64,000 bases of DNA, from the NCBI GenBank assembly GCA_965215605.1, contig OZ244070.1, positions 3,199,424 through 3,263,423 on the forward strand, in the 5' to 3' direction. Made by a program: the position numbers and the translations under genes. The notes beneath the pieces are model-generated. The model ran no database searches, was not told the DNA's origin, and was given only the letters and a program-made list of their open reading frames with translations. The DNA comes from an uncultured Candidatus Binatia bacterium (GTDB lineage: Bacteria > Desulfobacterota > Binatia > UBA9968 > JAJDTQ01). This document shows, one piece after another, positions 1 through 64,000 of this stretch. The first letter of the stretch is position 1, and each line of letters starts with the position of its first letter.

Positions 1-41
1 ATCGAGAAGATCCGGAAGCACTCCCGCGCGCTTCACTGAGA

Positions 42-64
42 GCGGCGGATTGCAAACCCGCCGC
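42..64. terminator. GC-rich hairpin between convergent gene ends (GCGGCGG-N9-CCGCCGC)
   Basis: A perfect 7-bp inverted repeat sits between the stop of a partial + strand ORF (ends at 39) and the stop of the minus-strand radical SAM gene (76). No clear T-run. Confidence 0.3.
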
Positions 65-75
65 CCTTCCTTGTT

Positions 76-2103
76 CTATTGAAAGGCTCTGATGTAGGCC
101 CGTTGCACCCTCTCGACCCGGCTGGTGTACAGCAGGCCGAGGCGGGCGAACGCTTCCAGGGCGGCGCCGTCCCCCTGGTCCACGGGGAAATGGACCACCT
201 GGCGAAACCGCTTGATTTCCTTCTGGGACTCTTCGGTCAGGTGGTCCACCGCCTGTTGCAACTCCTCGCGGCCCTTCAGCACCTTGTTGAGGATGGGCAG
301 CACCAGCACGTCGGCCCTGTCCTGGATGCGTGACAGGGCGGCGCTCGCCACCGGCACCACGTCGATGTCGAGGTCCGACAGGAAGTGGCTCAACCGCTGG
401 CCCACGTTGTCTTTCAGGAACGCTTCCGGCACCGCCACGGCGTGGCGCAGCCGCCGCCGCATCCACCGCCAGCGTATGGCGCCGGGGTATACTTCGCGTT
501 TGAGCTTCCTCAGGTAGTCCTTGCTCAGCTCGCCCCAGGTCTGCTCCACCGCGGCGCTTTCCACGAAAGGCTCGCCGGCCACCGTCTCGGGATCGCCGTG
601 GGCTTTGTCCACGTAGTCGTGGAAGTGCTTCTCCGAGATCATGTAGCTGATGGCGTAGTCCAGCTTCTCGAAGCTGGGGCGGGGCCACATGATGTTCCGC
701 AGGGTCTTGAGAAAGAAACGGCGCCGGGCACGGTCGGTGGTGAAGATGTAGTGCCGGAAAGTGTTGGCCAGTATGCCGAGGACCTCCCGATCGATCTTGC
801 TTCCCCGGCCCCGGCGCACGTACTCCGGCCGGAATGCCTTCACCCCGGTGGCCAGCCGCGCGCCGTAGTTTTCGTACTTGTAGAGGCTCCGAATCAGCCA
901 GTTGTAGCCCTGCTGGACCTGCTCGACGGTCATCAGCTTGGGCACGAAGTTCAGGTCCGCGGAGCCGTGCCCCTTCATCTGCGCGGAGTCGTAGGGGATC
1001 AGCCGGCCTTCCTTCTCCAGGCGTTCGTAGAGCGGCGTCTTCTCGATGGCGGTCAGCACGCCGCTGGTGGTGAAGGCGATGCCGGCTTCCTGGAGGAAGT
1101 CGAACTGCTCCTTGAAGATGTCGGTGTCGTCGTTGTCGAAGCCGACGATCATGCCCGCCAGGATCGCCATGTTGTGGGACTGGATCTTGCGGATGCTCTC
1201 CATCAGCGGCGAGGTGGTGTTCTGCCGCTTCTGGGTCTCGGTGAGGCTCGCCACCCGCGGCGACTCGATGCCCAGGAACATGCTGGTGAAGTTGGCGTCG
1301 TGCAGCAACTGGAGCAGCCTGGGCTTCTCCGCCACGTTGATGGTCATCTCCGCCGAGAAATTGATGGGATAGTTGTTGGCGCGGCCGTATTCCGCCACTG
1401 CGGTCAGCAACTCCTCGGCGTAGCGCATGTTGCCGATGAGGTTGGCATCCGAGAAGCTGATGTGTATGCCGCCGACGGACTCCACCGCCCGGATTTCCGC
1501 CAGCACCTGATCCACGTTCTTGGTGCGCGGCACCCGGCCGTCGGTGATGATGATGTCGCAGAACTCGCACTTGAAGGGACAGCCCCGGGTGGTCTGCAGG
1601 AAGTAGTAGAGGTAATCGTCACGGGGGGCCAGATCCACCCGCGGCACCGGCGAGAGCGTGATGTCGACGTTGCCTTCCTGCTTGTAGAGAGCCTGGTGAC
1701 TGCCCGACCGGAGGTCGTCGCAGAACTGCGGCCAGGTGATCTCCACTTCGCCGTCAAAGACCACGTCGAAGAGCCCGTCGGTGAAGCGCTCGGGACACAG
1801 GGAGGGGTACGGGCCGCCCGCCACCACCATCTTCCCGCGCTTCCGGAACGCTTCCGCGATACGCCGGGCGCGGCCGTACTGGATGCTCCAGCAGGCAATG
1901 GCCACCACGTCGGCATCGGTTTCGAAATCGAGCGGCTTGACGTTCTCGTCCTGCAGCTCCACGTCGAAGTCCGGCGGCGTCAGGGCGGCCACGGTGAGGA
2001 GCCCCAGCGGCGTCTGCGCGCAACGCTGCGGCAGGATGTCGGTGATGCCGGTCAGCCGCCACAGCGAGTTCGGAAAGCGCGGATTGACGAACAGTATTTT
2101 CAT
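76..2103 (-). CDS. B12-binding domain radical SAM protein (long C-terminal extension)
   Basis: 675-aa ORF. The N-terminus MKILFVNPRFP...LGLLTVAALTPP looks like a B12-binding domain. The Cx3Cx2C motif TTRGCPFKCEFCDI is typical of radical SAM enzymes. Confidence 0.85.
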   Translation of the reverse strand: MKILFVNPRFPNSLWRLTGITDILPQRCAQTPLGLLTVAALTPPDFDVELQDENVKPLDFETDADVVAIACWSIQYGRARRIAEAFRKRGKMVVAGGPYPSLCPERFTDGLFDVVFDGEVEITWPQFCDDLRSGSHQALYKQEGNVDITLSPVPRVDLAPRDDYLYYFLQTTRGCPFKCEFCDIIITDGRVPRTKNVDQVLAEIRAVESVGGIHISFSDANLIGNMRYAEELLTAVAEYGRANNYPINFSAEMTINVAEKPRLLQLLHDANFTSMFLGIESPRVASLTETQKRQNTTSPLMESIRKIQSHNMAILAGMIVGFDNDDTDIFKEQFDFLQEAGIAFTTSGVLTAIEKTPLYERLEKEGRLIPYDSAQMKGHGSADLNFVPKLMTVEQVQQGYNWLIRSLYKYENYGARLATGVKAFRPEYVRRGRGSKIDREVLGILANTFRHYIFTTDRARRRFFLKTLRNIMWPRPSFEKLDYAISYMISEKHFHDYVDKAHGDPETVAGEPFVESAAVEQTWGELSKDYLRKLKREVYPGAIRWRWMRRRLRHAVAVPEAFLKDNVGQRLSHFLSDLDIDVVPVASAALSRIQDRADVLVLPILNKVLKGREELQQAVDHLTEESQKEIKRFRQVVHFPVDQGDGAALEAFARLGLLYTSRVERVQRAYIRAFQ

Positions 2104-2299
2104 GGCGTTAAACTCCTCGAAGAGTCGATGCTCCTGTTTCGCTCCGTGGTTTCCCTTTTGTTCCTGGGGCGGTTTAGTGATAACCTGCGCCGAGACGCGG
2201 TCAAATCATACAATAGACTGAATTTACGCCACGTTAACAGCCGTCCGATGGCGATGTCAAGATCGATTTGCCGTTTCTCCCTCAACGCCGCCGATATCC

Positions 2300-2977
2300 A
2301 TGATTCAGCTCCACAACGTCTCCAAGCTCTACCCTCCGGACAACACCGGGGTCCGGGACATCGGGTTCCAGGTGGAGGACGGGGAGTTCGTGTTCCTGTG
2401 CGGCCCCAGCGGGGCCGGCAAGACCACCTTGCTGCGGCTGCTGTTCCGTTCCGAGCAGGCCACCGAGGGCCAGGTCATCGTCAACGGGCGGAATATCACG
2501 CGCCTGAAAGGCAAGGGCCTTGCGGCCTTCAGGCAGCGGCTGGGGCTGGTGTTCCAGGACTTCAAGCTGATCCCGCACATGAACGCGCTGGAAAACGTGT
2601 CGCTGGCCGCGGACGTCACCGGCGTTTCCTGGCGCCAGAGCCGCCGCAAGGCCTTTGCGCTCCTGTCCGAGCTCGGCTTGAAGGAGAAGTACGGGACGCT
2701 GCCGCCCGCCCTCTCGGGCGGCGAACAGCAGCGCGTGGCCATTGCCCGCGCGCTGGTGAACGATCCGGAACTGGTGCTGGCCGACGAGCCCACCGGAAAC
2801 CTGGACCCGGAGATGGCCGACGACACCATGCGGTTGTTCGCCCGAATCCAGCGGCGGGGAACCACCGTGCTCGTCGCCACCCACGACCCCCGTCTCCTGC
2901 GGCGCTTCGAGGGCCGTGTGCTGATGATGCGCCAGGGGCGTCTGATCGGTGAGCAACACACGGCCGGGGCGCGATGA
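2300..2977 (+). CDS. ftsE: Cell division ABC transporter ATP-binding protein FtsE
   Basis: Walker A GPSGAGKTT, ABC signature LSGGEQQRVAIARA and Walker B LVLADEPTGNLD. The stop overlaps the downstream ftsX start (ATGA). Confidence 0.9.
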   Translation: MIQLHNVSKLYPPDNTGVRDIGFQVEDGEFVFLCGPSGAGKTTLLRLLFRSEQATEGQVIVNGRNITRLKGKGLAAFRQRLGLVFQDFKLIPHMNALENVSLAADVTGVSWRQSRRKAFALLSELGLKEKYGTLPPALSGGEQQRVAIARALVNDPELVLADEPTGNLDPEMADDTMRLFARIQRRGTTVLVATHDPRLLRRFEGRVLMMRQGRLIGEQHTAGAR

Positions 2978-3870
2978 AGTCGGCCCACGTCGTTTTCGTG
3001 GCCGGCCGCGTGGCCAGGAGTCTGCGGGAGCTGTTCTGGACGCATCTCCTGACCGCCGGCATCGTCGCCATGACCCTCTCGGTGTTCGGCGGTTTCCTGC
3101 TGCTTCAGGACAATGTGCGCGGATTGGTGAGGGGCTGGAGCGACGAGATCCAGGTGTTCGTCTACCTGGGCGACGGCGTCGACCCGGCCGCCGGGGAGGC
3201 CCTCCGGGCCAGGCTGGCGGCTTTGCCGGAGGTGAAGGCCGCGCGTTACGTCTCCAAGGCGCGCGCCTGGGATGAGTTCGGGAAGACGCTGGGATCGCAG
3301 TCCGGGATCCTGGAGGGCCTGGACCCGCGGATGTTGCCGGCGTCCGTCGACCTCGAGCTGCGGTCCGGTCACCGCTCGCGCGAAGCCGTGTTGGGGCTGG
3401 TGCGCCGTGTGGCTGTCCTGGAAGGGGTCGAGGAGGTGGAGTACCCGGAGACGTGGCTCGAAAAGATGCGGCTCCTGCTGGCGGCCGTCGAATGGCTGAA
3501 GTGGGTGGTCGGCGGGTTTCTTTTCCTGGTGGCCTTCCTGATCGTCGGCGGCACCATCAAGCTCGCCATCGTCGCGCGGCAGGACGAGATCGAGATCATG
3601 CAGTTGGTGGGGGCCCCCGCCGGCCTGATCAAGGCCCCTTTCGTCATCGAGGGAATGGTTCAGGGGCTGGCGGGGGCCGGATTGGCCGTGGCCTTGCTGC
3701 GGGCGGCGTTCTCGCTGCTGACGGCGGACCTTCTGGCCCCTTTCGGCGCGCTGGTGGCGGGTGAGCAGTTGGTGTTCCTGGACGTCTCCCAGCACGTCCG
3801 TCTCGCTCTCATGGGCTGGCTGCTGGGGACCGCCGGGAGTATGCTGTCGGTGAAGCGGTATTTGGCGTGA
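2974..3870 (+). CDS. ftsX: Cell division permease-like protein FtsX
   Basis: 298-aa membrane protein directly coupled to ftsE. One N-terminal TM helix, a periplasmic loop and three C-terminal TM helices (FtsX topology). Confidence 0.85.
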   Translation: MKSAHVVFVAGRVARSLRELFWTHLLTAGIVAMTLSVFGGFLLLQDNVRGLVRGWSDEIQVFVYLGDGVDPAAGEALRARLAALPEVKAARYVSKARAWDEFGKTLGSQSGILEGLDPRMLPASVDLELRSGHRSREAVLGLVRRVAVLEGVEEVEYPETWLEKMRLLLAAVEWLKWVVGGFLFLVAFLIVGGTIKLAIVARQDEIEIMQLVGAPAGLIKAPFVIEGMVQGLAGAGLAVALLRAAFSLLTADLLAPFGALVAGEQLVFLDVSQHVRLALMGWLLGTAGSMLSVKRYLA

Positions 3871-3909
3871 CGCCGTCACCGCCGCAGGAAGGTTTTCGCG
3901 AAACCGGTC

Positions 3910-5067
3910 ATGAATGCCAACCGTATCAGCCGCCGCGTCGTGGCCGTGGCGGGGCTTTGCCTCTCTTTCGCGTGCCTCGGACCCGCCGGGGCGGAAGAGG
4001 CCGGCGAATTGGAGGAGTTGAGGCAGCGCATCCGGCAGGGCCAGGCGGCGCTCGAAAGAGTACGGCGCGGGGAGTCTTCGGTCCTGGAGGTTCTGGACGA
4101 GATAGGGGGCGCGCTGGATCGCAAGAGCGGGCGGCTCGAGACCCTGAATTCGCGTCTGCGGCAGCGCCGGCGGGACGTGGCAGCGGCGGAGGCGGCGGCC
4201 GGCGAGGCCTGGGCGGCCTTCGAGGAAGGACGGCGGGCCCTTGCCGGCAGGGCGCGGGCGCTCTACCGGTGGCAGCGGGCGGGGACCCCGTTCGTGCTTC
4301 TCAACGGCGAGTTCTCGGTGACCGAGCTGATGCGGCGCAAGCGGCACCTGGAGAACATGCTTTCCCGGGACCACGCGCTCATACGGCGGCTCTCACGCAA
4401 CGTCCGCCGCAGCCGGGACCTCCGAGCGGCGGTGACGGCCAGGCGGCGGGAGCTTGCGGAGGAGCGCGACGCCGTTGCCGCGTTGCGCGGCGAGCTCGCC
4501 AGGGAAAGGGCGCGCAAGCAGGAGACCCTCGCCGTCCTGCGACGCGAGCGCGAGTTCCAGGCCCGGACGTTGACCGAGCTGGAGCAGGCCGCCCGCCGTC
4601 TCGCGGGGATCATCGACGGTTCCGAGAAGAGCCGCGGGCCGGTTGTGGGCCCGGCGCCGGGCCTCCCGGCCGCCGGCCGGGGGCTGGAGCTTCCGGTGAC
4701 GGGCAGGATCGTGAGCGGATTCGGCATCCATAAACACCCGGATCTGAACGTCGACGTACACCGTCCCGGGATCGACATCGCAGCGCCCGCGGGCGCCGAG
4801 ATCCGGGCCGTGGAACGCGGCAGGGTGCTGTTCGCCGATCGGCTGCCGGGCTACGGGCGGATGCTCATCATCGATCACGGCAAGCGTCACTATACGGTCT
4901 ACGGGCACCTCTCGAAGCTCGACAAGGGGGTCGGGGACCGGGTGGAGCGGGGCCAGCGGATCGCTTGGGTGGGGGACGGCTCGGCGTCCGGACAGTCGCG
5001 GCTCTACTTCGAGGTCCGGAAGAACGGCAAGCCGGTGGACCCGGCTCCCTGGTTCCGCCGGTCGTAG
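3910..5067 (+). CDS. envC: EnvC-like murein hydrolase activator (coiled coil plus M23/LytM domain)
   Basis: Signal peptide, a long R/E/A-rich coiled coil and a C-terminal LytM-type domain (GIDIAAPAGAEIRAV...GYGRMLIIDHG...YGHL). It lies downstream of ftsEX, as envC does. Confidence 0.75.
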   Translation: MNANRISRRVVAVAGLCLSFACLGPAGAEEAGELEELRQRIRQGQAALERVRRGESSVLEVLDEIGGALDRKSGRLETLNSRLRQRRRDVAAAEAAAGEAWAAFEEGRRALAGRARALYRWQRAGTPFVLLNGEFSVTELMRRKRHLENMLSRDHALIRRLSRNVRRSRDLRAAVTARRRELAEERDAVAALRGELARERARKQETLAVLRREREFQARTLTELEQAARRLAGIIDGSEKSRGPVVGPAPGLPAAGRGLELPVTGRIVSGFGIHKHPDLNVDVHRPGIDIAAPAGAEIRAVERGRVLFADRLPGYGRMLIIDHGKRHYTVYGHLSKLDKGVGDRVERGQRIAWVGDGSASGQSRLYFEVRKNGKPVDPAPWFRRS

Positions 5068-5085
5068 TGTGGTGTCTCACAAACA
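5065..5085 (+). repeat. Short intergenic repeat TAGTGTGGTGTCTCACAAACA (copy 1)
   Basis: The same 17-21-mer recurs inverted at 14938-14958 and truncated at 18853-18865. This copy overlaps the envC stop codon. Confidence 0.6.
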
Positions 5086-5169
5086 GGCCCCCGTGCGCGT
5101 TTGCGTCAGCGCCGGTTTGCGGAGCGGGTTCCAGGGCACTAGAATCAATCAGCCGGAGGAGACCATACG

Positions 5170-6480
5170 ATGAAGCTGTGGAATGGAAAACACCGGGTGC
5201 TTGGCTGGTTTCTGGCCCTGGGGTGGGTGCTGTTCGTCGCCGGGTTGCTGGTGCCGCGGGTTTCGGCGGTGGGGCCCGGCGGATACCGGAGCCTGGAAAC
5301 CTTCGCCAACATCCTCGCCATCGTCCAGCGGAACTACGTCAAGGAAGTGGAAACGGACAAGCTCGTCACCGGCGCCATCAAGGGCATGCTGGCCTCGCTG
5401 GATCCCCACAGCAGCTATTTGACGGAGGACGCGTACCAGGATCTCCAGACCGAGACCGAGGGTCGCTTCGGCGGCCTTGGACTGGAGATCACCATGCGCA
5501 ACGGCGTGCTGACCGTGGTGTCGCCCATCGAGGGCACCCCGGCCTCCCGCGCCGGCGTCCAGCCGGGCGACCAGATCGTCGGCATCGACGATCGGTCCAC
5601 CGAAGAGATGAGCCTCATTGACGCCGTCAAGCGGCTCCGGGGTCCCCGGGACTCCAGCGTCACGATCCGGGTGCGGCGAAAGGACCACGACAAGCTTTTG
5701 ACCTTCACCATCGTCCGCGACGTCATCGAGGTCAGCAGCGTGCGCGCCTACGTCCTGGAGCCGGGCTTCCTCTACGTGCGCATCGCGCAGTTCCAGGACC
5801 GCACCAGCGGGAACCTGGCCGCCGCCGTCATCAAGAACCAGCCCGCCGCCGGGTCGTTCAAGGGTCTCGTGCTCGACCTGCGCAACAACCCCGGAGGCTT
5901 GCTGAGTCAGGCCGTGCGGGTCTCGGACCTCTTCCTGGATTCGGGCCTGATCGTGTACACCGACGGGCGTCTGGACCAGCAGAAGCAGAAGTTCTCCGCC
6001 AACCGCCCCAACTCCAGGACCGATTTTCCGATGGTGGTGCTGGTGAACGGCGGCAGCGCCAGCGCTTCCGAGATCGTGGCCGGGGCGCTCCAGGACCACA
6101 AGCGCGCGCTGATCCTGGGCACGAAGACCTTCGGCAAGGGCTCCGTGCAGACGATTCTTCCGCTGGACGACCGTTCGGCGCTTCGGCTGACCACGGCGGA
6201 GTACTTCACGCCCAACGGCCGGTCGATCCACGAGACCGGCATTCAGCCGGACATCGTCATGGAACGAAGCGCGCCGGCGGCGCCCGCCGTGAGCGCGGAA
6301 GGGGCCCAGGGGAAGAGCCCCGGGGAAGCCCCGCCGAAGGCGGCTCCCGGCGGTAGCGCCGAACCCCCGGACAGCATCGCGCAGAGGGTCAAGAACGATC
6401 CCCATGTGGCCCGGGCGCTGGAGCTGCTCAAGGGCTGGGAGATGTTCCGCGGGCTCGCCGGGTCGGGCAAGGCCACCTGA
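5170..6480 (+). CDS. S41 family carboxy-terminal processing peptidase (Ctp/Prc-like)
   Basis: N-terminal TM/signal, a PDZ-like segment (GLGLEITMRNGVLTVVSPIEGTPASRAGVQPGDQIVGID) and an S41 catalytic region (LVNGGSASASEIVAGALQD...GTKTFGKGSVQ). Confidence 0.85.
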   Translation: MKLWNGKHRVLGWFLALGWVLFVAGLLVPRVSAVGPGGYRSLETFANILAIVQRNYVKEVETDKLVTGAIKGMLASLDPHSSYLTEDAYQDLQTETEGRFGGLGLEITMRNGVLTVVSPIEGTPASRAGVQPGDQIVGIDDRSTEEMSLIDAVKRLRGPRDSSVTIRVRRKDHDKLLTFTIVRDVIEVSSVRAYVLEPGFLYVRIAQFQDRTSGNLAAAVIKNQPAAGSFKGLVLDLRNNPGGLLSQAVRVSDLFLDSGLIVYTDGRLDQQKQKFSANRPNSRTDFPMVVLVNGGSASASEIVAGALQDHKRALILGTKTFGKGSVQTILPLDDRSALRLTTAEYFTPNGRSIHETGIQPDIVMERSAPAAPAVSAEGAQGKSPGEAPPKAAPGGSAEPPDSIAQRVKNDPHVARALELLKGWEMFRGLAGSGKAT

Positions 6481-6493
6481 GGCGGACCGGTCG

Positions 6494-7723
6494 ATGTCCC
6501 GTCCCTTCGCTCGCGGCCCCGACGCCGGTCCGTCTTCGGTGCTTACGGTCGGCGAGCTGAACGAGATCATCCGGGATCGGCTGGAGACGGGACTCGGCGC
6601 GTTGTGGGTGGCGGGCGAGCTCTCCAACGTGCGTTTCCCTCCGTCCGGACACGTCTACTTCACCCTCAAGGACGCTCAGTCGCAGATATCCGCGGTGCTG
6701 TTCCGCCGCCACGCCGAGAGCCTGCGGTTCCGTCTGGAAGACGGCATGCAGGTGGTCTGCTCCGGACGCGTGGGGCTGTACACGGTGCGGGGCGCGCTCC
6801 AGTTCTATGCCGTCGAGATGGAAGCCCGGGGCAAGGGCGCGTTGACGGCCGCCTTCGAGCAGTTGAAGAAGAGGCTCTTGCAGGAAGGGTTGTTCGACCA
6901 GGAACGCAAGCAGCCGCTGCCGTTCCTGCCGCGGACGGTGGGGATCGTCACGTCGCTTCAGGGCGCGGCGGTCCGGGACATGCTGCGCATCATCGGCGAC
7001 CGGTTCCCGGACCGCCGGGTGGTGATCCGGCCGGCGCGGGTGCAGGGACCGGGGTCCGCGGAAGAGATCGCCCAGGCGATCCGCGAGCTCGATGAGAGCG
7101 GCATGATCGACGTCATGATCGTGGGCCGGGGCGGCGGTTCGCTGGAGGACCTCTGGGCCTTCAACGAGGAAGCGGTGGCCCGCGCCATGCACGCCGCGGC
7201 GGTTCCGGTCGTCTCCGCGGTAGGGCACGAGATCGACGTCACCATCGCGGACTTCGTTGCGGACCGGCGCGCGGCCACGCCCACGGCGGCGGCCGAGATG
7301 GTCGTGCCGGACAGAAACGGACTGGCGGAGCACGTGGGGTTGCTGGCGCGGCGCCTGCACCGGGGCACGGCCGGCCGGCTGGAGCGCCAGCGGGAGGGCC
7401 TGCGGCATTGGGCCCGCCGGCTGGCCGATCCCAGCCGGGGCCTGCGCCAAGGGCAGATGCGTCTGGACGATCTCTCGCTGCGGTTGCGGCGCCGTCAGGA
7501 GGATTCGGTGTCGAGGCTGAGAGAGCGCCTGGGCCACCTCGCGGGAAGACTGGAAAGCGTGAACCCGCTGGCGGTCCTGAGGCGCGGCTACAGCATCGTG
7601 TACCGGGTTTCCGACGGCAGCATCGTTACGGACGCTTCGTCCCTGCGAAAGGGTCATCAGGTGCGCGTGGACTTCGCCGCCGGGCGGGCGACATGCCGGG
7701 TGGAAGACGTGGAGGAGTGCTAG
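6494..7723 (+). CDS. xseA: Exodeoxyribonuclease VII large subunit
   Basis: VGELNEIIRDRLE...LWVAGELSNV...SGHVYFTLKD OB-fold N-terminus and the RGGGSLEDLWAFNEE motif. The start was moved to the internal ATG at 6494, because the longer ORF overlaps the ctp 3' end. Confidence 0.9.
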   Translation: MSRPFARGPDAGPSSVLTVGELNEIIRDRLETGLGALWVAGELSNVRFPPSGHVYFTLKDAQSQISAVLFRRHAESLRFRLEDGMQVVCSGRVGLYTVRGALQFYAVEMEARGKGALTAAFEQLKKRLLQEGLFDQERKQPLPFLPRTVGIVTSLQGAAVRDMLRIIGDRFPDRRVVIRPARVQGPGSAEEIAQAIRELDESGMIDVMIVGRGGGSLEDLWAFNEEAVARAMHAAAVPVVSAVGHEIDVTIADFVADRRAATPTAAAEMVVPDRNGLAEHVGLLARRLHRGTAGRLERQREGLRHWARRLADPSRGLRQGQMRLDDLSLRLRRRQEDSVSRLRERLGHLAGRLESVNPLAVLRRGYSIVYRVSDGSIVTDASSLRKGHQVRVDFAAGRATCRVEDVEEC

Positions 7724-7792
7724 GGCCGGAATTTGACCCGCCCGCCGCCGCATGACGCTGTCGGCCGATGGGTCCGCAAGGGAGGAGTCAGG

Positions 7793-8065
7793 ATGTCTCG
7801 GGAAGAGCGGGCGCCGCAGGACGGCGCCCATGAGGACAAGAGCTTCGAGGAGTGTCTTCGGGCCCTCGAAGCAGTGGTGGAACGCATCGAGAGCGGGGAA
7901 CTGAACCTTGAAGAATCGCTGGCGACCTTCGAGGAGGGAGTCGGGCTGGTCCAGTCCTGCAACCGCAAGCTGAGCGAGGTGGAGCGCCGGATCGAGGTGC
8001 TGACCAAGGACCCGGACGGCCGCCCCAGGCTGCAGGAATGGACGGAGGAGGAGGCTCCCGACTAG
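7793..8065 (+). CDS. xseB: Exodeoxyribonuclease VII small subunit
   Basis: SFEECLRALEAVVERIESGELNLEESLATFEEGVGLVQSCNRKL is a typical XseB sequence. GGAG RBS before the ATG at 7793. It follows xseA. Confidence 0.85.
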   Translation: MSREERAPQDGAHEDKSFEECLRALEAVVERIESGELNLEESLATFEEGVGLVQSCNRKLSEVERRIEVLTKDPDGRPRLQEWTEEEAPD

Positions 8066-8095
8066 GCCGCCGGGACCGGGCGCCTAGAGAACGTC

Positions 8096-8914
8096 ATGTC
8101 CGTCGCGAAAGAGCCGGAGGCGCGAAAGGCTTCGCGCAAGGAACGTCTCGACCGTGTGCTGGTGGACGCGTCCCTGTGCCGAAGCCGCGAAGAGGCCCAA
8201 AGGTACATCCTGGCGGGAGCCGTGCTGGTGGACGACGTGCCCGTCACCAAGGCGGGCGCGCTGATAAGACGCGATTCCCGGGTACGGGTCAAGGCTTCCT
8301 CGCGTTACGCCAGCCGCGGCGGAGAGAAGCTCGAGGCGGCCCTGGAGCATTACGGCGTGAAGGCGGCAGGCAGGGTGGCGCTGGACGTGGGAGCTTCCAC
8401 CGGCGGTTTCACGGATTGCCTGCTCGCTCACGGCGCGATGCGTGTCCACGCCGTGGACGTGGGTTACGGGCAACTCGAGTGGCGGCTCCGGCAAGACCCC
8501 CGCGTGGTCGTGCTGGAGCGGACCAATATCCGCCGTCTCGAGCCCGGCGCGTTGGGCGAGGAGCCGGACCTCGCCGTCGTGGACGTCTCCTTCATATCGC
8601 TGCGGCTGGTCCTCCCGCGCGTGTGCGGTCTGCTGTCCCGCCCGTTCGACGTCATGGCGCTCATCAAGCCCCAGTTCGAGGTGGGCAGGGGCAAGGTCGG
8701 CAAAGGGGGGGTGGTACGTTCGGAACAGGAACACCGGCGCGTCATCGGCGAGATCGAGGAGGCGGTGGACGCGCTGGGGCTGACGCGGCGGCCGGTCTTC
8801 CAGTCGCCGCTGCTGGGGCCCAAGGGCAACCGGGAGTTCTTCATCCACTGCCGTTCGCGGGCCGTCCTGGGTCCCGATTCAAATGCCGTTGACGGGGTTG
8901 ACTTGGGTGACTGA
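8096..8914 (+). CDS. tlyA: TlyA family rRNA 2'-O-methyltransferase (S4 plus FtsJ domains)
   Basis: S4-like RLDRVLVD...SREEAQRYILAGAVLVD followed by the SAM-binding motif LDVGASTGGFTDCLL. Confidence 0.85.
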   Translation: MSVAKEPEARKASRKERLDRVLVDASLCRSREEAQRYILAGAVLVDDVPVTKAGALIRRDSRVRVKASSRYASRGGEKLEAALEHYGVKAAGRVALDVGASTGGFTDCLLAHGAMRVHAVDVGYGQLEWRLRQDPRVVVLERTNIRRLEPGALGEEPDLAVVDVSFISLRLVLPRVCGLLSRPFDVMALIKPQFEVGRGKVGKGGVVRSEQEHRRVIGEIEEAVDALGLTRRPVFQSPLLGPKGNREFFIHCRSRAVLGPDSNAVDGVDLGD

Positions 8915-8954
8915 TTGGCTATAGTTCGACTGACTCAAGGAGTGAACAAAGCCT

Positions 8955-9155
8955 ATGACAGGGGTTCGAATCAAGGACAACGAGTCCATCGAGAGCGCCA
9001 TCCGGCGTTTCAAGAAACAGTGCGAGAAAGCCGGAATCCTGGCGGAGTTGCGCAAGCGGGAACACTACGAAAAGCCTAGCGTCAAGCGGAAGAGGAAGGC
9101 CATCGCAGCCAAGAAGCGTGCCATGAAGCGGGCTCGAAGCCACCAGTGGTATTAG
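8955..9155 (+). CDS. rpsU: 30S ribosomal protein S21
   Basis: 66-aa basic protein containing [37 protein letters not shown]. It is first in the rpsU-dnaG-rpoD arrangement. Confidence 0.95.
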
Positions 9156-9285
9156 CGGACTGCGACCAGAAGCTTGGGCACAACACAATGGCAGTGACTG
9201 GCCGAGTCTGATCGGAGAAGGGCCCATGAGGTTCGCGTTGGATCTCTTCCGGGTTCCGGAGACCGACAACTCCGAATAGGCCATT

Positions 9286-9819
9286 GTGAACATCGTCGAC
9301 GCAGTGTTGGCAGCGGTCCTTTGCGTGTTCGCCGTAAGGGGGTACATCAAGGGGCTGTTCCGGGAGGTATTCGCCTTGCTGGGCCTCGCGGGTGGCTTTA
9401 TCTTGTCCGTACGCTACTACGAACCGGTTTCGCTCTGGATCGATTTCTGGCCCTATTCGCCGCTCCTCCTCAAAGGCTTCGTTTTCGCGATTCTTTTCTT
9501 CCTCGTCTACATCGCCTTCAACTGGGTGGGGTTCAGGCTCCACCGGGCGGCCAACGTCTTTTTCCTCGGCGGGTTCGACCGGTTCGGGGGGGTGCTGGTG
9601 GGAGGCTCCAAGGGCGCGTTGTTTCTGGGGATCGGGCTGTTTTTCCTCGTCTCCCAGTCCTGGGTTCCCAGGGACTTTCAGCAGCAGTTCGGCACCGCGG
9701 CCCTGGTCGCTCCTCTGTTGGGCTTCGGGGCATGGGCGGTGACGAAGGGTCCCGGCTTGGCGTGGCCCGGCGCATCCGGAACGGATTCGATGCCGGGCGA
9801 CCCGCAACGCGGCGCATGA
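9286..9819 (+). CDS. cvpA: CvpA family membrane protein
   Basis: GTG start. 177-aa polytopic membrane protein beginning NIVDAVLAAVLCVFAVRGYIKGLFREV (CvpA-like). The stop overlaps the dnaG ATG. Confidence 0.7.
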   Translation: MNIVDAVLAAVLCVFAVRGYIKGLFREVFALLGLAGGFILSVRYYEPVSLWIDFWPYSPLLLKGFVFAILFFLVYIAFNWVGFRLHRAANVFFLGGFDRFGGVLVGGSKGALFLGIGLFFLVSQSWVPRDFQQQFGTAALVAPLLGFGAWAVTKGPGLAWPGASGTDSMPGDPQRGA

Positions 9820-11536
9820 TCTCGGATCAGACCACTCAAGAGGTTCGCGCACGCGCTTCCATCGTGGAGGTTGTCTCCGATTACGTCACGCTCAAAAAGG
9901 CCGGCCGGAACTATTCCGGGCTGTGCCCCTTCCATTCCGAGAAGACACCCTCCTTCACCGTCAACGAGGAAAAGGGAATCTTCTACTGTTTCGGATGCCA
10001 GGCAGGAGGCGACATCTTCAAGTTCCTGATGTTGTACGACGGGCTCACCTTTCCGGAGTCCATCGAACGGCTGGCGGAACGGTACGGCATCCGCGTGGTG
10101 TCCTCGGGACCCGCCGCCGGCGCGCGCGAGACGCGGCGCGGGGACTATTACCGGTTGAACGAAGAGGCGGCGGAGCTTTACCATGCGCTGCTGCTGGACC
10201 CCTCCCGCGGCGCCCGGGCCAGGGCCTACCTCAACGAGCGCGGCGTGGACGAGGCCCTGTGGCGGCATTTTCGCCTCGGCTTCGCGCCGGGAGGAGATGT
10301 GCTTGCCGGCCGGTTCCGGCACGAAGGCGTGGCGCCGGCGGAGGCGGCCGAGGCGGGGTTGCTGGCGGAGAAGGGGCCGGACTACTACCGGGACCGGTTT
10401 TTCGAGCGCATCGTCTTTCCCATCACCGAGCCGGGCGGCAAGATCACGGGCTTCGGCGGCCGGGTCATCGGCGAGGGCGTACCCAAATACCTCAATTCCC
10501 CGGAAACGCCGCTCTTCCACAAGGGCTCGCAGGTCTATGGCTTGGCGCAGGCCCGGGACGGCATCCGGTCCAATGACCGGGTGGTGGTGGTGGAGGGCTA
10601 CCTGGACGTGCTGGCCCTGGCGCAGTTCGGCGTGACTCACGCGGTGGCCACCCTGGGCACGGCCCTGACCGCCGATCACTTGCGGCTTCTGGGGCGCTAC
10701 ACCCGGAATGTCGTCGCGCTGTTCGACGGCGATACGGCGGGGCGCAACGCCGCCGCCCGCGGCTTCGAGGTCTTTCAGCAGACCGGTCTTTGGGGGCATG
10801 CGGCGTTCCTGCCGGAGGGCGCGGATCCGGACACGTTTGTCCGGACCGAGGGAAAGGCGGCGCTGGAAGGGGTGCTGGAGCGGGCGGTGCCGATCGTGGA
10901 CTTCTACCTGAACTGGCTGCGGGAGAACCACGGGCCCGGCTTCGCCGGCAAGAGCCGGTTGGCGAGCGAGGTGAGCCGGATGCTGGCCAAGGTGACGAAT
11001 CCCCTGGACCGGGACCAGTTGGCGCGGCGGGCGGCGGACCTTCTGGGTATTCGGGAAGAGTCGCTGCGGCGTCAGGCCGCCGGCGCGGCCGCCGGAACCC
11101 CGGCGAGCGGCGGGGATGCTCGCCGCCGCCCGCGCGGCACGGCGGACCGCTGGTCCCTGGGCGAAGACCGCGCGGAGTCCGTGCTGGTGGCGTTGTTGCT
11201 GCGGTTCCCGCTGGTGGTGGAGACGCTGCGCGGCCAGCAGATGGAAAGGCTCGTGACGGAGAAGTGGCGGGAGGTGATCCGGCGGTTGCTCGAGGGCGGG
11301 GAGGTGGCGGTGGGCGTCTTGACCGACGGCCTGCCTCCCGAGCTTGTGTCGGAAATCAGCGCGCTGGTGTTGGAAGGACAGGAGATCGACGAAGAAGAAC
11401 GGGATCGAATGACCGCGGACTGTCTGTTCTTTCTGCAACGACGATACCTGAAGGGGCTCGAGCAGGAACTGCGGAGAGCCATCCGGATCGCGGAAGAGGC
11501 CAGCGATGATGAGGTCAAGAAAGAGAGGATGCGGCA

Positions 11537-13390
<1,854 letters not shown>

Positions 13391-13433
13391 CGGCTCGTGG
13401 CGCGCTTCCATCGACTACCCCCACGCTTTTTTC

Positions 13434-13510
13434 GGGCCCATAGCTCAGTTGGTTAGAGCCACCGGCTCATAACCGGTAGGTCCCTGGTTCGAGTCCAGGT
13501 GGGCCCACCA
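13434..13510 (+). tRNA. tRNA with CAT anticodon (elongator Met, or Ile2 if lysidine-modified), CCA encoded
   Basis: Cloverleaf read by eye: acceptor GGGCCCA/TGGGCCC, D-arm AGCTCAGTTGGTTAGAGC, anticodon loop CT-CAT-AA, T-arm GGTTCGAGTCC, 3' CCA. Confidence 0.85.
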
Positions 13511-13654
13511 TTTCCCCACCCAAGCAGGAACCCTCACCGGAACGCCGCAGGAGCGAACGGGTTCGGGTGCCGGCATCCGATGACTCAGAGCAACGGCACC
13601 GGTCAATTGGGGCATCGCGGTTCCAGGGAGCAGTGAACACAGGAGGCGCCTGAA

Positions 13655-14689
13655 ATGGCCGAGAACTTCGAAGCGGGTATCGAGAACTGCGTCGCGACGT
13701 GCGCCAGGGTCGAACGCGGCCAAGGCGTCTACATCGTCGCCGAAGACGGGTTCGCCGACGCGGCGGTGGTCGAGGCGTTGACGGAGTCGGCGCGGGATCG
13801 GGGAGCGGACGTCCGCGTGGTGAGCGGCCCGGTCATCCCCAAGGACCGGCCCGAGGCGATTCCGCCCGCCGTCCTGGAGGCCTACGACCGGGCGGACGTG
13901 CTGTTCGCCCACTATCCCTCGCTCAAGCGGGAGGCCCTGCACCCCCATTTTTCCGGAGAGTCGCGGGTGCGGGTGCCGAACCGGGCGCGGACCGTTTCGC
14001 TCATGTCGTCGGAGTGGGCGGGCTTCCCCTACTCCGTGCAGAGGGCGCTGGCGACCACCCTCGACACGCTGTCCGCGCCGGGAAGGTCGTGGCGCATCAC
14101 CAGCCCCAGCGGCACCGACGTCAAGGGCAGCTTCGGCTCGCGCGAGAGCACCGTGGCGCAGGCCTATTTCGTCGAGGACGAAGGCGGCCGCGCCCGCCGC
14201 AACTTCCCCGGCGGTGTGCACAGCCCGGTGGTGGCGGTGGCCACGGAGGGAGTGATCGTGGCGGACCACGTCGCGGGTTTCGGCGGCATGCCGGAATCCG
14301 TGCGGTTGGAGCTCAAGGATGGGCGCGTGGTCTCGTTGCAGGGCGGCGACCCGGCGATGCACCGATCGCTGAGCGGCACGGACGGTTTCATCGACTCCTG
14401 GCACGCCGGCGTCAATCCCAAGACCATCGTGCCCATCGCCCGGGCCATGAACCCCGGCCAGTGGTACAGCTATTCCCACTGCAGCCCGACCATCGTGCAC
14501 TTCCACGTGGGACGCTCCCACGATCCCGTGGACGTCGCCTGTTTCGACCAGACCATCGAGATCGACGGCCGCATCGTCTACGACGGAGGAGGGCTGACCA
14601 TCTGGGACGAGCCGGAGGTCGACAGCGCCGTCAAGGCCTCCGGGATGGCCGGCTCGATGATGGTGAATACGCCGATGACGCTGAGCTGA
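13655..14689 (+). CDS. Conserved enzyme-like protein of unknown function (possibly aminopeptidase-T/NicX-like fold)
   Basis: 344-aa ORF with a strong AGGAGG RBS and a non-repetitive globular composition. The family assignment rests only on a weak recollection of M29/NicX-like proteins. Confidence 0.55.
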   Translation: MAENFEAGIENCVATCARVERGQGVYIVAEDGFADAAVVEALTESARDRGADVRVVSGPVIPKDRPEAIPPAVLEAYDRADVLFAHYPSLKREALHPHFSGESRVRVPNRARTVSLMSSEWAGFPYSVQRALATTLDTLSAPGRSWRITSPSGTDVKGSFGSRESTVAQAYFVEDEGGRARRNFPGGVHSPVVAVATEGVIVADHVAGFGGMPESVRLELKDGRVVSLQGGDPAMHRSLSGTDGFIDSWHAGVNPKTIVPIARAMNPGQWYSYSHCSPTIVHFHVGRSHDPVDVACFDQTIEIDGRIVYDGGGLTIWDEPEVDSAVKASGMAGSMMVNTPMTLS

Positions 14690-14738
14690 CGCCAGCGGGC
14701 TAGTGTCGTCATCTTCACACCTCTCCGCCTTCCCGCAT

Positions 14739-14788
14739 CCCCTCCGTCATCCTCGCACCCCCTCCGTCATTCCCGCGAAAGCGGGAAT
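14739..14788. repeat. REP-like element: duplicated CCCCTCCGTCAT plus hairpin ATTCCCGC-GAAA-GCGGGAAT
   Basis: Direct 12-mer at 14739 and 14759. A perfect 8-bp stem with a GAAA loop at 14769-14788, in a convergent intergenic region. Confidence 0.5.
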
Positions 14789-14937
14789 CCAGGGGTGGGG
14801 TGCGCGTGGGCACCCTGCGTCTCCTCGAAGTCGTACATCGGGAAGCTCACTCTGCAACGGGTCCTTCAGAAACAGCTTATCGATCCGGCGCCCTCACTCC
14901 ATGGTGGCTCCTCGCGATGCCCCGTGTCGTCGGCTAG

Positions 14938-14958
14938 TGTTTGTGAGACACCACGCTA
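14938..14958 (-). repeat. Short intergenic repeat (copy 2, inverted): TAGCGTGGTGTCTCACAAACA on the minus strand
   Basis: Reverse complement of the 5065-5085 motif with one mismatch. It abuts the ureG stop codon. Confidence 0.6.
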
Positions 14959-14959
14959 G

Positions 14960-15574
14960 CTAGAGCCCGCCCGTTTGCATGATGAAATCGACGATCTCTG
15001 CCAGCCCGGTTTGCTTGCGCAGGTTCGAGAACACGAAGGGCCGGTCGCCACGCATCTTGCGGGCGTCGCGGTCCATGATGTCCAGGCTCGCGCCCACCAG
15101 CGGGGCCAAGTCGATCTTGTTGATGATGAGCAGGTCCGAGCGCGTGATGCCGGGACCGCCCTTGCGCGGGATCTTGTCGCCGGCGGAAACGTCGATGACG
15201 TACACCGTCAGGTCCGCCAGTTCCGGGCTGAATGTGGCGGCGAGGTTGTCGCCTCCGGATTCGATCAGGATGAGGTCGAGGCCCTCGAACCTTTCGTTCA
15301 GCTCCCGGACCGCGCCCAGGTTGATGGAGGCATCTTCGCGGATGGCCGTGTGCGGACAGCCGCCGGTCTCCACGCCGACGATGCGTTCCTCCGGTAGAGC
15401 GCCGGCGCGGACCAGGAAGCGGGCGTCCTCCTGCGTGTAGATGTCGTTGGTCACTGCGGCGATCTGGTAACGGTCCCGCATGGCCTTGCACAACGCGTTC
15501 ATGAGGGCGGTCTTGCCCGACCCCACCGGGCCGCCAATGCCTACCCGCAGGGGTCCGTGCGTACCGGCGGTCAT
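14960..15574 (-). CDS. ureG: Urease accessory GTPase UreG
   Basis: P-loop [11 protein letters not shown] and the CPH motif [13 protein letters not shown]. Typical length of 204 aa. Confidence 0.95.
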
Positions 15575-16284
15575 GAGCGGAACAGCCTCGTGTGTTGCGT
15601 TTCGTGTTTCATGGAACTCCAGTCCACCATGGGAGTCATGGTCCCCATGTCCTCCGGGCTTGTCGTCAGGGAGCGTTGCGTCGCCTCCAACACCACGGGT
15701 TCGAGCCGCACCAGCACCGCCTGGCCGTCGCTCTGGCCCAACGGGATCAACCTCATTCCGGCGGAAACCAGGTTAGCCGCGAAGGCCTGGATATACGTCC
15801 GTAGCGCCGGTTCGAGCGGAATGCCATGGGCGCCGCAGGCCCATCCCACGGCGACGCAATAGGATGCGGGACACGACGGCTCGGTGAGCGGAGCGAGGCC
15901 GGCCGCGTCCCAGGCCTTCGCCACGGCGCTCACGAAAGCCTCCCCCTGGGCGCCGCTCTCCAGCGCCAGCTCATGGGTGCCGCGGGACGCCGCGGCGATT
16001 TCCGCCACTTCCCGCAGCCGCGCCCGGTCCCCGTCGCGGGCGGCGTGCCAAGCGTTGCGGAAGAGCACCGCGTCCACTTGGCAACTGCCGTGGACCAGGA
16101 TTCCCCGGATCCATTCCTTGAGCCCGGCCCCGTCCAGGACCTGTTCCGCTTCCACCGCATACTCCAGGCCATGGCTGTAGGCAAAGGAACCCACCGGGAA
16201 GGCCGGTGACAGCCAACTCATGAGCCGGTACAGGTCGCTACTCCGGATGGATTCTCGCATGGTTCGTATGCTCCCGCGAAACAT
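15571..16284 (-). CDS. ureF: Urease accessory protein UreF
   Basis: [21 protein letters not shown] motif. ATGA overlap with ureG. The start could be the internal ATG at 16260. Confidence 0.85.
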
Positions 16285-16714
16285 ATGCGCCGGCCTCCGG
16301 ATCGAACGGGGCCTCGACGATGCGGACCTGTCCGCCCAAGACCACGGCCAGCCCGGTGATCACGTGGTCGTTGCGGATGCGCAGCCGACCATTCTCGATC
16401 TGCGTGGGCACGTGCCGGTTCCCCAGGTGCCAGGCGATCCGCGTAAGTCTCCCCGGGTCATCGCAGGTAATCTCGGCGAGGACCTCGTCGGCCGCACGGA
16501 CCAGGACCCAACCGCCGCTCTCCAACTGGAGGCCATCGCCGTCGTGCATCACGGCCGCCTCTCGCAGGTCCAGCATCACCCAACCGCCGCCGTCGGTCTT
16601 GAGCCGTGTCCGCCGCCGGTGCCGCCCGTCGTACGGAAGGGTCACCGTGCCGCGTGCCGAGTGTCTCGGCCACTGTCCGGCCGGGCGCGTTCTGATGGCT
16701 CGTTCCCTGATCAC
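16238..16714 (-). CDS. ureE: Urease accessory metallochaperone UreE
   Basis: The C-terminal part (LTRIAWHLGNRHVPTQI...) is UreE-like. A GTG start at 16714, 18 nt after the ureC stop, is preferred over the long ORF that overlaps ureC. Confidence 0.7.
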   Translation of the reverse strand: MIRERAIRTRPAGQWPRHSARGTVTLPYDGRHRRRTRLKTDGGGWVMLDLREAAVMHDGDGLQLESGGWVLVRAADEVLAEITCDDPGRLTRIAWHLGNRHVPTQIENGRLRIRNDHVITGLAVVLGGQVRIVEAPFDPEAGAYVSREHTNHARIHPE

Positions 16715-16731
16715 AGGTGTCCGCCGGCGCG

Positions 16732-18441
16732 TCAGAAGAGAAAATACCGCTGCGCCATGGGCACGGTCCGCGCCGGTTCGCACGTCAACAGCTCGCCGTC
16801 GGCGCGTACCTCGTAGGTTTCGGGGTCCACCTCCATGCGCAGGGTGGCGCCGTTGTGGATCAAGTCTTCCTTGCAGAGGTCCCGTGTTCGCTTCACTGGA
16901 AGGAGTGGCCTCCGGAGTTGCAGCACGCCGGCGAGATCGGCGTCGAGCGCCGCGGCGCTCACGAAGGTGACAGTGTTCTCGCGCCGCGAGCCGCCGAAGG
17001 CGCCGAACATCGGCCGGTAGTGCACCGGCTGTGGGGTCGGGATGGAGGCGTTGGGGTCGCCCATGGGCGCGGCGACGATGACGCCGCCCTTGAGGATGAC
17101 GTCCGGCTTGACGCCGAAGAAGGCCGGTGACCACAGCACCAGGTCAGCGAGCTTCCCCGGTTCCACCGATCCGACGTATTCCGATATGCCGTGGGTGATG
17201 GCCGGGTTGATGGTGTACTTGGCCAGGTAACGCTTTGCCCGGACATTGTCGTTGTCCGCCGTCTCCGCGGGGAGCCGGCCGCGCTGGCGCTTCATCTTGT
17301 CGGCGGTCTGCCACGTGCGGATGATGACCTCGCCCACGCGGCCCATGGCCTGGCTGTCGGACGCCATCATGCTGAACGCGCCCAGGTCGTGCAGGATGTC
17401 CTCGGCCGCCATGGTCTCTTTGCGGATGCGGCTTTCCGCGAAGGCCACGTCCTCGGCGATGGCCGGGTCCAGGTGATGGCAGCACATGAGCATGTCGAGG
17501 TGCTCGTCCACGGTGTTGACGGTGAAGGGCCGCGTCGGGTTGGTGGAGGAGGGCAGCACGTGGGAAAGGCCGCAGAGCTTGATGATGTCGGGCGCATGGC
17601 CGCCGCCGGCGCCCTCGGTGTGGAATGTGTGGATGGTGCGGCCCTTGAACGCCCGCAGGGTGTCCTCCACGAAGCCCGACTCGTTCAGCGTGTCCGTGTG
17701 GATGAGCACCTGCACGTCGTAGGCGTCGCCCACGGACAGGCATGTGTCGATGGCGGCCGGTGTGGTGCCCCAGTCCTCGTGCAGCTTCAGGCCGCAGGCT
17801 CCCGCCCGGACCTGCTCCTCCAGGGCCGCGGGCCGGCTGGCGTTGCCCTTGCCGAAGAAGCCCAGGTTCACCGGGAACGCCTCCGCCGCCTGGAGCATGC
17901 GGCCCAAGTGCCAGGGTCCCGGCGTGCAAGTGGTGGCCTTGGTGCCCGCCGCCGGTCCCGTGCCGCCGCCGAGCATGGTGGTGACGCCGCTGTAGAGTGC
18001 GTCTTCCACTTGTTGGGGACAGATGAAGTGGATGTGGACGTCGAGCCCGCCCGCGGTGACGATCTTGCCCTCGCCGGCGATGACCTCGGTGCCCGGCCCG
18101 ATGATGATGTCCACCGCCGGTTGCGTGTCCGGATTGCCGGCTTTGCCGATGGCGTGGATACGGCCGTCCCGGATGCCGATGTCCGCCTTGACGATGCCCC
18201 AGTGGTCCAGCACCAGGGCGTTGGTGATGACCGTGTCGATCGCGCCTTCCGCCCGGGTGGCCTGGCTCTGACCCATGCCGTCGCGGATGGTCTTGCCGCC
18301 GCCGAACTTCACCTCGTCGCCGTAGACCGTCCGGTCCTCCTCCACCTCGATAATGAGCTCGGTGTCCGCCAGCCGGATCCGGTCCCCGACCGTTGGTCCG
18401 AACATGGCCGCGTAGGCCGCACGCTCGATCTTTCTTGCCAT
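16732..18441 (-). CDS. ureC: Urease alpha subunit
   Basis: [29 protein letters not shown]... Includes the active-site regions [24 protein letters not shown]-type (MCCHHLD) and SSDSQAMGR-type ([12 protein letters not shown]). Confidence 0.95.
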
Positions 18442-18509
18442 GGGTCGCCTTTCTTGCTTCGCTCCGCATCGCCGCACGCGCGGTGGCATGGGCGGGACGG
18501 TCGGAGCGT

Positions 18510-18818
18510 TCAGTCCAACGGTCCGTCGACCTTGCCCTGGAACCCCACGACCGCGCGTTTGCCGGCGTAGCCCACCAGGGTGACGGTGCGGGTCTGTCCG
18601 GGTTCAAATCGCACCGCGGTGCCGGACGGGATGTCGAGCCGGAAGCCCCGGGCCTTGTCGCGGTCGAACACGAGGGCCTCGTTGGTCTCGTGGAAGTGGT
18701 AGTGGGAACCCACCTGCACCGGGCGGTCGCCGCTGTTGGCCACGTCCAGCGTTACCGTCTCGCGCCCGGCGTTGAGGGTGATGGGTCCCCCCTTGGTGAG
18801 AATCTCTCCCGGTATCAT
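18510..18818 (-). CDS. ureB: Urease beta subunit
   Basis: [46 protein letters not shown] is a canonical UreB sequence. No ureA is found upstream. Confidence 0.9.
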
Positions 18819-18852
18819 TGAAGTCCCTCCTGTCTTGTGGGTCCCCTCACGC

Positions 18853-18865
18853 TAGTGTGGTGTCT
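18853..18865 (+). repeat. Truncated copy 3 of the short repeat (TAGTGTGGTGTCT), at a compositional break
   Basis: It matches the first 13 nt of the 5065 motif, then diverges into AT-richer sequence (GGTTAATTCGGG...). This coincides with the core/island junction. Confidence 0.5.
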
Positions 18866-19274
18866 GGTTAATTCGGGTCATAATCTGCGGAGGATTTTTT
18901 GTTGTCGGCAAGGCGCGATGACGAGCAGTGGCGGGTACCACGCGAGGAAGAGTAACGCAGCCGACGGCGAAAAAGACCCATATATTGTGTACTGATCTCA
19001 CCTGATTCTCACCCATTCCCTCGGGTAGCGGACAAGCGCTGTCATGTCAACTCTCGTCACGACAGCCTTGCAATAACCCTATATATTCCAGTCCGTTATG
19101 GTGGATTCCGTATAACTCAACCTCCTGCGCCATTCGGTCACGTCGCGCCAGCCGATGACATGCCACACTCCACTGTGCGATTCCAGTGGGTTGCGTTTCG
19201 ATTACGGTCCTGATAGCATTTTCTCCGGTTTCGGGGTTTCGTTTTGAGCTCCCGAGGCCGGAGGAAATCCCCCC

Positions 19275-20456
19275 ATGCCCGGACGCCAACCCGTCAAACT
19301 CACCAAGCGCGCCGTCGATGCGCTCAGCGTGGAATCGGGCGACACCGTGGTCTGGGACCGGGACCTGCCGGGCTTCGGCATTCGGGTGTATGCGTCGGGC
19401 CGCAAGGTCTGGTGCGTGCAGACCCGGGGACCGGCCGGGGGGCCGAAGCGCTTCGCGCTCGGCCGCTACGGCAATATCACTCCAGACGACGCCCGCCGCA
19501 AGGCGGCGCTCGCCATCGACCGCATCAAGCAGGGATTGGAGCCCGACCCTCCGCCCGCGGCGACCGAGCCCACGGTGGCGGAGCTTGCCGAGCGCTACAT
19601 GGAGGCCCATGTGCGGGTGAACTGCCGGCCCGCGACGGTGGAGGCCTTCGGGCGCATCCTGCGCCTGTACATCGTGCCGGAGCTGGGCCATCTGCAGCTC
19701 TCGGAGGTGGATCGCCCGCAAGTCTCGGAGTTCCATCACAAGCTCCGAAAGAAGCCCTACCAGGCGAATGCGGGGGTGGGGGTGCTGGCGCACATGTTCC
19801 GGCTTGCGGAAGCCTGGGGGATGACGCCGCCGCGGCGCAATCCGTGCCGGTCGGTGCGGCGCTACAGGGAGACGCGCCGCGAGCGGTTCCTGACGCCCGA
19901 GGAGTACCGCGAGTTGGGCCGGGTGCTCGACGAGGCGGAAGCCGACGGCACCGTGTTCCCCCCGGCGATCCCCGCGCTCCGCCTGTTGCTGCTCACGGGC
20001 TGCCGCCGGAACGAGATCCTGACGCTCAGGTGGGACGACGTGGACCACACGGCGGGGGAGCTTCGGCTGAGGGACGGCAAGACGGGATGGCGCAGCGTGC
20101 CGCTCACGCCGGCGGTGGAGGCGGTGCTCGCGGGGATACCGCGGACGAAGGGCAACCCGTGGGTGATCGCGGGGCGGAAGCCCGGAACGCGTCTCACCAA
20201 CCTCGATGCGATCTGGATGAGGCTCCGCAGGCGGGCGGGGCTCGACGACGTGCGGCTCCACGACTGCCGTCATTCGTACGCGTCGCGGGCGCTGGCGCTG
20301 GGCGAGGGGCTTTCGATGATCGGCGCGCTGCTGGGTCACGCGAAGGTGGCGACGACGGCGCGCTATGCGCACTTGGCGCGGGACACGGAGAAGGCTTCGG
20401 CCGCCCGGGTCGGCGGCAGCATAGGCGCGGACATCCTGCCGCCGGGCGCGGTCTGA
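19275..20456 (+). CDS. Tyrosine recombinase/integrase (DUF4102-type N-terminus), copy 1
   Basis: N-terminus LTKRAVDAL...WDRDLPGFGIRVYASGRKVW. Catalytic region LLLLTGCRRNE...HDCRHSYASRAL...LLGHAKVATTARYAHL. Confidence 0.9.
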   Translation: MPGRQPVKLTKRAVDALSVESGDTVVWDRDLPGFGIRVYASGRKVWCVQTRGPAGGPKRFALGRYGNITPDDARRKAALAIDRIKQGLEPDPPPAATEPTVAELAERYMEAHVRVNCRPATVEAFGRILRLYIVPELGHLQLSEVDRPQVSEFHHKLRKKPYQANAGVGVLAHMFRLAEAWGMTPPRRNPCRSVRRYRETRRERFLTPEEYRELGRVLDEAEADGTVFPPAIPALRLLLLTGCRRNEILTLRWDDVDHTAGELRLRDGKTGWRSVPLTPAVEAVLAGIPRTKGNPWVIAGRKPGTRLTNLDAIWMRLRRRAGLDDVRLHDCRHSYASRALALGEGLSMIGALLGHAKVATTARYAHLARDTEKASAARVGGSIGADILPPGAV

Positions 20457-20477
20457 GCCGGAAGGAGGCATCCTCAA

Positions 20478-21692
20478 ATGGCGAAACTCACCACGGCGAC
20501 GATTTCGAAGCGCACGGTGGAAGCGCTGGTGGTGAAGAGGGACACGGTCTACTGGGACTCGGAGCTTTCGGGCTTCGGGGTTCGCGCCTATCCGTCGGGG
20601 AGCAAGTACTACGTGGTGCAGACCCGGGCCAACGGCAAGGCGGCAAAGCGGGTGACGGTGGGCCGGCACGGAATCGTGACGGCGGAGGAGGCGCGCAGGC
20701 GGGCGGCGCTGATCATCGCGCGCATCAAGGCGGGAGAGGAGCCGCTGGCGGAACCCGCGGCGGCCCTGGCCGAGGGTCCCACGGTGGGGGAGCTTGCGCG
20801 CCGGTGGCTCGAAGAGCACGTGGCGGTGCGGTGCAAGCCCAGGACGGTGGAGATGTACACGCTGATCGTCCGCAAGCACCTGCTGCCCGCGCTCGGCAGG
20901 GCACCGGCGCTGGCCGTGGATCACAAGCGGGTGACCGAACTGCACCATTCGATGCGCGGGACGCCGTCGATGGCCAACCGGACGGTGGAGGCGCTGTCGC
21001 GCATCTGGAACTCTGCGGAGGACCGGGGGGAGTTGCCGGAGGCGAGCAACCCGTGCCGGGTCGTGGTGAAGAACCGCGAGCGCGGGCGCGAGCGGTTCCT
21101 GAGCGAGGAGGAGTTCCGCCGGCTGGGGCGGGCGCTGGCGGAGGCGGAGACCGGGAATGGCATGTCGGTGCACGCGGTGGCGGCGATCCGGCTGTTGCTG
21201 CTCACGGGGTTGAGGCGGAACGAGGTTCTGGTGCTCCGCTGGCGGGACGTGGACCTCGATGCGCGCGAGATCAAGCTCGAAGACTCCAAGACCGGAGCGC
21301 GCGTGGCGCCGCTCTCGCCGGAGGCGGCCCGGGTGCTCGCCGTCATCCCGCGCGTGGAGGGGAACCCGCACGTGATCCCCGGGAAGAAGGCGGGCACGCA
21401 CCTGCGCAACCTCAACGACCCCTGGGACCGGATCCGCAAGCGCGCGATGCTGGAGGACGTGCGGCTCCACGACTGCCGCCACTCGTTCGCGTCCAGGGCG
21501 CTGGCGCTCGGCGAAGGGCTGACCATGATCGGGAAGCTCCTGGGTCACACCAAGGTGGAGACCACCGCGCGGTACGCGCATCTGGCGCGGGAGTCGGTGC
21601 GCGACTCCGCCATCCGCGTATCCGACAGCATCGCCGCCGACATCCTGAAGGGATACGGCGGGGACCAAGCTCGGGCCAGGACGGCGACCTGA
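20478..21692 (+). CDS. Tyrosine recombinase/integrase (DUF4102-type N-terminus), copy 2
   Basis: Paralog of the preceding gene (YWDSELSGFGVRAYPSGSKYY...; LLLLTGLRRNE; HDCRHSFASRAL; LLGHTKVETTARYAHL). Confidence 0.9.
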   Translation: MAKLTTATISKRTVEALVVKRDTVYWDSELSGFGVRAYPSGSKYYVVQTRANGKAAKRVTVGRHGIVTAEEARRRAALIIARIKAGEEPLAEPAAALAEGPTVGELARRWLEEHVAVRCKPRTVEMYTLIVRKHLLPALGRAPALAVDHKRVTELHHSMRGTPSMANRTVEALSRIWNSAEDRGELPEASNPCRVVVKNRERGRERFLSEEEFRRLGRALAEAETGNGMSVHAVAAIRLLLLTGLRRNEVLVLRWRDVDLDAREIKLEDSKTGARVAPLSPEAARVLAVIPRVEGNPHVIPGKKAGTHLRNLNDPWDRIRKRAMLEDVRLHDCRHSFASRALALGEGLTMIGKLLGHTKVETTARYAHLARESVRDSAIRVSDSIAADILKGYGGDQARARTAT

Positions 21693-21979
21693 CGCCCTCA
21701 CCGGGCGTAAACCTCTTAAGAGTCCTCTTACCGTTGCGGCTCCGACCTTCGCGGTGGTCGCCGCCGAGCGCGTATGGCCTCCTGGGTGTCGTCGGCCAGT
21801 TTGAAAGAGACAACCGCGCCAGCTCTTCGGCACCGATCACCCGCACCCTCAACACGAAAGTATGCGACTCGATCGGTCCAAGTCCGCGTATCGTTGGCCG
21901 ACCATCGAGAATTGAGGTGGTCCTGGAAAATCGGACAGGTTGCTAAGGTGTATTCCACGGACCGAAGGAGGGATACGCA

Positions 21980-22261
21980 ATGAGCACACGACGACGGTTC
22001 AGCGGAGACTTCAAGGCGAAGGTAGCGCTGGAGGCGCTGCGAGGGGACAAGACGATCCAGGAGATTGCGGCGCGGCACAAGGTCCACCCGAACCAGGTGA
22101 GCACGTGGAAGCAGCGTGCGGTGGAGGGGATGAAGGAGGTGTTCTCGAAGGGAGCCGAGGGGGCACGAGGAGACCACGAGGGGGAGGTCCGGGACCTGCA
22201 CGCGAAGATCGGGGAGCTGACGGTGGAGCGGGATTTTTTGGCCAAAGGGCTCAAGTGGTGA
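21980..22261 (+). CDS. IS3-family transposase OrfA (HTH)
   Basis: 93 aa, RRRFSGDFKAKVALEALRGDKTIQEIAARHKVHPNQVSTWKQ, with a leucine-zipper-like C-terminus. Confidence 0.9.
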   Translation: MSTRRRFSGDFKAKVALEALRGDKTIQEIAARHKVHPNQVSTWKQRAVEGMKEVFSKGAEGARGDHEGEVRDLHAKIGELTVERDFLAKGLKW

Positions 22262-23187
22262 GCCGGGAGAAGCGCCGGGGGATGATCGCGCCCGGCCATC
22301 CCAAGCTCAGCTTGAGCCGTCAATGCCATTTGCTTCGAGTGAGTCGATCCTCCGTGTACCACCGGCCCAAGGGCGAGAGCGCGGAGAATCTGGCGTTGAT
22401 GCGCCGGATCGACAAGCTGTTTCTGGAGTACCCCTTCTACGGCAGCCGCTAGATGGTCCGCCATCTGTGGCGGGAGCGAGTCCGAGTGGGTCGTCACCGG
22501 GTGCGGCGTCTGATGCGCCTGATGGGGCTCCAGGCCATCTATCAGGCGCCGCGCACCACCCGACCGCACCCCGAGCACCGGGTCTATCCCTATCTGCTCA
22601 AGGGGGTCGCCATCGAACGGCCCCATCACGCGTGGACCTCCGACATCACCTATGTCCCTGTCCAGAGTGGCTTCCTGTACCTGGTGGCGGTGATGGACTG
22701 GGCCACCCGCCGGGTGCTCTCCTGGAGGCTGTCGAACACCCTCGATGCCCGCTTCTGTGTCGAGGCCCTCTCAGAGGCTCTGGAACGCTACGGCCCTCCC
22801 GAGATCTTCAACACCGACCAGGGCAGCCAGTTCACCAGCCTGGAGTTCACCTCCGTGCTCAAGGACGCCGGCGTCGCCATCTCCATGGACGGCAGGGGCC
22901 GATGCATGGACAACATCTTCATCGAGCGCCTGTGGCGCTCCCTCAAGTACGAGGCCGTCTACCTGCACGAGCTGACCGACGGCTTCGCCGCCCAAAGGGT
23001 CATCGCCCGATGGATGGAGTTCTACAACACCCAAAGGCCTCACACCGCCCTCAATGGCTCGACCCCGGCCGAGGCCTACGACCATGGAATGCTGATGGAG
23101 ATGCAGGCTGAGCCCCTCCGCTCTCCTGCCCCTCCACCCGCTCAACCGGAACGGGAAGACGTGTTAAACAGGACCCTGGCGGCATGA
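22238..23187 (+). pseudogene. IS3-family transposase OrfB (-1 frame), interrupted by an in-frame TAG at 22450-22452
   Basis: Two ORFs in the same frame (…22452 and 22453…) are separated by one TAG. Copy 2 has CAG at the same codon (YGSRQMVRHL). DDE region: WTSDITYVP...NTDQGSQFTS...IERLWRSLKYE. Confidence 0.75.
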
Positions 23188-23420
23188 TCCACTACCCGGA
23201 ATACACCTTATTTTCGCCGCCCACCTGTCCAACGAAGTAGGACCACCTCAATTGAGAAAATCCTGTTTGAGTTCGGCATATGTGGTGTATAGTACGTAAC
23301 GTACTTTCCATCACGCATGACGCTGATAGTGCCCAGTCGCAAGAAACAAAATCCAAGAAGCGCGGGGGCGGCACCGCGACGTTCATCGGGTCGATGTCAC
23401 GCCCCGTCGGAGTGTCTTCC

Positions 23421-25133
23421 ATGTGGCAGGTATCGCTGCCCGGCCTATGTCCAGTGACTGATGCTGTTGCCATCCTTGGCGCTGACGGCATTGAGCACCG
23501 CGGCGCGGTCTATACAAAGCGGGAGGTGGTTGAGTTCATTCTTGATCTTTCCGGCTATACCTCCGACCGTCCGCTTTACAGTTACCGCCTTCTGGAGCCG
23601 TCCTTCGGCGACGGTGATTTCTTGCAGATAGCAATCGAGCGTCTGCTCGAAAGCTGGCACCTAAGCAAGTCATGCGGCAATCCTGTTGCTGCGCTCGCGC
23701 AGTGCATTCGCGGCGTTGAGTTACACCCATCCTCTTTCTGGAGCACGCGCGGCAAGGTCATCAAATGGCTCAAGGACGCAGGCATGACGGTCGAGGGGGC
23801 AGAACGTCTTGCGGATGTATGGCTTATGCAGGGCGATTTCTTGCTCACCGAACTGGCCAACTCCTTTGATTTTGTTGTCGGTAATCCGCCATATGTGCGG
23901 CAGGAACTGATTCCCGATTCCTTGATCGCGGAATACCGCACGCGCTACCGCACAGTGTTCGATCGCGCCGACATCTATATTCCCTTTATCGAACGCTCGC
24001 TGAACCTGCTGAGTGAGGACGGCACCCTCGGCTTTATCTGCGCAGACCGCTGGATGAAGAACCGCTATGGCGGTCCGTTGCGGCAGATGGTGGCTGAAGG
24101 ATATCACCTGAAGGCCTATATCGATATGACCGACACGCCGGCCTTCCATGCCGATGTGATCGCCTACCCGGCGATCACCATCATTACAAAGGGAAACCCT
24201 TGCAGGACGCGGATCGCCCATCGCCCCGCCATTGACAAAATAGTGCTGGATTCCCTTGCCCGGGAAATATTGGCCGACAGTCCGCCCGCACCTGACGGTT
24301 CGGTCAAGGAAATAGCAGATGTTGCCGTCGGTCAGCAGCCCTGGATTCTGGAATCCTCAGATCAGCTCAAGCTCATTCGCCGGTTGGAACACGATTTTCC
24401 GGGCATCGAAGAAGCCGGGTGCAAGGTCGGGATCGGCGTGGCGACCGGTGCGGACAAAGCCTTTATAGGCCCTTTCAACGAACTCGACGTGGAGGAGGAT
24501 CGCAAGCTGCCGCTCGCCATGACCCGCGATATCGACAGCGGTGAAGTCAAATGGCGTGGCCTTGGGGTTGTTAATCCGTTCACCGATGGCGGCGGTCTTG
24601 TCGATCTGAACGACTATCCCCGCCTGAAGAGTTATTTTGAACAGCGACGCGGCCAGATTGCAAAAAGGCACGTCGCACAGAAGGTGCCAGCGAACTGGTA
24701 CCGGACTATCGACCGAATTTATCCTGCGCTTGCCACCGAACCGAAGCTGCTCATCCCGGACATCAAGGGCGAAGCCCATATCGTCTACGAAGACGGGCAC
24801 CTGTATCCGCACCACAATCTCTACTTCATCCTTTCCGACGAGTGGGACTTGAGGGCGCTACGCGCCGTGCTGCGCTCCGGTATCGCCAAGCTCTTCGTTT
24901 CGATCTACGCGACCCGCATGCGAGGCGGTTATCTACGCTTTCAAGCGCAGTATCTCCGGCGCATTCGACTGCCGCGCTGGAAGGACATTTCCGCCGTCCT
25001 CAAAAACGACCTGATCAAGGCCGCTACGTGCAACAATACTGGCGCCTGTAACAGGGCTGTTTCACAGATCTACGGTTTTACACAAGAAGAACGTGCCGCC
25101 ATCGGCGGGAACGGTGAACGGGAGGCCTTTTGA
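23421..25133 (+). CDS. Type II N6-adenine DNA methyltransferase (Eco57I/TaqI-like, NPPY)
   Basis: SAM-binding [12 protein letters not shown], catalytic [14 protein letters not shown] and a TaqI-like C-terminal specificity region. Start uncertain (ORF is open from 23280; ATGs at 23394 and 23421). Confidence 0.8.
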
Positions 25134-25867
25134 CAATAGATCTTGCCGATTACGAACAGAGGGCCCGGCAGGCCATCCGAGCGTTCTGGGGCAACCGCGA
25201 GAAGGCACGCCAGAAGCAGGCCGATTCCGGCAGGGCCGATCAAGGCGAACGCGCCGGCGTCACGGCCGGCAAGAACATGGATGGGTTTATTGCCCTGGTT
25301 ATCGACATCGTTCGGGCCAACGGACTGGATCATGCTGACATTCATCAGCGGCGCCGTGTACTGACATTGCCCGGCTATTTTCGGCCCACGAAGTTGTGGG
25401 ACCTTCTGGTTATCAATGAAGGCCGCCTGGTCGCTGCACTCGAATTTAAGAGCCAGGTGGGCCCATCGTTCGGTAACAATTTCAACAACCGTTCCGAAGA
25501 AGCCATCGGCACTGCGCTTGATCTTTGGACGGCCTACAGGGAAGGGGCATTTGGCGAACAGGCACGTCCTTTCGTCGGCTGGTTGATGTTGCTTGAAGAC
25601 GCGCCAGCATCGCGGACTCCCGTCGGGGATGCGTCTCCCCATTTCCCAGTATTCAAGGAGTTTCAGGGTGCCTCGTATGCCGAGCGCTACAATATTCTCT
25701 GCCGTAAGCTAGTGCGGGAACGGCTTTATACGACGGCATCGGTCCTGACATCGCCGCGGTCGGCTTCGACAGACGGCGACTATTTCGAAATGAGCGATAT
25801 GACTGGGCTGCGCGCATTTGTTACCGAACTTGCCGGACATGTGGCCGCAGAGGCGGCAAGATCATGA
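25130..25867 (+). CDS. Type II restriction endonuclease, XhoI/PaeR7I-like
   Basis: The TTG start overlaps the methylase stop, with a GGGAGG RBS. The segment [28 protein letters not shown] matches my recollection of the RE_XhoI family core. Not verified by search. Confidence 0.6.
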
Positions 25868-25977
25868 GCTGTATCGGCAACCCGTCGATCCGCGACGCTC
25901 TCGGGTTCGCTGGGTTCACTATTCCCGTTGTCGAGGTTTACTGATGTTTGATCGTCGCGGGATAGCCCGACCTTTCA

Positions 25978-26979
25978 CTAGCTCATCTCCCACATGCGAC
26001 AACTGACGTGGTTTCGCTTTGAAATCATCGAACCGATGACTTGGGAGTGACGTGGTCGGCAAGACGCCTCTTGTGATGGTGCCTCCGCGTCAAAGGACGA
26101 CTCCACTTGCCGTCGAAGTTCCTCAACCTCGTTTCGCGACAGGTTCCGGACATCCCAAGCGTAAGTCCGTGGGTCCCTGATCATCTTCCAAAGCCGTCCC
26201 AAGCCGCACGGCTCACGGTTCCCCGCGATCTCGACGTCTCCGAGCATTCTGACCACCGCCGCCTCAAAATCCCTCAGTGTGGCATAGCCACTCCCCAACT
26301 CCCTCACGGGCGAATTGGCAAATATCTCATTCAGCGGATGATGTTCAAAAATTTTCGACAAGAGGCTTCGGAGGTCGTCCACCGTGTCACAAGCACTTCC
26401 CCATGCCCGCCCCTCGCGGTACGCGACCTTCAGCGCCCGCAGGGACTGAGCCAGTCTCTGTTCTGCCCGGCAAAGACGGTATTCATGAGACAACCGGCGC
26501 ACTATCTCACGATAGTCAAAGATGATATCCCCTCGATCCGCAAGATAGCAAATTCCGAAATTGCGCAGCGCCACGTACGCCAAATCAGCCACGAGTGGCA
26601 CATCCCGGATCAACGTTTCCGCCGGAAACCGCTCAATCGGTAAAGCCAACTCCGCGCTCTTCAACGCTTCAACTTCGTAAGTTTCCTTCTTGTCCGCGCC
26701 CCGCAGCGTCCCTGCCAGCCACCCATTGTTATCCGCAATTATGATACCTTCAAGTCTCAAATGCTGAACGAACAGACTACCTGCTGAACTCATCTTCGAC
26801 AGTCGCGTCGGTGAATAAGACGCAACTGACCAGCCCGCTGCGCGCCAGCGGCGAACCAGTTGTCGGCGCCTCTGGTCATCATCCCCTACAACCAGTACAT
26901 CTCGGTCGCTCATGACGTCGGTTGATGACCTGGCCGCCGACCCAAAGATACAAACACTTTCAATATTGCCCGGTTTCAT
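25978..26979 (-). CDS. Pol-beta superfamily nucleotidyltransferase with an uncharacterised helical C-terminal domain
   Basis: Minimal NTase motif CIFGSAARSSTDVMSDRDVLVV. The ATG at 26979 overlaps the TGA of the upstream channel gene (ATGA). The longer ORF to 27144 was rejected. Confidence 0.7.
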   Translation of the reverse strand: MKPGNIESVCIFGSAARSSTDVMSDRDVLVVGDDDQRRRQLVRRWRAAGWSVASYSPTRLSKMSSAGSLFVQHLRLEGIIIADNNGWLAGTLRGADKKETYEVEALKSAELALPIERFPAETLIRDVPLVADLAYVALRNFGICYLADRGDIIFDYREIVRRLSHEYRLCRAEQRLAQSLRALKVAYREGRAWGSACDTVDDLRSLLSKIFEHHPLNEIFANSPVRELGSGYATLRDFEAAVVRMLGDVEIAGNREPCGLGRLWKMIRDPRTYAWDVRNLSRNEVEELRRQVESSFDAEAPSQEASCRPRHSQVIGSMISKRNHVSCRMWEMS

Positions 26980-27881
26980 GGCGAGATCTTCCGGAAGAGC
27001 ATAGACGCCAACAGTGCCAATAGAAAAAATCCCAGTAGGCTTTGCACCGAAGCCGCCAAGTGCCCCGTGTGTGTCGTTGGAACGATGTCTCCGTAACCAG
27101 CCGTTGTAAAGGAGATTATTGTATAGTAGAGCGCCTCTACCCACGACGTGATTGGCTCGCCGTCCACTTCTAAGCCAAGGTCGCGACGCAATCGATAATT
27201 GAATATGGTAAATGACGTAATCGTAACCCCAACAGTTCCCAGGAAGTATCTAAGTCGCAATCCGGAGCCGAAGAGCTTCTCCCAGATCCAGCGACGCATA
27301 TAACCGAAACATTTGAGAACGAATCTTCCGGACAACCGCCTTGTTCCCTCCCGTTTCGTCCAATTTCTGATCTCGTATCCGTCTTGAAGTCGCTTCCACC
27401 GCAAGAAAAAAAACTGCGCATCACGCTCGAACTCGATTTGTTCCGTTCCACGGCTGTTACTTAAAAGCATTTGATACAGATGTACTCCAATATTCTGATG
27501 TTTACGGCTGATTAGACATCTACGAAAACTCATCGGATCAATGTAGGTACGACAAATCGACAACTTGTGTGTGTTAGTAAGAATGAAATGACAGTTATGG
27601 AACTCGCAATCTTCGATAGAGGCGCCGATAAAAAGACAACGGTCAAACGTGCAATTCCGAAAACTAAATCCTGATATACATGTCTTCGAAAAACTCACTC
27701 GCTCGAATGTCGTATCGCGGATGCGACACTCTCTCGCGTCACCCGTTCGCTGCATGACGTCCGGCATATATGATGCATGAGTCACATGACGTGAGGTTTT
27801 TAGAAGGCTATGGAAGTCTTCCTGCGACGCTATCAAGGTACTGCCGTCTAGGTGCCAGAATTCGTCGGTCATCGTCATCAA
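26976..27881 (-). CDS. Pentapeptide-repeat domain fused to a 2-TM potassium channel pore
   Basis: Pentapeptide-like run FERVSFSKTCISGFSFRNCTFDRCLFIGASIEDCEFHNCHF. TM helix, pore helix plus selectivity filter YYTIISFTTAGYGDIVP, then a second TM helix. Confidence 0.8.
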   Translation of the reverse strand: MMTMTDEFWHLDGSTLIASQEDFHSLLKTSRHVTHASYMPDVMQRTGDARECRIRDTTFERVSFSKTCISGFSFRNCTFDRCLFIGASIEDCEFHNCHFILTNTHKLSICRTYIDPMSFRRCLISRKHQNIGVHLYQMLLSNSRGTEQIEFERDAQFFFLRWKRLQDGYEIRNWTKREGTRRLSGRFVLKCFGYMRRWIWEKLFGSGLRLRYFLGTVGVTITSFTIFNYRLRRDLGLEVDGEPITSWVEALYYTIISFTTAGYGDIVPTTHTGHLAASVQSLLGFFLLALLASMLFRKISP

Positions 27882-27916
27882 AAATGTGGCGTCCCGAATA
27901 AAACGGACTGCACTGC

Positions 27917-28787
27917 TTATGTACTGAAAAAACCACTGGTTCCACCGCCTGTGATGGATGGCGCTTCAATTGTCGGGTGCTCGTGGGCGATCGCGGCGGA
28001 CGCAGAATACATCGTGGACGGTCCTTTGAAAACGGTCCCCAGTCGTCCTGGGTTCCTCCTGTCTGCCTTCGCCGTTTTGGGCATCACTACCGCATCCACA
28101 GGAATGTTGACCGTCCTGCCAGTCCCTTCCTGCTCGACTGGCACGTTGAGACGGAACGAATACGTCCCCGGCTCCAACTCGTCATATTTCGTGCCCTCGC
28201 CTGCGGATAAGTTTTCGTACTCCAGAACTGTCAACCATTCGCTGATCGCCGTGAGCTGACGCTATTCCTGTCGGTTACGGATGAGCGGATTGGCGACGGC
28301 CCCGCATAGGCGATCGGCCACGATGGTCGCGGCCCGGTACAGCTCCGGTTCGGACGGATCGTCTCCGCGCTCCAACCAGACGAAGACATCCGGGTCGGCC
28401 ATCCGCTCGATGATCTGCCCAATCTTCTTGAGGTCTCTGTCCAGTTCCTGCTGGGACATTCGCGGCGGGAGCCTGTTCTCCTTATCCATCGCCTTGACCA
28501 GGTTCCCGGAGACGCCAGCAAGACCGATCAGCCGGTCCATGGCCAGAGGCGGACAAGTGGACATCCGCAGTGACGGCAACACCGAGGGCTTCGCCTTCAG
28601 GAGCTCCACCCCCCACATCTGTCAGGTTCTTCGTCGCTATAAGGGTCGCCTCGACATCCATTGTGGTCTGCACCCGCGTCGTCCGGTAGGCCTCCGGCGC
28701 AAATCGCATGAACCAGTCGTTGTACATGTCCACCGAATCTGCGATGTCCTGTTTCCACCGGTCGGGTTTGTCCCTGTTGACTGCCAT
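27917..28787 (-). pseudogene. XamI-like type II restriction endonuclease, decayed (frameshift plus in-frame stop)
   Basis: Three collinear ORF pieces. The N-terminus MAVNRDKPDRWKQDIADSVDMYNDWFMRFAPEAY...VLPSLRMSTCPPLAMDRLIGLAGVS resembles the RE_XamI family as I recall it. Frameshift at the C6 run 28609-28614. TAG at 28262-28264 is in frame with the 27917-28234 ORF. Confidence 0.55.
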
Positions 28788-29212
28788 CACTTGTTTTTCT
28801 TTTCCTGATCTTCCCGCTTTGCCAGCCAGCAAGGCTTACACATCTCCTGAAAAAGCCGGTCAGGCACACATAACGGTCGCCGCTTCCTTCTCGAAAGCGA
28901 CCACCATCTGCTTCGGCAGCCTGATCCCGGCAACCTGCGTCGGGCCTCGTGCCACCATCCGCCTACTCTCTCCTTGGCTTACTGCTAGGTTCATTGTTGA
29001 CGACGACTCGACACCCGTCAACAGCGCTCACTTGAGTTTACCGAAATTAGCATGCTGCTGCACTCCTCGGGAACTCTCGCGTGACGAACTTGAAGTGATC
29101 GCCGACGAGCCTGTCCTCGCATCCATTGCCACCCGTGAATGACTCGTCGGAAGGACCGGACGGCCGCGACCTAGACGGCGACCCGGTCTCCAGCCACACA
29201 TCTACTTGGGAT

Positions 29213-29280
29213 TTCGGCCTCCTCCGACACGCAGCCCGCCGCCGGAAGGTGGTGGTCGGCTTGGGCTGGGCGAATCCCGG
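29213..29280 (+). repeat. 68-bp GC-rich intergenic repeat, copy A
   Basis: TTCGGCCTCC...GCCCGCCGCCGGAAGGTGGTGGTCGGCTTGGGCTGGGCGAATCCCGG. A closely related copy lies at 29749-29816 and a partial one at 63978-64000. Confidence 0.6.
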
Positions 29281-29323
29281 GGCCCGGGCGGCCGCGCCGG
29301 TGCCACCGGAAGAAGTGGAGGCT

Positions 29324-29707
29324 ATGAACATGGCGAGAACACTCACAGTTCAGGACTACAGCCCAGCCCCGAGTCCGGCCGTGTGTCGGCCCACCTGGCG
29401 CGCCCGCGCCTTCGTGCTCGGCGGGCTCGCCCTCGTCGCCGTCTATACGGCCACCGCGCTCGGTCTCAGCGCAGGCGCGGAGCACATCAGCCCGCTCTGG
29501 ATGGCGGCGATTGCCTGGACCCTCGTCGCAAGCCTCGCGGGCGCCCTCTGGCGGGGATTCCGTCACCGCGACTGGTCCGCCTTCTCCGGTTACGAGTTAC
29601 CGGAAACCGACGGCGAGGTAGACGAATGGGCGTTGCGCACAGGCCGCTACTCCTGGCTTCGGGAAATGGAGGATGCGCTACTCCACGACGACGATCACCT
29701 TCACTGA
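29324..29707 (+). CDS. Small 2-TM membrane protein (ICE-associated); paralog at 63620-63939
   Basis: GGAG RBS. Two hydrophobic helices (FVLGGLALVAVYTATALGL; LWMAAIAWTLVASLAGALW) and a conserved tail LLHDDDHL. A duplicated homolog lies at the window end. Confidence 0.6.
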   Translation: MNMARTLTVQDYSPAPSPAVCRPTWRARAFVLGGLALVAVYTATALGLSAGAEHISPLWMAAIAWTLVASLAGALWRGFRHRDWSAFSGYELPETDGEVDEWALRTGRYSWLREMEDALLHDDDHLH

Positions 29708-29748
29708 TCCATTCACGGCGACTGGTCCTACCGGTCCGGCCCGAGAGC

Positions 29749-29816
29749 TTCGGCCTCCGCCAACGCGCCGCCCGCCGCCGGGAGGTGGTGGCCGGCTGGG
29801 GCCGGGCGAGTCCCGG
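29749..29816 (+). repeat. 68-bp GC-rich intergenic repeat, copy B
   Basis: Direct repeat of 29213-29280 with about 10 substitutions. The two copies flank the small membrane gene. Confidence 0.6.
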
Positions 29817-29869
29817 TGTCCCGAGACCGAACTCCCCTACACCACGCCACCGCCAAGGAGATCACCACC

Positions 29870-30112
29870 ATGCCCGACACCAATATCAGCGGGGAGCACC
29901 ACCGAGCGTTCGAGGCCCTGACCAACGACCGGTTCGACAATTTCTGTCTCGTCTCGTGCTTCGTCGACGGCGAACCAACCGCGGCCATCGCCGCCGTCAA
30001 CCTCAGTCCTCCCGCTCAAGACGGCGGTGAACCAGAAGTTCTCATCCGTCCGCTCTTCATCTGGCCGACCGCGGCGATGACGCTGACCGACCACGACGGG
30101 AGGGAAGCATGA
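29870..30112 (+). CDS. Hypothetical protein (ICE-associated)
   Basis: 80-aa ORF with an AAGGAG RBS. Its stop overlaps the next ATG (ATGA). No recognisable motif. Confidence 0.5.
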   Translation: MPDTNISGEHHRAFEALTNDRFDNFCLVSCFVDGEPTAAIAAVNLSPPAQDGGEPEVLIRPLFIWPTAAMTLTDHDGREA

Positions 30113-30966
30113 GCGAGAGCCCGCCATGCGGCCACCGACCTGCCGCCGACCTCCATATCCCGCCCGAATGCCGCGACATGATCCGCCGCGGCGCGCTCGT
30201 GGCCATCAATTCGTCGGGGGGCAAGGACAGCCAGGCCATGACGATCCTGCTCGCCCGGATCGTGCCTCACGATCAGTTGGTGGTAGTTCACGCCCCGCTC
30301 CCCGTGGTCGAGTGGCCGGGCACGATCGAGCACATCGAGAACACGATCCCGGCCGACGTTCCGCTGATATTCGCGCCAGTGGCGTCGGGGAAGACCTTGC
30401 TCGACCAGGTCGAGGAACGGGGGAAATGGCCGGGAATCCACCAGCGGTGGTGTACTGCGGGCCACAAGCGGGGCCCGATCGAGCGCGAACTCCGCCGCTA
30501 CCTGAAGGCTCATCCCCGCTTTGACGGCCTCCTGGTCAGCGCCATGGGACTGCGACGAGACGAGAGCGCCGACCGCGCCAAACGCTTTCCCTGGAAGTAC
30601 AGCGACCGCAACTCCCGCGCCGGCCGGGAATGGTTCGACTGGCTGCCGATCTTCGAGCTGACCGAGGCCGACGCGTTCCGGATCATCCACGACGCCGGAC
30701 AGTCGCCGCACTGGGTCTACGCGCAGGGGATGTCGCGATGTTCGTGCAGTTTCTGCATCTTCTCGTCGCGCTTCGATTTGCGCCGCGCCGCCGAGCTTCG
30801 CCCTGCGCTCTATCGCCGGTACGCCGCGATCGAGAAGCGCATCGGCCACACGCTGTCGCCGTCGGGCGTTCCTCTTCCCGAGCTGACCGGCATTCCGGCC
30901 GAACCCGCCGCCGGAACGCCCGGCCTGTCCGACGGGCTCCGCACCGAAGAGAGCGCCAGGCCATGA
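30109..30966 (+). CDS. PAPS-reductase-family PP-loop ATP pyrophosphatase-like protein
   Basis: PP-loop motif INSSGGKDSQAM and a C-terminal cysteine cluster MSRCSCSFCIF. The size and layout are typical of the phage/ICE PAPS reductase-like family. Confidence 0.8.
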   Translation: MSESPPCGHRPAADLHIPPECRDMIRRGALVAINSSGGKDSQAMTILLARIVPHDQLVVVHAPLPVVEWPGTIEHIENTIPADVPLIFAPVASGKTLLDQVEERGKWPGIHQRWCTAGHKRGPIERELRRYLKAHPRFDGLLVSAMGLRRDESADRAKRFPWKYSDRNSRAGREWFDWLPIFELTEADAFRIIHDAGQSPHWVYAQGMSRCSCSFCIFSSRFDLRRAAELRPALYRRYAAIEKRIGHTLSPSGVPLPELTGIPAEPAAGTPGLSDGLRTEESARP

Positions 30967-31109
30967 ATCACCCGGTCCGCGGCCCGCCGGCAACCGGCGC
31001 CGCATCACCGCACGAACACCGCCTGGAGGCGGAGCCTGGCCCGGGCCGGGCGGCGGGACAAGGCTCGCGAGAGCCGCCGCCACAACCATCAACTCCCACG
31101 GAGGACCAC

Positions 31110-33494
31110 ATGAACCACATCGCTCCCCTCCACGAGCCGGCGATCCGCCCGATCGCGCTCGACCGGCTGTCCGTCGCGCCGGAGAACGTGCGCAAGACGC
31201 CGCCCGCTACGGCCGCCGAGGCCGAGTTGAAGGCTTCCATCGCAGCCCATGGGCTGCTGGAGAACCTGATCGTCCGAAGCGAAGGCCCCGGCGGCGGCTA
31301 TGCCGTGGTCGCGGGCGGCCGCCGCCTCGCGGCGCTCAAGAAGCTCGCCGCGGACGGCGTGCTCGATGCCGCCCATCCGGTGCCGTGCCTGGTCGTCGAC
31401 GACAATGCCTCGTCCAGTGAACTGTCGCTCGCCGAGAACGTCATTCGCATCGCCATGCATCCCGCGGACCAGGTGACCGCGTTCACGAAGCTCGCCGAAT
31501 CCGGCGTCACGGTGGCGGCCATCGCCGCGCGGTTCGGCATCTCCGAGCCCTTGGTCGAACAGCGCCTGCGGCTCGGCAACGCGGCGCCCGAACTGGTCGA
31601 CGCATACCGGGCCGACGAGATCGACCTGGAGACGCTCAAGGCCTTCGCGGTCACGACCGATCACGGCCGCCAGATGGCTGTCTGGGAGCAGTTGGCGAAC
31701 CAGGGCTACCGTCCGACCTCCTGGGAGGTGAAACGCCTGCTGACCGAGGAGCGGACTCCGGCGAACTCCGCCATGGCCCGTTTCGTCGGCATCAACGCCT
31801 ACGAGGCCGCGGGCGGACCGGTGTTGCGGGACCTCTTCGCCGACGAGGAAGAGAGCGGAATCTGGCTGGAGGACCCGGTGCTCCTGCAGAAACTCGCCAT
31901 GGACAAGCTGGGCGAGGCCGTGAAGGACCTCCAGACCCGCTGGCGCTGGGCAACGGCCGTGCCGGAGGTCGACTGGACCTCGATGGCGCGTTACGGGCGC
32001 ATCCAACCGGAGCCCGCGGCGCCGACCGACGAGGAGACGGCCGAGCTCGATCGTCTGCGCACCCGCGAGGATGAGCTCTGCAATCTCGACGAAGACGAGT
32101 GGACCGAAACGCTCGGAGAGGAGGCCTGCGCCATCGAGACCCGGACAGGCGAGATCAGCGCGGCGATCGAGGCCCGCGAGACCTACCGGGCGGAGGACTA
32201 CGCGGTCGCCGGAGCCATCGCCACCATCGCATGGAACGGCGAGCTTCAGGTCATCGGGGGCCTGGTCCGTCCCGAGGACATGCCGAAGCCGGCCGATTCC
32301 GGCGCGGGCCCTGACGCTGACGCCGGTGATGGCGACAACGCCACTGGGTCCGTCCGGTTTCAGGGAACCGCAATCTCTGCGCCCATGGCCTCGCCTCCCG
32401 ATCCGCAGGCCGAGGCGCGCAAGGAAGCCGGGGTCGGGATCGGCCTTGCCGACGATCTCCGCTCGATCCGCACGGCACTGGTCAAGGCTCAACTCGGGAA
32501 CGACTTCGCGGCCGCCTTCGACCTCATGCTGTTCCAGCTCGGCCGCGCCGTGTTCACCCGCGGCTACCGGGACCATGCGCTCGACATCGCCATCAGGGAG
32601 ACCGCTGACCGGCCCACGATGCGCATGAACGACCAGGACTTCGGCGCCTGGAGCCCGGGCGAGACGATGCTCGCCGACCGCTCCGGCCTGCCGCTGGACT
32701 GGCTGACCATTGACGACGACGGCGAATCGTTCGCGACGCTCCGGGCGTTGCCGGAGGCGGAGAAGCAGGCGCTTTTCGCGGCCTCGGTGGCGCGCACGGT
32801 CAAGGGCCAGTTGGCCTTCGAGCCCCAGGCGCGTCCCGAGCTGGAAGCCACCGTCGCCCGGCTCGACATCGACTTCGCAGGCGAGGTGCGCCCGAGCGCG
32901 GACATGCTGTGGTCGCGCATCAACAAGGGGCGCATCCTCGACATCGCCAGGGAGACCTTGGGACCGGCATGGGTCTCGGCGCGGGCCAAGAACAAGAAGG
33001 CCGCGTTGGCCAAGGCGATGGAAGAGGCCTTCGCAGCCGGCAGCCCTCCGCTCGGGATCACGGCCGACGCACACGCGGCCGCGCTTGCCTGGACGCCGCC
33101 CGGCTTCGCGGCGTTCGACGCGGGCCGCGCGGGCGTCGAGGATGCCGGGGCGGAGACGGCAGCGCCCGCCGAGGCGCCGGATTCCGCGGCCAATCCTGAA
33201 CCGTCGCCGGAACCGGAAGACGCCGGCATCGAACAGGTGGAACCGGAGAGCGCCGACGCACCCGTCGGTCCGCCACAGCCGGTCTCCGCGGCCGAGAGCA
33301 TCGAGACCACGGGGGCGGCCGTCGCCGCCAACGGCAACGGCGGCGCTGCGTCCGCGGGTGACGAGGCCGATCCCACGGCCGTCGAGCCTGCCGGCACGCC
33401 GACACCCCCAGAGATCACAAGCCATGCCGACAGGGTCAACGGCTACGACCACGGCGACGGGGCCGACATCCCCGAGTTCCTGCGCCGCGTCTGA
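31110..33494 (+). CDS. ParB/Srx-fold N-terminal domain protein with a long acidic C-terminal extension
   Basis: ParB boxes LSVAPENVRK, HGLLENLIVR, VVAGGRRLAALKKL and HTH VAAIAARFGISEPLVEQRLRL. Start set at ATG 31110 with a GGAGG RBS. Confidence 0.85.
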   Translation: MNHIAPLHEPAIRPIALDRLSVAPENVRKTPPATAAEAELKASIAAHGLLENLIVRSEGPGGGYAVVAGGRRLAALKKLAADGVLDAAHPVPCLVVDDNASSSELSLAENVIRIAMHPADQVTAFTKLAESGVTVAAIAARFGISEPLVEQRLRLGNAAPELVDAYRADEIDLETLKAFAVTTDHGRQMAVWEQLANQGYRPTSWEVKRLLTEERTPANSAMARFVGINAYEAAGGPVLRDLFADEEESGIWLEDPVLLQKLAMDKLGEAVKDLQTRWRWATAVPEVDWTSMARYGRIQPEPAAPTDEETAELDRLRTREDELCNLDEDEWTETLGEEACAIETRTGEISAAIEARETYRAEDYAVAGAIATIAWNGELQVIGGLVRPEDMPKPADSGAGPDADAGDGDNATGSVRFQGTAISAPMASPPDPQAEARKEAGVGIGLADDLRSIRTALVKAQLGNDFAAAFDLMLFQLGRAVFTRGYRDHALDIAIRETADRPTMRMNDQDFGAWSPGETMLADRSGLPLDWLTIDDDGESFATLRALPEAEKQALFAASVARTVKGQLAFEPQARPELEATVARLDIDFAGEVRPSADMLWSRINKGRILDIARETLGPAWVSARAKNKKAALAKAMEEAFAAGSPPLGITADAHAAALAWTPPGFAAFDAGRAGVEDAGAETAAPAEAPDSAANPEPSPEPEDAGIEQVEPESADAPVGPPQPVSAAESIETTGAAVAANGNGGAASAGDEADPTAVEPAGTPTPPEITSHADRVNGYDHGDGADIPEFLRRV

Positions 33495-33512
33495 CCCGCC
33501 CTCCGGCCCGGA

Positions 33513-33556
33513 AGCGCCCCGCCCCGCACACCGCCGGGCGGGGCGCTTCCGTTTTC
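33513..33556 (+). terminator. Hairpin (12-bp perfect stem AGCGCCCCGCCC/GGGCGGGGCGCT) plus a T-rich tail after the parB-like gene
   Basis: Perfect inverted repeat with an 11-nt loop followed by TCCGTTTTCCC. Similar hairpin-plus-TTTC architecture occurs at 36348-36392 and 53390-53433. Confidence 0.5.
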
Positions 33557-33579
33557 CCATCCAACCATGGAGGCCCCGC

Positions 33580-35325
33580 ATGACACGCACCGCCAATCCG
33601 CCCGCCGCGACCATTCGCGCCCGGGTCCACGACAGCGCACTGGAGCGCGTAACGAGGTTCTTTGCATCCACGCTCTACGAAATTTTCGTCGAGACCCTGC
33701 AGAACGCCCGCCGGGCCGGCGCCGCCCGCGTCCGCGTCACTGTGGGCACAGCCGTCGGCCAGCCCGCCGACTGCGGGACGGAGCCGTCCGAAGCGCGCCT
33801 GACCGTAACCGTCACCGACGACGGCGCCGGCATCGAGGATCCCGCCGTCCTGCTGAGCTTCGGCGAGAACGGCTGGAACAACGACCTGGTGGCCCGCGAG
33901 GACGCCGCCGGAATGGGAATCCTGAGCCTCGCCCACCGCGGCTGCCGGATCACCTCCCGGCCACGTACGCCGGACGGTCATATCGGGCATGGCTGGTCCG
34001 TGGACCTCTTGCCTGAACATTTCACCGGCCACAGCGACGCCCAGGTCCTGTACGACGACAACGCGCCGTATCCATCCGGCGCCGCCGTGCAGTTCCAGGC
34101 CACGGTGTCCGCGGACATGATCCGCTCCGCGATCGCCAGTGCGGCGCGCCACTACCCGCTGCCGGTCACCTTCGAAGGCGAGACGCTTGAACGCCGGGCC
34201 TTCCTCGACGGCGCCGTCCACGCCGAGAGCTGGAACGGGCTCACCTTCGGCGTCTACCGGGACCGCAGTCGCGGCTACCTCGAGCCCGACCTCAACTTCT
34301 TCGGGCTGACGGTTGCCGTCCGCCTGCCCACGGTCGAGACCGTCCACCGCGGCATCTGGTCCGTCCGCGCCGACGTCGTGGACTGCCCCGGCCTGGAACT
34401 GCAATTGCCCGCGCGCAGGGAAGCCGTCGAGAACGCGTTTCTAGCCGACATGCGCGAGGCGGCGCGCCTGGCGATCTACCGCGCCATGGCCGCCGATCCC
34501 GAGCCGCGTCCCGCCTTTGTCGACTGGACGCGGGCGCGCGACGCCGGGATCGAGCTTGCGCCGCCGCCGGCGGTCCTCCGGCCCTGGCGGCCCGGCATCG
34601 CCGACGTAGACGACTGGCGGGAACCGCCCAAGCCCGCGCCGGCCGCCCCCGACGCGCTGGTCATGGCCTGCGATCCCGAGCCGCCAGAGGCACAGGCGCT
34701 GTGGCGCGCCGCGGAGCGCACCGCCATGGCCGAGAGGCTCTTCGAGGCCGACAGGCGCCTCGAAGGCTACGGCTGGTACGACCGGCTCGACCGCGTCACG
34801 GGCATCGACACCGAGGTCACCGGCGGCGACGGCAAGACGTGGCCGCTCCACGGGTATCCCGCGCCCGAGCGGACGGGAGCCGCCGCCCCGCTGGCGGCCC
34901 GTCCTGACGCGATCCGCATGTCGATTGCAATTGAAACCGCCGGTGGCTCCGGCCACACGCTCGACCTCCCCGCCGATCTGGCGTTCGCTGGCGAGGCCTG
35001 GGACTGGGTCTGCAACGCGCTGCCGCTGGTCACCGCGGACAGCACCCTGGAACCGCGCCGGCTCGCGGAGCTGCTGCGCCTGAGCTTCTTCTCGGCCTCC
35101 GACGATGCGGACGCCGACAGCCGCGAGACCCAGGCCGTGCGGTTCGACGAAGAGGCGCTCCACATCGCCACCAGGCTCCTGTGCAGCGAGGATTCGGCGC
35201 TGGAACTCTCCATCGCCGAGACCGTCCGGCGCGAGCTCTTCTGGCTCGTTCCCAACAACCGCAAGGTGGAGATCTCCATCACCCGCCCGGACATCCGGGT
35301 CACCCTGGGCGATCCCGCCGAATAG
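33580..35325 (+). CDS. GHKL (histidine-kinase-like) ATPase domain protein, with about 400 aa of unknown C-terminus
   Basis: N-box FVETLQNARRAGA, G1 box VTDDGAGIED, G2-like AAGMGILSL. Start at ATG 33580. The upstream ORF extension overlaps parB and was rejected. Confidence 0.7.
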   Translation: MTRTANPPAATIRARVHDSALERVTRFFASTLYEIFVETLQNARRAGAARVRVTVGTAVGQPADCGTEPSEARLTVTVTDDGAGIEDPAVLLSFGENGWNNDLVAREDAAGMGILSLAHRGCRITSRPRTPDGHIGHGWSVDLLPEHFTGHSDAQVLYDDNAPYPSGAAVQFQATVSADMIRSAIASAARHYPLPVTFEGETLERRAFLDGAVHAESWNGLTFGVYRDRSRGYLEPDLNFFGLTVAVRLPTVETVHRGIWSVRADVVDCPGLELQLPARREAVENAFLADMREAARLAIYRAMAADPEPRPAFVDWTRARDAGIELAPPPAVLRPWRPGIADVDDWREPPKPAPAAPDALVMACDPEPPEAQALWRAAERTAMAERLFEADRRLEGYGWYDRLDRVTGIDTEVTGGDGKTWPLHGYPAPERTGAAAPLAARPDAIRMSIAIETAGGSGHTLDLPADLAFAGEAWDWVCNALPLVTADSTLEPRRLAELLRLSFFSASDDADADSRETQAVRFDEEALHIATRLLCSEDSALELSIAETVRRELFWLVPNNRKVEISITRPDIRVTLGDPAE

Positions 35326-35640
35326 TGTCAGGGGAACATCCGGGGTTCCGCGGCGGCCGGACGAGACTGCAAGTGCCGGTCAACTAGCCGTCGGAGCCGC
35401 CGCGGTCGGGGCCGTCCTTCACCGCATCCGGCAGATGCGCCATGCCGGGGATCAGCGCGAGAAGTGCGACGATGCCCGGCATGCGGAATCCATGACCGCG
35501 CTCCGGGCGCTGGTCCAGGGGCTCGAACGCCAGGGAGAAGCGCTCCAGCACCAGGGAGGAGCGCTGGAAAAGCAGGGGGCCGTGCTCGAGCGGCCCTGAA
35601 GGCCCGGACCTGGCGCCCGGCGCCGGAAAGGACGGGCGCC

Positions 35641-35913
35641 GTGCAGGAAATCATCATCACCGCCAGGGCGCTCGACATCCGGCCATGCGAGGAATGCGGG
35701 GACACACGGCCGGCGTTCGAGCTTCAGATCAATGACCGCGGGGACCTCGCCACCTGGAACGTCTGCGAGGACTGCCTGCGCTCCGAAGCGGCCGCGAACC
35801 TGGGAGCCTGGGCCGCGGACAACAGCCAGGTGAGACAACCAATGGCCGCCGCAATCGAGCCGTCCAGCGCCGGGGCCGTCGCCGGCAAGCTCGCCGCCGC
35901 AAGGCAACCATAG
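35641..35913 (+). CDS. Small hypothetical protein with a CxxC...CxxC zinc-ribbon-like motif
   Basis: GTG start. RPCEECGDTRPAFELQINDRGDLATWNVCEDCL. Support is weak: no clear RBS and a high-GC background. Confidence 0.35.
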   Translation: MQEIIITARALDIRPCEECGDTRPAFELQINDRGDLATWNVCEDCLRSEAAANLGAWAADNSQVRQPMAAAIEPSSAGAVAGKLAAARQP

Positions 35914-36533
35914 CCCGCCCTCGAACATTTCCATCCGCGCATGCGATTTCGTTCCGACGACTGATCCAACGGAGGCGCACCCGCGGTGCGGCGATCCGGC
36001 CCGACCGGGAGCGACGCGCCACCCTGGGGCGCCCCGGGCGATCGCCCCAGGAACACAACCTGAGCCGGACGGCCGCCCGCATTCCACGCCTCTCCTGCAG
36101 GACTGCCCGCGCGCCGCCCGGAGCCGAGCCCGGCTGTTTCCGGTCGCAGGGCGTCCGGGACGCGGGAGCGGCCGTTCCGCTCCCCGACATTCATCCCGCC
36201 CGCAAGGAGACCGCCCATGGGACTTCTCGCGCCCGAGATGCGCCGGAAGCCGCCCCCGAACGCCCGGAGCCCTGACAACGATCGCACACATGTCGTCAAG
36301 TTTTAGACCCCGCCGGGCCCTTCCGCCCAAGCATCCCCATCCCCTGCGCGCCTCGCCCCGGCCACCCGGCCAGGGCGGGGCGCTTTCATTTTCAGCCACA
36401 TGGAGGTTGCCAATGCCCGCGGCCGCGGCCCCGGCGCCGGGATGCGATTCCCCGGCACTCATTTTGCACTGCCTGATCCCGTGACGGGGCCAGAGGCCGG
36501 ATCGGATGAGCCCGGCCGGGAAGAGAGGACGCC

Positions 36534-37115
36534 ATGGAAGTACGGAACCCGATGGAAGCACTGATCGGAGCGAACGGGACAGCGAGGATCGCCGGCCTCT
36601 CCCTGCTTGGCCTCGATTCGATGACGGTCCGGGAACTGCGGCGCCACGGCCTCACCGCGGCGCAGGCCGGGAGGGTCAAGGCGGCGTTCGAACTGGGCCG
36701 GCAACTGCTCGAAGCCGAATCCTGCGTGCACGAGAACGCTCCGATGGTCAGCAGTCCCGAGGAGGCCTACCGCTACATGCGGCCGCGGTACGTGAACGAA
36801 TACCGCGAACACTTCGATGTCTTGTTGATGACCAACCGGAACAGGCTGATTCGCCGCCATCGGGTTTCCACGGGCAGCCTTACGGCGTCCGTCGTTCATC
36901 CCAGGGAGGTCTTCAACCCGGTCATCCGCGAGTCCGCAGCCGGGGTCATCTTCACCCATAACCACCCCTCGGGCGATCCATCGCCTTCGCGCGAGGACGT
37001 GGACATCACCCATCGGCTCCGGCAGGTGGCCGAGGTGCTGGGAGTCCGGGTCCACGACCACGTCGTCTGCGGGCACGACCGCTTCTTCAGTTTCAACAGG
37101 GAGGGCCTCCTATGA
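36534..37115 (+). CDS. radC: RadC-family JAB/MPN domain protein
   Basis: JAMM motif VIFTHNHPSGDPSPSREDVDITHRL. Typical of mobile-element RadC. Confidence 0.85.
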   Translation: MEVRNPMEALIGANGTARIAGLSLLGLDSMTVRELRRHGLTAAQAGRVKAAFELGRQLLEAESCVHENAPMVSSPEEAYRYMRPRYVNEYREHFDVLLMTNRNRLIRRHRVSTGSLTASVVHPREVFNPVIRESAAGVIFTHNHPSGDPSPSREDVDITHRLRQVAEVLGVRVHDHVVCGHDRFFSFNREGLL

Positions 37116-37432
37116 TGCGTCGACGTTCCACCGGCCCGCCGCCGGCCATGCATCCCATGGACCCGCGCCGCGGCCGGGACCTCTCGCCGATGTTCTCGGC
37201 GTTCCTTTGCTGGCTCCTGAGTATCGAGCCCATGACCAGCCGGGCCATCACCGGCGTCGCCGTTTCCGGCAACGCTGTGCTGGCCGCGACCGACCAAAAC
37301 CCGCTGTTCGACCAGCATCTCGGATCGCTGGACGATTTCGAGACGAACATCCGCGGCTGGGGCCAAGCCTGCGGCGCCGATGCCGGCGTCGTGGAAAGCC
37401 TCGTCGCCCGGATGCGGAGGGCGGACCGATGA
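37112..37432 (+). CDS. Hypothetical protein
   Basis: Coupled by ATGA overlaps to radC upstream and the next ORF downstream. No motif recognised. Confidence 0.4.
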   Translation: MMRRRSTGPPPAMHPMDPRRGRDLSPMFSAFLCWLLSIEPMTSRAITGVAVSGNAVLAATDQNPLFDQHLGSLDDFETNIRGWGQACGADAGVVESLVARMRRADR

Positions 37433-37716
37433 GCTTCTTCGACCTCCCCGAAGGCTACGACCGCCATGCGGCCGCCCTCGCCATCGTCGATCCCGGCGCG
37501 TCCAACCCGTCCGGCGTCGCACTCGCCATTCACCAGGCATGCACGCAGGTCATCGGCGAGGGCGGCAATCAGAGCGAAGACGCCGCGGTCCGCCTCATGA
37601 CGACGCAACTGGCGTTCCTCGTCCAGGGCGATTCCGATCTCGACTTCGACGAATACCGCCGGCTGATGGACGACTGCCGCGCCCGCGCGTCCGAACGGCG
37701 GAACGCCCGGAACTAG
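37429..37716 (+). CDS. Hypothetical protein
   Basis: 95 aa, with an ATGA overlap to the previous ORF. Globular, non-repetitive composition. Confidence 0.45.
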   Translation: MSFFDLPEGYDRHAAALAIVDPGASNPSGVALAIHQACTQVIGEGGNQSEDAAVRLMTTQLAFLVQGDSDLDFDEYRRLMDDCRARASERRNARN

Positions 37717-37868
37717 GGATCGCCGATCCCGCGTGATCCCCCGCACGTCTGCTCCCCGCCGCGAGGAGGCCGGGCAGCCGGTCCGGGGCAGGCCGCAGGC
37801 GCCGTGCGGGAGGATTCGTTCCGCACCGCGCCCCGGTACTTTCACGCACTTCCAGGAGGGAGAGATCC

Positions 37869-40800
37869 ATGCTCGACGCCCACACGGCGGCGGACGCGTC
37901 CGCGCGCCTTCCCGTTCCCCACGCCCTTCCTTCCGTCCCCGCCGCCCCGGGCTCCGAGCCTTCCGCACATGACGCGCTGTTCACCGCCGCCACAACCCTC
38001 CTGCCGGTCCTGGAGGCCGGCCGGCCGCTCGACGCCGCCACCCTGCGGGACGCCATGACACGCGCCTTCGGCGTCGGCGATGCCGAGGGCGCATGGGTCT
38101 GGAAGGACGCCTACGAGGCCGCCGAGGCCGCGGCCGTGCTGTTCATCCGCCGCCACGGCCGGGCCATGCGCCGCCACGCCGGGGCCGGTCCGGACGGACC
38201 CTCCGTCATGCTCAGGATGCTGGAGGCTGTCGCCGCGCTTGAGCCGTCCCACACGAAGCGCTCGGAAGAGCAGGTCCGCCTCCAGCAGTTCTCGACGCCC
38301 CTGCCGCTGGCCTACGCGGCACTCCAGGCCGCTGCGGTCCGGCCGGGCGACGTCGTGCTGGAGCCGTCCGCGGGCACCGGCATACTGGCGGTCATGGCGG
38401 AATGCGCGCTCGGGAGCCGCGCCGCCGGGAACCTGCATCTGAACGAGATCGCGGACGTCCGCCGGGCGCTTCTGTGCCGCCTGTTCCCCGAAACCCTGGT
38501 CACCGGCGTGAACGCCGAGAACGCCGCCGACCGCCTGCCGGGCGCCCGGCCCACCGTTGTCATCATGAACCCGCCGTTCTCGGCCACGCCGGGCGTCCAC
38601 AGCATCCGCCACGACGCCGACCTCCGGCATGTGCGTTCCGCCTTCTCCATGCTGCCGCCGGGCGGCCGGCTCGTGGCCGTCACGTCCGCCAACTGCGTTC
38701 CCGGCGATTCCGGTTGGAACGGCGCCTTCGGCCGCCTCGATCCGCCCGCCCGCGTCGCGTTCACCATGGCCGTCGACGGCCGCGTCTACGCGCGCCGGGG
38801 CACGGGCTTCGACACAAGGCTCACCGTGCTCGACCGCACGGGCCGGCCCGGCATCGACGTCGATCCCCACGCCCGCGCCGCCACTGCCGCGGAGATGCTC
38901 GACGCCGTCATCGCCCGGGTTCCGCCCCGCCTGCCCGTGGAACTCCGCGCCGCCCAGGCCACGCAGGGCCGGGACCTCTTCGGCAACGCGGCCGCGCCGC
39001 AGCCGTCCAAGCGAACGGCCACGTCGAAGCCTGCGGCATCCGAACCGGCCCATGACTGGGGAACCGTGTCCGAGCTGAGCGTCGAGACCGGCCCGGCGGA
39101 TGCCGGCACGGACCCAGGCAGCGCCACCTCCGGACCCTACGAACCCTGGAGGGCGGGCGCCGCCCGGATTCCGGGCACTGTCGTGCATCCAACGCCGCTC
39201 GTGCAGTCCGCGGCAATGGCGGCCGTCCCGCATCCGGCCCCGTCCTACCGCCCCATGCTGCCGGAACGCGTCGTTGCGGACGGCCTCCTGTCGGACGCCC
39301 AGCTCGAAAGCGTCGTCCTGGCGGGCCAGGCCCACCAGGGCCATCTCGCGGCAAGCTGCCGGATCGGTTCCGGCTGGGAGACCGTCCTGCGCTGCGGCGA
39401 GAAGGACCAGAGCGGCGTCACCATGACCGACGAAGGCGAGACACTGTCGGCGCCGATCCGCTTCCGCCGGGGCTGGATGCTGGGAGACGGCACGGGCTGC
39501 GGCAAGGGGCGTCAGGTGGCGGCCGTCATCCTCGACGGTTGGCTCCGCGGACGGAAACGGGCGCTGTGGCTAAGCCAGTCCGACAAGCTCCTGGAGGACG
39601 CACGCCGGGACTGGACCGCGCTGGGCGGGGGCGAGGACGACCTGATCCCGCTCGCAGACTTCCGCCAGGGCCAGGAGATCCCGCGCTCCACCGGTATTCT
39701 TTTCGCCACCTACGCCACGCTGCGCTCGCCGTCCCGCCAGGGCCGCGCTTCGCGGCTCGACCAGATCATCGGCTGGCTCGCCGGAGGCCTCGACGAGGAC
39801 GCCCGCCATGCCTTCGACGGCGCCGTCGTCTTCGACGAGGCCCACGCCATGGCCAACGCCGCGGGAGGGAAGGGCGCCCGCGGCGACGTGAAGCCGTCGG
39901 CCCAGGGGCGCGCCGGGTTGCGGCTCCAGAACGCGCTGCCCGACGCGCGGATCGCCTACGTCTCGGCCACCGGCGCCACCACCGTGCAGGGACTTGCCTA
40001 CGCCAGCCGTCTCGGGCTCTGGGGCGCGGCCGAGACGCCGTTCGAGAGCCGAAGCGATTTCGTCTCCGCTATGGAAGCCGGCGGGGTCGCCGCCATGGAG
40101 GTGGTCGCCAGGGACCTGAAGGCCCTGGGTCTCTACCAGGCCCGCGCGCTGGCCTATGACGGCGTCGAGGTGGACATCCTGGTGCACGAGCTCTCGCCGG
40201 AGCAGCGGCGCATCTACGACGCCTATGCCGGGGCGTTCAAGATCATCCACGCCAACATCGAGGACGCGCTCGAGGCTACGGGCATCATGCAGGGAAAAGC
40301 CACCCTCAACAGGAACGCCAAGTCGGCGGCGCTGAGCGCTTTCGAGGGCGCCAAGCAACGCTTCTTCGGGCATCTTCTGACAGCCATGAAGTGCCCGTCG
40401 CTGATCCGCGCGATCGAGGCCGATCTCGACGCCGGCCGGTCCTCCGTCATCCAGCTCGTTTCCACCGGCGAGGCCTTGATGGAACGCCGTATCGCCGAGA
40501 TACCGGCCTCGGAGTGGGACGACCTGGGCATCGACCTGACGCCGCGCGAGGCCGTCCTCGACTTCCTCGCCCACGCATTTCCCGTGCAGCTGCAGGAACC
40601 CTACACGGACGGCGACGGGAACCTCATGAGCCGCCCCGCCACGGACGCCGAGGGCCGGCCGGTCCTGTGCCGGGAGGCGCTTGCGCAGCGCGACGCGCTG
40701 ATCGAGAAGCTCGCGTCCCTGCCGCCGGTGCCCTCGGCCCTCGACCAGGTAGTCCAGCACTTCGGCCACGAGGCCGTGGCGGAAGTGACGGGCCGGTCCC

Positions 40801-42347
40801 GCCGCGTGCTCAGGATTACGGATGGAAACAGCGAGCGCCTGGCGCTCCGCGGCCGGCCCGTCTCCGCCAACCTCTCCGAGACCGCGGCGTTCATGGAAGG
40901 AACCAAGCGCATCCTGGTCTTCTCCATGGCCGGGGGCACCGGGCGGAGCTACCACGCCGACCTCTCGTTCGCCAACACCCAGCGCCGGGTGCACTACCTG
41001 CTGGAGCCCGGCTGGCGCGCCGACCAGGCGATCCAGGGGCTGGGCCGCACCCACCGGACGCACCAGGCCTCGGCGCCCCTCTTCCGGCCGGTGACCACGG
41101 ACGTGAAGGGCGAGCGCAGGTTCATCGCCACCATCGCGCGGCGCCTCGACAGCCTGGGCGCGATCACCCGCGGCCAGCGCGACTCCCAGACCGCCATGGG
41201 CGGCTCGGACGCAACGCTCTTCCGCGAGAGCGACAACCTCGAAAGCGTCTACGCCAGGGCGGCCCTGAGGCGGTTCTACCTGGCGCTCTCTTGCGGCAAC
41301 ATCCCGGACTGGCCCCTGGGGCGCTTCGAGGACGCCACCGGGCTGAAGCTCACCTGGGCAGGCTCGCTCAAGGAGGACCTGCCGCCCATGCCGCGCTTCC
41401 TGAACAGGCTCCTGGCCCTGCCCATCGACGAACAGAACGAACTCTTCGCGAAACTCGAAGACCGCATCGCCGCGGGCATCGAGCAGGCCATGGAGGCCGG
41501 AACCTACGAGGTCGGCGTCGAGACCGTGCGCGCCGATTCCCTGTCCGTTGCCGGCCGGGAGACGCTGTACGAGCATCCAGGCGCCGGAGCGGCCACCGAA
41601 CTGGTCGAGATCCTGCGCCGCGACAGGCTGGAACCGACGTCCGCGGACGAGGCCGTCGGTATCGGCACGCAGACGGACGGCGGTCCGGTCCTTATGGTCA
41701 ACGACAGGTCGGACCGCGCAGCGGTCGTGCTTCCGGCGCCGTCCCGCATGTTCGACGACGGCGGCGTGCAGGAGCGCGTCCGGCTGCTGCGTCCCGCCGT
41801 TCGGGATTCCATGACCAGAGCCGAACTCGACGCCTCGAACTGGCGTAGGGCCGCCGAACCCGAGTGGCGCAGGCTCTGGGACCACGAGATCACGGGCCTC
41901 CCGTCCCACCGCGAATCCCGGTTCTGGCTCGCGGCGGGGCTTCTGCTGCCGGTCTGGGACCGCCTGCCCTCCGAAAACATGCGGGTGCGGCGTCTCAGGA
42001 CCGACGACGGCGAGGCGCTGATCGGACGCGTGCTCGACGCCGGACAGGTCCGCGCGGTGCGAACCGCCTTCGGCCTTGCGGGCGGTATCGCCATGACCGG
42101 CGCCGAGGCCTTCGAGGAGGTCATGGGACGGGGCACGGCGCTCGCCCTCGCCAACGGCTGGCGCCTCGCGCGCCGCCGCATCATGGGCGCCGACCGGATC
42201 GAGATCGAGGGACCCACGGATTCCGACACCGGGGTCCTGAAGCGCATGGGCTGCACGGTCGAGATCATCTCCTGGCGCACCCGCGTCTTCGCCTCCGGCC
42301 CCGATCTCCTCGAACGCGTCATCCAACGCTGGCCGCTCGTTGCCTGA
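37869..42347 (+). CDS. Strawberry-notch-like fusion: N6-adenine methyltransferase domain plus SF2 (DEAH) helicase
   Basis: MTase motifs VLEPSAGTGILAV and VVIMNPPFS. Helicase motif I GDGTGCGKGRQVAA and motif II VVFDEAHAMAN. 1492 aa. Confidence 0.85.
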   Translation: MLDAHTAADASARLPVPHALPSVPAAPGSEPSAHDALFTAATTLLPVLEAGRPLDAATLRDAMTRAFGVGDAEGAWVWKDAYEAAEAAAVLFIRRHGRAMRRHAGAGPDGPSVMLRMLEAVAALEPSHTKRSEEQVRLQQFSTPLPLAYAALQAAAVRPGDVVLEPSAGTGILAVMAECALGSRAAGNLHLNEIADVRRALLCRLFPETLVTGVNAENAADRLPGARPTVVIMNPPFSATPGVHSIRHDADLRHVRSAFSMLPPGGRLVAVTSANCVPGDSGWNGAFGRLDPPARVAFTMAVDGRVYARRGTGFDTRLTVLDRTGRPGIDVDPHARAATAAEMLDAVIARVPPRLPVELRAAQATQGRDLFGNAAAPQPSKRTATSKPAASEPAHDWGTVSELSVETGPADAGTDPGSATSGPYEPWRAGAARIPGTVVHPTPLVQSAAMAAVPHPAPSYRPMLPERVVADGLLSDAQLESVVLAGQAHQGHLAASCRIGSGWETVLRCGEKDQSGVTMTDEGETLSAPIRFRRGWMLGDGTGCGKGRQVAAVILDGWLRGRKRALWLSQSDKLLEDARRDWTALGGGEDDLIPLADFRQGQEIPRSTGILFATYATLRSPSRQGRASRLDQIIGWLAGGLDEDARHAFDGAVVFDEAHAMANAAGGKGARGDVKPSAQGRAGLRLQNALPDARIAYVSATGATTVQGLAYASRLGLWGAAETPFESRSDFVSAMEAGGVAAMEVVARDLKALGLYQARALAYDGVEVDILVHELSPEQRRIYDAYAGAFKIIHANIEDALEATGIMQGKATLNRNAKSAALSAFEGAKQRFFGHLLTAMKCPSLIRAIEADLDAGRSSVIQLVSTGEALMERRIAEIPASEWDDLGIDLTPREAVLDFLAHAFPVQLQEPYTDGDGNLMSRPATDAEGRPVLCREALAQRDALIEKLASLPPVPSALDQVVQHFGHEAVAEVTGRSRRVLRITDGNSERLALRGRPVSANLSETAAFMEGTKRILVFSMAGGTGRSYHADLSFANTQRRVHYLLEPGWRADQAIQGLGRTHRTHQASAPLFRPVTTDVKGERRFIATIARRLDSLGAITRGQRDSQTAMGGSDATLFRESDNLESVYARAALRRFYLALSCGNIPDWPLGRFEDATGLKLTWAGSLKEDLPPMPRFLNRLLALPIDEQNELFAKLEDRIAAGIEQAMEAGTYEVGVETVRADSLSVAGRETLYEHPGAGAATELVEILRRDRLEPTSADEAVGIGTQTDGGPVLMVNDRSDRAAVVLPAPSRMFDDGGVQERVRLLRPAVRDSMTRAELDASNWRRAAEPEWRRLWDHEITGLPSHRESRFWLAAGLLLPVWDRLPSENMRVRRLRTDDGEALIGRVLDAGQVRAVRTAFGLAGGIAMTGAEAFEEVMGRGTALALANGWRLARRRIMGADRIEIEGPTDSDTGVLKRMGCTVEIISWRTRVFASGPDLLERVIQRWPLVA

Positions 42348-42491
42348 GCCCGTCGCGTCATCCGTATGGCCGGCCCGCCGTCCGCAATGCGGGAGGGAGC
42401 CGGCCGCCGTCCACGCCCGCTGTCAACTCGTCGGCGTACGTACCGCCGGCCGGCCGCCGGCGGGTTTCACCAACTGAAGGGGAACATTGCC

Positions 42492-42806
42492 ATGACTGCA
42501 CAGAACCTGCCCGACGACCCGAACTACGCGTTCTGCCCAAGCTACGACCTGGGCGACGACCCGCAGCAGATCCGCATCGTTTTCGAGGGCCTGCAAGGCT
42601 ACGTGCCGACCGCTCTCGTCGCCTTGACGGTCGACGATGCCGAGCGGTTGTGCGACCGCCTGAACGCCAGGCTCGGACATTCAAGAGAAGACTGGACTGC
42701 GCTCGCCGCCCGCTCCATGCGCACCGAGGCCCCGGAGAGCGGCCACGAATCCCGGACTGAACCGGACGCGCGCCGGCGGCTCAACCGGAACGGCAGGACG
42801 TGCTAG
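42492..42806 (+). CDS. Hypothetical protein
   Basis: 104-aa ORF after a GAAGGGGAA-type RBS region. No motif recognised. Confidence 0.45.
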   Translation: MTAQNLPDDPNYAFCPSYDLGDDPQQIRIVFEGLQGYVPTALVALTVDDAERLCDRLNARLGHSREDWTALAARSMRTEAPESGHESRTEPDARRRLNRNGRTC

Positions 42807-42871
42807 ACAGGACCTCGGCGGCAACCCCGAGGACATCCTGTTCCTGCCGCCGTCTGCACGAAGGAGGCGCA

Positions 42872-43654
42872 ATGAATCGAAGCCGGTTCGTTTTCCGTTG
42901 CGTTCTGTTTGCCGGTTGTCTCGATATGGGCGTTGCAGCGCACGGTCCGGGCGCCGAGGAGTGGCGCGGCCTGACGCTCGCCCCGGAGCACCGCTGTGCT
43001 CCGTACCGGTCCAAGGACTATTCCTACCCGCAGGCGGTGGAGCTTCGGATCATCGCTGGAATGGGGGGCAAGGTCTACGGCCCGTACACCGGCCGCTACT
43101 TCTCCAGCCGCCGCAAGACCGACATCGAGCACATCGTCGCGAGGTCCGAAGCGCACGACAGCGGGCTCTGCCGGGCGGACTCCGCCACGAAGAGAACCTT
43201 TGCCCGCGACCTCCTGAACCTCACTCTCGCGGCGCCGGCGGTGAACCGGTGCGGACGAAAGGGGAAATGCGCTCATGACGCCGCCGGGTGGCTGCCGCCG
43301 ATCAACCGGTGCTGGTTCGCCGGCCGGGTCCTGGACGTCCGGCGCAAATACCGGCTCACCATAGACCGCCGCGAAGCCGCCGCCCTCGACCGGGTGCTCT
43401 CCGGCTGCAACTCCACGGAAATGGTCTTCGCGAACCGGCCGTCCACGCCACACCCTCCGTCCCGGGTGACCCGGCCTCCTTCCCGGATGAGCCGCCCTCC
43501 CTCCCGGGAAGCCCTTCGACGATGGGACGACAACCGCAACGGCCGCATCACCTGCAAGGAAGCGCGCCGCCACGGCATCGCCCCGGTCCGCCGCGGCCAC
43601 CCGGCGTACCCCTTCATGAATGACCGGGACCGCGACGGGACCGTCTGCGAGTAG
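42872..43654 (+). CDS. Secreted HNH/DUF1524-like nuclease with a C-terminal Excalibur Ca-binding domain
   Basis: AAGGAGG RBS. Signal peptide MNRSRFVFRCVLFAGCLDMGVAAHG. DIEHIVARSEAHDSG His-Me-finger-like motif. C-terminus DDNRNGRITCKEARRHG...DRDRDGTVCE (Excalibur DxDxDGxxCE). Confidence 0.65.
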   Translation: MNRSRFVFRCVLFAGCLDMGVAAHGPGAEEWRGLTLAPEHRCAPYRSKDYSYPQAVELRIIAGMGGKVYGPYTGRYFSSRRKTDIEHIVARSEAHDSGLCRADSATKRTFARDLLNLTLAAPAVNRCGRKGKCAHDAAGWLPPINRCWFAGRVLDVRRKYRLTIDRREAAALDRVLSGCNSTEMVFANRPSTPHPPSRVTRPPSRMSRPPSREALRRWDDNRNGRITCKEARRHGIAPVRRGHPAYPFMNDRDRDGTVCE

Positions 43655-43747
43655 GCGGCAGGCGTCGATTCCAGCCGACTCTTGCTGCGCAGCCGGCCGG
43701 CCTACGGCTGGATCCACGCCCGGGCGGTTGGCGCAAAAAATACGGTC

Positions 43748-44185
43748 TTACGATGCGTCGCGGCCGTTCACGGAGACAATGCGGCACGGACCTCCCCGCG
43801 CGTTGCACCGTTCAAGTGCTCTGCCCTTTGCGCGGTCAAGGCTCTCTTGCCCGCCTGACCAAGCCAACTTCCCGTCAACTCCAACCGCAAACGCCTTGTG
43901 CCCCGCGGTGGCCAGATAACGGAGCCATTGCCATCGGCCCTTCCTCTTCAGGCCTTCGGGAGGGCGCACGAATACGACCGCCGCATCGCCCGGATCCCGG
44001 TCCCAGCTCGGCGCGCCAATCGCTTTGAGGAAGGCGCTGATGCGTGGACGCCAAAGCTCGCGCCCGCCGACGCGAATGAGGCGATGGCCGTCGTCGCCGG
44101 CAAGCTGTGCGCCGCCGCGTAGATTACGACGGCCGCCGGGCCCGGCAGCCCGACCGCCAGCGACGGCGAGTCCCCGCCGCGCCAT
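43748..44185 (-). CDS. Hypothetical protein (only minus-strand ORF in the ICE-like block)
   Basis: It fills a 690-bp gap. The C-terminus KAFAVGVDGKLAWSGGQESLDRAKGRALERCNARGGPCRIV looks protein-like. Start and reality are uncertain. Confidence 0.3.
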   Translation of the reverse strand: MARRGLAVAGGRAAGPGGRRNLRGGAQLAGDDGHRLIRVGGRELWRPRISAFLKAIGAPSWDRDPGDAAVVFVRPPEGLKRKGRWQWLRYLATAGHKAFAVGVDGKLAWSGGQESLDRAKGRALERCNARGGPCRIVSVNGRDAS

Positions 44186-44343
44186 CAATCCCCGGTCTTC
44201 CACATCGCCCGGTCCGAATCCCGGCGCCGTCTCAAGTCCGCCCGGACGTCCTGCCGGCCAGCGTTCGAGGACAGCAGGAGGCGGGTGAGAGACGCGCCCG
44301 GAGAGAGAGGCGCCTCGAACCACCAACCGGGGAGGATCCTGAC

Positions 44344-44877
44344 ATGAGCACATTGACCTATGCCGGCATCGGAGCCCGCAAGACGCCGCCCTCCGTCCTG
44401 ACCGCCATGACCGTGATGGCCGGCTGGCTCGCGCGTCAGGGCTGGCATCTGAACAGCGGCGGCGCGGCCGGGGGCGACAGTGCGTTTGCCGAAGGCGCGC
44501 CGGCCGGCCAACGGACCCTGTACCTGCCCTGGCCCGGCTACAACGGCTGCGCGGGTCCGGACTGCCGGGCGCCGTCGCCGTCCGAGCTCGAATCCTGCAT
44601 GGCCATCGCCGCCCGCCTGCATCCCGCCTGGGACCGCTGCTCGCCCGCCGTCCGAAAGCTCCATGCCAGGAACGCAGCCATCCTCGGAGTCGGTCTCGAT
44701 CGGCCGGTCGATGCCGTGGTGGCCTGGACGCCGGGGGGAGCGATCACGGGAGGCACCGGAATGGCGATCCGCATGGCAATGGAGGCCGGCATCCCCGTGC
44801 TGAACCTGGGCGCGATGCCGCCGCGTGCGGTCTGCGAGCGCCTCCTGGCCATCCGCCGGCCCCAGTCCTCTCCATAG
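44344..44877 (+). CDS. DprA/Smf-like (SLOG-fold) protein
   Basis: YAGIGARKTP...LNSGGAAGGDSAFAEGA...VVAWTPGGAITGGTGMAIRMA pattern, typical of DprA-like Rossmann proteins on mobile elements. Confidence 0.6.
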   Translation: MSTLTYAGIGARKTPPSVLTAMTVMAGWLARQGWHLNSGGAAGGDSAFAEGAPAGQRTLYLPWPGYNGCAGPDCRAPSPSELESCMAIAARLHPAWDRCSPAVRKLHARNAAILGVGLDRPVDAVVAWTPGGAITGGTGMAIRMAMEAGIPVLNLGAMPPRAVCERLLAIRRPQSSP

Positions 44878-45223
44878 AGCCGGAGAAAGGCGTCCACCGG
44901 GGCGAAGGCCCGGTAGGGGAGAGGGAGGCGGTCTCCCTCACGCACTCCGGGCAAGGCAGGCAGCCAAGGAGGACGCAGACATGTCTGGCATCGACTTCGA
45001 CATCGCAGAAGCCCCGACCGGCAGCGACGTGCTGGCCGAGATCGGGCTCGACCCCGGCGCCGTCCAGGACGTCATCGACGACGACCTCGCCAGGAGCTGT
45101 CCGGACACGTGGAGTGAGAGGAGGGCCTGGGAGGGGTGAACGGAAGGGGGCCGGGGAGGGAGGACTCCGGCCTCTCGACGCTCGCAGACCATCGTCACTA
45201 ACCAGCACAGGAAGGAGAACGTC

Positions 45224-45688
45224 ATGAGCTTCGGACTGAATCGCGTAGAACTGATCGGCCGCCTCGGCGCCGACGTCACCGTCAATCACCTGTCCAGCGG
45301 AGGCCGCGTCGCCAACCTCAGCATCGCCACCGACGAGTCGTACATCAACAAGACCGGCGAGAAGGTCGACAAGACCGAATGGCACCGGGTGGTGACCTTC
45401 CAGGACGGCCTCGTCAACATGTTCGAGAAGCACGCCCGCAAGGGGCGGCTGGTCTACATCGACGGCAAGCTCCAGACCCGGCGCTGGTCCAAGCCCGGCG
45501 AGGACAGCGACCGCTACTCCACCGAGATCCTGCTGGTCCCGGGCGGACGGGTGCAGTTCCTCGACAAGCCGAACGGCAACGGCGCCTCCGCCGCGGCCGA
45601 CCCGTCGATGGCGGCGGGCGACGCCGCGATGCCCGCCAACGGGACCTCGTCCCAGCCCGCGGACCAGGACGACGACATCCCGTTCTAG
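45224..45688 (+). CDS. ssb: Single-stranded DNA-binding protein
   Basis: MSFGLNRVELIGRLGADV...TEWHRVVTF OB fold and the acidic C-terminal tip DDDIPF. Confidence 0.9.
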   Translation: MSFGLNRVELIGRLGADVTVNHLSSGGRVANLSIATDESYINKTGEKVDKTEWHRVVTFQDGLVNMFEKHARKGRLVYIDGKLQTRRWSKPGEDSDRYSTEILLVPGGRVQFLDKPNGNGASAAADPSMAAGDAAMPANGTSSQPADQDDDIPF

Positions 45689-45712
45689 ACACCTCATCCT
45701 TTCCTCCCACCC

Positions 45713-45746
45713 TGGGACCGGCGCCGCGTGCGCCGGTCCCTTTTTT
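45713..45746 (+). terminator. Rho-independent terminator after ssb
   Basis: 11-bp perfect stem GGGACCGGCGC/GCGCCGGTCCC, 5-nt loop, T7 run. Confidence 0.75.
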
Positions 45747-45852
45747 TGCAGCCTGTCCCGAGCAAGCACCCTCCGGGCGTCGCGCCTCGCTTCGCTCGGC
45801 CCGCTCGCCCTCCGGCGCAGCCGGGTGTCCCGTCTTCAAAAGGAGTGCCGCC

Positions 45853-46914
45853 ATGTACAACCATCCCTCGCCGGCAGCCGCCGTCGCCGCCGCGCTTGGC
45901 GCGCGCGCCGAAGACGTCTGCCAGCGCTACCTTCCCCACGGCCGCCGCCAGGGCCGCTACTGGGTCGCGGGCGACCTGGACGGCGCCCGCGGACGCTCCC
46001 TCTTCGTCCGCCTGCACGGCCCCGGCACGCCCGGGAAGTGGACCGATGCGGCCGTGGGCAGCCACGGGGACCTGCTCGACCTCATTCGCCACCGCACGGG
46101 CGCGCCGACGCTCCGCGCGGCGCTCGACGAGGCCCGCGCCTTCCTCGCCCTGCCGGCTTCGCCGGCCGCGGGCGATGCAGGCGGCTACGACGCCGCCCAG
46201 GCAGCGCGCCGCCTGTGGCGCGGATGCCGCGCCGTGGACGGCACCCACGCCGAAGCCTATCTCCGGGCCCGCGGGCTCGCGCGCTGCCGGTTCCCGGCGC
46301 TCCGCTTCCACCCCGAGCTTCGCTACCGCGAAGGCTCCGCCGTCATCCGCCTGCCGGCGCTGGTCGCCGCCGTGACCGGCGACGACGGCGCCGTCTGCGG
46401 CGTGCACCGCACCTGGCTCGATCCCCGCCGCCCCGCCAAGGCGGACGTCGCATCCCCCAGGAAGGCCCTCGGCCGCATCTACGGCCTCGCCGTCCGCTTC
46501 GGCATGCCCGCCGGCGGCGTCGCTCCGCTCCTCGTCGGCGAAGGCATCGAGACCGTGCTGTCGCTCGTCACCGCGGTGCCCGAGATCATTGCGGCCGCAG
46601 CCCTCTCCGCCGGCAGCCTCGGCGCTTTCTCACCTCCGCCCGCCTGCCGCCGCGTCGTCATCGCCCGCGACAACGACTTCGAGGGCGCATGGGCCGCCGA
46701 ACGCCTCGCCCGGCGCTGCGCGCGGGCGGGCGTCGCGGCCGCGGTCATCGTTCCGGAAGGCGGCGACTTCAACGACGACCTCGCTTCGCTCGGCGCCGCC
46801 GTCCTCGCCGCAAGGCTCCGCCCGCTCTTCCGCCCGGGAGTCCGGGGAGAGCGGCCCGGAGCGGGCAAAGTCTTGATGGAAGGAGAGGGAGTATGGATAC
46901 CGTCATCAACCTGA
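45853..46914 (+). CDS. Toprim-domain protein (DUF7146-like N-terminus)
   Basis: Toprim motifs LLVGEGIETVLS and VVIARDNDFEGAWAAERL...GGDFNDDL. Start at ATG 45853 with an AAGGAG RBS. Confidence 0.7.
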   Translation: MYNHPSPAAAVAAALGARAEDVCQRYLPHGRRQGRYWVAGDLDGARGRSLFVRLHGPGTPGKWTDAAVGSHGDLLDLIRHRTGAPTLRAALDEARAFLALPASPAAGDAGGYDAAQAARRLWRGCRAVDGTHAEAYLRARGLARCRFPALRFHPELRYREGSAVIRLPALVAAVTGDDGAVCGVHRTWLDPRRPAKADVASPRKALGRIYGLAVRFGMPAGGVAPLLVGEGIETVLSLVTAVPEIIAAAALSAGSLGAFSPPPACRRVVIARDNDFEGAWAAERLARRCARAGVAAAVIVPEGGDFNDDLASLGAAVLAARLRPLFRPGVRGERPGAGKVLMEGEGVWIPSST

Positions 46915-47252
46915 GGCGCGAACCCGAACTCCACGAGTTGCTCAAACGCGCCCCCACGAACCACAACCTCGGCACCCGCGTGCAAGACAACGTCGCCCTC
47001 ATCGATCGCCGCTCCAAGTGGGGCAACCCATTCCGCCTCGGCGCCCATGGAACCCGCGAGGAAATCATCACGCTCTACCGTCTCCTTCTCTGGCGGCGCA
47101 TCCGCATCGGTTCCATTTCCCTCCACGATCTCGCCCAGCTCAACGGCAAGAGCCTCGCCTGCTGGTGCCATCCCTTGCCCTGCCACGCACAGGTGCTCGC
47201 CCGCGCCGCCGCTTGGGCCGCATCCGTCCTGGCCGAAAGGAGGTGTGCATGA
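46893..47252 (+). CDS. DUF4326-like protein
   Basis: DRRSKWGNPF...LNGKSLACWCHPLPCHAQVL is the pattern I associate with DUF4326. Confidence 0.55.
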   Translation: MDTVINLRREPELHELLKRAPTNHNLGTRVQDNVALIDRRSKWGNPFRLGAHGTREEIITLYRLLLWRRIRIGSISLHDLAQLNGKSLACWCHPLPCHAQVLARAAAWAASVLAERRCA

Positions 47253-47479
47253 TGGCCTGCGTCACCTTCAAGCGGCTCACCCCGCACGAGTCCCGCATCT
47301 ACGCCGACGGCGACCATGTCGGCGACGTCTACCGCCACGACGACATCCTTGCCCCCGGCCGTGTCTTCTACGTCGTGCACCTCCATGAAGATCCCCGTGG
47401 ATCCCGGCGCGTGCACGACCGCAGCAGCATCCGGGACGTCGCCCAGCGCCTCCTCGATTCCCATCCCCTCTGGCCGTGA
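47249..47479 (+). CDS. Hypothetical protein
   Basis: 76 aa, with an ATGA overlap to the upstream gene. Confidence 0.4.
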   Translation: MMACVTFKRLTPHESRIYADGDHVGDVYRHDDILAPGRVFYVVHLHEDPRGSRRVHDRSSIRDVAQRLLDSHPLWP

Positions 47480-47776
47480 TGGCCGCCGCGGCCTTCTCTC
47501 CCGCAGTCAGTTCGCCGTTGGGTCTTCCAAGGAAAGTTTGAGCTTCAAGGGGGACGGCGCCCTATCCAACAAAGTCCTCCCCGACGTGATGTCCCATCTT
47601 GTCACACGTGCTCCCTGCGCCAACCCCTGAAGGGGTCCTCCTCTCCGCTTCGCTCCGTTCCGGCCGGGCTACGCCCGGTGGCTACGCTGCGCGCGCGTGA
47701 AAAGAAGGGACATCACTTCGGGGCGGACGAGCCCCAGTCACGGGCCGCATGGTCCTTAACACGAGAGGAGGTCATC

Positions 47777-48700
47777 ATGACCAGCATCGACAACATCCCG
47801 GATCAGGGTCACTCCATCATGGACATGGCTTGTGAGCATGCTCAGACCTTCGGACTCACTCCCGAACCCGACGAGTTCGACTCCAGGGACATCTGGGACG
47901 AGGACGACGCCATCGACGCCATCCGCGCGGCCTTCGAACTCCTCGCGGACGGCATCGGTCCCGACGGCACTCAGCTCGCAGACGAGCGCGAAAGCCTGCT
48001 CTGGGGCTTCGTCAACATGCTCGACGCCCAGACCCAGCGCCTCGACCGCGCAGCCGACCGCCTCATGCCCGACCTCCGAGACCTCCAGCGCGAGCAGGAC
48101 GGCTCCGAGATCAAGTCACGCGAACTCGAACTCATCACCGACCGCGCCCGGAACCTCTCCGCCCGCCGCGACGCCTTCGAGAAAATGCGCGACGCCGCAG
48201 CCCACGACTACCAGCTCCAGACCGGCAACATCTGGCGGCCCCGGAGCGGTTCCCACACCAGCCAGACCGGCAAGCTCACCTCCGCTGCCATCAATGCCCG
48301 TGACTTCATGCGCGCGCGCAAGGACCGCAAGACCCAGGCCCACCTGCCCGAGGGAACCCTGGTCGCGGTCACCGGAGGCAAGGACGTGGGCGAGCCCGCC
48401 GCGGTCTTCCAGCGCCTCGACAAGGTCCGCGCCAAGTACACCGACATGGTGCTGGTCCACGGCGGCGGCCCCGGCGTCGAGCGCATCGCGGCGAGTTGGG
48501 CCGAGCAACGCGGCGTCCACCAGGTCGTCTGCAAGCCCGACTGGGACCGCCACGGACGGGCCGCTCCCTTCCGCCGCAACGACGACCTCCTCAACCTCCT
48601 GCCCAAGGGCGTGATCGCCTTCCCCGGCAGCGGCATCACCGACAACCTCGTCGACAAGGCAAGGCAGCTCGGCATCCCGGTCCAGAAGGTGGCTGCCTGA
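47777..48700 (+). CDS. DUF2493 (SLOG-fold) domain protein with a coiled-coil N-terminal half
   Basis: C-terminal VAVTGGKDVG...MVLVHGGGPGVERIAASWAEQRGVHQVVCKPDWDRHGRAAPFRRNDDLL...IAFPGSGIT. GAGGAGG RBS. Confidence 0.6.
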   Translation: MTSIDNIPDQGHSIMDMACEHAQTFGLTPEPDEFDSRDIWDEDDAIDAIRAAFELLADGIGPDGTQLADERESLLWGFVNMLDAQTQRLDRAADRLMPDLRDLQREQDGSEIKSRELELITDRARNLSARRDAFEKMRDAAAHDYQLQTGNIWRPRSGSHTSQTGKLTSAAINARDFMRARKDRKTQAHLPEGTLVAVTGGKDVGEPAAVFQRLDKVRAKYTDMVLVHGGGPGVERIAASWAEQRGVHQVVCKPDWDRHGRAAPFRRNDDLLNLLPKGVIAFPGSGITDNLVDKARQLGIPVQKVAA

Positions 48701-48713
48701 GCCGCACACAACA

Positions 48714-48752
48714 GGGGGTCGCGTCGCTTCGGCGGCGCGGCTCCCTTTTTTT
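48714..48752 (+). terminator. Rho-independent terminator after the DUF2493 gene
   Basis: GC-rich imperfect hairpin GGGGGTCGCGTCGC-TTCG-GCGGCGCGGCTCCC followed by T8. Confidence 0.6.
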
Positions 48753-49010
48753 GTCGGCGCACCCGAACAATACACCAACAGCGCTCGCTTCGCGTCGCGC
48801 CTCGGGTCGCTGGCGCTCCCTCCGCGCTCCGTCCGCCCACAAAACGGCGTGACCCGTGTTTCATCCAGGCGCGCCATGCCTGGCCGCGCATCCGACCCAC
48901 GACTCGCCGCACCCGTGCCGTCCGCCTCCGCGTCGCCGTGCGGGCTTCGCCCGTCGCCGGCTTCCTCTCCCCGCCATCCCCGGTGTCCGCACCACTGTGG
49001 ACACCCCAGT

Positions 49011-49828
49011 CGACGCCTCCGGCAACGTGCTTCGCACGTATGCCGTCGGCGCCTTCAGCACTGACCGCCACTCGGTCGCCGCGGCGGTCCGCTGGTTTCC
49101 ACGTCACCGGCGTTGCCGGTGACGCTACCCTGTCGAGCCGCTGCGCGGTCTCGCGCCTTCGGTCGCTGGCTCCCGGTGTGCGCACGGCTCGCCGCCTTCG
49201 GCGGCATCGCTGCACTCACGCCGTCCGCCTCGCTGCGCTCGCTCCGTCCGGCATTCTCCCAAAGGTTGTGCCGTTCCCGATTGCCATCGACATGTGCTGC
49301 CCTCGGCACGGACCCCCCTCCACGGCCCGTGTCGCCGAGGACCCGCTTCGCGCCTCCCCTGCGCCACTCGGCGACGCGGGCCTTCCCCCCTCCTCCGGAC
49401 CGGTCCGTCCTGCCTCCTTCACCTCGCCGGTGCGCGCTGCGGACGCCTCTGCCGGCGCCTTCGGCAACGTGCTTCGCACGTGTGCCGTCAGCGCCTTCAG
49501 CAGTGACCACCACTCAATCGCCATTGCCGCTGTCGTGACCCTGTCGAACCCGGCTGCGCCAGTTCGCCTATTCAGCACGGCATGCCTCGCCGCCTTCGGC
49601 AGCATCGCTGCACTCATGCCGTCCGCCTCGCTGTGCTCGTCTTCGGCACACCCCTCCGCATCCGCATCGCCCGTGCCGGCTCCGCACGTCACCGGCTTCC
49701 GCACTCCGCCGTCCTCGCTTTCCTCGCCACTGCGGACGCCACTGCCCGCGCTTCCGGTAGCGTGCTCCGCACGCCTGCCGGAAGCTCCGTCGACACTGAC
49801 TTCCACTCAGTCGCCGTGGCGGCTCCCT
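49011..49828 (+). repeat. Three imperfect long direct repeats, each carrying a conserved stem-loop (49020-49045, 49462-49487, 49751-49784)
   Basis: Units begin GACGCC... at 49011, 49441 and 49735. The core hairpin is ACGTGC-TTC-GCACGT in units 1 and 2 and GCGTGC-TCC-GCACGC in unit 3 (a compensatory change). A second conserved block, GCCGCCTTCGGC(G/A)GCATCGCTGCACTCA, lies at 49187 and 49586. Confidence 0.6.

Positions 49829-64000: not shown

Follow-up and report, generated by a model that had tools for sequence, protein, structure and literature searches.

The two genes considered here lie on the reverse strand of the window, the whole 64,000-nucleotide stretch of DNA that was analyzed. The upstream gene (26976..27881, -) encodes a halA-like effector, which was assigned from its open reading frame, Pfam and NCBIfam matches, an AF2 model and Foldseek; the downstream gene (25978..26979, -) encodes a halB-like nucleotidyltransferase (NTase) of 333 aa, assigned through NCBIfam, PDB, Foldseek and hhalign. 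The sequence confirms that the two frames share an ATGA stop/start overlap at 26976..26979 (-), as the original prediction had stated: in the reading ...tcg cca tga, the ATG of the NTase gene occupies 26979-26977 and the TGA of the channel gene 26978-26976. Opened at the TTG at 27881, the channel frame encodes 301 aa. Since its homologs are 300 aa long and carry the N-terminus MTxxDEFW, translation probably begins instead at the ATG at 27878, giving a protein of 300 aa, and the 259-aa source annotation (P0098) is too short. Similarly, a longer GTG open reading frame of 388 aa was rejected as the NTase gene because homologs begin at the Met of the 333-aa form.

The channel protein consists of an N-terminal, cytosolic pentapeptide-repeat beta-helix, a helical linker and a two-transmembrane (2-TM) pore. 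The beta-helix (27504..27725, -; approximately residues 53-126) is matched by Pentapeptide_4, Pentapeptide_3 and Pentapeptide at residues 56-126 in Pfam, forms short strands with a period of about five over residues 58-110 of the AF2 model and aligns to positions 70-148 of the NCBIfam HalA model. The pore module (26985..27254, -) was delimited by DSSP analysis of the AF2 model, Ion_trans_2 and matches to K+ channels in the PDB. It comprises TM1 (210-230), a pore helix (247-259), the selectivity filter and TM2 (271-299), directly after which the protein ends. Ion_trans_2 matches residues 225-299 with E=5e-13 and 49.1 bits, above the cut-off of 22.5. The K+ selectivity filter TTAGYGD, read directly from the sequence at 27087..27107 (-), corresponds to residues 259-265, of which T259, T260, G262, Y263, G264 and D265 are invariant or at least 90% conserved among 41 channel homologs. 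The features of the K+ channel superfamily are therefore in place, namely the pore helix, the T-x-G-Y-G-D signature and two flanking TM helices, and the channel has no physiological gating domain such as RCK or KTN. The AF2 monomer has a pLDDT of 90.4, and Pfam, the sequence and the model agree on the combination of pentapeptide repeats, 2-TM pore and TTAGYGD that had been proposed for this 300/301-aa protein.

The NTase carries the minimal Pol-beta motif within residues 13-31 (GSAARSSTDVMSDRDVLVV), and NTP_transf_2 matches at 22 bits against a Pfam cut-off of 21. The active-site motif G13-S14...D25-x-D27 (26899..26943, -) is invariant in 37 homologs and aligns to the G/S and to D21/D23 of HalB, the latter being the residues mutated in PDB entry 9dbi. 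A candidate third catalytic carboxylate lies within E77...D83 (26731..26751, -), on the strand formed by residues 79-83; both residues are invariant in the family and conserved in the solved HalB and two canonical HalBs. Y101 (26677..26679, -), also invariant, aligns to Tyr92 of the solved HalB and to a Tyr in the Sulfitobacter and Rhizobium HalBs. Within the HalB core that aligns, no Tyr besides Tyr92 is conserved in all lineages, the other core Tyr being variable, and the alignment marks Y101 as a candidate priming tyrosine. The invariant R181 (26437..26439, -) aligns with HalB R164 (native numbering), the first R in GLRRSDED and the residue mutated in 9dbj. In these alignments, the NTase keeps the catalytic and other functionally probed residues of HalB. 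Beyond this shared part, a conserved helical extension spanning approximately residues 185-295 (26095..26427, -), with the invariant residues R188, R226, Y232, R236, E239, P270, Y273 and W275, is absent from canonical HalB. It is followed by a non-conserved, low-confidence C-terminal tail (residues 296-333; 25981..26094, -), in which pLDDT falls below 50 at residues 305-307 and 310-333; the AF2 model as a whole has a pLDDT of 81.8.

The original prediction held that no described system has this architecture. Hailong, whose mechanism was reported by Tan et al. (Nature 643:794, 2025), is such a system and combines a HalA ion-channel effector with a HalB nucleotidyltransferase. Structures of its components are available in the PDB (9nyi, 9dbh, 9dbi and 9dbj). 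The best specific NCBIfam matches were HalB for the NTase (E=4.6e-17) and HalA for the channel (E=1.5e-8). Both scores missed the cut-offs of the corresponding equivalog models: the channel reached 34.2 of the 250 bits required by NF051894 (HalA) and the NTase 62.3 of the 190 bits required by NF051895 (HalB). The same sub-threshold HalA/HalB matches were returned by all other clade members scanned (18/18). Against the PDB, the NTase matched HalB (9dbh/9dbj) with phmmer at E ~1e-6 and with a profile at E=2e-10. In Foldseek searches with its model, HalB filled ranks 1-13 (E ~1e-7, TM 0.63-0.67 on the target); 9dbj scored E=8e-8, and the next neighbor, MntA, followed about five orders of magnitude behind at 2e-2. 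For the channel, PDB sequence searches were swamped by K+ channels, and HalA reached E=0.22 only when the N-terminal 230 aa were used as query. A fold search was thus needed, and here HalA (9nyi_A) ranked first (E=9.3e-10, 340 aligned columns, TM 0.52), with the runner-up about five orders of magnitude behind at 3e-4. Identity to the solved HalA/HalB structures is approximately 15-22%. In addition, hhalign comparison with a bona fide Hailong pair from a Sulfitobacter plasmid gave 97.6% for HalB and 95.7% for HalA; that pair scored 266.6 with the HalA model (cut-off 250) and 184.7 with the HalB model (cut-off 190).

Both proteins are remote homologs of the Hailong proteins and the architecture is that of Hailong, a HalA channel with pentapeptide repeats and a HalB NTase, so the description of the pair as undescribed fails. 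Nevertheless, the pair is a distant Hailong relative and not an equivalog, given scores far below the NCBI cut-offs, approximately 100 extra NTase residues and a retained K+ filter. Current annotation tools do not recognize this clade, including PADLOC, NCBIfam/PGAP and, according to PMC13586616, DefenseFinder. PADLOC lacks a model for the channel and returned only weak NTase-motif matches, and relatives are usually labeled "ion channel" or "hypothetical protein" only. As for the profile searches that had been proposed, Pentapeptide, Ion_trans_2 and NTP_transf_2 all matched and SMODS did not.

The pairing of the two genes is conserved. At every testable locus among GTDB species representatives (24/24), the NTase gene is immediately preceded on its own strand by the channel gene, which bears out the expected synteny of homologs across genomes. 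The 4-bp overlap occurs at 13 of 24 related genome loci, as well as in L026-L033 and L038-L041. A further 11 distinct metagenome or genome contexts, two of them picked from the channel side, all show the same gene order. No third gene recurs: a neighbor was common to at most 3 of 27 loci, and such neighbors were IS or amidase genes. Four loci (L001, L006, L011 and L020) have a disrupted channel gene next to an intact NTase gene, which fits a toxic effector. The long NTase clade comprises at least 223 clusters at 50% identity, and the pair is found in marine and soil Alpha- and Gammaproteobacteria, Dehalococcoidia and Bacteroidia, a patchy, cross-phylum distribution. No match was returned by tblastn of the window NTase against plasmids, by a phage search with the solved HalB sequence or by a DNA-level comparison of an enterobacterial relative from Pantoea (L037) with E. 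coli genomes. A scan of viral contigs gave one weak partial match, and the system is almost absent from such contigs. Taken together, a self-contained two-gene module of an NTase and a membrane channel effector is supported, and the original claim of a two-gene system holds for a pair conserved across phyla and mostly found in mobile or defense-rich DNA.

These observations bear on one alternative, a K+ channel that is regulated in the ordinary way, serves ion homeostasis and is only by chance adjacent to an unrelated NTase, for example of the resistance or tRNA type. An above-threshold Ion_trans_2 match and a canonical filter are what such a channel would show, and in two contexts the pair lies in a metabolic or polysaccharide locus. 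This reading is scarcely credible in view of the strict synteny with overlapping frames at every locus examined, whichever gene is taken as the starting point, the patchy cross-phylum distribution and foreign GC content, the independent matches of both proteins to the two Hailong proteins, and a channel without RCK, KTN or another physiological gating domain.

The surroundings of the pair in the window also proved much as predicted. GC content is 0.48-0.59 over 23-29 kb, compared with 0.65-0.73 on the flanks, and its minimum (0.481) coincides with the channel gene. An intact XhoI-like type II restriction-modification (R-M) system occupies 23280..25867 (+). Its methyltransferase (23280-25133) matches Eco57I/TaqI_C/N6_Mtase in Pfam and MTase_II in PADLOC (E=2e-250), and its endonuclease (25130-25867) matches XhoI in Pfam (E=4e-100) and REase_II in PADLOC (E=1e-116). 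This system is a neighbor, outside the two-gene module. On the other side, at 27917..28832 (-), lie the remnants of a XamI-like restriction endonuclease (Pfam RE_XamI, PADLOC REase_II), three open reading frame fragments that match different parts of the profile; the halA-like gene starts approximately 35 bp downstream of them. Two tyrosine integrases (19275-21692) and an IS3 element (21980-23187) lie further out, and PAPS-reductase and ParB genes are found from 30109 onward; the islet setting with IS3 and ICE genes is confirmed. Scanning the surroundings of the operon for promoters and terminators yielded nothing meaningful.

Relatives of the pair are found next to R-M, GmrSD/HNH, OLD-TOPRIM and SIR2+HerA genes, integrases, IS elements and ICE genes, with ordinary metabolic or polysaccharide loci making up two of the nine fully annotated contexts. 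Context was judged from per-locus Pfam tables because a pooled PADLOC scan of 118 neighboring open reading frames, whose aggregate counts were dominated by three C5-methyltransferases, gave no usable enrichment statistic. The pair is usually carried in mobile-element or defense-rich DNA. Such settings are also congenial to a toxin-antitoxin-like addiction module that mainly serves to stabilize the integrated element or island and has no significant anti-phage role in its host. The channel would formally be the toxin and the product of the enzyme the antitoxin; the pair adjoins integrases, an IS element and ICE genes, its relatives often reside in IS- or ICE-rich DNA, and viral contigs almost lack it. 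However, canonical Hailong and a relative of the K+-channel type protect against phage, bona fide defense genes are frequent among the neighbors, and stabilizing and defense roles do not exclude one another. Such an addiction module is distinctly improbable.

The pair is best explained, and in our judgment quite probably, as a divergent Hailong-family anti-phage abortive-infection system that an integrated mobile element carries as cargo at its edge. Its logic is best read as being of the abortive-infection type. The Hailong NTase is constitutively active and its product, an oligo-dA, is inhibitory; removal of this product by phage nucleases opens the channel (PMC13434031). By homology, the NTase of the window would constitutively make a protein-primed oligodeoxyadenylate, and this single-stranded DNA would bind between the subunits of the cytosolic crown of a tetrameric channel and hold the pore shut. 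Upon infection, phage DNA exonucleases would destroy the oligonucleotide, whereupon the channel would open, ion gradients would collapse and growth of the infected cell would stop before phage release. The canonical TTxGYGD filter suggests that, in this clade, the open channel would be K+-selective. The expected outcome would then be K+ loss with the membrane clamped near E_K, as opposed to the Na+ influx reported for canonical HalA. With the K+ filter conserved in the clade, an effector that dissipates the K+ gradient, as originally envisaged, remains plausible.

The direction of signaling, on the other hand, would be reversed relative to the original model, in which the NTase senses or signals and the channel fires, since a Hailong-type product holds the channel shut. 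That model amounts to CBASS-like logic, with infection activating the NTase and a signal product opening the channel. An NTase with a membrane effector is indeed the CBASS layout, and the GS...DxD motif is common to all Pol-beta NTases. The nucleotide product of the homologous system is, by contrast, inhibitory (PMC13434031), and the channel has no known cyclic-nucleotide sensor, its cytosolic part being a HalA-type pentapeptide crown. The minimal Pol-beta motif noted earlier is present, but the suggested likeness to SMODS/CD-NTases was not found in Pfam, PADLOC or Foldseek; NCBIfam likewise gave no such match, and the top 50 Foldseek matches of the NTase, headed by HalB, included no CD-NTase (cGAS/DncV-like) structure. 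CBASS was rejected on the lack of profile and structural matches, and CBASS-like activation of the channel is very improbable.

A closer competitor keeps the Hailong-like chassis and changes its chemistry: the NTase might make another product (a different homopolymer, RNA or a protein modification) or directly sense a phage factor through its extra C-terminal domain, and gating of the K+-selective channel might differ from that of canonical Hailong. The conserved extension of approximately 100 aa with its invariant R/Y/E/W residues, absent from HalB, would accommodate such a change, as would a K+ filter that is conserved here and absent from HalA, very low HalA/HalB identity and sub-threshold scores. 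HalB-family NTases are also partnered with non-channel proteins (WYL, DUF1883), and the mechanism is therefore not fixed by HalB homology alone. Nevertheless, all probed HalB residues (D21/D23 and R164) and the shared Tyr are conserved, the fold matches extend over the full length of both proteins, and gene order and overlap agree with the described Hailong operon; a different chemistry is on balance unlikely. Somewhat less remote, though still a minority view, is that the clade represents a mechanistically distinct sister of Hailong, in which the product of a longer HalB-like enzyme gates a genuinely K+-selective efflux channel through its cytosolic pentapeptide crown. In such a sister system, the conserved NTase extension may add a function that canonical HalB lacks, such as direct detection of a phage factor, synthesis of another polymer or another control of length.

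Under the preferred interpretation as a divergent Hailong-family system, the Hailong family extends well beyond what annotation pipelines currently name. Hailong itself is already known; what is new here is a Hailong-type pair in a form with a textbook potassium-channel filter. The clade offers a natural experiment, with one presumably DNA-gated chassis whose K+ selectivity filter is either intact or degenerate. This contrast bears on the weight of ion selectivity in abortive infection and on the recruitment of K+ channels as immune effectors. In this genome, where a small R-M islet occupies the edge of an integrated mobile element, the pair would be a third defense element of that islet.

Among known systems, the channel shares the pore helix, TTxGYGD filter and two TM helices of KcsA/KirBac-type 2-TM K+ channels. 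Unlike these, it has an N-terminal pentapeptide beta-helix as cytosolic regulator and no C-terminal domain, and its gene occurs in strict linkage with an NTase gene. AbiE was rejected, as neither AbiEii (DUF1814) nor AbiEi matched in Pfam or PADLOC and the partner is a channel. The type VII toxin-antitoxin system MntA/HepT has a minimal Pol-beta NTase with GS...DxD, and MntA (6m6w, 7bxo) is the next-best structural neighbor of the NTase after HalB in Foldseek. An MNT-HEPN assignment was also rejected: MntA scored 14.9 bits against a cut-off of 60, and the partner is a channel. No HEPN RNase partner gene is present at the window pair, nor does the helical domain of the NTase carry a conserved Rx4-6H, the R139-x5 position being H or Y. 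CBASS systems with membrane effectors are similar in combining an NTase with a membrane-disrupting effector and in their abortive-infection outcome; unlike them, the pair has neither a CD-NTase fold nor a domain for sensing cyclic nucleotides, and its regulation is expected to have the opposite sign.

[quoted passage not shown] This description fits the window pair, and homology is presumed from the domain description only. Canonical Hailong likewise comprises two genes in one operon, that for the effector preceding that for the NTase, and is carried on mobile or defense DNA. The correspondence extends to HalA, with its cytosolic pentapeptide beta-helix, helical linker and C-terminal 2-TM pore, and to HalB, a minimal Pol-beta NTase with a helical domain in which D21/D23, R164 and Tyr92 have conserved counterparts in the window protein (D25/D27, R181 and Y101). 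Unlike HalB (211-229 aa), however, the window NTase has approximately 100 extra conserved residues, and unlike the window channel, canonical HalA has no Pfam channel match even at E<=1. Where the window channel keeps TTxGYGD, canonical HalA has FLFGYTN at the aligned position; the ion selectivity of the two is therefore expected to differ.

By sequence and by modelled structure, the gene pair is a divergent variant of Hailong, a known anti-phage system consisting of the ion-channel effector HalA and the nucleotidyltransferase (NTase) HalB; it bears a K+ filter, and its NTase is long. Both genes were found on the minus strand where the original prediction had placed them: the halA-like channel gene at 26976-27881 (301 aa counted from a TTG) and the halB-like NTase gene at 25978-26979 (333 aa from an ATG). 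They share the predicted ATGA; the junction reads ...tcg cca tga, and the ATG (26979-26977) and TGA (26978-26976) form a 4-bp stop/start overlap. Because channel homologues are 300 aa long and begin MTxxDEFW in the family alignment, the ATG at 27878 is a likelier channel start than the TTG. The channel protein recorded for this genome (P0098, 259 aa) begins 42 residues late relative to the 300-aa homologues, whose alignment starts at residue 1; judged by this alignment, the source annotation mis-calls the gene start and its 259-aa call is too short.

The expected domains were also recovered. In Pfam, the pentapeptide run covers channel residues 56-126 and the pore (residues 225-299) matches Ion_trans_2 (E=5e-13; 49 bits versus a cut-off of 22.5), with the TTAGYGD filter read at 27087-27107 on the minus strand. 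The NTase carries the minimal GS...DxD Pol-beta motif, for which the NTP_transf_2 threshold is barely reached. PADLOC returned no match for the channel protein and only weak motif-level matches for the NTase. In NCBIfam, HalA is the best specific match of the channel (E=1.5e-8) and HalB the top match of the NTase (E=4.6e-17). Against the PDB, the single NTase sequence found HalB (9dbh, 9dbj) at E about 1e-6, and the family profile improved this to E=2e-10. An AlphaFold2 model of the channel (41 aligned homologues, pLDDT 90.4) retrieved with Foldseek chain 9nyi_A, HalA in complex with oligodeoxyadenylate, at rank 1 (E=9.3e-10 over 340 columns; next hit 3e-4). For the NTase model (37 homologues, pLDDT 81.8), HalB chains took the first 13 places (E about 1e-7, TM 0.63-0.67 on the target), followed by MntA at 2e-2. 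The predicted two-gene module of abortive-infection type, with a channel as its effector, stands, but its architecture is not undescribed, and the proposed direction of signalling is probably wrong.

The NTase family was further compared with the solved HalB and two canonical HalBs. G13/S14, H73, E77, D83 and R139 are common to all, and D25/D27, Y101 and R181 correspond to HalB D21/D23, Tyr92 and R164, respectively; of these HalB residues, D21/D23 and R164 were the ones changed by mutation in 9dbi and 9dbj of the PDB. These shared residues make a complete acidic triad plausible; an incomplete one, named beforehand as a ground for abandoning the prediction, is not indicated, the carboxylates being shared with HalB. 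Beyond the R181 region, a helical extension of about 100 aa is conserved with invariant residues of its own, and the last ~40 residues are unconserved and disordered. CD-NTase/SMODS similarity, to which the motif had been likened earlier, was found neither by sequence (Pfam, PADLOC, NCBIfam) nor among the top 50 Foldseek matches, and CBASS-like signalling was rejected for lack of it. The pair likewise lacks the features that define MNT-HEPN and AbiE systems.

About 100 homologues per protein were collected at 90% clustering, many of them on common contigs, and an exhaustive HMM search with the NTase yielded 223 clusters at 50% identity (E<=1e-30), nearly all about 290-330 aa long and matched over their full length. 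With one genome per GTDB species, NTase relatives occur at 25 loci, in Rhodobacterales, Hyphomicrobiales, several gammaproteobacterial orders, Dehalococcoidia and Bacteroidia. At all 24 testable loci (the 25th is cut by a contig end), the NTase gene is immediately preceded by the channel gene in the same orientation, and 13 of them show the 4-bp overlap. The same order was kept in 11 further distinct contexts, including two picked via channel matches seemingly devoid of an NTase partner, so the synteny proposed as a check holds across genomes. No third gene is common to more than 3 of 27 loci in an all-against-all comparison of neighbouring ORFs, and those shared are IS or amidase genes. In public annotation, the proteins appear as "ion channel", "pentapeptide repeat-containing protein" or "hypothetical". 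In four species-representative genomes (L001, L006, L011 and L020), an intact NTase gene stands beside a channel ORF with a truncation or frameshift, and in one (L012) it is the NTase that is truncated; these could be cases of toxic-effector decay or long-read assembly error.

Nine of the tabulated contexts, including the window (R-M system, IS, integrases), hold mobile-element or defence genes: DUF2357, DUF559/MTES_1575 and FRG (L026); HNH, two C5-MTases, HATPase_c_3 and IS (L032); IS, an OLD-type TOPRIM ATPase and SIR2 with HerA (L033); ICE genes with SIR2 (L037, Pantoea); an integrase, GmrSD/HNH and an EcoRI-type MTase (L038); IS and recombinase genes (L039); an integrase, IS and PAPS reductase (L041); and L040, at the same metabolic insertion site as L038. 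The other two are ordinary metabolic (L029) and polysaccharide (L031) loci. At L040, a metallo-beta-lactamase-fold gene matching Pfam Anti-Pycsar_Apyc1 (9427-10308, plus strand) is found 1.5 kb downstream from a close pair homologue. Its surroundings are of the LigAB aromatic-degradation type, and it is probably an MBL hydrolase that is there by coincidence. A purely addictive, toxin-antitoxin-like role on behalf of a mobile element is unlikely to be the whole explanation, though addiction and defence are not mutually exclusive.

In the window, the lower-GC tract noted earlier was confirmed (0.48-0.59 over 23-29 kb versus 0.65-0.73 on both sides, with the minimum on the channel gene), as were its neighbours: an intact XhoI-like R-M pair, a broken XamI-like nuclease, IS3, and PAPS-reductase/ParB genes of a kind typical for integrative elements. 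This foreign GC, together with the strict synteny and the patchy distribution, does not fit a housekeeping K+ channel and is incompatible with one. The XamI-like endonuclease (27917-28832, minus strand) is, by its sequence, a pseudogene, since it is split into three ORFs matching successive parts of the Pfam/PADLOC profiles; because the halA-like gene starts only about 35 bp downstream, its promoter probably lies inside this remnant. On the plus strand, the stretch 19275-23187 holds a tandem of tyrosine integrases (393 and 404 aa, each Arm-DNA-bind_3 plus Phage_integrase; 19275-21692) and, after them, the IS3-family element (21980-23187) with the two ORFs usual for such elements. A single tRNA, tRNA-Met (13434-13510), was found in the window, about 6 kb from the integrases. 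A second low-GC tract near the window end (61001-63000; 0.55-0.57 versus about 0.65-0.70) may be another acquired islet.

In Hailong, HalB constitutively makes poly-dA without a template, using a tyrosine of its own as the primer, and short oligodeoxyadenylates hold the channel shut by binding where subunits meet in the cytosolic crown of the HalA tetramer (PMC13434031). When a phage 5'-3' exonuclease degrades the oligonucleotide, HalA opens, with reported Na+ inflow, and the membrane depolarises (PMC13434031); other reviews concur. Given the homology of the two window proteins to HalA and HalB, respectively, and the conservation of the probed residues, the NTase product would likewise keep the channel shut, reversing the sign of the original prediction, in which a signal from the NTase sets off the channel. 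The clade filter, TT[LVA]G[YF]GD, is invariant or at least 90% conserved at its residues, and K+ selectivity is therefore predicted for the clade members that keep it. Opening of the window channel would then lead to loss of K+ and hold the membrane close to E_K, as opposed to the Na+ inflow of HalA. A Hailong chassis whose product or sensing step differs is an unlikely alternative for the clade, and Hailong-type guarding is preferred.

The window pair nevertheless differs from Hailong in several respects. It scores far under the NCBI equivalog cut-offs (34 versus 250 for HalA, 62 versus 190 for HalB), as does every clade relative scanned, and its proteins are 15-22% identical to the solved structures. 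Canonical HalB (211-229 aa) lacks the helical extension, and the solved HalA has FLFGYTN in place of the clade filter; canonical HalA gives no Pfam channel match even at E<=1. A Sulfitobacter pontiacus plasmid carries a bona fide Hailong pair (HalA 266.6 bits versus 250; HalB 184.7 versus 190), also with FLFGYTN, and profile comparison with the window families gave 97.6% for the NTase (155 columns) and 95.7% for the pore region. Dehalococcoidia relatives (MAGs; L016, L017, L018, L022) and L013 have degenerate pores without a K+ filter, e.g., TIPAGVGD or THVGINIF; in parallel with canonical HalA, the Dehalococcoidia pores suggest repeated loss of selectivity. HalB-family NTases also occur with non-channel partners, so the enzyme may serve several effector types. 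For example, a HalB scoring 220.8 bits, above the equivalog cut-off, follows a WYL-domain protein on Rhizobium leguminosarum plasmid NZ_CP121640.1 (L034, 5050-6681), and on 5.4-kb ColE1-type Klebsiella plasmids (L035, 1321-3663) a HalB-like NTase (139 bits) follows a DUF1883 protein and has a WYL gene in its vicinity. In another study, a P4-satellite system, described there as a protein of pentapeptide repeats and an IRK K+-channel domain together with an NTase/HEPN-like protein, protected E. coli and was filed under Hailong by its authors (PMC13586616); compared by description, that system fits the window clade better than canonical HalA.
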